From contig NC_043009.1 of NCBI RefSeq assembly GCF_006345805.1, positions 24,366,001 through 24,430,000 of the forward strand: a stretch of DNA of 64,000 nucleotides. Reading direction: 5' to 3'. The position numbers were made by a program, and so were the translations under genes. Within the stretch, counting starts at the first letter, position 1. Each line of letters opens with the position of its first letter. This DNA is from Octopus sinensis (Eukaryota). The notes under the pieces are model-generated. The model had not been told where the DNA came from. It searched no databases and saw only the letters and a program-made list of their open reading frames with translations. Of this stretch, positions 1-64,000 are shown in pieces.

Positions 1-680
1 GACGATGATGATGTTGATAACGATGATGATAATGGTGAGGATGATGATGATGATAATGATGACGATGATCATGTTGATAACGAAGACAGTGATAATGATC
101 ATGGTTTTGGTGGTTGTGGTGATGGCGGCGGCGGCGGCGGCGGTGGCGGTGGTGGAGATAGGAGTAGGAAGATGGGGATGATGACGATGTTGCTGCTGCT
201 GATGATGTTGAGGATGTTGATGATGACGATGACGACGGTAAGGATTATGATGATGATGATTATGACGACGACTTCGACGCCAATGATGATAGTGGTGGCG
301 GTGGTGGTGCTGCCGATTTTGTTCTTGTTGTCGTCGTCGTCGTTGTTGTTGTTGTTGTTGGTGGTGGTGTTGTTGTTCTTGCTGTTGTTGTTGGCGGCGG
401 CGGCGGTGGTGGTGGTGTTGCTGGTGCTGGTGGATGTGGTGTTGGTTGCAGTCGTAGTGTTTCTTGCCATGACGGTGGTATGTTGGTGGTGATGCGAGTG
501 ACGATGTTATTGTAGCTATTGTTGATGTCTTTGCTGTTCTTGATGATGATGTTGATGACGACGACGATAACGATGAAGAAGTTCTTGACGATGACTATGA
601 TGGTGAGAATGATGAGGATAATGATGACGACAAGAACGCAGCCGCCGCCGACGACGATGACAAGGATCATGATGAAGAAT
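1..680. repeat. Cryptic trinucleotide low-complexity tract (GAT/GAC/GGT/GTT/GGC)
   Basis: Continuous in-phase GAT, GAC, GGC, GGT and GTT triplets. The overlapping ORFs are homopolymer artefacts. Confidence 0.95.
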
Positions 681-922
681 TAATGGACGGGGATTAAAAT
701 CTTAGGGTACTTAAAATGAGTCCAGACAATTATGTTGGCATTGTTCGACTAGTGACCAGTTTTATCTAAACGTCTAGGATTAGTCTAATGAATATTAATT
801 CATATTGCAATAATATAACAATTATTCTTTAACTTTTGCTAAAATGGGGAAAAACAGGTGTGACGAACTTCGAGAAAACTGGAGACAAATATTGACAAGG
901 TTTTTGAAATTTTCTGCTAAAA

Positions 923-1923
923 ATGGTCCCATCAATTAGGAATAATGAAAGGACTGCTGTGAATCAATGTGGTAAAAATTACACCCCCCCCTACTGGATT
1001 GAGGCACTGGCATCAAGGGGTTTTACGGACTGCATGCCTGACCCGAGCACCCGGAAAAGAAGCTCTGCAGAAATGACGTTTGGTTTGTTCTACATTTCTC
1101 ACTCAACGTCAAGACTTGTGTGGGAACGATTTTCCTTAGATTGATAGACAAAAATTTCCCACAAACACACACACACACATTACTACAGACATTTACTTAA
1201 AAGACACAACCTAAGAGTCTCCTTTAGCTGTGCACCTAACATAAAAAGAAAACATTTTAACAAGTACCCTCATCTATGAGGCTACGGTGATACCTAGACA
1301 TGCTATCTGCAATGACAGTATTGTACCATCCAACAATAGATTAACCAGTCCTTATGCCAATACAGTTGCCACGCCCAGAGATAATAAACAGTCCAGGACC
1401 AGAGTCACATAGAGCATCACCGAAGACCCCGGTACCACCGCCACAGATATTGAACATTTCATTGATACAGATAGAGTGACGTGGCCCGGAACGTATGTTA
1501 CCACCAGTACAATTGTCGCGCCTAGAAATGACCAATCCAGGACCAACGACATGGAGGAGGGATCCACTATTCCCAGTACAAACACCACGGGTGATGACCA
1601 AGTACCTACCTTCGACACCGCAGGAATGACCGGCTCCGCACCATATGCTAACAGGAGTGCGATTAGGGCCACATCCCACGTTTGTGGATAGATTGGATCT
1701 GCGAGTACTTCCTTCAAACGACGTCTTCTTAACCACCAGTATTCCTCCACAGTCCCAGAAAGATCGAGGTACCCCACGTGTTATCAGGTGGAAATTAATT
1801 GATCATCCACGCTCATATATTAATGGAAGTGGTCGTTCCAAGAACTGCATCACGGAGAGAGCCTACACGAAACCACACGCGTCAAATAGTCGGAAAGAAG
1901 TACTTTCTAAATGTGGCCACTAA
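923..1923 (+). mobile_element. Decayed Penelope-like element, 3' part (RT-EN linker plus GIY-YIG endonuclease)
   Basis: Frameshifted translation gives RNDVWFVLHFSLNVKTCVGTIFLRLIDK..FP, RHNLRVSFSCAPNIK, *IGSASTSFKRRLLNHQYS and IRWKLIDHPRSYINGSGRSKNCITE..NSRKEVLSKCGH. These match the PLE motifs WFNPPFS-NV-T-IG-FL-LID-HFP, VSYSC-PN, YIG-FK-R-NH and CNLC-TEK..LN-R-E-SKC-H. Confidence 0.8.
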
Positions 1924-2137
1924 ATGTGGCGCTACTTAATAGAAAATTGGACCTCCCCGTTTGCTAGTTAGGACACTTTGGGTCTATAAGAGTTGGGGTT
2001 TTTTCCTCTGCTTCAGGGGAAATAACACGTCCCCATTATTTTTTTATTATTTAAGACGTATTTCTCGTTCTCCGAGCGTTCCCCTACGTCAGCGACGTAG
2101 AAATTTGATAATTTTTGATAATTTTGATATTTTTTTA

Positions 2138-2192
2138 TATAGATGTCCGCAAAGCTTTAGCTTTGTGGATGCGAAATATTCGGTATCACTAT
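2138..2192 (+). ncRNA. Decayed hammerhead ribozyme (CUGAUGA box mostly deleted) downstream of the PLE ORF
   Basis: Strong hairpin gtccgcaaagc-ttta-gctttgtggat, then gc GAAA tattcggta TC actat. The upstream atag can pair with ctat. The conserved CTGATGA is absent. Confidence 0.4.
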
Positions 2193-2255
2193 GTCCAAGA
2201 TATAAAACTTTGTTTTAATAATTACTACATCTGATGGACTGGTCGGTCACGTGAT

Positions 2256-2304
<49 letters not shown>

Positions 2305-2493
2305 CACTTTTACTTGTTTCAGTTATTTGACTGTAGCCATGCAAGAGCACCGCCTTTAGTCGAGCAAATCGACACCCAGGACTTATTCTTTGTAAGCCTA
2401 GTACTTATTCTATCGGTTCTTTTGTCGAACCGCTAAGCACACCAGCATCGGTTTCAAGCGATGTTGGGGGGACACAGACACACAAACATATAC

Positions 2494-2530
<37 letters not shown>

Positions 2531-2660
2531 TATATACGACGAGCTTCTTTCAGTTTGTGTCTAACAAATCCACTCATAAGGCTTTGTTTGGCCCGAGGCT
2601 ATAGTGGAAGGTACTTGCCCAAGGTGCCACGCAATAAGGCTGAACCCCAAATCATGTGGT
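2305..2660 (-). mobile_element. SINE family A (tRNA-derived, internal CA/TA tract), 5'-truncated
   Basis: Reverse complement of the copy at 4473-4885, including the ...gactgaaacaagtaaaag-type tail and ggatttgttagac body. Confidence 0.85.
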
Positions 2661-3204
2661 TCGTATATATATATATATATATAAGTACGTATGTGTCTGG
2701 TAATGATAGAAGTAGTCGTAGTAATAGTCTTGTATGTGTGTATGTATGCATATATGTAGGGAGGAGAACAAACACTGCCTCACTTGAAACACGAATATAT
2801 ATGCATGCATTGACACACACACACATACACACACACACTTACACACATACACATACATGAGCACTCATATACGTACATGTATACACACGTGCGTACATAG
2901 CAGACATATACGGGCTCCTGCATATGATTCTGTGTAATTGTATGTATTTAGTTGTGATTATACGGAGATAGCGTGGGAGATGGTAGCCAGAAGTGTTTCA
3001 AAGAGTCTTTTAAATTATATTTAATTACCACAAGGATTAAGATCAATGCTGTAAGATTCCTGATATCTACTTAAGCATTCAACATTCTCCTCACGTGTAA
3101 CCTCTATAGAAGCAGCGCGAATGAGGTGGGCTTCTGTACTTATATATCATAAATATATACAAACGTATACATCTAGAGATAGAGAAAGAACAATGGGGAG
3201 AAAG

Positions 3205-3239
<35 letters not shown>

Positions 3240-3240
3240 C

Positions 3241-3273
<33 letters not shown>

Positions 3274-4167
3274 TATATACATATGCATGTGTGTATATTT
3301 ATATGTATATATATATGTATGTATATATATATACATATATATGTACATATGCATATATATATATGCGTGTATATATATAAGTAAACATGCATTATTTCTA
3401 TATATTTCTATATATTTCTCGGGCTCACTCATCCACTTATTCATATATTCATACCCACAAACTAAGAAACCCTAAACCCCATGACGCTGAAAAAGGATTT
3501 TGAAGTATTTTATTTCAATGTTTCTGATTCTATCAAACACAATGAAATTCTGAAGTCGATCGCATTTACTTGCATTCCCATGCGACTGTAAACCTCAGTA
3601 ACGCTTAGGATGAATCAGAATATATTGTTTTTAAAAGCGTCCAAAGTTATACACTTCCGACAGACACCTGCGCCGTGTTAGGCAGGGAAATCGTTACACA
3701 ACTGTCACATCTTTGCCTTCGCTGGAGTAGCTATCGCATCGATGTTGATGGACGCGATAAGAGTTCCATATGTGTTTGTATGTTTTTCAGTGTGTCTTTC
3801 TCTCTGTGACTGATTCTAGGAATGTGTGTGTGCCTGTGTGCTTGTTTGTTGTGTGTGCATATATATATATATATATGTATGTGTGTGTTTGGATTAACTA
3901 CATATATATAGTAACAGCTTTGGTATATGTGGATTTTACTTTGTATCACGACTTCAGGGAAACAGATTGTGATACAGAGAGAGACGACATTATTAATACT
4001 AGTCTTACAAAGAATAAGTCATAGGGTCCATTATTTTCGACTAAAGGCGGTGCTCCAGTATGGCCGCACAAATAATAAAATAAAAAATATATATGTGTGT
4101 GTGTATATGTACATTATATATATATATATATATATACATATATACATATATAAATATATATATATAT

Positions 4168-4462
4168 ACATCACGTGATCACGTGACTAACCAAACCATC
4201 AGATGTTGCTACACATCGCTGGTCACAATGCGTTCGCATTGTTTTAGCCTTCGAATGACACCACCCCGCTGGCTAAGCGAGCAGACCAACAGAAGAAAGA
4301 GTGAGAGAAAGAGTGTTGAAAGAGTACATCAGGGATCACCACCCCCTGCCGGAGCATTGTGGAGCTTTTAGTTGTTTTCGCTCAATAAACACTCAAAACG
4401 CCCGGTCTGGAAATCGAAACCGCGATCTTACGACCGCGAGTATATGTATATATGCGCCTCCA
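4168..4462 (-). mobile_element. SINE family B (tRNA-like head ggaggcgcaatgg; tail ending tcacgtgatcacgtga)
   Basis: Homologous to 24752-25052. The A-box region is replaced by a short TA tract. Confidence 0.85.
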
Positions 4463-4472
4463 CATATATATA

Positions 4473-4885
4473 GGCGCAGGAGTGGCTGTGTGGTAAGTAG
4501 CTTGCTAACCAACCACATGGTTCCGGGTTCAGTCCCACTGCGTGGCATCTTGGGCAAGAGTCTTCTGCTATAGCCTCCAACCGACCAATGCCTTGTAAGT
4601 GGATTTGGTAGATGGAAACTGAAAGAAGCCTGTCGTATATATGTATATATATGTATATGTGTGTATATGTTTGTGTGTCTGTGTTTGTCCCACTAGCATT
4701 GCTTGACAACCGATGCTGGTTTGTTTACGTCCCCGTAACTTAGCGGTTCGGCAAAAAAGAGACCGATATAATAAGTACTGGGCTTACAAAGAATAAGTCC
4801 CGGGGTCGATTTGCTCGACTAAAGGCGGTGCTCCAGCACGGCCGCAGTCAGATGACTGAAACAAGTAAAAGAGTAAAGAGTAAGA
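4473..4885 (+). mobile_element. SINE family A, near full length
   Basis: A-box-like gtggctgtgtggt and B-box-like gggttcagtccc, an internal microsatellite and a (gtaaaaga)n-like tail. More than 10 related copies occur in the window. Confidence 0.9.
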
Positions 4886-5183
4886 GAGTATATATAATAT
4901 ATATATATATATATATTATATTATATATATATATATAATACATTTCTATATACATATATATATATGCATATATATATACATATATATATATAAGTGTGTA
5001 TATATATTATATATATATATATATATATAATATATAATATATTGTGTGTATATATATATATTTATATGATTATATATATATATATATATACAATTAAGGG
5101 CTCCTAAATAAAGATGCCGAGTGCTGGGACACAAAAAGGGGATGAATTTATCGAGAGTGAAAATCAAAAACGTTACCGATAAC

Positions 5184-5272
5184 TTTAACAACTCGTACCG
5201 CGGTTTCTGCTTCTTTCTAGCAAAACACAGAATATGTTTGCTAAGGCCAGCTTCATCAGCGAGTCGCCTAAA
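5184..5272 (-). ncRNA. Type I hammerhead ribozyme, copy 1
   Basis: Minus strand reads gcgactcg CTGATGA [45-nt stem II containing the tagcaaaca/tgttttgcta hairpin] GAAA ccgcgg TA cgagttgt. Stem I is 8 bp with G-U pairs and stem III is the palindrome ACCGCGGT. Predicted GUA cleavage at 5196/5195. Confidence 0.8.
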
Positions 5273-5623
5273 TTTAATCGGGTCTGCAGCGATGTGGGAC
5301 TATGTGTGAACCCGACTACTAGCAGATCTTAACTTTTCAAATCTCTGCGCAGACGCAAAATTTACACGGCATGCCGGGAAGAATTTTACGAATAATCCAT
5401 CATGTAGTATGCGAATATAAACAAGAAGGGTAGTAATATTATTTACTACCAGGTGCCCAGCACAAAAGACGAATTAGTCATAAGACAAAAATATTATTCA
5501 TATAGAAAAATATTATTCATGTAGTTATACAATTAAGGGCTCCTAAATAAAGATGCCGAGTGCTGGGAACACAAAAAGGGGATGAATTTATCGAGAGTGA
5601 AAATCAAAAACGTTACCGATAAC

Positions 5624-5711
5624 TTTAACAACTCGTACCGCGGTTTCTGCTTCTTTCTAGCAAAACACAGAATATGTTGCTAAGGCCAGCTTCATCAGCG
5701 AGTCGCCTAAA
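5624..5711 (-). ncRNA. Type I hammerhead ribozyme, copy 2
   Basis: Same motif 440 nt away, with a 1-nt deletion in the stem II hairpin. Predicted cleavage at 5636/5635. Confidence 0.8.
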
Positions 5712-5726
5712 TTTAATCGAGGTCTG

Positions 5727-5798
5727 CTGATGAAGCTGGCCTTAGCAAACATATTCTGTGTTTTGCTAGAAAGAAGCAGAAACCGCGGTACGAGTTGT
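5727..5798 (+). ncRNA. Hammerhead core in the inverted copy (5' strand of stem I lost)
   Basis: CTGATGA at 5727-5733, GAAA at 5779-5782, then CCGCGG TA cgagttgt. The inversion junction removes most of the 5' strand of stem I. Confidence 0.55.
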
Positions 5799-5994
5799 TA
5801 AAGTTATCGGTAACGTTTTTGATTTCACCTCGATTTATCCCCTTTTTGTGTTCCCAGCACTCGGCATCTTTTTAGGAGCCCTTAATTGTATAACTACATG
5901 AATAATATTTTTCTATATGAATAATATTTTTGTCTTATGACTAATTCGTCTTTTGTGCTGGGCACCTGGTAGTAAATAATATACTACCCTTCTT

Positions 5995-6053
<59 letters not shown>

Positions 6054-6224
6054 ATATCGCTGCCCCCTCGTTATCAAGTATGGCCATTGCACGAAGCTTA
6101 ACTGTTACTGGTGCTGTGATCGAATGTGACTTTTTAGCCCAGCTAAAGATCTACAATGTTTTGTATATATTATATATATATAATATATTACATAGAAATA
6201 ATATATATATATATATATATATAC

Positions 6225-6452
<228 letters not shown>

Positions 6453-6999
6453 AAATACATATATAGACGTGTGTGTGTGCGTGTGTGTCTGTGTATATGT
6501 ATGTGTTTACATGCGTGCTTGTATTTAATTGTATTTATATCCGTTAACCTTATTCACGTAGTATTCGAGTTTTAACCAGGAAATAACGGGACTTAGTGTA
6601 TTGCGTGAGTTGTGAGTGGGAGGTGATTCGCGGTTTGCGTCATGTTGTGATGTAATATCCGATGAATATATCTGTGATTTCAGCCATTGTGCGTTTTTTC
6701 ACGTACTTTTTTTTTAGACATCCCTAATTTTAAGCCGTCACGTATTGAGCACACAGCAACATACCCAGCTGAAGTTTCTGGTCCGACTGGAAAAACTCCG
6801 TCTGTAGATTACTGCAGTAAATGTAAGGGGATTAGACGCTGTTGCGTTTATAGGTTTTCGATTAACACAAAAGGTTTAAAAAGGGACGCGGAATCCCCGA
6901 AGACAACCCCAGAAGTGGATGGCCTTCAGCGAGAAGAATTGAGGTTAACATTAACCATGTGATGCGGGTGGAGCCAGGTGATGGTCAGTTGACTGTTCG

Positions 7000-7145
7000 A
7001 ATGTTCGTGAGTTGAGCCAAGGTTGCCTTTGTCTTTCATCCTTTCGGGGTCGATAAATTAAGTAACAGTTGCGTACTGGGGTCGATCTAATCGACTGCCC
7101 CCCTCCCCAAAAATTTCGGGCCTTGTGCCTAGAGAAGAAAAGAAT
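7000..7145 (+). mobile_element. SINE family D 3' fragment (Nin-domain-like)
   Basis: tttcatcctttcggggtcgataaattaagta...ctggggtcgatctaatcgact, homologous to 18938-19170. Confidence 0.75.
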
Positions 7146-7154
7146 ATTATGGTT

Positions 7155-7760
7155 GTCAATGCCACCGACAACGACGCCGAATCTATAATATGAAGTGGTG
7201 ACCATCACTACCGACAACACTGTTGCTGCCACTCTTGATAAGAACACCACCAACATTGCCACCACTATCAGCACGACCATCGCCACCATCACCATCACAA
7301 ATATTATCATCAACACCATCACCACTATCACTCTCACCAATTGCAGCTCGCTTTTACTACCATCACCAATACCACCATCATGGACATTTGAATGGTATAC
7401 GCCGCCATCACCAATACCACCATCACCGACTCCAGAACCATCAAGAATTTCATCGGCAACACCATCATCATTACAACACCGCCATCGCCACTACTATCAT
7501 CATCACCCATAGCACTACTCCCACTACCACTACTACCATCGCCCACTCACCTACCACCAATACCTCCATTGCCAATATCATCATCACCATTATCATCATC
7601 ATCAACGCCAGCTTCACCACTACGTCCATCGCCGACGCCATCATTACAAATAATTGCATCGCTATTACTATGATCACCTCCGCCGTCATCACCACCACCT
7701 CGATCACTAACCATGTTTCCGACACCATCATCATCATCATTATCATCACTACTACCATCG
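7155..7760. repeat. Cryptic trinucleotide tract (CAT/CAC/ACC)
   Basis: In-phase degenerate triplets. Compositionally the reverse complement of 1-680. Confidence 0.9.
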
Positions 7761-7869
7761 CAAAGGAACAGCGCTATGCTCAGTCCAATGGGTCACTTCT
7801 TGACCTTTGAGAAAATGGACGAGTAATCCAATTTTCTATCGCTTGACAAGTGATGGTGATGTTGCAGGT

Positions 7870-8390
7870 AATGGTCGTGGAGTGGTGGTGAGAGTAAGGG
7901 GTGAGATAATCGGTAAGAGTATGAGAGTGGGAGAGGGTGTGGGTGTGGGGTTAAATTAGGAGTTAAGGTAGAAAAGATGTCAATGAGTAAGTGGGTGAGT
8001 GAGACAGAGATTGAAAGACAAGGACAGAGAGAGAGTGTGTGTGTGGTGGAGATAGGGAGAGAATAAATATAGAAAAGGTAGAGAGAGACGAGTAACATAG
8101 AAGAGAACAAGCGGGAGAGAGAGAATGAGGGAGGGGATTGAATATAAAGAGTGAAAGAGAGAGAGACAGAGAGACAGAAAAGAAATGGTTGGAGAGAAAA
8201 GTGACGGTAGAGAAATGAAGGACAAGAAATTTGAATACGACAATCCAGAGAGAGTAGTTAGACAGAAAGACGGAGAGAGAGACGGACAGAAAGCAGACGG
8301 GCTGACAGACAGAGACAAATAGAGAGACAGGCAGGCGGAAAGTGCCACAGAGAAACAGATAGATGGATAGATAGATAGATAGATAGATAT

Positions 8391-8467
<77 letters not shown>

Positions 8468-8734
8468 CAGACAGATAGACAGATAGAAAGACGGAAAAAC
8501 AGACGAAGTGAGAGAGGGACAGACAGTCAAAAAGTAACAGGGCAAAAGAGAGCGAATGAAAGGGAGAAGAGAAGGAGAGAGATTGAAGGAGAGAAGGAGA
8601 GAAAATGTAGGCAGAGAGTGGGAGACAGAAACAGAAAAAGGCAGTAACAGAACAAGAAAGAGATGAAGAGAGAGGGAGAAAGAATATGGTGAGGCGATAG
8701 AAAAGAAGGGCGAGTGATTTGAAATGAGACAACT

Positions 8735-8769
<35 letters not shown>

Positions 8770-9020
8770 AAGACAGACGCTGAGAGGGAGAGAAAAAATG
8801 TAAAGAGAGAAAAGAGGGGTAGGGTAAATATCAAGGCTGTCTTGGCAAAGATGGCATGAGATTAAATGATGGAAAAATGTGGAGGAAAAAATGATGGAAA
8901 GGAAATAACGGAAGAGCATTTACGGGAAAAGTTGTTGAACAGTGGCAGATATGAGAGATAAAATGAGAGAATACAAAGAGATGGATGAGTAAATTAGTGA
9001 TGGGAAAGAGGAAGAAGCAA

Positions 9021-9062
<42 letters not shown>

Positions 9063-9297
9063 AAGAGTAAAAATAATTTGAAGACTGTTCAAAGAATAAA
9101 ACAGGAGATATGCTCAGAAAGATTAGAAGGGAATGGTAGATAGACAGAAAGACAGACAGGCAAGCAGATAAACAACGGACAGACAGTGCGGCAGATATAT
9201 ATATATATATTATATATATAGAGAGAGAGGCAGACAGACAGACAGGTATGTAGATAGATAGATAGGTTGATATATATATATATATATATATATAGAT

Positions 9298-9328
<31 letters not shown>

Positions 9329-9385
9329 TAGATAGAAAGATAAACAGACAGACAGATAAATAGATAGATAAGCAGACTGACTGTT
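7870..9385. repeat. Long purine-rich GA/GATA/GACA low-complexity domain
   Basis: Strong A+G strand bias over about 1.5 kb with embedded (GA)n and (GATA)n. Confidence 0.9.
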
Positions 9386-9389
9386 GATA

Positions 9390-10070
9390 GTACTTTAACT
9401 CTATGCTATTAATCGAGCCTCCATGTTCTGCCTGTTCCTGTTGTGCATTGGCGAGCTTTCCCCTTCTTTCAGCTCTCGCCAATGGCCACCTATACATTCT
9501 CCTGTTCTGTGTGCAGTCTCTCCTATGTAGGTAATTGTCATGTTTCTGTACCGTCTCTCAGTATATCGTAAGATATTACTCTGCAGTTAACATGTGTGTT
9601 CATCCTGCATGCGCTATAATTGTACTCAGTACAAGGAGACTTATCAAAGGGATAGGTATTGCAATCATGGATTTAAAAGGGTCATCAGGCCTCCCCATTA
9701 CTTTAATTCGTAGATTAGCCTTAATGTTTTTCTAAAGAGATGTGCTAATTCGCCGCCAGGGTTAGTATCATAGAACATGACACTGGTATTTTCTGTTGTC
9801 ATACCAAGTGTTGGCCTTATCTATCATATTACTGGTCCTTCCCATGCTGCTCCATGATTTACTCCTGTACAGCGTGCAGATTCCCTTAGCATGACTCTAT
9901 ATGATAGCTTTGTACTTAGTCCTTGCTCCTTTGTACACTCTAAACTTGTGACTATCGTTGTAGCCATAGAACTGCATGCGGTGGATGAAGTGTTGCATGT
10001 GTCTTTCCAATTCCATATATATACATACCTTATCCTTGCGCGTTTAGTTTCACTGCATGGAAATTGCTCC
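9390..10070 (-). mobile_element. Decayed Penelope-like element (GIY-YIG remnant)
   Basis: Minus-strand frames give TSVMFYDTNPGGELA, ACRMNTHVNCRVISYDI and TYIGETAHRTGECIGGHWRELKEGESSPMH (YIGET motif), with frameshifts between them. Confidence 0.65.
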
Positions 10071-10740
10071 AATGCTTTCTATTTTAGCTTCGGGCCAACC
10101 AAGTGCATTTGGTAAGAGAAAACTGTATATGTATGTGCGCGCGCGCGTGTGTGTGTGTGTGTGTAAGCGCGTCTGTGTGTGTGCGCGCGCGCGTGAGCGC
10201 GTACCTACGTGTATGTGTGTTTGTCACCCATCACCGCTTGTCAACCGCTTCTGGCGATTCGGGGAAAATATTTTATATGAAGTGCTGGGGTCGATTCTTT
10301 CAACTCATACTCCTAAAGGAGATGCCGTCGCAGGGCCACTATGTGATGACTGAACGCACTAAAAGATTAAAGATATGTGTGTATATGTGTATATATATTT
10401 ATTAATATATATAAATTGAATCTAAATTTTGCTCTATATATATGTATTGGGTTACGTACACCTTGATCTCTTGTATGTAAGTATATATTTATCTAAATCT
10501 TGTACGTCACTATTCTTATTCGTTCGACCTGTGCCATTAAAATCCCTGTGCCATTAAAATCTTGTATCCCGGCCGTGGGGCTTTATTTCCCCACACTCCA
10601 GCTTAGTTTGATTCGTCTATAGTCGAAAGACACCGTTGTTATATCCTGTTATTTGTATTTGTGTAGCATTCTCCGTTTTTTCCGTCCTTGTTTTATTTGT
10701 GTCGTTGTTCTTATTCCATTTGTATCATATATATATATAA

Positions 10741-10798
<58 letters not shown>

Positions 10799-10970
10799 AT
10801 ATATATATATACATCAGAGATAGTTATTCTCTGTATATAATATATTTCGTAGTACTTAAGATATTTGAAGCTGAGCAGATACAGGAGTAAAGATAACGAC
10901 ATAAAATTTAGGCAAGTTGATAAACAAAAGAATATTTAATACATTTGATACAAAAAATTTACATATAGAC

Positions 10971-11348
10971 GGCACTCTGTCGGTTACGACGACGAGGGCT
11001 CTAGCTGATCCGATCAACAGAACATCCTGCTCGTGAAGTTAAGGTGCAAGTGGCTGAGCACTCCACAGGCACATGTACACTTAACGTAGTTCTCAGTGAA
11101 ATTCAGCGTGACACAGTGTGTGGAAAGACTGGCCCTTTGAAAGGCAGGTACAACAGAACCAGGAAGAAAGAGTGAGAGAAAATTGTGGTGAGAGAGTACA
11201 GCAGGGTTCGCCACGACACTCTGCCGGAGCCTCGTGAAGTTTTAAGTGTTTTCGCTGAATATACTTTCACACCACCCGGTCTGGGAATTGAAACTGCGGT
11301 ACTATGACCACGAGTCCGCTGCCCTAACCACTAAGCCATTGCACCTCC
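10971..11348 (-). mobile_element. SINE with family B head and family C tail
   Basis: Head ggaggtgcaatggcttagtggttagggcagcggactc. The tail ...gtcgtcgtaaccgacagagtg is shared with 11613-11935. Confidence 0.85.
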
Positions 11349-11349
11349 T

Positions 11350-11417
<68 letters not shown>

Positions 11418-11612
11418 TACATATATATACATATAAAAAGTGCTTTCAGGAATTAACCTCCAAAATTCATGATATCTTTTCCATTCTGTGTAAGTCGGTC
11501 TTCTTTTATATTTATAGATATTTACATTTCCTGTATTAAATGTATTTAACATTTTTGTATATCGACTTGTCTAAGTTGCTTGTCCTTACATTTACTCCTA
11601 TATGGATATATG

Positions 11613-11935
11613 TGAAGGTGCGTGGCTTAGTAGTTAGGGCATTCGGCTCACGATTGTAAGGTCGCGAGTTCAATTCCCGGCGACGCGTTGTGTCCTTGAA
11701 CAAGACACTTTATTTCACGTTGCTCCAGTCCACTCAGCTGGCACAAAATGAGTAGTACCTGTATTTCAAAGAGCTAGCCTTGTCACACTCTGTGTCACGC
11801 TGAATCTCCCTGAGAACTACGTTAATGGTAAACGTGTCTGTAAATTGCTCAGTCACTTACACGTTAATTTCACGAGCAAAGCTGTTCCGTTGATCGTATC
11901 AGCTGCTACTCTCGTCGTCGTAACCGACGGAGTGC
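11613..11935 (+). mobile_element. SINE family C, full length
   Basis: A box tggcttagtagt, B box gagttcaattcc and the conserved tgtgtccttgaacaagacact block. Related copies at 12100-12425 (+), 13480-13690 (-) and 36826-37150 (+). Confidence 0.9.
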
Positions 11936-12099
11936 TCGTACATGTATATATATATTTGTAGTGATTGTCTCTCTACCTTCTCTATATTTATTCTCTCCCT
12001 ATCTCCGCCACATGTATATATATATTTGTAGTGATTGCATCCATGAATGGGCAACACCGTAGAGCATCCTTAAAAAAAAACCTGATACTTAATCTATCA

Positions 12100-12425
12100 G
12101 ATGAATGCGCGTGGCTTAATGGTTAGGATAATCGGCTTACGATCGCAAGGTCGTGATTTCAGATCACAGCGACCCGTTCAGTACTTGAACAAAACATTGT
12201 ATTTCAAGTTGCTTCAGTCCACCCAGCTGGTAAAATCGAGTAGCATCTGTATTTCCAAAGGCCATCCTTGTCATATTCTGCGTCATTTGAACTCTCTCTA
12301 AAAGCTACGTTAAGTGCACGCATGTCTATCGGGTGCTCGTTCACATGCACGTTTATTTGACTATCAGGCTCTTCCTTTCATAGAATCAAATGGGACCCTC
12401 GTCGTCGTAACCGACGGAGTGTCAG
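12100..12425 (+). mobile_element. SINE family C, diverged copy
   Basis: Colinear with 11613-11935 and ends in gtcgtcgtaaccgacggagtg. Confidence 0.85.
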
Positions 12426-12951
12426 TTAATCTCTCGGCTCTTTTGTAGATACCTTTAGTTACGGAAGGTAATCAAACCAACACCAGGTTCTTTCAGTTTC
12501 TACAACGCTTTCACCTACATATATATATACGTAATTATAAATATATTCATGCTTACATGACTGTATACTTAACTACGTATTAAATAAAGAACGAAAGTAA
12601 GAAAAAAAAGACAGGAGGAAAAGAAAGTTGAAACAAGGAGAAAAGGAAAGATAAAATGAGGGAATTACAGAAAAGTTAGAAAAACAAATGACGAGGAAAT
12701 AAAATGAAAACAAGAAACCCAAAATACCAGGAGGAATGATGGATATTTACAAAAGACAAAAATATGGAAATTTTTAGAAAAACTATAAAAAGAGAAGTAG
12801 GAAGCATGGCGGGAAGAGAGTGAGAAGAGAATAATGGAATTGAGGTGCATTAAAATATGAATTAGTAGGGGACAGCACAAGAAGGTTGGCATAGAACATA
12901 ATATTTAAATATATATCGATACACACACATACCTCTATATATATAAATATA

Positions 12952-13018
<67 letters not shown>

Positions 13019-13050
13019 CATACATACATATATATATTATATATATATAT

Positions 13051-13095
<45 letters not shown>

Positions 13096-13267
13096 CATAT
13101 ATGTACGTATGTATATGAATGAAAGTAAAGAAAATCGGGATAGAGGTGAAAAAGATTACGAAAGTGTTGAATATACAGGTGCAGGTTTAGCTGTGTGACT
13201 TGCTCATCAGGAGCGCTTGTAGGAGTGGCTCGATCACCAACCACATGGCTCTAGGTTCAGTCCCACA

Positions 13268-13435
13268 TATTTCCACCTGTTTCTTCCCCCTACCGGATGT
13301 GAACTTCTCAGGTCCCCACTTTACCCACATTTTCTGATGCCCAAAGTCTGCGACCAACTTTCCCGTTGCATTTTGAATATAATATCTACTGGTAATCCAG
13401 ATAATTATTGTCCCAAGATGACAGAGTTCTTAGTA
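13268..13435. repeat. Unclassified dispersed repeat, second copy at about 18316-18480
   Basis: atttccacc...ccacattttctgatgcccaaagtctgcg...gataattattgtcccaagatgacagagtt is present at both sites. Confidence 0.85.
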
Positions 13436-14016
13436 CAATTTGTTGAATATCTTCATTACATCTTTGCATTATAACTTGTACAGTTAACGTATTTCTCAGA
13501 GAGATTCAGCTTGACACAGAATGTAACAAACCTGGCCCTTTTGAAATACATGTATAACTAATTTTTGCTAGCTGATGCAACGTGTAATAAAGTGTCCTGC
13601 TCAAGGACACAACGTGGCGCCGTGAAATGAACTCATGACCTTACTATCATGAACCGAAAATCTCTAACCATTAAGCCAGGCGTCTTCAACCAGAAGTGGT
13701 TAATCCAAAAGGCTAATCATGAGATGATGCTACGAAATCATTCCCCAGTAAAACTACTTCGTCAAACTGTAACCGCAGTTCTTTCGTCCACCGATGTTTC
13801 CATTTTTGAAGCATTTCAAAAACTGGTCTCAAAAGTAGGCTTTTTTAATAAACAAGCACCTGCTCAAAACGCAACGAAAGGATTAATCATCTTCTAGAAT
13901 TCTAATATCTATACGACTAGAATAAATAGGCTTGTTTCTGTGTAAGAAATAGACATGTTTATTATGTTAAAAGATGACAGTCGAATCTGAGTTACGCCTC
14001 GGGGCTCGGTTGCTTG

Positions 14017-14069
14017 CGATTCTGATGAATAGCTCAGCTCTGGGCGAAACTTAACTACGGTGTCAATAT
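14017..14069 (+). ncRNA. Candidate type I hammerhead after a probable PLE ORF 3' end (13750-13897)
   Basis: gatt CTGATGA ata gctcag-ct-ctgggc GAAA c..g TC aat. Stem I is only 3 bp. The upstream peptide FEAFQKL..NKQ..KGLIIF* resembles a PLE C-terminus. Confidence 0.5.
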
Positions 14070-14144
14070 ACGATACATGAAGCGTGCACACACACAGGCA
14101 CACACATCCCTATATTGTGTGCACGCGTGTACTTATATATATAT

Positions 14145-14188
<44 letters not shown>

Positions 14189-14189
<1 letters not shown>

Positions 14190-14690
14190 CTTATTATAAA
14201 AGGCAGATTTTATCTGCCTCCCTTTGGGAGTTATACAAATCTACAATATAGGATTTCTTCAATTACAATTTACCTTGCATTTTAAGAGTACAATGCATCA
14301 CGTCATGCCAGGTCCAGTTTTTAAAATTAAACTCCAGTTAAGCAAAATTTACAGAAAACTCACATTCTGGTGTGTGTGTCAAATGCTTTTCTTAGTCTGG
14401 TTTACAGCACACGCAAACGCACACACACAGTGGGCAACGAATAAAATGAAAGTAATTGACTTACTGTAGTGAGTGATTCTTTCACTCTGCCTCCCACTTC
14501 CTCTTTCCACACAGACACGCAAATATATAAATAAAATTGTAAGCTAACGTGCGTGTGTGTGAGTGTGCGTGTGTGGGTGTGCGCGTGTGTGTGTGTGTGA
14601 GGGCGTGTGTGTGTGTGTGTGTGTGTGCGTGTGCGTGAGTGTGTGACAGGAAAGTTTTTTTTACGACGAATATAACACCTATATCCAAGT
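14189..14690 (+). mobile_element. Probable non-autonomous Helitron, 5' portion
   Basis: Begins A|TCTTATTATAAAAGG inside (TA)n, like the Helitron 5' end at 15751. No CTAG 3' end was found. Confidence 0.45.
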
Positions 14691-14699
14691 AGCAGAAAG

Positions 14700-14965
14700 A
14701 TAAGACAGTAAGGTGTGATTTGAGGGAGATTTGGCTGCTATTTCTAGCATGTCTAGCTGCCATGTAGGGGTCTCCCTCATAGGCTCATACATACATATAT
14801 ACATAGATAAGACAGTAAGGTGTGATTTAGGGGAAATTTGGCTGCTATTTCTACCAGGTCTAGCTACCATGTAGAGGTCCCCCTCATTGGCTCATATATA
14901 TATACATACATAAGACAGTAAGGTGTGATTTGAGGGAGATTTGGCTGCTGTTTCTACCAGGTCTG
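14700..14965 (+). repeat. Tandem minisatellite, about 105-bp unit x2.5
   Basis: taagacagtaaggtgtgattt(g/a)...tttggctgct starts at 14701, 14808 and 14911. Confidence 0.92.
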
Positions 14966-15328
14966 TTAGGCCTTCTCATGTAAACTCAAGCTTTCTCATG
15001 CCTTGAACATAAGACCAAAGCAGAGAATGTATTCTTTTATTCTTCTGCTTTTTCCAGCCATTGGTCTGTGGCCATGCTGGGGCAATGCCTTGAAGAATTG
15101 TAGTTTAATGAATCAACTCGTTTTATTTTGTAAGCATTGTACTTATTCTATCTGTTTCCTTTGTCAAACCACTAGGTGACAGGGATGTAAACAAACCAAC
15201 ATTCGTTGTCAAGCAGTGGTGGAGGACAATCACAAGCACAGACACGCACACACACACACATACATGCATACACACACACACACACATACATACATACATA
15301 CATATATATATATGTGTGTATATATATA

Positions 15329-15586
15329 TTGCAGCGTGGAAGGTGTTTGTAAGCCATTTAAGAAACACACAAAAACCGTTACATTCACTTCAACATTTAA
15401 ATTTAATTTGCCAAAATATTTTCGTCGCTTTGAGACCGCGACCTGTTCACTGACAAAAATATCGTGCTAACAGATCGCGGTCTCAAAGCGATGAAAATAT
15501 TTTGACAATTAAATTTAAATGTTGAAGTGAATCTAACGGTTTTTGTGTGTTTCTTAAATGGCTTATAAACACCTTCAACGCTGCAA
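15329..15586. repeat. Inverted repeat, about 120-bp arms with a short spacer
   Basis: ttgcagcgtggaaggtgttt...tttgagaccgcgacctgtt pairs with aacagatcgcggtctcaaa...aaacaccttcaacgctgcaa, with several mismatches. Confidence 0.92.
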
Positions 15587-15750
15587 CTGTTTTCGTTCCA
15601 GCACACGATCTCAGATCAAGTCACTTGCTATGCAAGTACATCTCTGTAACTATATATATATTTATATATATATATATATATGTATATTGGTAAAAACAGT
15701 AAGATAACAAAAGAAAGAAAGAGACTTCAATATTATGTAAATAGAGGAAA

Positions 15751-16143
15751 TCTTTATATATAAAAGCGAGGTTGTGTGTCTGACTCCTACGATTTAGATT
15801 CCTAACTACTCCCACATGTTGCGGTGCAGTTTAACCAAAACCGGGTATCTTATAGTCGTGATTCATATCGAGACCGTCTGGGTATTAGCGCGCGTCTACG
15901 ATGAGTCTACGATTAAAAAAAAAATTACCATCAATTTTTCCCATTTTTAATCCATTTTTGACATATATAAGGGAAGTAACTCTCTAAAATTTATTATTAA
16001 ATCTCAGAACGTAAAAAGCTACAGTAACACCCCTCCCCCTTTGTGGTTAGCCATATTGAGATGGCTATTATACTTTACATCTCTAAAAATGCTTATATAA
16101 TTATTTCCCTTACAAACCCGAGCAACGCCGGGCGATACTGCTA

Positions 16144-16144
<1 letters not shown>
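15751..16144 (+). mobile_element. Complete non-autonomous Helitron (394 bp)
   Basis: 5' TCTTTATATATAAAAG, subterminal hairpin cccg-agcaacgc-cggg and 3' CTAG. Inserted between A (15750) and T (16145) with no TSD. Confidence 0.85.
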
Positions 16145-16182
<38 letters not shown>

Positions 16183-16197
16183 TTTATATATACATGG

Positions 16198-16266
<69 letters not shown>

Positions 16267-16735
16267 CATACATACATACATATAGATATATACATATACA
16301 TATACGTACATGTGTGTGAGTATATATACATATATATATACATATATATAATCTCATTTATTCAGTTGTGTTTCAGAGGCACTTCGTGACCTATTTATCT
16401 GTAGCATCCAAATTAATCTGTATATTTACTTAAATATGTGTTTGTGTGCGTGTGTGTGTATATGTGGGTGTGCGTGCGCGTGTGTGTATGTATATACAAG
16501 GAAAAGCTAGTTAAAATGAGAATGCTTTTATTCTATGAATTAAGTATTCTATGTAATGTAAATAGAGAGAAAAACGTTATCCAAATCGAGAGAGATACGT
16601 TATCAGAGTAAATTTTCTTTTCTCTTTATAATCTATAGTTTTACCGAGAGATTAGTATATTCTGCCCTGATGATGTTGCTCACCTACTGGAGCGAATTAT
16701 AAACCGTAGTGGCAAACCTTCTATGAACAAATTAT

Positions 16736-17282
16736 ATCCTAGACGCACAGACTGTTAGAAGCACATGTAGATCTAACGGTTTGTATATCCTAACTTTTCA
16801 AACCTCTACACAGACGCAAATCATACCCGGCGACAGAGAGGATGCCGGTAAAAAATTTACGAACAAATTTATCAAGCAATATTTAAACATAATCAAATAG
16901 GGTAATAAAATAAATTATTATTACCAGTAATTATTTTATTACCCTATTTGATTATGTTTAAATATTGCTTGATAAATTTGTTCGTAAATTTTTTACCGGC
17001 ATCCTCTCTGTTCGCCGGGTATGATTTGCGTCTGCGCAGAGGTTTGAAAAGTTAGGATATACAATGCTTCTACATGTGCTTCTAACAGTCTGTGTGTCTA
17101 GGATTACGAAGGCTTCCCTCTGAAGAACCTGGCCTGGCAAATATATTCTGTGTGTTTGCTAAAAATAGGTAGAAACCGTTCGGTCTGGGATACAGCTGAG
17201 ATGGTAAATGTTTTTAATTTTCATTCCTTTCAGGAATTTATCCCTTTTTGTGTTCTAGCACTACGCTTCCTTATTTGGAAGT

Positions 17283-17285
<3 letters not shown>
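16736..17285 (+). mobile_element. HHR-bearing element related to the 5090 family, with a 5' inverted segment
   Basis: Shares taacttttcaaa.ctct.c.cagacgcaaa, atttatccctttttgtgttc.agcact and the HHR with 5090-5998. Arms 16736-16913 and 16930-17104 are inverted. Confidence 0.8.
17115..17190 (+). ncRNA. Type I hammerhead ribozyme
   Basis: tccct CTGAAGA acct...aggt a GAAA ccg-tt-cgg TC tggga. GUC triplet at 17183-17185, with one U-U mismatch at the base of stem I. Confidence 0.72.
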
Positions 17286-17324
<39 letters not shown>

Positions 17325-17469
17325 TACACACGCATCCGCCCATACAAGCATGAAAACACACTCAACTACAGACATACATACACTTAATTTCACATGCACA
17401 CACATAAACATAAAAGTATCTGTGTAATGCAAGCGTGTTGTGTGTGTGCGTGTGTGTGTGTGTAATTTT

Positions 17470-17670
17470 TCACTCTTTTACTTGTTTCAGTCATTTGGCT
17501 GCAGTCATGCAGTAGCACAGCTTTTAGTTGAACAGATCGACCCCAGAACTTATTCTTTGTAAGCCTAGTACTTATTCTATCAGTCATTTTGCCGAACTGT
17601 TCAGATACAGAGACGTAAACACAGTAGCATCGGTTGTCAAGCGATGTAAGGGGGACAAACAGACACACAA

Positions 17671-17741
<71 letters not shown>

Positions 17742-17790
17742 AAACGGTCTTCTTTCTGTTTCTGTCTACCAAATCCACACACAAGGCCCG
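17470..17790 (-). mobile_element. SINE family A with an expanded internal (CA)n
   Basis: Reverse complement of the 4473 body and tail. Confidence 0.85.
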
Positions 17791-18937
17791 AGGCTGTAAC
17801 AGAAGGTCCAATTGTGTATACATATATTATTTCTGTATTAATATAGTGTGTTTAGAAGCAGCGCTAAGTTTACTGATACGTTATAATGCGATCAAATAAT
17901 ACGATGGTCTATGGAAATTAAAGCAGAAATGAGCATATATTCTTTATTTACTGACCTAGTTCAAAATGTGCAAATTCGTAGAGTAGCGCTTCTTCTAAAC
18001 ACTGTATAAATAGGGTTTCTGCTCAACAAGCAACGTAGTACTAAATGTCACCATTGAACCCAGTTCTGGAATTCTCTTTGGAAACAATACATGTCTACAC
18101 AATTGGACCTGCTTTTGCACATCTACTTTCACCTACAATTTCAAATCTTTGCCCCAAAAATATCTTTGTCCTCTCTTCAACTGAATGAGGAAAGTCGGAG
18201 ATTTGTCTGTATAATGTATGGAAGACCACTGATCCGCTCAATTTGTTTATTCATTGATTTGTCGGCAAAGATGTGTTTGGTCACGCATAGACATTGTTCT
18301 TTTGGAGATCAGAGATTTCCACCGGTTTCTTCTCCCTACCGGATGTTAACTACCGAGGTCCACACTTTGTCCACATTTTCTGATGCCCAAAGTCTGCGGG
18401 CATCTTTCCTGTTGCATTTTGAATACAACATCTACTGGAAATCCTGATAATTATTGTCCCAAGATGACAGAGTTGTTGAACTTCCTAACAAATCCCTTAT
18501 GGTATTTCTTCTCGAATTTACGAGTTCAAATGTTGCGGAGGTCAAATTGGTATTCTTACTGAATTTGACTAACCCCACCCTTTCCAAATTACTAGTATTG
18601 TGCCTAAATGTGCAACAATTATCTTCATATTGGAAGGAAAGTGGCTTGAACCTTTTGGTTGCCGTGTGTTATACATTTAAATATTTCTAACACTTTAATA
18701 AGCTGTGGTTGATTTTTACCTTTTATATTTTAGTTCACATAATACGTAACAGTTAAGGATTGAGATCGGGTAAATCCTTCTCAGACAGCCCTACCATGCA
18801 TAACTTTTTATGGTACAATGAGAATTTCATTTGATTTCTACATATTGAGCATTTCTGTTTCCTTCAATAAATTTGGTTAAAGCGTTTGTCTTCTTCTCAT
18901 ATGTTGTAATTGATATGTCGACAGGAAGATATTTCTT

Positions 18938-19170
18938 ATTTCTTTATTGCCCACAAGGGACTAAATATAGCGGGGACAAACAAGGACAGACAAAGGGATC
19001 CAGTCGATTAGATCAACCCCAGTGAGTAACTGGTACTTATTTAATCGACGCCGAAAGATAGAAAGGCAAAGTCGACCTCGGCGGAATTTGAACTCAGAAC
19101 GTAGCGGCAGACGAAATACCGCTAAGCATTTCGCCCGGCGTGCTAACATTCTCGGCCAGCTTACCGCCTT
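18938..19170 (-). mobile_element. SINE family D, full length (Nin-domain-like core)
   Basis: The reverse complement reads aaggcggtaagctggc...gagttcaaattccgccgaggtcgactttgcctttc...taagtaccag. Related copies at 26760-26958 (+) and 40815-40960 (-). Confidence 0.85.
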
Positions 19171-22100
19171 CAACAGGGAGATATTTCTGGGGTGATATTC
19201 GATAATGACAAATGGATGATTTCTTAAACGCCGGAGTTGTGTCAATCCACAAGTCTTATTTTGGTGGTCATTTTGTCATAACCTGCAAAATCTTGTTGTC
19301 TGATTCCGTACAATCTTATTCTGCAGAGTATAACATAATATTGGAATAAATCGTTTTATACAAAAAGCCTAAAACTCTAAAATGGTGGTTTATGCACTAC
19401 GTTTATGCTAAGATCCTTCCCATCCACCTATATACGATAAGATTGCTAAGTTTTTCTCTGAATCCACATATTTTCGAGTTATCAGTCACTCCGATTCGTG
19501 GTGTGCTATTGATGTTTTCTGCTACCAGTTCTTTAGTCTTGTAGATAAAAATAAAACGTCTACTTCAGCTTTGAGCCTTGATATTCTTAAACAGTACTGC
19601 ATTTATCTATTTTCTATCCACATCCAATATGTCCATCCCTGTCGGATATTGCTATCGTTGTGGTATTTTTTAGCCGAAGTGTTTGCATGGCAACTGGTAA
19701 TAAATTGTTTGATGCTGTTCTGAGATTTTTAATAATTTCTATTATGCCTTCGTATTCCTCACAGCTGTCTTTCACCTTAGCCATTCTTTTATATTCGTTG
19801 GATTCCCTGAAGACAAAATACATATTAGAGTTGTTCTATGTCTCGTAGCTATTTTTATTACTTTTATTACTCACCAGATATGATCCTACTTCTAGAATCG
19901 ATATTTTTAATAGTTTTCTAACTGTAAAGAAGTACCAAATCTCTGAGTTCGTTGGTGAATATAACATTTTCTTGTTTGCTTTTGGGCGCTATATTCAAAA
20001 TGCAGTTTCTGCTTTATTTTCTTTTATCCCTCTGTACTGTTGATAATGTAATTAACTACTGGTTGGGAATGTTAAACCCGTAACTTATTACAGGAACAGA
20101 AGAGTTTTAGCTGTAATATTGCTTTCTAACCATTTCTTTCATTGGTGTGTGATGTAAACCATTTAGTTCAATAATCCCCAACTCTTTGTAAGTCTGACTA
20201 TTGCTTGACTTTATTACCTCGGTTATGTAATATAGCAATGCTATTACTGTTTTTATCAATTCTTATTTCTGTACTGTTTATATGAAGGAAATTTCTTGCC
20301 AGCCAGTTTCTATATTCAATTGGTGCTTCGTATGTCACAGTGTCCTCAACCACGTGCCCTCTGAACCATACAGTTTGAGGTGCATAATATAAGAGATATA
20401 GTTGATTGGCACTTTATAGCACTTGTATCTGCATGAACGATAGTTGTATTAGCGACTCTCAGACAGAGTGGAAACGTAGATATAGTTTAATAGCGATTTC
20501 CTATTTTCTTTTTACAATTGTCTATTTGAAGAATAGCTTTATTCTTTGAAGAATAGCATTTATTCACTACATTTCTGATATGTATCTTTATTATTAGGGC
20601 ATGTTTAGTTGACTTGTGCACCTATGATTAGAGATCCCTGCCAAAACCATCCATCTGGCAAGTAACTCCTGCAAGGGTTAGGTCTTTCTCCCTCAAAATG
20701 TTCCCTACTCTATTGCTGTTTCACTTTCAGCTGTTTTTCCTAGATTCCGGTATACGTTTTCATGAGTAGAGTGTATGGCTCATGAAAACTCTTCCTTTCC
20801 TTCCATACATCGTTTAAAATTGGTCGAAACAATAAAACATGGAGTGACCAAAACCTGAAGGTTGTCGACACGTTTTATTAAACTATCGTGCATAATGTGT
20901 GACTTGCATCCTGGTGTTTTTTCCCGTGGTACAGCATAAAGTCTTCTTTGATTGAGCCCCAGTACTCCTCTTCCACACTGTCTCTCTTAAACAACTCCGG
21001 GCCTCCACGTAAAACGTTTTCATTGACCATTTGGTCAAGTACAACCAACACTTCACGGACCAAACCTTTCAAATAAAGAAAGACGATAATTCAACTTAAT
21101 ACTAAATCGATTTTGAGCAACTTTTATGGGGTTGTAGCATCGATGATCCCACCCATTGACACAATTTCGTTTTTAGTTTGACATTGAGGCTTCACATCCA
21201 CATTACTTCTTTCAGCAAAATTATTCGGCATTAAAACAGACGAAACAACACCTCACAGACTGTGACATCGCACTCTTTTGCTTTCTATGATCAGACGCGT
21301 CTCATAGATTTTACGGTTGCACAATGCACCTAGAATTCTTATAAAATGAACATTTCTCAGAAGCCTACTACTTTGAAAACTTCCCAGACAATATGCCAAA
21401 GATTTGTACAGATCAGAAACTGCACTTTTGAACGGAGAAATATGGGCCAATCCGTGGAAAGTCTTCTAGATTTACAATCCCTTTTCAAAGGAGATTCTTC
21501 CAAATTTGAAACACTAGTATTGCTCTTGTCGTTAAGTACAACTCATAGCAGTCTTCCTCATCGGCATGTTCAACTATTAGTAAAGTCTACGTAAAAGTTT
21601 TGAAACAAAATTTCACACATGATGCTGTTCTAATTTCTTCAGTGATCAACTCGTGACAAATTGTCAAATATACAAAAGTCATTTATTCTAGTATCTTCCG
21701 TTGCGCGACATGTATTTTATTACATAGAAACCCCATTGTACTTAAAAACAGCACTACAATTGCGACCCGCACTGCGCAAATCGGTACGTTGGTGGAAACA
21801 TTCGTTTTGTTTCTTTTTCATATTTACTTTCTTTTGTCGTTTCTGAAGCCATAATTTTACTTTTCCAAATCATAAGACAATTAAGATTTTCGGAACTGAA
21901 AATATACTCAAATGAAGTTATCTGAAATTAGTTTACAACTCAGAACGACGCAATATGGGAAACCTCGGGTGAATGCCGAGACTGAAAATCAAATCACCGT
22001 AGCTGATATATTAACATGTTACTACTACGAAATTGATTGGAAAAGTTTTAGAATGTGGCTTTGGTGTAAGGGACACGATAATCTGGATGGAAATGTATAT

Positions 22101-22467
22101 GAACTGAGAGAGTTCTATGAGCTGTTCTATAACCACATTTTCTGCTATTCATTAGTATTTATAAAATGCTTAATTAAATCACATTTAATGTTTATAAGAT
22201 GCGAAATTATACCTAATCATACGCTGCAAATAATTCGCATACATTTGGTCAGTGCCAAGTCATAATATGCTTCGCAATTTTAGATGCGAAAGCTTCAACT
22301 GATGAACGCATAAATAAAACTTGAAATGTTATCACAAAGACTAAAACGACATGCTACAAAATAACGCAGCCTCGCTTGGCAACTGAGTTGGATATCAAAA
22401 CAATGTAGCTAACATACTGATCCGTTATTATTGTTCGTGTATTTGGAAAGTGTGATTGCTTCGATAT

Positions 22468-22958
22468 GCATCTGATTGCTTCGTTACAGGAGTGAGCCCG
22501 GTCATTTTTCAGCATAAATTCGTCTTCAAAAAATAGTTAAATTCCATGTTTATTATCGAATACCTTCAATATTTTACACGCACAGTCAGTCACACGCTCA
22601 CACACTCACACATTTACATGTTTAAAAATATATATTTGTGAGTGTATATACATACACACACACGTATATACACACAGAGAAATCATTATATATATTTACG
22701 TATATCTATAAACGTATATATATATATATATATATATATAATGATTTCTCTGTGTGTATATACGTGTGTGTGTATGTATATACACTCACAAATATATATT
22801 TTTAAACATGTAAATGTGTGAGTGTGTGAGCGTGTGACTGACTGTGCGTGTAAAATATTGAAGGTATTCGATAATAAACATGGAATTTAACTATTTTTTG
22901 AAGACGAATTTATGCTGAAAAATGACCGGACTAACTCCTGTAACGCAGCAGTCCGATG
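22468..22958. repeat. Long palindrome centred on (TA)n, about 230-bp arms
   Basis: 22498-22695 appears identical to the reverse complement of about 22733-22929. The outer 30 bp or so are diverged. Confidence 0.92.
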
Positions 22959-22967
22959 CTCACGATA

Positions 22968-23312
22968 ATAACTTCAAACAATAGGTTTCTTTATTTTGGT
23001 TGTTCGGTAGATTTTAAAAAACGTCTAAACAATCATTTTTCCTCTTTTAGGCTCTAACATAAGGCAAGTTGCACAAGATTATCTAGTCAAATTTGGGAAC
23101 TAAAAACAAATAATATAGAATTCCACCTAAAATGTGATATAGTTAGAAGAGCGCAATCTTATAGAAATAGTAGGGATGGTTGTCAACTTTGTTCTATGGA
23201 AACGTATGAAATTTTGAAACATCAGAGTAATACAAATCTGTTGAATAACCGTTTGGAGCTGGGAGAATCTTGTATACATCGTACGACCCGAACGTTTAAA
23301 TACTTTAAATAA
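22968..23312 (+). mobile_element. Penelope-like GIY-YIG endonuclease remnant (one frame, one internal stop)
   Basis: ITSNNRFLYFGCSVDFKKRLNNHFSSFRL*HKASCTRLSSQIWELK..FHLKCDIVRRAQSYRNSRDGCQLCSMETYEILKHQSNTNLLNNRLELGESCIHR. Confidence 0.85.
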
Positions 23313-23356
23313 TAATTTTGTGAATATTCCTAAATTTTTCAAATTTTAATTCTTTA

Positions 23357-23850
23357 TAACCAAATAAGAAGGAATATACCATACTAGCTTTCAATTTAAC
23401 ATTTACAGATGACTAAAATAACTTCACTGCAAACTTAAAATTGAATTCTTCTTTTTTCTAAAATTAAACTTATGAATCTAAATAGTAGGAATACTAAATA
23501 GTATGAATCCCAAATAGTAGGAATACTAAATAGTATGAAACCTAAGTCTCTAAAGAAACTACTCGGTTCATTTTGATTATCTCACTTCCATTCCTTAATA
23601 TATAATTCGTCTAAGATATCTTTACAAAATATATTTAACCAAATAGGAACGAATATACCATACTGGTTTTAGTTTAACACTCATAGATGATTAAAACACT
23701 TCATTGCAAACCTAGAATTAAATTCTTCTTTTTTATAATGTTCTCCAGTACTAAGTAGTATTAATCTTATGTCCCTAGGGAAACTATTTGGTTCATCTTG
23801 ATTATCTCACTCCCATTTCTTAATATATAATTAACCTAAGATATTTTTAC
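23357..23850 (+). repeat. Diverged tandem duplication in the PLE 3' region (starts about 280 bp apart)
   Basis: aaccaaata.gaa.gaatataccatact...ttgattatctcact.ccatt.cttaatatataatt begins at about 23358 and again at about 23637. Confidence 0.8.
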
Positions 23851-24751
23851 CTAACTAATTAACTTTTATCCGAAGGTAGTAAATTTTATTTCCAATAGAT
23901 CCTATGTTTTAATTCATTAATATCAACTCACTATCCATGAAATTTGAATAAGTTACTCCTCTAAATTGCCTCTCTTCATATTATAAAATATCGCCTTCTA
24001 CTAAACCTATGAATATCTTCCTTCTTTGATTTTCCCTCTTCCATCTTTCTTAGTATATATTTTGACCCCTAATATGTTCACTTGATTAATAAGGCTTTAC
24101 CCCCCAGTTAATAAGTACTATGCTTACTCAAAATAAGTGATAGTCTCTTTCTCCAAATTTGAATAAATTTTAGATTTATATTTTTTCCTTTATTCTAACG
24201 TGTCAAAGTACTTGGAACTTATAGACCAACTGTTGTGATGATGTGCATAGGGTTTGTAAGGTCTCTGCATTCTCTGTGAATGGTATTGTGACCAGTTGAC
24301 ATTGAACTAGTTCTCCTAACGCCGAATCTGTTCATCAAATAGTTGTGACAATGCTGTTTTCTACATAAATTCCTTATATGGAGCTATGACGCCCCTCTAC
24401 CCCATTTCTATAATTAGAAAATCTTTACTGTCTCCTTTCATTTGTTCTTCCCTCTCGGAACCTTACAGTAGTCTGGAACAACTGAATCTTAGTCAATCAG
24501 TTGATGGGCTCCACTATCTCAAATGTTCTTAAAATTTAAATCCACATCATTGTCTATGTATCAACCTTCTCTATAATGTTGCCACTTGATATGAAAATTT
24601 TTGTATAAATGGAAAACCCCTATAATTGGCTGATGAGTGCTCAGCATTTTAAAACTGTTGTAATAGTTACAACATTTAATAAAATGATGGAGTACGAAAT
24701 TACCGGAGTCATTCTTGTTGCTTATTTTGATTATATATATATATATATATA

Positions 24752-25052
24752 TGACCACGTGACTGATCAGACCATCAGATGTTGCTACACATCGCTGGTC
24801 ACAATGCGTTCGCATTGTTTTAGCCTTCGTACGACGCCACTCCACTGGCTAAGCGAGCAGGCCAACAGAAGAAAGTGGGAGAAAGAGTGGTGAAAGAGTA
24901 CAGCAGGGATCACCCCCCCGCCTTGCCGGAGCTTCGTGGAGCTTTTAGGTGTTTTCGCTCAATAAACACACACAACGCCCTGTCTGGGAATCGAAACCGC
25001 GATCCTCCGACCGCGAGTCCGCTGCCCTAACCACTAGGCCATTGCGCCTCCA
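24752..25052 (-). mobile_element. SINE family B, full length
   Basis: Reverse-complement head ggaggcgcaatggcctagtggttagggcagcggactcgcggtcggaggatcgcggtttcgattccc, with A and B boxes. Inserted in (TA)n. Confidence 0.9.
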
Positions 25053-25088
25053 CATATATATATATATGTATGTATATATATATATTAT

Positions 25089-25176
<88 letters not shown>

Positions 25177-25215
25177 ATATATATATAATATTATTATATA
25201 TATATATATATATGT

Positions 25216-25255
<40 letters not shown>

Positions 25256-25473
25256 ATATATATATATATCTGTAAAATAGTATGTGACAATTATTCGGTA
25301 GCCAAGATAAAACTCTGGAAACCCACACCACCATCTCTTCCGTTACCTGGCCATATCTTACCGTTTTTACCAATATATATATATATATGTCATTTGACTG
25401 CGGCCATGTTGGAGCACCGCCTTTAGTCGAATGAATCGAACTCAGGACTTACCACACAGCCACTCCTGCACAT

Positions 25474-25523
<50 letters not shown>

Positions 25524-25605
25524 TATACATATACACACATATATATACATATATATACGTATGTATATATACATAAATACATACATACATACATACATAC
25601 ATACA

Positions 25606-25637
<32 letters not shown>

Positions 25638-26242
25638 CATATACATATTCGAAAATCTGTAGCAGGAACCATTTGAAGCTAGCGGCTGCAAAATCCGACC
25701 GAATGATGAATACCTGTCTCTCTGAAAGACGTAGCTATTTTTTCAGAATCTACCGAAAGAAAACTGTAATTCCTGACAATTTCAATCATAGCATGTTAAA
25801 AATTTAACAACTTCTTAATAGGTGACCAGATTAACCGGACACATTGGGGCGGCATCTGTTTCTCCGCTTCCTTTAATTTGTCACCTTCAGAGTTCAAAGA
25901 ACGGTCAAGACCAACTTGACCAATTCTTCAACACTTCTTTGGCTTTGGGATTAGATTTTCTATTTTTGCACCTGATTCGACAAATGATTTTAGAAATATT
26001 GGACATGCTGGACGACATGCAAATGTGTGATCATAAGTGATGGCAAGGAGCTACACGAGAAGGAAATTGCTATAGAGTGTGAGAGGAAATTTAATTGCGT
26101 GTTTGAAGGAAGATGCATTATCATAGCACACGTCATACATAGGCGTTGATGACATTTACATGTATAAGCACAATGCAAGAAAGACTAGATATACAGTTTT
26201 ACACTCACACGTACGTATAATATTATGAACATATATGTATAT

Positions 26243-26285
<43 letters not shown>

Positions 26286-26954
26286 TTAGAGTTACGACAG
26301 ATTGATAGATCGATACAGATAGAGAAACAAGTTCAAGCATTAACCCTTAAATAAGAAGACTCCCTCACAAGTGAATATTGTTGAAATATGTTTTATTCCA
26401 ATTCCTTGAAAATTATGTGGTTTTACTTCATTGCAATAATTTCGTGATTGCAGGTGGACATTGTAGTACAATAGCAAAATTTCTTTACATCATATACTTA
26501 TATAAATATATGTATGTGCGTGTTTTGTGCATCTGTGTACATATAAATGTGTGTGAGTCTATGTGTTTGTATGAGAATTATGTATTTGTGTGTCTGAAAT
26601 TATTGGGAATCACTGGATTTATATTTGGGATAACAAATATACGCGATTCCAAAAGTGTACATTAGTATACACAGACACACTGTGCCATCAGTCCACCGCA
26701 GATCCCATGAGGGCACGTCCGCTGTTCCCTTTAAGTTATGAACAAGAATAAAGGATTCTGCAACCGGCATAAAAGTATTTGCACGCCGGACAAATTGTTC
26801 TGTGGCATTTCGTCCGTCTTTATGTTCTCAGTTCGAATTTCATCGTTGTCATCTTAGCCTGTCATTCTTTCGGGGTCGAAAAAATTAACGACCAGTCGAA
26901 CACTGCGGTTTAGGAAATTGGTTATCTCCATCCTCCCCAAAATTTAAAAGTTTG

Positions 26955-27340
26955 TGCCAGGAGTGGCTGTATGGTAAGTGGCTTGCTTACCAACCACATG
27001 GTTCCCGGTTCAGTCCCACTATGTGCCACCTCGGGCAAGTGTCTTCTACTATAGCCTCGGGCCGACCAAAGCCTTGTGAGTGGATTTGGTAAACGGAAAC
27101 TAAAATAAGTCCGTCGTATATATGTATGTGTGTGTTTGTGTGACTGCTTTTATCTCCCCAACATCGCTTGACAACCCTTGCTGGTATGTTTACGTCCCCG
27201 TCACTTAGCGGTTCGGCAAAAGAGTCCGATAGAATAAGTACTAGGCTTACAAATAATAAGTCCTGGGGTCAATTTGCTCGACTAAAGGCGGTGCTCCAGC
27301 TTGGCCGCAGTCAACTGACTGAAACAAGTAAAAGAGTAAT
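26955..27340 (+). mobile_element. SINE family A, fused downstream of a family D copy
   Basis: Colinear with 4473-4885. Confidence 0.9.
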
Positions 27341-27559
27341 ATAGTATTATTATTATTGTCACTTTTAAAGTGTGTACCGTGTATACTTACTTTTTTCTTA
27401 TCATTTCATTATTACATGTAAACCCCACACACTTTATATCTGTATCTGTATTGTCTCCCGTCATTCTTCGCCCTTGGGCCCAATAAATGAAATCATTAAT
27501 TATTATTGTTGTTATTCTGAAAGATAGTTATTAATTACCGGTTATTGAAAAAAAGGTAA

Positions 27560-27784
27560 TAACAAATCACCAAAGGTTTCAAGTAGTTCCTTCTCCTGTG
27601 ACTCAAAGAGTCAATACTCTCCTTAGAATACAAGCTGTACCCAATAATGCTGTCTTCTGGATCACCTCGAGCCTGACAAGAGCTCCATTATTCTTAATAT
27701 ATTTTTCAAAGCCCCTGGAAATTGTTCCTCATACTCCAATTACCACCGGTATCACCATTACTTTCCCTATGCTCAATAACATTC

Positions 27785-27785
<1 letters not shown>
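27560..27785 (-). mobile_element. R4/Dong-type non-LTR retrotransposon 3' fragment
   Basis: VIPVVIGV*GTISRGFEKYIKNNGALVRLEVIQKTALLGTACILRRVL, typical of the C-terminus of restriction-like-endonuclease LINEs. Confidence 0.75.
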
Positions 27786-27833
<48 letters not shown>

Positions 27834-28143
27834 GGAGGCGCAATGGCCTAGTGGTTAAGGAAGCGGACTCGCGGTCGGAGGTTCGCGGTTTCGATTCCCA
27901 GACCGGCCGCTGTGTGTGTTTATTGAGCGAAAAAACCTAAACCTCCACGAGGCTCCGGGCAACCCCTGTTGTACTCTTTCGCCCCAACTTTCACTCACTC
28001 TCTCTTCCTGTAACTTGAGTAACGCTGCGATGGACTGGCGTCCCATCCTGCTGGGGGAAAAACATACGCCACAGACACTGGGGCTAAAAAATTATATTAT
28101 TATTAATATTATTATTATTATTATATTATTATTATTATTATTA

Positions 28144-28179
<36 letters not shown>

Positions 28180-28453
28180 GGAGGCGCAATGGCCTAGTGG
28201 TTAAGGAAGCGGACTCGCGGTCGGAGGTTCGCGGTTTCGATTCCCAGACCGGCCGCTGTGTGTGTTTATTGAGCGAAAAAACCTAAACCTCCACGAGGCT
28301 CCGGGCAACCCCTGTTGTACTCTTTCGCCCCAACTTTCACTCACTCTCTCTTCCTGTAACTTGAGTAACGCTGCGATGGACTGGCGTCCCATCCTGCTGG
28401 GGGAAAAACATACGCCACAGACACTGGGGCTAAAAAATTATTATTATTATTAA

Positions 28454-28500
<47 letters not shown>
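27834..28500 (+). repeat. Tandem 346-bp duplication of a family B-head SINE with V-domain-like tail, separated by (TTA)n
   Basis: Apparently identical SINE bodies start at 27834 and 28180. The tail contains ctgcgatggactggcgtcccatcc. Confidence 0.92.
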
Positions 28501-28504
<4 letters not shown>

Positions 28505-28507
<3 letters not shown>

Positions 28508-29600
28508 CTTTTCTGATTTATCTATGTTTATGTCACGTCTCAGCTTGACAACATTTTCCTCAGCAAGTTAGATATTCCAAGTATCGCTGCCATTTGAAAA
28601 CTTCCTAAGAAATTTGGCATTTCCAACTTTTGATACCAAAATATTGCTCTTTTTAAGATCGTTCCAACTGCACCGATCACAATAGGTGCGACACTCACTT
28701 ATCAGGTTCTCTGGATTCTTTTCACTTACAATTTTATGTCTTGATAATTCTCGACTTTCTCGTCCTCTGTCTAAGCTATATTTTGTTCTTTAGGTAGAGG
28801 TGCACCGATGTAAGTTCTTTCTTTGGACTCTTTCAGTAAGGAAGTGATATCTAGTCGGTTATGTTGCACCTTTGTGTCTGTATATATTGGCATATCCCAC
28901 CTTAGTTTCATCTGATGATTCCCTGCTACTGGTAAATGTTAGTGCTCATATCATTTGTTGGAACACTTTAGACCAATGCTTAACAAAGTGGGTGGTATCG
29001 CCCCTCCCCCTGGGGCGGTGGAAAGATCCAGAGGGGAGCTGAAGAAAAATAGGGTGGCCAAAATGGAACACTGGATGAAAAAAAATAAAGGGTTAGTTAG
29101 GTTAAATTTTATTTGTGAAATACTGTTGTTTTGAATTTGCTGCAGAGACTGGTCTGTGTCTGTGATGGTAAGTGGGGGAGGGGCACTAGGAATGTGACCT
29201 TAGAAACAATGAGGCGGCAGCCTGAAAAAGTTTGGGAACCACTTCTCTAAACCATACTTATATTATAACTCCAAGTGTATTTGAACTGGCTCTTTTGCAT
29301 TTCTTTTGTACTAGTTTTGAGCGTCCACGAATTATAAATCCATTTCTCTCACATGATTTTCCACATAGCCTACACAAAGATGATGCCACAGTCATATAAA
29401 CGCTGCCCTTGATTCAGTTAGCATGTAAAGCTTGTTTTTGAGCAACAACAATCAGACTGTTTCCTTCCTTAATCAGCTTCTTCCTCGCTTTCATCCGCTG
29501 TTTCTTGGAATACCTCTCCATTCTATGACCATTATTCTATTATTCGTCACACTGTCCTCTAGGAAAGTCTTTCCATAGGCATTGATCACTTTTGCATTCA
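28505..29600 (-). mobile_element. Decayed R4/Dong-type LINE 3' end (REL endonuclease) between (TAA)n arrays
   Basis: Minus frames give MKLRWDMPIYTDTKVQHNRLDI, EDEKVENYQDIK and PIVIGAVGTILK..FQMAAILGISNLLRKML. KYGL|CSNK*YEH is restored after removing the MITE. Confidence 0.75.
28974..29244. mobile_element. hAT (Charlie-like) MITE
   Basis: Ends caatgcttaacaaa and tttgggaaccactt resemble CAGTGGTTCCCAAA TIRs. 8-bp TSD ctttagac/ctctaaac. Confidence 0.75.
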
Positions 29601-29609
29601 TTGTTGCTT

Positions 29610-29760
<151 letters not shown>

Positions 29761-29906
29761 GAATATGAATTGGGCGGAGAGCTGGGAGAATCGTTAGCTC
29801 ACCGGGCAAAATACTCTCACGCACACACATCCACAGACACATATAGATATGGAGATAGATAGGTAGGTGGGTAGGTAGGTAGGTAGATATACATATATAT
29901 ATGTAT

Positions 29907-29977
<71 letters not shown>

Positions 29978-31581
29978 CTTATACATAAACACACACATAT
30001 ATATATGTATACATACATATATATATACCTACGTATATATAGACATATGTACATATATATATACATACATACATATATATATATATATGTATATATATAT
30101 GTATCGAGAGAACGATCATCGTATGTATTTAGAGATATACTGAATGCTTACAGTTCTATGTAAATTACATCGGCGATTCTCAAATACAAATCCTTTGTTT
30201 CATACCCGAAATCCCTTTTCTGCACAGGGAATGCTTCAAAAAACATGCACTCACACATCTGAAGAAAGGAAATAATTTTAAATCTAATCAAATTTACCAT
30301 TCATTAAAAAGAAAATCATTATTTTCCCTTCCATTGGCACATATATGTGAAATTCTACTTAGAATCTCCGTCTTTAACTGCGGTATCGTATACGTACTTC
30401 CCACAGCAAATCAATTCCCTGATAGCAGATCATGTTACTGAACTTGGTAACGTAACTGGCATTGATATCAGCTTTGTAAATTATCATCAGAACGTCAATT
30501 CCAATCTACAATATAACACTCTCCCTGCACGGAAGCAACAAAGATATCTATAGGAATATCATTGCTTTCTGCACCCAACGTGCAACCCTGTAATTCATCA
30601 ATTGTTATTGTGGTTATCCTTATTTTTATCTCACTTTTCATATGATTCAATTTAATATAATTTCGATTATTGTTGATACATTCATTCCGTCTTGTATGTA
30701 TATTAGGAAAAGGTCAGTATGAAAAACAGAGAGAAAAGTTGTTGCTCTTTAAATGACATATTATCAAGGCGATCCAATTCAGTAGCTCTAGTATTCCTAG
30801 CACATTTACTAGCGATGACCGGAGCGGTTGGTAATATGAAAGGCAAATCAGTAGGACATTTTTGTTGGTAACGGTGAAACTTTCCAATCGACGAATAATC
30901 TGTTGTCGATGAGGTGTTGGTCAATGAATGCAGTGAGATTTAGACGAACTCAGTGGTGATAGGGAAAAAATGACTATGCTTGAAACAATACATACATCAT
31001 AAAGCCCAATATAATCTAATAACATGATTGACACCCCATATATGTTAATGTTACAATAGCAATTAATGTATTGTTAACGTATTCATATTTGTATAACGTT
31101 TTATATAGGGACAACGAATTTTGAGCACAAGGCATTTTCGAGTGTCGTCATTTTACATAGCAAATCTGGGTGACTAAAATATGTGAAAGAGTTTAAAGTT
31201 ATTTTCTTACACTGCAGAACCCCAAAACCTATCAGCCATTGAATCTCGAGTTAAATACGTACCCTTGGTGGAACGTACTCTTGTTTTCACACTAAACATA
31301 TTACAGATGTTTAAATATCTTCTAATTTCTAAGTCATTTTCCACTTAAGAAAAAAAAAGTAATTCTTATATTTGTGCTTAGTATTATTTTTAATGGTTTA
31401 TTTATTTATTTATTTGTCTTGTTTTTCTATCGCACAGCAAAACGTATGAGGAAATTCAGGAAAAAAACAAAACAAAGGAACACCCAAAATATAACAAACA
31501 AAAATAGATCTCCAAGAGTAATGTTTAGTTATTTTGGCTGATAAGCTGCAGGAATTGTTTTAGAAAGATTAACACAATAAA

Positions 31582-31676
<95 letters not shown>

Positions 31677-31886
31677 TGATAATAAAAGAAACTAAAAACA
31701 AAGTCAAGTGAAGACATCGGTTTATAATGTATTAAGTTGAATTTAATTAATAAAATAATATTGTAACAATAGAAATACAACAACTAAAATTAAAAGAATG
31801 AATTATTCAACAAAAGACACAGTTTTTGTGTTCATAAAATTCCTACGCACACGTCGAAATATATAAACACCAGACGCAACAGATGC

Positions 31887-31925
<39 letters not shown>

Positions 31926-32103
31926 TATATGTGTATATATATATTCATGTATATATATATATATATATATACATGCATACATACGTATATATACATACAC
32001 GTATATGTATGTATATACATAGATAAAAATATACATATATTCATGCATATGTATGTATAAATATACTGACATATACATATGCGTATATATAAATATTATA
32101 TAT

Positions 32104-32153
<50 letters not shown>

Positions 32154-32312
32154 CATATATATATACATATATATATAAATATTCATATATATATATAAAT
32201 CTGTAGACATGTATATAATTATGTGTGTATGCTTACATATATACACATAAGCATGCATATATATATTTGAGCATATATACATATGTAAATGTGTACATAT
32301 ATATGCATGTGT

Positions 32313-32363
<51 letters not shown>

Positions 32364-33017
32364 ATCAAACATACATGAGTTTGAGCGAATGGGTACGTGT
32401 GCACGTGTGGTTGTTTGTATGTCTCCTGGTGGGCGCGTGTGTGTGAATGTGTGAGTGTGTGAGTGCATGTGTGTGTATGTGCGTGCGCATGTGTACGCGC
32501 GTGTGTGCGTATCAAAGTGTGAATGATCATAAATGTAACAAAATTTAATTTAAAATTATTTCCATAGAGACATATCTGTTTGTGTTCGGCAAAATTAATT
32601 TCCTGAAATTTTTGAGTGGGGGGAGGATATTATTTTGCATTGTTTTTGTAATTTTATTCCGTGAGGTACTTTTTAAATTTTTTTGTATTTTTTTTCCTAC
32701 CATTTGTATTTTATTTGTGATTTGTTCCCCTTTATTAATTCTTCTTTTGGCAACGCATTGTTTTAATTGTCTTTCTCGGAGATTTTTATTTTATCCAATG
32801 AGAATATTGTTATTTTATATTTTCATTAAATGTCATTGTGTTTCCTTTTGTTTTATTTCTCGATCGACATTAAAAATATTTAAATTAAATATACAAATAA
32901 AACACCCAGTAACATATGTGTATATATATACATACATATATACATATATATACAAATACATATATAAGCATATATATACATAGATATATACATGAATATA
33001 TATGTGCGTGTATATAA

Positions 33018-33077
<60 letters not shown>

Positions 33078-33186
33078 TACATATATGCATAAATACAGAT
33101 ATAAATAAATAAATATATATATACAAAGACATATTATATAAATGCATATATATATGTGTATATATATATATATTTATGCATACACA

Positions 33187-33240
<54 letters not shown>

Positions 33241-33245
33241 TACAC

Positions 33246-33280
<35 letters not shown>

Positions 33281-33745
33281 CACGGACGTATACTTGTCTT
33301 AATACACATTCATATAGATACATACCACACATACGCACACGCACACACTTTTATGTAATATGTCCTGTGCCCGATCAAATAATGTTCAGTGCGTGAACAT
33401 TGTCCGCTTAAAGCGGTCTTCCATAGTGAAAACAGTAAATCTCAGTCGCTATCTTTATTCCATTTCAACATATCGCCTTTGTCGATGAATTTCACACCCT
33501 CAAACAACGGCCATGATTGAAAGGTACTAAACTCTTGTTACTTTTAACTTTACAAATACCATTATCAATTACCCATTCAATTTCTGAATTAATCCTCCCA
33601 GCAATTTCTTTATATTAGAGGTGCTTCTGTCTTTCTACCTTTCTTTTGTATCTTTTTAATTATGTTACTATGTAATTGCTTCCTATATATGTGTGTGTGT
33701 GTGTATGTGTGCGCTCGCTTGTGTGCGTGTGTTCATATATACATG

Positions 33746-33798
<53 letters not shown>

Positions 33799-33998
33799 CA
33801 CCTTTATTCCCATGTATATTTCTTAAGGGATCTTATTCGTAATACCTCTTGTTCTTTCATTATTAATGAAATAATCTATATGTTTTATATGTGAATGTGC
33901 GACCTTATAATTGGCCTGTCAAAAGGCCAAACTATTTGCACTTTGTACGCTTCAGACTATCTTAAATGTTTTGTTTCATGTCTGCTTCATATTTATTG

Positions 33999-34031
<33 letters not shown>

Positions 34032-34624
34032 TGGTTATTGGGGGGGGGGTTATATTTAGGGGCGCAGGCTTAGATGTGAATTCCTCTTCTCATTCACACG
34101 GTTCTGAATTCGACACCACTCTACGGCATCGTGAGTAAAAATGCCTTTTATTTCTGCATCAGTCAATATGTGAGAGTAATGTTATTGCTAGAACAATCGT
34201 GTAAAATCTCTGTTAATAGACAGTTCAACAAATACCAAAAGATGACATTCGATTTTGAGCGAGATCACTAAGAACGAGGTCATGAAAACTGCGCGAGTTT
34301 GTAACAGATAGACGATTCTGCCCCAATGACAGACATCCTACCCAATCTAGCCTCAACAGCACTTGAAAACAGTCATGGTAAGGGTACCAACTCACGTCAA
34401 GCGGATGAGGGTAATATTCATTATTACGTTGAATGGATGTACAAGATGAACAAACGACAAAACACGATAGAAGATTGCGGCCCAGTGTACTGAGTAGCGT
34501 CGGGGGAGCTAATGAAAAATTCTATATAAAGCATTCAGTCCTCATTTCCAGTATCAGCTGAATACTACCATTTGTTTCACCACCTACATGGTGATAATTA
34601 AAACGTCGTGTATATATTCTTTTA

Positions 34625-34837
34625 TTCTTTTACTTGTTTCAGTCACTTGGATGCGGCCATACTGGAGCACTGCCCTTAGTTGAGCAAATTGACCCCAGAA
34701 CTTATTCTTTGTGAGAATATCACTTATTCTATCGTAGTCATTTGCCAAACCGTTAAGTTACAGGGACGTAAACACACCGACATCGGTTGTCAAGAGACGT
34801 TGGGGAAACAAACCAGACGCACACACACACATATATG

Positions 34838-34869
<32 letters not shown>

Positions 34870-35027
34870 CGACGGGCTTCTTTCAGTTTCCGTCTACCAA
34901 GTACTCTCACCAGGCTTTGATCGGCTTGAGGCTATAGCAGAAGACACTTGCCCAAGGTTCAACGCAGTGGGACTGAACCCGAAACCATGTGGTTGGAAGC
35001 AAGATTCTTGTCACACATCCACTCCTG
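34625..35027 (-). mobile_element. SINE family A
   Basis: Reverse complement of 4473-4885 from tail to head. Confidence 0.88.
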
Positions 35028-35071
35028 TATATGTATATATATGTGTGTATTTATATATATGCATATATGTA

Positions 35072-35110
<39 letters not shown>

Positions 35111-35117
35111 GCATACA

Positions 35118-35520
35118 CTAGGTGTTCAAAAAGTCTCTCTGCAGTAAGCATTTTATTCCAAATGAATATTTATAAGATGGTATAAGACTACAAAAGCATA
35201 TATTAAACTTTACAAGACTTTTTAAAAACTTTTTTAAAATGTCGTCCTTCATTTTCAGAACATAAGTTGGCTTTTCTACACATGTTTTGAAATACATCTT
35301 AGAGAGTCTGAGGTGGTATGGACCGTGTGAAGGTTACAATTGCATATTTTACTAATGGTTTTTTAACTAATGGTTTTTGGGCAATTCTTGTACACTGATC
35401 CTTTACTTGCTCCCCAGAAAAAAAGTCTTGCGGGGTTAAATCGGGTTATCTTGGTGGCTATAGTCCCTTTACTGAAAAACTCTTGAAAATTCACTCGCGT
35501 GAGACTTTTTGAACACCCTG
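35118..35520 (-). mobile_element. Internally deleted Tc1/mariner-superfamily element
   Basis: TIRs ggtgttcaaaaagtctc and gagactttttgaacaccctg followed by TA. The transposase remnant *PPR*PDLTPQDFFF / WGASKGSVYKNCPKTI matches the WPPRSPDLTP-DF-LWG motif. Confidence 0.85.
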
Positions 35521-35643
35521 TATGTATGTAACATGTATACATATATATATCTATATATGTATAAATATATATATTTATATATATGTATATATGCATATAT
35601 ATGTATATGTATGTATATATATATATATATATATATTATACAT

Positions 35644-35715
<72 letters not shown>

Positions 35716-36825
35716 GCACAAAGATACAAATATTTACACGGCATATGAATATCTTATTGTTTTGGAACCAGCATTGCATTTGAAGATTATTATCGAACAA
35801 AACTTGAACTTTGGACATGGAGCGAGGTATCCATATACAATAAAAAAATTTGTTTAGATAATGCTTTCGTGATAAAAATGGATGGTAACAATTGTAGACA
35901 TATTGCATGAAACGTTGATGTTCGATATTGAGGTCTCAACCACTGAGTCCATCAATTGTTCACGAAACATATAACGATAGGATAGCCTGCTCTACACATC
36001 CGATGTTGTCCTAGCGTAAGTTAGTACTGAGCATGAATGTCTTACAGTGAAGAAGGGTGGTTTTCTTATCAGGTACACACAGAGATAGTCACAAACGTAT
36101 GAGCTTCTCTGTTACGTGTGGCTGTGCTGTAGAAAGTTTAATTTCTAATCTCTTGCTTTCAGGTACAATCCCCATTACGGCACCTTGGGCACCTGGCCAA
36201 TGCCTTGTGGATGTGTTTGGTAAATAAAACTCGATGGAAACCTGTCGTATGTACACATATATGTGTGTGTATGTGTCTTCGTGAATCTCTGTGTTTACGT
36301 ATCAATCTGTTGGTGTCTCTGTATTTGTGTTTGTCCCTCACAAACATTTGACAAACACTGTTGGTTTGTTCACGTCTCTAATTCTGGATTCGAATCACTC
36401 ACGAAAACAATTGGAAATGGTGCTCCAGATTCGCCAAAGTTTAATACTGAAACAATTAAAAGATGAAAAGCAATGTTTTTAGAGGAGAGATAAAATCGTC
36501 GATTGAGGTGGCATAAAGGTGCAAGAGATTGCCAAAATGGCAGAGCGTATCTTTAGACCATCGCAGCACCATAACATTTGGTGTGCTGCTCAGGTCAGAA
36601 GATATCCTATCAGACGTTTTTGCTCTACAACATAGATTTCATCCGAGTGTGAGAGTATGTTGCCGTTTGTAGGAGTTGATCATATTGCTCTGTAGCCGAT
36701 ATCTTCAAAGCTGTGGTGACGAAGGTTATTTATTTATTCCATACTGCATTAAAATGAAATGCAAACTAACCACTAAAATGTAAATAAGTATGTATATATT
36801 TATATGACTTTAATGTGCATCGTGT

Positions 36826-37150
36826 GAAGGCGCATGGCTCAGTGGTTAGAGCGCCGAGCTTACTTACGATCGTGAGGCTGTGAGTTTGAATCCCGGACCG
36901 GCTGCGTGTTGTCTTGTTGAGCAAGACACTTTATTTCACGTTGCTCCAGTTCACTCAGCTGCAGGAATGAGTTGCGACGTCACAGGTGCCAAGCTGTATC
37001 GGTCTTTGCTTTCCATTGGAGAACACTGGTGGCGTGGAGAGAGGAGACCGGTATACATGGGTGACTGTTTTTCGCCCCTTGTGGGTAATAATAAAATCAC
37101 ATGGGTGACTGTTGGTCTTCTATAAAACAACCTTACCTGGACTTGTGCCT
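36826..37150 (+). mobile_element. SINE with a family C-like head and a different tail
   Basis: gaaggcgcatggctcagtggttagagc...ttgagcaagacactttatttcacgttgctccagttcactcagctg, then diverges from the 11613 copy. Confidence 0.8.
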
Positions 37151-37604
37151 GGAAGGGTAACTTTCTAGGTCAGTCATGACCCAATGAGGTCCAAGAAATC
37201 TGCATCCGTTTGTGGAGCCCTGGTACGGGTGTTTCCGGGTTTTTTAGTGGCATAGAACCACTTTATAGCGACTATTGTTCTTACGTAGAATCTGAATCGT
37301 GAATCGTGGATTAGGAAGATCTGTTAGGGTCACAACTAAGGATTAACTAGTATGTGAACCATCGGGAGTAAAGACCTCTTGTTCTCTTTAGGACTTCTTT
37401 CCTGGAAAATGTGAAACTAAAGGACAGTCAGTCGGTTTCTGTTGGCTAATGGTTTTATAACTGATTGCACTGAAAATATGATCCAGTATTGAGCACCAAT
37501 TTACCCATTCATAACAAACTTACGCACAAGAAATTCTTGGACTCTCGTGACGATGCATGGATTACTCTATCATGAGTTACTTTCCATTTTATATATATAT
37601 ATAT

Positions 37605-37986
37605 CGTGAACTCCGTTGGTTACGACAACGAGGGTTCCTATTGATCCGATCAACGAAACAGCCTGCTCGTGAAATTAACGTGCAAGTGGCTGAGCTCTCC
37701 ACAGACATTTGTATCCTAAACGTTGTTCTCGGGGAGATTCAGCGTGACACAGAGTGTGACACGGCTGGCCCCTTTGAAATACAGGTACAACAGAAACAGG
37801 AAGAATGAATAAGAGAAAATTGTGGTGAAAGAGTACAGCAGGGCTCGTCACCTCCCACTGCCGGAGCCTCGTGGAGCTTTAGGTGTTTTTCGTTCAATAA
37901 ACACTCACAACGCCCGGTCTGGGATTCGAGTCCACGATGCTACAACCGCGAGTCCGCTGCCGTAACCACTGGACCATTTACACCTC
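37605..37986 (-). mobile_element. SINE with family B head and family C tail
   Basis: Colinear with 10971-11348. Confidence 0.85.
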
Positions 37987-39829
37987 AACCTTATATGTAT
38001 TCGTGTATGTGTGGGTGTGTGCCTGTGCATATATATATGCATACATACATATACATACGTACACAAATACACACTCACAAACACATATACACACTGTATA
38101 CCGTTCATTCTCTAAAATTCATGCGCCCTAAATGTGTATTGATTATTGATTACGATTAGTAACCTACAATAATTACTACTAGTAAACTGCTCTGCTGCTA
38201 TAGCATGGCCGCACCGTTTGGGCTGCAACACACAAAGGCAAAATAAAGGAATATGTGATTGCTTCAATACAATTTTGTTATTGTAATTGTACTTATTTTA
38301 GTATTATCCTACATTCTATGGCTCACTGTTTATTTTTCATATCATTATACGTGGAATTTTGATAATTATGTGCATTATTTTTGTATATTTGTATGTGTCT
38401 TATTCTATTTTGTATGCTATTAATGTCGGTTTGAATTTTATTGTCATAGCAACTTGTGCTGCGATGTAATTTTTGTAGGACTTGTAAAAATACAATGACA
38501 AAGAATTCAATTCAATATGGAAATACCAAAAATATTACAAGTTCCTCTCTTATTTCTATTTTCTTTTCCATTGAAAGCTTATGCTCTCTTTCACGCATAC
38601 GTACAATATATCCAGTTACACATAAAATCACACACACACACACACACACACACAAGCACACACACATACACACGGCCCACCCACATTTGTGTGTATGTTT
38701 CATTAATTATACAAACATACGCACACATATGCATGTATGTATACAAATGTCTGTGAGTGTGTATGCATGTACGTATGTGTTTATGTGTTTGTGTGTGTAT
38801 ATATATATATATGTGTGTATATATGTATATGTATGTTTGTATATATATATTTGTCTGTATGTGTGTGTGTGCATATGTGTATGTGTACGTTTGTGCGTGT
38901 ATGTGCATGCGTGTGCAGATGCGTATGAGTCTCAAAACATTACTAAACCAACGACGTTTTACTGTTCGATATCCAGTTCACCTATTTTTGCTCGCTTGCA
39001 CTTTAGTTTTGAGATCTGGGAGTATCGATAAAAGCAAAATGCAGATGACGTTTTGTTTCGAACGGATTCACAACGCACCATTCACGATAAAATATGCATT
39101 TTCGTCCTCTCGACTGTTAATCTGGTGTTTCTTATTCATTCATATGTTTATTTCTTTTAGTAGGATTATATATATCCGGGAAGATAAACTTGCGTGGCTC
39201 CGCAATCCAAATGGTGCTGATGCTTCCAATTTAAAAAAAAAATCAGATGGAATACTAATCGGTCGATTCTGTATTAGGGGCTTCATATCAATGAATTGGT
39301 GTGGGTCGCTGTAAATCGTCAAGGGGATATGTACTTTCATTCCTTATAAGCGCTGAAACGTACTGTTGTCCGGTATGCGGAGTTTTCAATTGACCTGAGC
39401 AAGGAATCTTCTTGCAATCTCTCAGATGAACACTCTGTGTGGTCACATAATTTACAGAAATAACAGCCAAATATGTAAATTAATTTATTGGAAATCACTC
39501 CCAAGAAGACAGCATACGACTATTAATTACACAGTAATTAAGAAATATTTTTTGCATGAAAGAAATAAGGAAAGAAAAGAAGCAATAGTTTATTCTGATG
39601 AGAAGCTCTGACAACACTCATAAAATGTTCTGCCAAAGATGTAAATTAAGTAAATGCGTATTTATCTGCGAAACAAAGAAAATGAAGAGAGTTCATTAAG
39701 AGAGATATTCGATGAAACATCGAAAAAAACACATCTTATCGTCTCACAAAAGAGAGAAAACATTGGATAAAGTTAGAAAATTACTATTTTCTAAAATCTC
39801 ACAATATGAGATATTCAGCAAAAGTACTT

Positions 39830-40046
39830 TAAAGATTGTTTGCCAACATAACATGGCAGCCCTGGTTTAGGACGAATGTTTCTGTAATTTAGTCCGAGGA
39901 GACATCGTCTGTAGCTGGCTATACGACACGATCTGTGTCATATTTTCGAACAAGGAAATCTAGCACCCCAACTCAGCTGGGGCTAAATTACAGCAACATT
40001 CATCCTAAACCAGGACTGCCATGTAATGTGGGCAAACAATCTTTAC
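39830..40046. mobile_element. MITE-like element with about 67-bp terminal inverted repeats
   Basis: taaagattgtttgccaacataacatggcagccctggtttaggacgaatgtt pairs with aacattcatcctaaaccaggactgccatgtaatgtgggcaaacaatcttta. Confidence 0.75.
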
Positions 40047-41555
40047 TACATTGGATAAAGTTGTCCTAAATATGAAATAAGTGAGAAATGGGACAAAGGT
40101 TCACAGGAGCGAGCTTCGTTGTTTTATTGAGAAGCTCATTGATGTGAGGCCCCTAATACGGTATTGAGTGGCTAATATTCCATCTAATGTTCTTCAAATT
40201 AGTATCATCAGCACCATTCGAATTGTGGAGTCACGCAAGTTTATTAAAAAAATAAAAGTACAATCTCACTTCACGGCAACTTAGGCTAGTGTCTTCTTTG
40301 GTCCGACCAATCTCTTGTGAGAGAATTTAGTTTTCGGAAGCTGTATGGAAGCCCATGATACATGTATACATGTCATTGCATACATACGTGTGTGTCTGTG
40401 AGTGTGTCTGTGAGTATGTGTATGTGTATATGTGTGTGTATGTTTGCGCGTGTATGTATGAGTGTGTGTGTATCTTTCTGTCTGTGTTCTCACATGCACC
40501 TCAGGACAGACGGTGTTGGCATGTTTACGTCCCTGTAACATAGTGTTTCGGATGAATATACCGATATAATAAGCACAAAATTCGAAAATAAATATTGGAA
40601 TTGATCTGTTGGACTTGCACTGCCCCAGCATGGCCGCAGCTCAATCATTGAAAGGAATAAAAGAGAAAGGAAAAGAGCTGAAAAGCCTTTGTCCATGTCA
40701 AATTAGTGGTTGAGGGGCAAATAAAATACCAATTAGATTAGCAATAGTTTAATTTATTTCAGGCAGGATTTTATAAAGTTGACCAATTATACATGTATAA
40801 TTGTATATGAAATATTCTTTTCTACTCTAGGCACAAGGCCCGAAAGTTTTCGATTAATTCGACCCCAGTACGCAACTGGTACTTAATTTATTGACCCCTA
40901 AAGGATGAAAGGTAAAGTTGACCTCGGTGAAATTTGAACTCAAAATATAATGATAGACGAAATTTACGTTTAAAATATTACCGATTTTAGCCACCTCCGA
41001 TGAGGACAAACATGCAAATATAAAAAAAAAACAACGTATTTGAACAATTTCAACGGGTCTGTATTGTAGGAACCTCTACTTCATGGAACTTTTGTATAAA
41101 ATCCCTGAAAAAGTGCGTTATGGACTTTCGGAGTGAACCATCAATTCCACGTATATTGGTTTATTTTAATGACGGGTCAATATGTGTGGAGATAGGGCTT
41201 GGTGTTATATCAAAATAACAATGACATACATTATATCATATGGCGTTAAATGCAGCAGGAAAAACTCGGTATATAAAAAATGATTTTCGGAGTCAAACTA
41301 AAATACATTAGGTACTTACACTTAAACAGATGTTGGAACATTTTTAGAAATTGTACATGCAAATTGCATTCCCCGGTAATGATCGTTAAAAGAAATTTTT
41401 TAAAGGACTATTACAAATGTAATACAATTTTAACGACGCAAATAGAGTCAAATAGTAGATGAAGTAACTTATGTAGAATTTACACTTTCTCAGTATTTGG
41501 ATACGTATGTGGTTTTGTATGTATGTATGTAAAGTTCTGTGTGTGTGTATATATA

Positions 41556-41606
<51 letters not shown>

Positions 41607-41760
41607 GGAACTGTGTGTGTGTGTGTGTGCGTGTGTGTGTTTTTGCGTATGCATGTGCGTTCATTTTGCAAAGAAAGATGTGCATTTTTATTTATTTTAT
41701 ATACACGTATATGAATGCAATATATAATTCTATATCTACCTATATATTCATATATAAATC

Positions 41761-41815
<55 letters not shown>

Positions 41816-43334
41816 CCTTGCTGGGTTCCGTAAGTGCTGTAATTTTCAGATTTCTTGAGATTTCGGATTGCTTATATATTTGCATCTATAAAATGAAATA
41901 GCTTGGATGGGAACCAAGTCGAAGCGCAAAATCCATTTGCATTTCATAATCTAGCTCTGTATAAACACTGAATGCATGTTTATATTAATTTTGAATTCTT
42001 TTATGCAAAAAGGCAGAAAAGTGTATCAAGCGCCACATACATACAATGTCATAGTTTGAATAAAAGTTTGCTGTACGGGTACGCCATATTCTACTTTACG
42101 AAATTACGTTTATGTTGGTGTAAGAACAAAATATAGAGCACGATTATACTTTAAAAGAAAATGAAAACATTAAAATGTCAGCATTTCATTTTTAAAGTAA
42201 TGCACAAATAGTGTTCATATGTAAAGGTAAAATGAAGATCTCACGAAAAACTAGCCATTTCTGATTACCGTACACAAAAATAAACGAAATACAGCTTCCC
42301 AGTATTTTGGGGAGTTTTATAATTGTAATGTATCATGCCAGCATTCAGGAGTTCGTATTGTGGAGAAATTCGGATTTTGCAATATCGCATTAAGTAATTT
42401 TGAAGTGTATAAAAACGGACAAACATTATTTACGGCCTCAAACACTAGCATATACTAGAAAAGAATTACATACAGTTTTCAGTAAAGATAATTTCTCTAT
42501 AACTTTCGACAAACTAATAAATAAGTTAAATAAATGAGACTCGTATAAGATAGCTTTATAGGTTGCACTTAATTTTATACTATCGTTATCATAAAAATAA
42601 CAAGCATCTCAAATGTATTCATTTGAATCCTATATAAATTTCTTATATTCCATGGTGGCGTGGATGTCAAAAAGAGATGATTGTCCACGTTACATTTTAT
42701 CCTGATTTTCGTTTGCGATCAGTGTTTCGCATTGAAGCAGTTCCCCTATATTTGGATTATATCTCCCATGATATAATCCAACTCGGTTTTTAGGAACTTG
42801 ATACGGTTTCAGCACGAATCTGATCCTCATCAATTCTACAGCTTTTCAATGTCCGCAATTTTATATTATTCGTCTGTCTTATATGGGTAAGTCCTCAGTT
42901 TTTCTCTGCTGTTTTCGCAGCGATAAGCTTTCGAAATTTTTTTTCTGCAAAATATTAACACATACGACGCTTCGAAAGTTTGTTTGTAAAATGTTCTGGT
43001 ATTCGAAAAGCTATTAAGTGGCATTAAAATTTAAGTTTATTGTCACCAAAAACCGTTTAATAATTGAGCATGCAGCCAATACATAGGAAATACAGGGTTC
43101 GAAATACAAAGCCGCATGATAGTAAACCATTTCTGCCGTCAAAACGAGAAAACTCACTTGCTCTCTGTTGATTCCTTAGGTATATATTGCGTCCAAAATT
43201 TAATTTTTGGTCTATAATTGTATATTCTACACGCGCGCACACACACACACATATTAGTATACAGACAGAGACAGAAAGATAGATAGACAGACAGATAGAT
43301 AGAAAGATAGCTAGACAGACAGGTAGATAGATAT

Positions 43335-43375
<41 letters not shown>

Positions 43376-43788
43376 GATAGATAGATAGATAGATAGATAG
43401 ACAAACTGACAGATAGAGGGAGAGAGATAGATGGATAAATAGGTAGATAGATAGATACGTACATACATAGATAGATATATTGATAGAGTAAGAGAGACAG
43501 GTGGATAGATAGATACATATATATGCCTATTTTCTTATATCTATGTCAATATGCCTCGTTTTAGTAAATTTATTGAATATGTATTTATAAGTTTATTAAT
43601 TATATATTTATATATACAGAAACATGCATAATGAATTTCTCTAAACATTTCCGAATATTAATATCTCGAGTCACGAAACTGTTTGCCGGATGATATATAC
43701 ATATATATATATATATATATATTAAACCTTTATATGTATATATATGTGTGTGCATGCTTGTGTGTGTATGTGCATATATGTATATGTA

Positions 43789-43843
<55 letters not shown>

Positions 43844-43844
43844 G

Positions 43845-43875
<31 letters not shown>

Positions 43876-44661
43876 AGTATGTATATCTGAAAACATTATA
43901 GATATAGAAATATATGTTGCATTCATAGTGCATATAAAATCAATAAAAATATACATCCTTATTTCCAAAATATATGTATATACACACGCACTAACGCATA
44001 AACACACACATATATATATATGCTCGTAATTTATGTACATATATATAGATATGTACATATACATATATATACATATACTTACATCTATATATAAATATGT
44101 ATACATATATATTCGTATACACACGCAGATACACATATATATATATGTATATATACATATGTATTTATATATATATATATGTTCACGTATATATATATAA
44201 GTATGCGAGATACCCGTATTACTTGAGAAAAATACATTGGCATTCCATTCTTTGTCATGTGTAAACAGATGTATTAAATCCATGAAATATTCATTGATTT
44301 TTAATGAAAGAAATGAATAGATTTTAAAAAAAAGCTATTCGATATATTAAATAAACACGCATGCGCACACGTATATATATGTGTGTGTGTGCGTGTGTGT
44401 GTGTTGAGAAATCATAAGCCGATTGTATTAGTTCCATGAAGAATCATTAAAATATCTAATGTGTGTATTATATGGGTGCATCATGAAAATATGCAATGAT
44501 AAGTGTGAGACGAATCTACAAATTTGAGGAAAAGATTCAAGTATTTAGTTACATGTATGGCTCTGGGTTTGTGTTGGGTATGTATGAATAGGTTGGATAT
44601 TAATGAAGCTTACGATGATAATATTAATGATAACCATAATCATGATTGAAACAACAACAAC

Positions 44662-44771
<110 letters not shown>

Positions 44772-44950
44772 TGATGATGATGGTAGTACGATGATTATAA
44801 TGATTGATAATATAATTATAATTACTAGGATTCTTATCCGCCTAACTTTATAATATCAACGCGCAAAAATTAAAACTTTCATTATTAATATAAACAGCAG
44901 GATTATTAATACTACCAGTAGCAGTAGACATAGTGGTGCTAGTCGTAGTA

Positions 44951-44994
<44 letters not shown>

Positions 44995-45201
44995 TGTAGT
45001 AGTAGCAGCAGCAGCAGTAGTAGTAGTGGTAGTAGTAGTATAATTGTAATTATAGATTCTAGAATTCACATAGAAATGACAAATGTGTTAGCAAAATATG
45101 ATGAGGCGGACAAAATTGTGTGTGTATATACGTGTATATATATATATATATATTATATATATAATGTATTTATGTATATATATATATATGTATATATACT
45201 C

Positions 45202-45232
<31 letters not shown>

Positions 45233-45668
45233 CATATACTGATATATATATATGTATATATAAATGTCTATATGTATGTATTGATGTATGTACGTTTGCT
45301 GGCATCAATTCCATAGATTTGTACATATGTGTATGTGTATAGTGTGTGCTCAGAAATATTGACAAATTCACAATAGGTAAATAGAATAATTATTCAATGT
45401 AAATCAAACTTTATGTTTGTGTAAAGAATGATGGCAAATGAGAATTGATTACTGATATGCTACTTTCATTGTCAGTCAAATTTCGTGACAGGATATTCTG
45501 GCAGTTAAATAAACCTGAAAAATATAAAATCGATTCTAATGAATATATCATTTTTGTTTGTTACTGAATGTAAATGCGTATGCATAAACATGATGTGTCC
45601 GTGTGTTTAGCATATCTCTCTACAACCTCCGTCACTCTCACTGTCATTCTTGCTATATATATATATGT

Positions 45669-45711
<43 letters not shown>

Positions 45712-46433
45712 AATGAGTGTATGAATATACACAGACATACACACTCACACATACATACATGCATATACATACGTTCATACATATATACCTGCACGTATAT
45801 ATATATCAACATACCTCGTATATTTGTAGACCTACATATATACATTGACATGTATAATGAAACGCAGAACAGTCGATAGATAGATGCTTATACTTTGCGC
45901 GTATATATGTGTGTCTTTTTACTGCCCCCCGTATGTATGTAAGTGTATGTGTTTATAGGTGATTGTGTGTGCTTCCATGTACGTGTGGGAGTGTATACTT
46001 TCTGTTTGTGTTTTTGTATTTTTATATTTTGTGTTTGTAATTCCCTTTGTATTTTTACAAGTTAGAGTCATTGGACTGCATCCATTCTCGGGAAGGATTT
46101 TCTTGCATTGAGTTGGTCATATTGAACCTATTAACTATGTTGAAGTATTAAACTAATTTTAATATCATTTATTCCAAAACGCTAAGTTAATAAATAGAAG
46201 CACAAAAGGAAACACACATATCCACTGAATTACACACATGTATATACAGACACATATTCATATACACATATAATTTATATGTATTCGCATACATCTACAC
46301 AGAGAGAGACACAGACACACACTTGTATGTATACATGGATGGATAGATGTATTTATGTATGTATAATAGATAGATAGACAGACAGAGAGACAGACAGACA
46401 GACAGACAGATAGATAGATATATAGATAGATAG

Positions 46434-46509
<76 letters not shown>

Positions 46510-46699
46510 GGATGTATGTGTGTTTTCGTGAGCTTAAGGAAATGTTATCCGTTTGCAGAAGGTTGTCAGGATTCCAAATATTATTAAATCTATTCATTTG
46601 AATCCAGAGTTTGTGAAATGGTTGATTCTCATATTGTGAGTGTACAGTTCGAAAATATGAACATAGACATTTGATGGTCTTTTAATGTGCTCTATACAT

Positions 46700-47560
46700 T
46701 TATGAAGTGTAAAAGTAATGTCAATCTCTTTTTGGTCAGAATCTTATTCTAATAACAACAATAGCTACAACATTCTTTAATATTTTCAAAGTCCCTTAAT
46801 GTAAAACTTTCTTTCAAATCAATCAGTTCATATATTTCCATTGAGGAATGGGTAAACCTTTAATATAGAAGAGGGCTTTCTTCTAGGCGTTCCTTCAATG
46901 TAACCCTCCGGAAATCCTTTTGTATAATTCGTTGTTTATGTATTCTTACTCGTTCGAAAAAGAAGTTTCCAGTCTGTCCGATGTAAATTTCGTTGCAGGT
47001 AAGGCAAGTCAAGAAATAAAGCAGATTTTTGGTATCTGTTTGCAAATAATATTAGCTTTTAAATTTTATATTGGATCCATATTCCACTGAATCGACACCG
47101 TTACTACATATTCTAAAACAGTTGCCTCCATAAGCTTTGTGGACTATTGAGTTATTATCTGACGTGAATTATGTTCTTGTGGCGTTCTTTTGTCGTAATG
47201 GGGGTTCTTTTTTTGCTGTCATTTGCAGTTCATTCTACAATATTTCTCGATTAAATCTTTTGGGAGCTTCGCAGCCAGGATTGGTAAAATTGCTGTTACA
47301 CTGACGAATATAATTGTCGTCATTAGAACATGTGTTTTAAGAAGCGGAATAATATTCTCCTCAAATGTTCTTCTAAGCCTCAGTTTTGGCATTTCAACAA
47401 CTATTTTTACTTTTAATTTCAAGGGATAATTTTGAAGCTCCAGAAAGAATTTAAGTTTATCAATATCAATTTGTCTAAATGTAAAGTCAACGGCTTTTGG
47501 GCAATTGAATCTTGGCATATTCGACAGTCAGTTCCTTTTGATACGTGAATCGCAAAGAGA
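46700..47560 (-). mobile_element. Decayed Penelope-like element (RT C-terminus plus GIY-YIG)
   Basis: ORF 46860-47045 gives KNLLYFLTCLTCNEIYIGQTGNFFFERVRIHKQRI (CxxC, YIGQT, R-H). The upstream ORF has KLKFFLELQNYP. Confidence 0.85.
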
Positions 47561-47867
47561 ATAAAAGTTCAAATACATGTATTTTCATCTATTTCTTTTA
47601 CACATTTCAGTCCTCGGAAAGATGACATGTTCGAGAACCGTCTTGAAGAGTTTAGTCGAAGAAATCGCCACCAGAACTAATTAGCAAGAACCACCAACTT
47701 ACAGGGATGTATAAAAACCCAAATCATTTGTCAACTGGTGGTGAGGACAGTCGTAATTCTCACATATACGAAAACCCACACAGACACGCACACATGTACA
47801 TACACACACAACACTTATGTATACACACACACACACACTCACATATATATATATGTATATATATCCA

Positions 47868-47914
<47 letters not shown>

Positions 47915-48066
47915 TATACAATTGGCGTTCACACAGTTTCCATTTACCAAATTCACTGTTGGGGCAAAGTTAGAAGCCACTTGCTTGAGGTGGTTTGCCG
48001 TTGGACGGAACCGGAAGGTGCGTGGCTGCACAGTGAATGTCTTAGCTATTCAGTAATACCCCCCCC

Positions 48067-48125
<59 letters not shown>

Positions 48126-48935
48126 GAACACAGACACACATGCATCAATATATGTGTGCGTACTTATATATGTATTCATATATATGTATATCTATCTATA
48201 CATATACATGTGTATTTATATAAATATTTATGCTTGTATGTATGTATGTCATGACTATGCATTGCAAGTTTGTCTTTTGTGTTTAGCGATAGGCATAGTG
48301 CTCTAGTTGTACAACGATAAGCTCCTCTTTTGCCAATAACCTCCCTTTTTTGGTTTACAGAGGCGAAGCATATCTTATCCTCATATATAAATGAAGACAC
48401 TAGCCCCCATCTCGCTACGACATGTACACATGACTGACGTTTATGATTCAATGGCATTCTGTCTGTCTAATATCATCCTGAGTATTTTTAGTGATAATTT
48501 TATTTCTAGCCATATTTTCCGATTGTATTTTCGAACACTATTTTTTTTTATTCCAATCAATGTAATTGAATGACACTGAAAGAAAACGAAAATAAAATTT
48601 TAGAGAAATGAGGAATACGAAGTGATTTATCTGCATTCTACACACACTTACACAGACACACACACATACACACACACACACACCATAACACACATACACT
48701 ACACATACATGATAAAGCATACAGGGATACACGTATATCTAGGTATATCTGCCATATATATATGTGTGTGTATGTGTGTGTGTATGTGTATTTATATATG
48801 TATATGTGAATATTTTGTTTATAGATACATGCAACATTCATGTATATATTTACATATGTATACATACACGCATACATATATATGTGTACATATGTATATA
48901 TATATATATATATTCATATATATATATATATATAA

Positions 48936-48974
<39 letters not shown>

Positions 48975-49009
48975 TACATATATATATATATATATATTAT
49001 ATTATATAT

Positions 49010-49740
49010 ATACACGTATGTATATTCACAAAAGCAATCAAATCTAATGTGAATAAATGATAGTGATTTAAACTGTAACACATAAGGGCCGAATATCACT
49101 CTGATCTCATCCTTGATATCAATAAAAACAGGAGCTAAGTAGTTGTAATGGAGAAGATATGATGGAAAGTGGTAGAGATTAACACATACAACAAAACAAA
49201 AGTAAACAGACTCATAAAGTCATGGATGGTAACGTGCGCAATTGTGTCTCTACCAAGGGAAAATCCGGAACCACCACATGCCAAAAACCCTATGCCGTCT
49301 CCCAAGCGGCAACAGAAGAAATACCAACAATGAAGCAAACAAACTGCACATATATATATATATTATATTTATATATATACACGTATGTATATTCACAAAA
49401 GCAATCAAATCTAATGTGAATAAATGATAGTGATTTAAACTGTAACACATAAGGGCCGAATATCACTCTGATCTCATCCTGATATCAATAAAAACAGGAG
49501 CTAAGTAGTTGTAATGGAGAAGATATGATGGAAAGTGGTAGAGATTAACACATACAACAAAACAAAAGTAAACAGACTCATAAAGTCATGGATGGTAACG
49601 TGCGCAATTGTGTCTCTACCAAGGGAAAATCCGGAACCACCACATGCCAAAAACCCTATGCCGTCTCCCAAGCGGCAACAGAAGAAATACCAACAATGAA
49701 GCAAACAAACTGCACATATATATATATATATATATTATAC
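49010..49740. repeat. Near-perfect 366-bp tandem duplication bounded by TA tracts
   Basis: Identical ORFs at 49135 and 49501. The only difference seen outside the TA tract is a 1-nt indel (catcctt/catcct). Confidence 0.95.
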
Positions 49741-49793
49741 ACACATATGTACTCGTATACTCACGTATACATATGTATGCAGACACACAAACG

Positions 49794-49828
<35 letters not shown>

Positions 49829-49954
49829 TTACACACACGTACATACAGATACAGAGATATATGTGCATGATATACGTATGTGAGTTTAGACATATATATA
49901 TATGTGTGTGTGTATGTGTTTAATATAAATGTAAATATATTTGGAAACAGGTAG

Positions 49955-49994
<40 letters not shown>

Positions 49995-50029
49995 TATTAT
50001 ATATATAGATAGATGATAGATAGATAGAT

Positions 50030-50073
<44 letters not shown>

Positions 50074-50098
50074 TAAATAGATAGATAGATAGATAGAT

Positions 50099-50145
<47 letters not shown>

Positions 50146-50269
50146 GATAGATTGATAGATTGACTGATAGACATACAGAGAGATAGAGATAGAAAGAGAA
50201 AGAGAGACAGAGAAACAGATGGAAAGAAAGAGAGACAGATAGATTTCTTATATACAATCATATATATAA

Positions 50270-50660
50270 ATGTATGTACTCCCTGGAGAGAAGGCGTGAG
50301 AGATATGCAATAATCTACATATGGAAATAGTCTAGAAGGGCTTGTACCTAATTTCGGCATTAGCTGTTATACAAATGGTACAACTGGCCACTGTTGTATT
50401 CTACCAAGTGTACCATCCACTCCATCTAAATTCTAGACCAGGTACTGCACTAGTCTAGGATTCAAAGGCCCACAGCTCTTCAATTCCCTGCCTCAAACAT
50501 TAGTAAATCTGCATTAGGTGGAATTAGATATCTTCAAAAAGGACCTAGACATCTTCATCTCCACAATATCGGACGAATCAACAGCTCGACATGAGGTGCA
50601 GACGAGGGCAGCGGAACCGAACTCCCTTAAGTACCAAATGGGCTAACAGCCGGGACAGAG
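50270..50660 (+). mobile_element. CR1/L2-group LINE 3' fragment
   Basis: MYSLERRRERYAIIYIWK..LEGLVPNFGI..SLGFKGPQLFNSLPQTLVNLH*VELDIFKKDLDIF. Confidence 0.85.
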
Positions 50661-50787
50661 ACGCATACAGAAGTGGTGATGTGAAACGTCCCAGACTGAG
50701 GAACTGAAAATGATCACAGTGGTCCTCCAGCATGATCGCAGCCGCATGGTTGAAACGAATAAAAGAGTAAAAGCGTATATATATATA

Positions 50788-50836
<49 letters not shown>

Positions 50837-52189
50837 TATGTATGTATAATATCATGTATGCATATATACATATATATATGCATATATCTATATACATATA
50901 CGTGTATGTGTGTGTGTGCGTGCGTGCGTGTGTGTGTGTGTGTGTGTTTGTGTGCGTTTATAAATTTTCAGCATTTTACTCTCTATCTTAATGTGAATAG
51001 CACACTTTTCTCATTGTTATTACTTAATGCACATACTTTTATCTTCGTCCCATCAAAATTGTAATACATTTTTTCTACCAAGCTATAAAGAAACACATCT
51101 ATCAATGAGAATGAAACCGGTCATGAAATATAAACACCCAGTGAACCTTGTCCACGAAGAAAATGTGATTCCCAGTTGCACTTACTTGAACTCTATTAAA
51201 GATTCCGAGGCCTTGAGGGATAAACAAACGTCGAAAGATTTCATCCATATAACTTATAATCCTAAGAAACTTTGCTCTGCTTACCTAATAAATCAATATA
51301 TTTAATAATTTGACGAGAAATTCCTCGGTTATTTTAGGTTATGGTCATTAAAATATGTAAACGTCACAACAAAATGGCGTAAAACATACTTCATAATACA
51401 TTATGAAATCACTTTCTATTAATGCTGCCATTAATATAAATGCATTTTGTATGAGCACAGCGCTATTATTATGCTGAGAGAAAATGCAACAAAACTAGGC
51501 TACAATCTTTTTACAATATATATTGTCAAAAATGAACTTTTTTTTTTGCAAATATATATAATTGAAGGTATTGCAAAAGATAAACGGCCACAAGGAGGCA
51601 CGACTCACGCTAGGCGACACTGTCTAAGATGAACGTTACATGATGGAACTATACTGCACGCATTTGTTCAGTGGTATTGAACTCGAATCCACATAGTTGC
51701 AAGGTAATATTATTTACCACGCAGTCATACATGCTTCTATCCACACCACCGTGCTTATGCATAAATGCAGAACTGCACCAATATACGAACTATCAGAACG
51801 GTCATTTGTTAAATCGTGATGTTATTTAATAAATCAAGAAGATACGTATGAGCAAAAATTCGCGCGTTTGATGATGGGATTTGCATTAAGTATTTTGCCA
51901 CTGGAAGGTTTATCAAATATTTATATGATAAGAATTTAATGAATTGATAAAATGGAATTTCACTGAATTTGTAAAAATCATTATTAGAATTACCTACAAC
52001 TAGATGATCACTCCTGTCTCAACCCTACCTTTCTCGTACTCGTTCCCTCTGCAACTCTCTTCGTGTGTGTGTGCATGTGAGTATGTACACATACACACGC
52101 ACACACACACATCATTCTGTTAATTCTCTCAACTCGTGAGCTGCGGCAATGATGGGGCGCCGCCGCAAGCTTAGTTATACTTTCCCTAT

Positions 52190-52950
52190 ATGCAGCCTCC
52201 TCTTCAATGTGTTTGAGGTTGCTGCCCTCAACTGCATTTCCTGCAGCACGATAGGTTCATTGAGAACTCTTGACAGGAATCGAGTTTTGTTTTGAAGACA
52301 CGAACATCTACCATGTGTAAGACTCAAGTTTTTTTTATTTTTTTAGGATACTGTTGAGCTGCGTGACCTTCTAACCCAAGCTGTTGCAGCATCTGATCCT
52401 GCATTCTGATGGTAATGTTGAGATGTTTGCCACCACGCACTGGTACCCTAGACTGCTGCTTCAGTATTTCAGTGCCAATGGCTGGTTCTACCAGGATTTT
52501 CCAGATGCATATCACTGCATATTTTTGTCGCCTTCGTTCTAGGAAGGAGCGTCTTAACTATTCAGCCTTTTCCAGTAGCTGACATGTCACATTGATCTGT
52601 GTGTAGCTTCGCTGGATTGCTTCGAGCTTCACCGTTAATTTTACACTGCGTGGTGGCCATATTCGGCAGCAGTAGTCTAACTGGTTGATGAAAAATATCC
52701 TCCAGACGACGTTCATGGTTTGTAGTTTTGTACTTTTCTCTTTCTTACTATTCTAAGGATCCATTTGGCTATCCGCGTGCTTGCTATTGCCACCTTACTT
52801 AAGCGCAAATGGAAGCATACACTATTACGCATATCAATGCCCAGGTCAGCACTGATTTCGATTCAGCGATTACAATCCATTCTGAGCCAGAGTATTCTGT
52901 CTGCATTTCATTCAGTTTCATGTGTTGGTAACGCAGTACTTTGAATCTTC
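52190..52950 (-). mobile_element. CR1/L2-group LINE RT C-terminal fragment
   Basis: Minus frames give QLDYCCRIWPPRSVKLTVKLEAIQRSYT and FLERRRQKYAVICIWKIL. Same family as 50270. Confidence 0.8.
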
Positions 52951-53063
52951 CATATATTTCAAGTACATATTCCTAGTTAGATATATATTACACATCTCTA
53001 TACATGTATACATATATACATATTTATATATAGAACAAGTGCTCTGTTTGTTGGTTCCAGCAA

Positions 53064-53177
53064 TGGCTCTGACGAAGGTATCATAAATTTTCTTAGGTCT
53101 TTTAATTTAGCTCAATTGTTCAAGAGACTAATTGCGTAAACCTATCTATAATGATGAATAGAAACAGCTGTAAGCCA
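53064..53177 (+). ncRNA. Type I hammerhead with an 85-nt stem II region
   Basis: tggct CTGACGA [53076-53160] GAAA cagctg TA agcca. Perfect 5-bp stem I and palindromic stem III ACAGCTGT. Confidence 0.7.
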
Positions 53178-53934
53178 AACCTGCAATAATAAAGGGATTG
53201 TATGTAATGATCATTATTTTAAGTCTTGTCTGTTTGTATGTATATGTGTGTGTACTACGATTTCATATACACAGTATATAAGTCCGAGCTAATAGTAATT
53301 TCATACTGTGAAAACACATGCAACTAGCAAAGATTATATATCATGCCCAGTGTTTCATAGCAATCTTTCATATTGAAATATACAACCCTTGGCCGGTCTT
53401 TTCTTGAGAAAAGGCTGCTGTTCGTTGAATACAATAAAAAATCGAAAGCAAAAGGAAAAATAGTAGTTGCTTCTTTTGTTCATTCAAAGGAGACTTACTT
53501 TGGATGCTGGATTCTGATTTCACGGAACAAAACGACGCAAAACTTGATATATTTTTCTTTCTGTTCTTCTTTTCCTCTTTTCCCATTCCGCATTTTGAAC
53601 TTTCTCATTACACTTATTAGATTTATCTTACTCACGTCTTATCTCGTGTTTTCTCATAGACCAGCGCCCTTTCTTGTTGGATTTTTTTTCTTTTTTTCAA
53701 AAGCCAGGATCCGTTCTCGTTCTGTCATAGAAGACATTCCATGTTGTATATTTGAGTCTGAAAGATTGCTGGGAAACACAAGGCTCTATAAATAAGCTTG
53801 CCATTTCTAGTGTTTCCACAGCATGAAACTAACAGTACCTCGAATTTACAAAGTGTATATATATTAAATGACATTTATCTTTGACTTGATGGAGAACTTC
53901 GTTTTTGTTGATCTTATCAATTAAAGAACAATAA

Positions 53935-53976
<42 letters not shown>

Positions 53977-55290
53977 CAAATATATACGTTTTATTTATTA
54001 TTTTGCACATTATTTAATCATCGTTATATGTTTTATCTTATATTTAATCTTTCTATAATATGTAATTTTTCTAAATGGTATAATTTAGTTTTTCATAATT
54101 GAATTGATAAAAAGTACTTTTTTCTAATTTATTTATAAATATATTATATTTGTGAAATTTGATTTAGTATTTCTAAATTGAATTTTCTCCTGTAAGTTTG
54201 GAATAATATTCTCTCATATCATATTATCATATATATATATATATATATAAATGTGATATTTATCCACATGTATAAGTGGATGTTGCGTTGGAACACGGAA
54301 CAGTGCGATATCTACAATGACAAAACCTTTCGTACAGATATGTGATGTACATAACCACTAGTGTTTATATCGCTGGCGGGAGATAATCAGCCGCCATCAC
54401 AGACTGGACGAACAGGTCACATGATTTCGGACTTTTCATGCCTTACCAATAAATATATATGTATGTGCATGTATGCTCGCTCATGAAGAAGCATATTCAG
54501 AGACAGCTAAAATATTTTGCCAAAAACTTTAAGTGCATCACAAATAAAATTCTAGACGAAACCACGCCAACATCATAAAACAATAGTCACGATGACGATA
54601 GCAACAACAAAATCAACAATAGCGACAATTATTTCAAAGCACTCTAGTATCTCAATAACTCTTTCATTGATTTCAGTTCGAAAATAATATCAACTACTGC
54701 AATAACACGAAAATCAATCAAACAATATGAAAGCTGCATCAGGCATATGGATATTGGACATATCAGCTCGATGGGACTTGAGTAGAAGCGGTTTGAATGA
54801 ATCTATATAGTGTCTCATAATGTTTTAACCACTCGAAGGTAGGTTATCATTGATGTAGAAGACATTTCGTTTATATTTTGTACAAGACGTACACACACAC
54901 GCGTAAATACGTAAACAATATATGTATGCATACGTATATATATACATATATATATATGTATAAAAGTATACATATATATATATGTATATATATGTATATA
55001 TATATATAGACACATGTATATGTATATATGTAGATATACCTGTATATGCATACATAAATATATATTACGAGAAATATACATGCATAGCTTTATCTTTATA
55101 TATCTATATATAGACAAATTTATAGATAGAGAGATAGATAGATAGATAGATAGATAGATTGATAGCGAGTAAGAGACGGAGAGGAAATAGACAGAGAGAG
55201 AAGGATAGATAGATAGGTAGACAAAAGGACATACCGACAGGCAGGCGGCTAGGCAGTTAGTTAGATGGATAGATAGATAGGTATATATAT

Positions 55291-55342
<52 letters not shown>

Positions 55343-55350
55343 GAGAGAGT

Positions 55351-55381
<31 letters not shown>

Positions 55382-55689
55382 TCAGACAGACAGATAGACA
55401 GACAGACAGAGATTATTTTATATCTCTCGAAACATTGATACATCCAAAATAAAATCAGAAACATAAATAAGGACACTCAAACGAAAGAGATCAAAACAAA
55501 AAAAAAAATACTAAAAAAACTATTGCAAAGAAAGAAGCGAAATTCATAAGCAGAACACATATCAAAGATGGAGATTATGAATGCAATCGTAGACAAAATA
55601 GTTGCGGAAACAACAACAGCTCTAAAATGTAATAGGTAAGTGACCTATCACAATAGTAGTAGAAATAATCGAGTCACCTATTTACACAA

Positions 55690-55730
55690 ATAAATACATA
55701 TGTTTCAATATATATGTTTCTTCAGATTAG
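55690..55730 (-). ncRNA. Candidate decayed minimal hammerhead
   Basis: Reverse complement reads ctaat CTGAAGA aacatatatatt GAAA catatg TA tttat. Stem III is palindromic but stem I is weak. Confidence 0.45.
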
Positions 55731-56161
55731 TTTACGTACCTACCACATGAATATGCATGTGTGTGTGTGTGTGTGTGTTGCATTTTAGTGGATGGACAAA
55801 AGAGGCCGATAGAATAAGTACCAGTTTTTACAAATTATGTACTCGGAGACATTTACTTCGGCGAAATTTTCTTCAAGGTGGTGTCCCAGCTTGGCCGCAG
55901 CCTAATAACTAAAATAAGTAGAAGTTATAACGGATATATATACATGGTTACGAAAACAAGTGAAATAGAACTTTTTATTAGTTTGATGAGTACCAACGCA
56001 CAAAACATACAGCACTTAAGTTATTCCATTGCTTCAGGTATATGTATATGTGTGTGTGCACGTGTGTGTATATGCATGTATATATTTATCTATTGATGTA
56101 TGTATGTATCTCTCTGTCTCTCTGTCTCTCTCTCCCTCTCTCTCTCTCTCTCTTCTCTATA

Positions 56162-56198
<37 letters not shown>

Positions 56199-56819
56199 TA
56201 TAAATAAGGATAAGATCATTAATTTAAATATCGATCTTACCAAGTGGCCAACATGGGAATAAAAAATTCAAATGTAATAATTATTATTGAAATTATAATT
56301 TAGGATATCTAAGAGATACCAACACATTGGAAAGAGCAGTCAAAACCTGACTCTAAAACCACATCAAATATTCATACAGCACCAGGAGAAAAAACAAAGA
56401 CACAAAATATACTAGCAAAAAATTACTGGATAATTCTAGATCCCGGATTTCTGGTTTTGCGTAAGAAATGCTTTGCACATAAAATATGTATATGACAAGC
56501 TTCTTTCAGTTTCCATGCACCAAATACTTTCAGGAGTCTTTCATTGGCCAGGGGCTACAAGAGATGTCACGCAGTGAGGAACAACCTGGAAGGATGTCAT
56601 TTGAAAGTAAACTTCTTACCACACAGCTTTTATGCATACTCATACATACACACACACTTTTATTTTAACTCCGGGAGGACATCTCCACTTGGTTATGCAC
56701 TCAATATATACGAAGCAGGGAGAAAATTCCCCATATAAATGTATATCTATAAATAGGTACATATACATATGTACATGGATATATGTGTATTTGGGTATGT
56801 GTATATATACATATGCATA

Positions 56820-56892
<73 letters not shown>

Positions 56893-56939
56893 ATGTATAT
56901 ATGCGTATACGTATGTATGTACGTGTGCATGTATATTAA

Positions 56940-57491
56940 TCAATCATGTCAGGTCACTTTCGAGTGCCACTGGTAACATGTAACCTAGTATAACCTGTTG
57001 CATGGTCGGGTCGACTAAACTGGCAACCCCACCAAGCTTGCTTGGTGAGGAGGGTGTTTATTGGACACCCTGCGGGATGGAAAACAAAAACCCGTCAAAG
57101 GGCGGAGGAACTCTTGAGAGTCAACGACCATCCAATAAATGTCTTAAGGCTGTATCATGCGAGGAGTCATAGAAATAATCAAACAGAATACCCGATCGCG
57201 CGGTTAAACCATTGGGAGTGAAGGACTCCTAGTCTTTGTTAGGGAATCCTTCTAGGAGAAGGTAACTCAGGTAACTGGGATAACTCCGATATAAAACCTG
57301 CGGCTCAGTGTTTACCGATGATGTTGACTTGTTCTTCTTTTCGGATTATGGCTGATGTTGCTTAGTGAGTGGGCTTGACTTAGTGCACATCCTTTCATCA
57401 TTTAAAAAATATATTCTTGCACAGGCATTGCACGATAACAACATTGATTAAGCTTGGTCAATGGCCATACTCGATAACGACGAGGCAGCCA

Positions 57492-57492
<1 letters not shown>
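56940..57492 (+). mobile_element. Non-autonomous RTE-LINE-derived element (structured 5' UTR plus short tail)
   Basis: tctaggagaaggtaactc...taaaacc resembles RTE-clade 5' UTRs. The 3' end caatggccatactcgataacga is also found, reverse-complemented, at 6060-6100. Flanked by TA repeats. Confidence 0.6.
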
Positions 57493-57570
<78 letters not shown>

Positions 57571-58019
57571 TGTATTTATATACGTATTTATATAAGTATA
57601 TATATATATATGTATGTATTTATATACGTATTTATATAAGTATATATGTATATATATATATATATGCATATATATGTGCATATATATATGTATGTATGTA
57701 TCTGTATGTACGTGCATTTACGAGATGCATGATGCATCAATACACAAATGATCAGTCTACACATATATGAACAATTTATGTGTGTGTGAGTCTGAATGGG
57801 CGTGTGTGTGTGTATACATATATATATATACTCATACACACACGAATATAAATATATATATATATAAATATATTTATATATAGAGGGCATTATACATACA
57901 TGCCAGATGGCATTATACATACATGCCACACGCTAAGAGGGACAATTAGTCATTTCTACCAAAAATATTACTAATCCCACCGAATGCAATTTTTCAAAGT
58001 AAGACATTTAAAAAATATA

Positions 58020-58065
58020 GACCTGTATCACCGTGATTTCATACTTACGTATTCATCAGCAGGCC
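58020..58065 (-). ncRNA. Canonical compact type I hammerhead ribozyme
   Basis: Reverse complement reads ggcctg CTGATGA atac-GTAA-gtat GAAA tcacggtga TA caggtc. 6-bp stem I, GNRA-capped stem II, near-palindromic stem III and AUA cleavage at 58026/58025. Confidence 0.88.
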
Positions 58066-58259
58066 TGGATGTATCATACATAAACGACCCTGCCTCGCTT
58101 AAGTCGATCAGCTAACTGATCAACATCAACGAAGCACATGGGTGAGTTTACATATATTACATCCTGTAGATGTCAGACTTTTACGAATTGCATTTCGGGA
58201 AAGGAAAAGTTTTTTCGGAATAAAAATTTAGCAATTAAGTAGTTGTCCTTAATTGCTAT

Positions 58260-58357
<98 letters not shown>

Positions 58358-58755
58358 TGCATACATATGTGTATATGTTTTTACATGATATATATATATA
58401 TATATGATTGTGACATTTTGTTATTTAGTATATGTCAGCATGTGTGTGTGGTTGCATGTGTTTGCTTGTGTGTGTATGTGCGTGCGTCCACGTGTGTGTA
58501 TACGTACTTCATCTGTGAACAAGAGAATCTTAATTCAATATAAATGTCTACAGAAAGAGAATTATGAGGCATTAAAATTAAGGTCTATAAGAAATTAGGG
58601 TGGAGCAGTAGAAAGAGAGGGAATGAGAATAAAAAGGAAAAATTATGTAGAGAAATAAAAAGTAGTGTCGTCCATGAATGTGTGTGAAAAATAACTGATG
58701 TGGGAATGGAACATGGCGGAGAAAGCCCGACTTTGGAAATGATCGAGAGATCGAT

Positions 58756-58798
<43 letters not shown>

Positions 58799-58870
58799 CA
58801 CATAATAATGTGTGTGTGTGTGTATAAATAATGGTATATATATAATATATATATATATTATATATATATT

Positions 58871-58916
<46 letters not shown>

Positions 58917-60861
58917 GTATATACATATATGCATGCGTATAAGTGTATACAAGACGTGCAGAATTGGAATAATTTTATAGTGACATACATTGATACATAA
59001 ATATACTTTCTTTACATACATAGAGAATATCTAATGCACACATACACACACACTCACATACATGCACACGCACACACAGTGACACAGGCGCATAATTGTG
59101 TATATGAAAACCTAACATACGTATATTGTGCATAGCAAAATTATATGTATACATATATGCATACAAAGATAAGTATACTTTTGTGCGTGTCCTTGTATAT
59201 ATGTGCACACATGTTCAATGTCTCCATGCATCAATACACATACATTTTTGCATGTATATATATATACACCTATATATATATATATTATATATATACCTAT
59301 ATATATATTTACATATATATATATATATACACACATATATATATATATATATACATATATATATACATATATATATGTATATATATATATATACCTATAT
59401 ATGTGTATGTATATATATGTGTGTGTGTGAGTGAACATTTATATACCCTGTAAAACACCTTTGTACACACATATATGTTATATGCATTTATAATCGTACA
59501 CACATACATAAATACATATATGCATAAAAACGCATACATATACATTCTTATATACACACATACAAACACATACACAATATATATCTCAGGAGGTGAGAAA
59601 AAGGTTAATGCAAGATAGGAAATTTTGGCACTGTAAGGTTTTATATTTAAGTCGGGATCGAGATAGTGATTTAACGATTTCAACTTGAGACGACAGCAGA
59701 AGTAATAACAATAATATGTTATTGGCAAGATTTAGAATGAATTGTTTGGTAATAAAACACTGGGAAAAACAAGGAGCTTTGGTTAGGGAAGGGTGGAGTG
59801 AAACGCTTAAGGGTTGGAAGATTTTATGTGAGGAAAGAGAAAGACAGAGTAGAGGATAAGACAGAGTTTTATTCTATTTGTTATAGGGACATATATAGAG
59901 TGAAGGGGAGAGATATTTTTAATATCGGAGTAGCAATGGGAGTAGCTTGAGAGAGGTCGGAAGAAAGATGGAGAAGAAAATGGGGATTTGAGAGATAATA
60001 AAACAGACTATGTAAGAGACGGATGGAGGCGTTTAGGGGTTAGGGAGAGAGAGATAGAAATAGAGAGAGAGAGAGAGAGAGAAATTATGAGAAACAAATA
60101 CGTAGAGAGAAAAAGAGTAAGACAAGACGAAGGAAAGACAGACGTGAGAAGAAACAAGGAGGGAAAGAGACTGTGTTAATGTGATAGATTAACAATTGTT
60201 CCATCGGACAGAAATTATTACAACAAAGAGGTGATCGATAATGATATACATACATATATGTATATATGTGTATGTATATATATATATATTATATATATAT
60301 ATAATATATATATATAATATATATATGCATGCGTATGTGGTGTATTCATATATATCTTTTGTACATGCGTAACATATACATAATGCGACATCCAAGGCAC
60401 GTCTACAAACATGTGTGCACACGCCTGTATGTTTCTATATATATAATATATATATTCATATATTTATGTATATGTATGTATATATATATGTATACATATA
60501 TAATATATATATATATATATATTATATATTATATATATATATATAATATATACTATATATATAATATAGGTCATTTAACAACAAACAAATATATAAAGAG
60601 ACAAACATATATGATTATGTAGGTAAATAGATCAATGGAGATAAATATATTTTAAGGTGAGAGTGAATAAAGAGAGAGTGAGAGAGTGAGAGACTGAGAA
60701 TGTTGAAGAGACAAGCATACAGACAAGAAGAAAATTAGAGAAATGGAAGAGATTTATAGAATTGAATTAATTTGCGTATGTATGCATGCATATATGTATG
60801 GATGTATATAATATATATATATTCGCGCACACACGCGCACGCGCACACACACACACACATA

Positions 60862-60915
<54 letters not shown>

Positions 60916-60934
60916 AGTATATTTGACAACTAAA

Positions 60935-61259
60935 TGTGGCGATCCCATAGAGGAAGATGCTACTGTTGTTTATAGCCCCAGTAAGACATCTCCTGTAGCT
61001 GGTTCACGACACACTGTGTCTGATTAGTATTTGTGAAGGGAAATCATTGTCCCCATCTCTAGCCTCACGTGATACACACAAACCCGGCTTTCTGTGTATT
61101 AAGTTCTCATCAGCCTGTGATAATCACCAGCTAGCAATGAGATTTAATATTGCTTGTTTCTCCTTTTCCGAGATCAGCGACATTCTGTCACTGGAAAAGC
61201 ATATAATATTTTGCGCTTGGAAAAGAACAGTAGCATCATCCTCTATGGGACCATCACAT
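60935..61259. mobile_element. MITE-like element with about 37-bp imperfect TIRs
   Basis: tgtggcgatcccatagaggaagatgctactgttgttt pairs with aaagaacagtagcatcatcctctatgggaccatcaca. Confidence 0.7.
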
Positions 61260-61334
61260 CTAGTTGGCAAACTTACTTCACGATTCTAATGTTGCTGCTG
61301 TTTACTTCTCGCTCAGAGATTTAATATAGCTATA

Positions 61335-61425
<91 letters not shown>

Positions 61426-61899
61426 GTAGATAAACTTAGATATGTTTCGACCAAGGTTTGATTCAAGCCATGTGTAAATTAATGTGCACGTATGTATATA
61501 TTTATGTATGTAATTAGTTCGGTAGGTAAAACTACATAAATATATGTGTATATACGTGTGTATATATGTGGGAAGTACAACTACAGAACCTGAGAGGTGA
61601 GAGAGAGTGAGAAAGAAAGTGAGAGAGAGAGAGAGCATGGAGATTGATGTATACTGAGTTAGGAGGACAACTTCAAGGTGACCAGCTGTTTGAAAGTGGC
61701 ACTAAGTTATGACAAACTGATAGAAAAAGGCATGAAATATTAGCTAAGTTTGCAAAGACCGTTATACAGAAACCTAACCAGCTCCTCCAACATTACACGC
61801 TAAACAATGTGAGCAAAATTCCAGAGCAGCAACCACAGAAGCATATATAATGCATTAAACACTACAAAACATACACACAGGACAGACTAATACTATATT

Positions 61900-62400
61900 A
61901 ATACTCAGTTTTGTGCCTTTAACAATAAGTCTGAGAACCTCGTATATCGGCGGCATCCGAAAAATTTGCGGAGATGTGCTACTCGTCCCTAGAGAGAAGC
62001 AATAATATAAAAATGGAAGATTTTTCGAAGACTAGATCTTAGCTTTGGAATTGAGAGCTATATCAACCACAGATCAGGGCGGCACTGCATATTACCAAGC
62101 CTCCCGTCTTTTGAATCTAGAAGGAGCACCAGTACTGTAACAGATTAGGCTATAAGGGTTTGTTCAATTATTCAACATACTACCAAACAACCTCAGAGAT
62201 TTGCAAGGTGTAGATGTGGGTGTCTTCAAAAGACATCTGGACACATTTTATCTGAGATACCAAATGAACCCACATTGCGGCAGAGAGACGTAAATATGAG
62301 CAGGTCGCTCGAAGTCGAAATGAGAAATGATACAGAAGAGAAACCTAATCACAATGAAAGGCTTTGTCCCAGCTAGGCCTTAGCCTCTGGCTGAATTCAT
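61900..62400 (+). mobile_element. CR1/L2-group LINE 3' fragment, highly decayed
   Basis: SLERS..WKI and QLFNILPNNLRDLQGVDVGVFKRHLDTF, homologous to 50270-50660. Confidence 0.7.
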
Positions 62401-63176
62401 TAAGTCAATAAACCAATCAAAAGATATTCATCCTACCGACGTAAAAATGAAAATAGTTATTTAATAATGTTGTCGTTGGCATAAAACAAGATAGTCACTA
62501 TTGAAGAGTGTTCGAAAATTTTATCGTATCTAGCGAGCCAAAGCACATTTAAATCCTCAAATACTTTAACAATGAAAGGAAAATCATTTAAATTTGGAAA
62601 TATTTCAAGAATTACTCTGAAACGGAAATTCATAATATTTTATGTAAATTTGTCTGCGATAAACACTAATGATAATAATCAATCATATTGTTGAATTGCT
62701 CAAATTTATACAAATAATTCAGAAATAATTCTATAAAGAAGACATGGATATTTGGTGAGGCGGTGCTGGGTTCTCGATTTTGGTACATGGGGATTAATTG
62801 TAGTGGAAGAGGGATATTCGATAATAATAGAGTCAATGATATCTCAGCAACTTATTTTCTCAAGAATTATTTGCTCCGTATTGATATATGTATATATTTA
62901 TGTGTGTGTGTTTGTACTAGCTTAAAAGCCGCCCTATCAGGAGACTACTAAGCTAGCTCCTGCGGAGGGTTCTTCATTAGGCCTTGGGCCCAACGATGAC
63001 ACTTTATGCACTGAACAATATTTTTCAAGCAATGAACGACAATTTTTGTCTCCCAATTAGACTAAGGACTGAAACAAGTAGCAAAAGATAAAGATACATA
63101 TACACATGTATATATACACATAAAGGCATCTATACGTACATACATACATACATATATATATATATTTATATGCACA

Positions 63177-63265
<89 letters not shown>

Positions 63266-63452
63266 ATTGATAGAAATGGCAAGAAAACAAAAGAATGAAA
63301 GAGACCTCGATATCATGTAAATAGAGGAATTTATCTGTAAATAAATGTGAAATTATTCGGTAGCGATGATAAAACATATATAGTAGAAAAGGGGAGAGAA
63401 TTTCGATTACCCCACTGGTGAGTTGTAATGCCAAATATTACATATATATATA

Positions 63453-63496
<44 letters not shown>

Positions 63497-63498
<2 letters not shown>

Positions 63499-63945
63499 CC
63501 CATAAAAATATCGTGTATATTAAAACACATTAAGAGGCTTCCAGATAGGAAAGCATTGTGCTAGAAAGAGCAGTAGTAAACTCAAACCACTAATTAGGGA
63601 TAAATTCTCGAAAGGAATGAACATTAAAAACGTTTACCACCTACTTTAGTTTCTAGACCATAGTTTCTGACTAATTTCAGTATAAAAAATTTCATCAGTA
63701 GGTAGCATTTATATTTTAAATATACACACAGCTAGATCCGCATGTAAATTCGCTGCCTGCATATTCTAACTTTTCAAATCCACTGCGCAGATGCAGTTTA
63801 TTTCCGGCGACGGAGAGGATGCCGGTAAAATTTCGAACAAATTTGTCAAAAAATATTTAAACATAATAAATAATATTAAGGTAATAAGAATTATAGAAAT
63901 TATTATTACCAGTGGCCTAGCACAAACAAAAATTAATCAGTAGGC
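63497..63945 (-). mobile_element. Third member of the HHR element family (about 450 bp)
   Basis: Shares ctaacttttcaaa...ctgcgcaga, gaggatgccggtaaaa and tattattaccagt with the 5090 and 16736 copies. Confidence 0.8.
63652..63703 (-). ncRNA. Type I hammerhead, short stem II variant, partly decayed
   Basis: Reverse complement reads accta CTGATGA aattt..aaatt agtca GAAA ctatgg TC taga. It sits at the position homologous to the HHRs at 5.2 and 17.1 kb. Confidence 0.62.
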
Positions 63946-64000
63946 TATATATTTTTTTATGTGAATAATATATAGTTTATTGACTAATTTATTTTGTGCT

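What the first reader, a model, noticed from the sequence alone, without database searches (positions are those of the whole stretch)
57930..58262. Textbook 46-nt hammerhead in an unrelated ~330-bp TA-embedded element
All core nucleotides are intact, with a 6-bp stem I and a GUAA tetraloop on stem II. Stem III (AUCACGGUGAU) is almost palindromic, so it may act as a dimer. The host segment has weak inverted ends (agggacaatta/tagttgtcctt and cgaatgcaatt/aattgcatttcg) and no visible similarity to the 5090 family, so it may be a second HHR family. This is the best candidate for an active ribozyme in the window.
Basis: partly seen in the sequence, partly recalled or inferred. Interest (0 to 1): 0.72.

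Follow-up and report, generated by a model that had tools for sequence, protein, structure and literature searches.

The report
Penelope-mobilised hammerhead retrozyme, two-armed copy
This is one of several hundred young copies of a small, protein-free jumping repeat carrying a hammerhead ribozyme motif that is predicted to cut only in pairs; the copies sit in TA repeats as two back-to-back arms ending at two fixed sites, which likely records how a borrowed Penelope retrotransposon enzyme pastes them in.

Summary
The type I hammerhead is real (58020-58065, minus strand; predicted cut 58026/58025). The element is 57872-58258, an incomplete copy of a 476-bp protein-free monomer with at least 527 intact-core copies in the genome. 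Its 'inverted ends' are not terminal repeats. It fits the metazoan non-LTR retrozymes. Folding favours a double hammerhead in tandem copies, while a lone copy takes the active fold about 0.4% of the time, so this one-ribozyme insert is not the window's best active candidate. Copies sit in (TA)n, mostly as two head-to-head arms: 29 of 29 inverted copies in an end-blind sample have one end at each of two fixed sites 119 nt apart, the Penelope 'tail' rule. One locus joins a retrozyme arm to a Penelope arm. No parent Penelope element was found. A LINE has landed at one base of the monomer in at least four subfamilies, 30 bp past a TATA box. Cleavage, transcription and circles are untested. The scan already reported this class, the two-site rule and LINE targeting on other DNA of this genome. 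New member of a known kind.

The parts
57872..58258 (.). Whole insertion: two head-to-head arms of a 476-bp monomer, between (TA)n tracts
57872..58239 (-). Long arm, 368 bp of the monomer (positions 414-476 and 1-305), 99.2% identical to the reference monomer; its outer end is fixed site A (...CCCTCTATATATAAAT on the ribozyme strand)
   Evidence: end class
58234..58258 (+). Short inverted arm, monomer positions 319-295; outer end is fixed site B (...CCTTAATTGCTA); joined to the long arm through 6 shared bases (58234-58239)
58020..58065 (-). Type I hammerhead motif: stem I 58065-58060 with 58025-58020, core CUGAUGA 58059-58053, stem II 58052-58041, GAAA 58040-58037, stem III 58037-58027, predicted cut between 58026 and 58025
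   Evidence: activity untested
57882..57928 (+). 23-bp direct repeat inside the monomer; carries subfamily markers
57875..57883 (+). TATA-like box TATATATAG, 30 bp upstream of the LINE landing site; promoter function inferred only
57905..57918 (+). Empty landing site of a two-ORF LINE; this 14-mer is duplicated where the LINE sits in sister copies
57981..58197 (-). Long-range stem (57981-57991 with 58186-58197) closing the folded domain that holds the ribozyme
58146..58159 (-). TATA-like motif about 80 nt upstream of the ribozyme; candidate promoter of the ribozyme strand, by position next to a block shared with family B, where the LINE lands 28 bp past a TATA box on that strand
   Evidence: inference
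57846..57871 (.). Left (TA)n target tract
58260..58405 (.). Right (TA)n target tract

Best explanation
This is an incomplete copy of a young, protein-free mobile repeat (476-bp monomer with a type I hammerhead motif; a non-LTR retrozyme) that is likely copied into (TA)n tracts by the reverse transcriptase and endonuclease of a Penelope-like element. Steps. (1) Tandem copies are transcribed on the ribozyme strand: inferred, with one weak RNA hint. (2) Neighbouring hammerheads pair through stem III and cut out monomers: predicted by folding, not assayed. (3) A Penelope enzyme nicks both strands of a TA tract and starts one cDNA on each, at two fixed internal RNA sites 153 and 272 nt downstream of the cut site: the two fixed ends and their one-of-each pairing are shown; the enzyme is inferred. 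(4) The two cDNAs run for variable lengths, often through several units, and are joined, often over a few shared bases, giving a head-to-head insert: structure shown, process inferred. The window copy is a short product (368 + 25 nt) with one ribozyme and would not be expected to cut itself efficiently alone.
For: Family: 48 matches at 94-100% from 40 scored of 1,591 candidates; 527 exact core copies, control 0; longest ATG frame 44 codons. Ribozyme structure: the homologous family B (E 9e-14) changes both sides of 5 of 6 stem I pairs and keeps all 6 paired. Dimer: two 56-mers co-fold into the double hammerhead at -34.5 kcal/mol against -13.0 each alone; in a natural 546-nt dimer the double hammerhead is the minimum-energy fold, constrained probability 0.26 against 7e-9 for two single folds. 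Monomer folds far better than shuffles, more so on the ribozyme strand (z -10.3 against -7.1, 25 shuffles). Ends: in 40 loci picked by core match only, 41 elements; 29 of 29 inverted ones have one A and one B end, 11 of 12 single-arm ones have A or B, 37 of 41 have TA on both sides. In 32 other loci, 34 elements, 24 of 25 inverted ones are A+B (one read by eye) and one is B+B. Same pattern in family B (11 of 16 inverted; 5 with the second end elsewhere; none with two alike) and the 5090 family (7 of 7 complete), and in a Penelope family of this genome (4 clear inverted copies among 30 loci, ends 30 nt apart). In vitro, a Penelope protein cuts and extends both strands at AT-rich DNA and starts at two internal RNA sites (PMC11167929). 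L109 joins three retrozyme units ending at site A to a Penelope arm, with matching ages (0.8% and 1.0% internal divergence). A young Penelope family with intact RT and GIY-YIG frames and (TA)n-flanked ends is present.
Against: No cleavage, transcript end or circle was observed; only contigs of runs guessed to be RNA were available. No Penelope pLTR homologous to the monomer was found in 50 GIY-YIG loci. The two sites are 119 nt apart, against 30-40 nt for known tails (PMC8557442). One B+B copy (L038) breaks the rule. Pair 10.1-11.1 is A-U. L109 is a single case and could be a later insertion with a target deletion of about 700 bp; 4 of 41 elements do have a non-TA side. In a published test 8 of 9 predicted Xenopus retrozyme dimers did not cleave (bioRxiv 10.64898/2026.07.22.740005). 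The low substitution rate in the core (0.8% against 1.5%) is biased by how loci were picked and is not counted as support.
Confidence: 0.8

Rival explanations
1. Same element and enzyme, but the template is a monomeric RNA circle that the reverse transcriptase laps several times (the published retrozyme model).
For: Units within an array are more alike (0.8-0.9%) than between arrays (2.1%); 14 private variants are shared by all units of an array; same-index units of opposite arms are no closer than different-index units (0.89% against 0.96%, p 0.52); the monomer is strongly self-paired; coral, mussel and axolotl retrozymes form circles (PMC7229834).
Against: In L082 both arms cross a LINE-free site and then meet the LINE in the next unit with a near-identical junction, which a monomer circle cannot give. 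20 split sites in 7 loci show unlike units in one array, for example blocks of two haplotypes in L085. In vitro the Penelope enzyme used uncut RNA as its main template (PMC11167929). Both templates may be in use; my data do not separate them for most copies.
Confidence: 0.35
2. The repeat is the detached pLTR of an autonomous Penelope element of the same sequence that is missing from the assembly or from my sample.
For: 24 of 57 Xenopus retrozyme families were homologous to known elements, nearly all Penelope-like (bioRxiv 10.64898/2026.07.22.740005); only 150 of 5,029 GIY-YIG candidates were scored and 50 loci fetched.
Against: In 80 family loci no Penelope frame continues from the repeat except the head-to-head chimera L109; the Penelope pLTRs seen are unrelated in sequence; stem II is 4 bp, not the 7-8 bp of pLTR minimal hammerheads (PMC4209133).
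Confidence: 0.15
3. The two-ORF LINE found inside some copies is the mobilising partner and the repeat is SINE-like.
For: The LINE sits at one base of the monomer in 8 of its 69 matched 3' ends and is of similar age.
Against: The LINE is antisense to the ribozyme, makes 13-17 bp duplications and does not prefer (TA)n; the repeat shares no 3' tail with it, has two fixed ends and inversions. The LINE sits in at least four host subfamilies, as a visitor would.
Confidence: 0.04
4. A DNA-level element (MITE or satellite) with terminal inverted repeats, the hammerhead being inert.
Against: The 'ends' are internal or come from the inverted arm; copies are truncated at variable inner points with fixed outer ends; stem I covaries between homologous families.
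Confidence: 0.03

Closest known systems
Metazoan non-LTR retrozymes (Cervera and De la Pena 2020, PMC7229834, parts 2-4 of 6 read; Li, Clavereau and Pollet, bioRxiv 10.64898/2026.07.22.740005, parts 1-3 of 5 read)
   Same: Protein-free tandem units of a few hundred bases, low GC, one type I hammerhead per unit, strongly self-paired monomer, dimer-favouring stem III, co-occurrence with Penelope-like elements.
   Different: Unit of 476 bp is above the 170-400 nt RNAs of the 2020 paper (inside the 51-972 bp range of the preprint). Copies are short, dispersed, mostly two-armed inserts in (TA)n with two fixed ends and no readable target duplication; the parts I read describe no such ends. Circles and cleavage are untested here.
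EN+ Penelope-like elements and their pLTR/tail structure (PMC11167929, parts 1-2 of 4; PMC8557442 and PMC3846280, passages; PMC4209133, parts 1-2 of 4)
   Same: Partial tandems, an inverted truncated copy head-to-head, a tail at one end only, microsatellite targets, hammerhead upstream of two internal start sites, carriage of foreign DNA.
   Different: No coding frame; 'tail' of 119 nt instead of 30-40; hammerhead closer to the canonical type (6-7 bp stem I, 4 bp stem II) than to pLTR minimal motifs; no sequence homology to the Penelope families fetched.
Target-preferring Tx1-clade LINEs (Tx1 in Tx1D, Tx1-Mar in Mariner-N4, Keno in U2; PMC4494074, passages)
   Same: For the visitor only: two-ORF LINE (CCHC knuckle; endonuclease, RT, zinc finger) landing repeatedly at one site of another mobile element.
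   Different: Its recurrent targets share no clear sequence but lie 28-33 bp past a TATA box. Clade membership was not tested by a tree; 'Tx1-like' rests on domain layout and recall.

Membership tests
Type I hammerhead ribozyme | Conserved core (CUGANGA, GAAA, UH) with three helices, open at helix I | tested here: met
   covariation of stem I with family B
Type I hammerhead ribozyme | G10.1-C11.1 pair at the base of helix II (highly conserved per PMC4209133) | tested here: not met
   A-U in all family copies; a U-U variant still cleaves weakly in axolotl (PMC7229834), so this lowers expected rate, not the fold
Type I hammerhead ribozyme | Match to a curated Rfam hammerhead model | tested here: not met
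   no hit at gathering score or E<=10
Type I hammerhead ribozyme | Self-cleavage at the predicted site | not testable with these tools
   needs an in vitro assay; contigs show no RNA ends
Metazoan non-LTR retrozyme | Tandem units of a few hundred bases, each with a type I hammerhead | tested here: met
   476-bp period, arrays of two to six or more units in the family; the window copy itself is less than one unit
Metazoan non-LTR retrozyme | No coding capacity, no LTR, low GC | tested here: met
   longest ATG frame 44 codons; ends are in (TA)n, no LTR pair; PBS and PPT were not searched for separately
Metazoan non-LTR retrozyme | Stable, highly self-paired monomer RNA | tested here: met
   circular fold -140 kcal/mol, z -10.3, 64% paired
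Metazoan non-LTR retrozyme | Expression as linear and circular monomer RNA | tested here: inconclusive
   contigs of runs only guessed to be RNA hold the sequence; they cannot show strand, ends or circles
Metazoan non-LTR retrozyme | Target-site duplications longer than 4 bp when present | tested here: inconclusive
   both flanks are (TA)n, so a duplication cannot be read
Penelope-like element (autonomous) | ORF with RT and GIY-YIG endonuclease | tested here: not met
   none in the element or continuing from it
Penelope-like element (insertion footprint) | Partial tandem, inverted 5'-truncated copy, tail at one end only | tested here: met
   29 of 29 and 24 of 25 inverted copies with one end at each fixed site; tail length 119 nt differs from 30-40
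Penelope-like element (pLTR derivative) | Sequence homology to the pLTR of an autonomous element | tested here: inconclusive
   none in 50 GIY-YIG loci, a small part of 5,029 candidates
MITE / TIR element | Terminal inverted repeats at both boundaries | tested here: not met

The most novel reading that the evidence does not exclude
These inserts are a genomic record of a dimeric Penelope reverse transcriptase that primes both target strands at once from two obligatory, non-equivalent RNA sites and can take its two arms from different RNAs (a Penelope transcript and a retrozyme transcript at L109), using uncut multimeric RNA able to carry a 5.3-kb passenger (L082). The same repeat is parasitised by a LINE that finds its sites by position, about 30 bp past a TATA box, which would mark two promoters in the monomer family, one on each strand.
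Probability: 0.35. Interest if true: 0.72.

Novelty: new member of a known kind. Interest (0 to 1): 0.48.

Why it matters
How animal retrozymes move has been argued from co-occurrence and pLTR similarity, and how Penelope elements make their inverted ends and tails is still open. This family is young (about 2% between arrays), has hundreds of copies and a strict one-of-each end rule, and young intact Penelope frames lie in the same genome. It gives a defined RNA, two defined start sites and candidate enzymes for the published in vitro Penelope assay. The class itself is known, and this scan has met it many times in this genome, so the value is as a test system rather than as a new kind of element.

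Tried and rejected
Rfam: no hammerhead model matched. RNA: no holder on record as RNA was listed; 7 runs of guessed RNA or unknown kind plus one large run were laid as contigs (8 of 24 listed runs) and cannot show ends, strand or circles; the 'goes back 471' joint is also what a genomic tandem gives. A four-sequence MAFFT alignment of the ribozymes held one wrongly chosen stretch and misaligned the cores; discarded, stems were read. First reading of the LINE as one insertion carried as cargo (note) was dropped after one search showed at least four host subfamilies; cargo remains only for L082. The test for circle against linear multimer by unit index was not decisive. No strand bias of editing type among rare genomic variants (A>G 1.34, T>C 1.03 per 1000). 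A shared CCTYAATTG end motif was sought in Penelope loci; hits were inside coding sequence, not at ends; a composite end pattern gave one hit and no partner. Sequence look-up in earlier findings returned nothing, nor did a word look-up for a partner. Literature searches for hammerhead + Penelope + octopus, cephalopod + ribozyme + retrotransposon, twin priming + Penelope and non-LTR retrotransposon + TATA box + insertion preference + transcription start listed no paper whose title or abstract start describes this family, the paired-end rule in retrozymes or TATA-guided LINE insertion; the library lacks most subscription papers and Repbase, and I read no supplements, where cephalopod entries could stand.

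Full report
Observation. It was the one hit of my first descriptor in the window. Rfam does not recognise it. Pair 10.1-11.1 is A-U, where G-C is usual (PMC4209133).

What the element is. A search of the genome (2.72 Gb; earlier scan notes call it an octopus, which I did not test) gave 48 matches at 94-100% from 40 scored of 1,591 candidates. Tandem copies define a 476-bp monomer with no ATG frame over 44 codons. The 35-nt core pattern, free at the centre of stem III, occurs 527 times, control 0; the window's variant with G at that centre has 26 exact 46-mers. Arrays differ by about 2.1% and units within an array by 0.8-0.9%. The window copy runs 57872-58258: a 368-bp arm and a 25-bp inverted arm that overlap by 6 bases.

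Is the ribozyme meaningful? A homologous 499-bp family (B; E 9e-14) has both sides of 5 of 6 stem I pairs changed and all 6 still paired. A single copy is predicted to misfold: probability of the active fold is 0.4% for the window variant and 1.1% for the majority variant. Two copies co-fold without constraint into the double hammerhead (-34.5 against 2 x -13.0 kcal/mol), and so does a natural 546-nt dimer (0.26 against 7e-9 for two single folds). This matches the dimer model for animal hammerheads (PMC4209133; PMC7229834). These are secondary-structure predictions without tertiary contacts. The window insert has one ribozyme; the 5090 array has two on one strand and is the better in-window candidate. 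Published caution: 8 of 9 predicted Xenopus dimers did not cleave.

How copies are laid down. I fetched 40 of the 48 new places among the first 100 listed, chosen by core match and blind to ends. They hold 41 elements: 29 inverted, all with one outer end at site A (monomer about 414) and one at site B (about 295); 12 single-armed (8 A, 3 B, 1 neither); 37 with TA on both sides. Independent 50:50 choice would give 29 of 29 with probability 2e-9. In 32 earlier loci (34 elements, picked by likeness to the window copy) 25 were inverted: 23 A+B by script, one A+B by eye (L027), one B+B (L038). On the ribozyme strand both sites are 3' ends, 153 and 272 nt past the cut. Family B (26 of 30 loci examined; 11 of 16 inverted with one of each, 5 with the second end elsewhere, none alike) and the 5090 family (21 of 30 examined; 7 of 7 complete inverted copies) behave the same way, though those queries began at one of the ends. 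This is the Penelope footprint: partial tandem, inverted truncated copy, tail at one end only (PMC8557442; PMC3846280). In vitro a Penelope protein cuts and extends both strands at AT-rich DNA, starts at two internal sites that bound the tail, and is predicted to be a dimer (PMC11167929). I infer one cDNA from each site, one per target strand. The 119-nt spacing is longer than known tails.

Which enzyme? The genome holds at least 147 GIY-YIG matches (150 of 5,029 candidates scored), among them a family with intact 781-residue RT plus GIY-YIG frames at 98-100% identity, (TA)n-flanked, with two 3' ends about 37 nt apart. No pLTR in the 50 loci resembles the monomer. One locus, L109, is a head-to-head chimera: a truncated Penelope arm ending at its tail-bearing site, and an arm of three retrozyme units ending at site A, linked through 132 bp of the Penelope 3' region (99.2% identical to the other arm's copy) and 3 shared bases. 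Retrozyme units there differ by 1.0%, so ages agree. That Penelope family shows the same one-of-each rule in 4 clear inverted copies among 30 loci. One event using two RNAs is the simpler reading; a later insertion with a deletion of about 700 bp is not excluded. The Penelope copy is broken and 4% from its nearest relatives, so it may itself have been a passenger.

Circle or linear template? Undecided for most copies. L082 argues for an uncut multimer: both arms cross an empty LINE site and meet the LINE in the next unit with near-identical junctions. 20 split sites in 7 loci also need unlike units in one template or later exchange. Shared private variants (14) fit a circle.

A visitor. A 5.3-kb two-ORF LINE sits at one base of the monomer, antisense to the ribozyme, in 8 of its 69 matched 3' ends. 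These 8 form one clade with two dispersed copies (support 94/94; 23 of 30 copies long enough for the tree) and lie in at least four host subfamilies, so insertion was repeated. It also sits in family B, on the ribozyme strand (4 loci). Of 36 rows with a readable upstream flank (3 duplicates and 3 stacked on another LINE dropped), grouped by eye into 16 distinct targets, 7 have TATAWA starting 28-33 bp upstream, against 8.8% background (P about 2e-4; motif, window and grouping were chosen after seeing the data). In this family the box is 57875-57883 and the empty site 57905. I looked for a promoter link after reading earlier notes on snRNA-type start sites.

RNA. Only contigs were available. 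One contig from another organism (X14, kind guessed) carries 9 T>C changes among 18 differences, 8 of them at positions that are at least 97% T in genomic copies; this would be A-to-I editing of the ribozyme strand, but it is one contig without matched DNA, and the four other guessed-RNA runs laid do not show the bias.

Verdict. A new member of the metazoan non-LTR retrozymes with a Penelope-type insertion footprint. The scan has reported this class, the two fixed ends and LINE targeting on other DNA of this genome; I had the end rule before that look-up. Supplements of the cited papers were not read and may hold cephalopod examples.

Noticed in passing
window 5090-5998: The 5090 family is a 445-bp retrozyme-type repeat with two same-strand hammerheads (5259, 5698), a perfectly palindromic stem III and the same two-fixed-end, inverted structure; it shares a short CCTTAATTG end motif with this family but no significant homology.
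   Followed up: partly
L038:3880-4650 (G000:C21): Family B, a 499-bp homologue with a longer stem II, 12-nt palindromic stem III and compensatory stem I; 1,315 candidates in the first look.
   Followed up: partly
L031:1561-6842 (G000:C5): Two-ORF LINE inside a retrozyme array; recurrent targets lie about 30 bp past a TATA box.
   Followed up: yes
G000:C28 4.37-5.50 Mb and C2 195.34-195.38 Mb (L099, L259-L262, L271-L288): About 26 of the 69 LINE 3' ends cluster in an unidentified multicopy family, most at a site beginning (T/C)GGAGTTAGTTCCC about 30 bp past TATAAAG; looks like a tandem gene family promoter.
   Followed up: partly
L087-L091: Five LINE copies sit at one site (CCTTATTATTGC) of another repeat, 30 bp past TATAAAA; one is stacked on an earlier LINE copy.
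   Followed up: partly
L170-L174 (e.g. G000:C1:207473200-207480800): Young Penelope-like family with an intact 781-residue RT plus GIY-YIG frame and an upstream 479-residue frame with no Pfam match; long 3' region with repeated TGACGTC motifs; no hammerhead found by my descriptor.
   Followed up: partly
L109:1240-1275, minus strand: The pLTR of the second Penelope family holds a hammerhead-like motif with an apparent U3-A8 core variant and palindromic ACCGGT; stem I was not convincing by eye.
   Followed up: no
flanks of many loci: Many unrelated hammerhead motifs with palindromic stem III occur by chance of sampling near other elements, pointing to numerous retrozyme families in this genome; the scan required near-palindromy, so that feature is partly built in.
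   Followed up: no
window 27786-28505, 48984-49736, 14700-14964: Other near-perfect tandem duplications (periods 346, 366, 107); the first has a SINE-like head. Not examined.
   Followed up: no
window 46881-47033, minus strand: Short remnant of a Penelope GIY-YIG domain (tblastn E 4e-9).
   Followed up: no
run X14, contig 13: Cluster of T>C changes over monomer 302-352, a possible sign of A-to-I editing on the ribozyme strand.
   Followed up: partly
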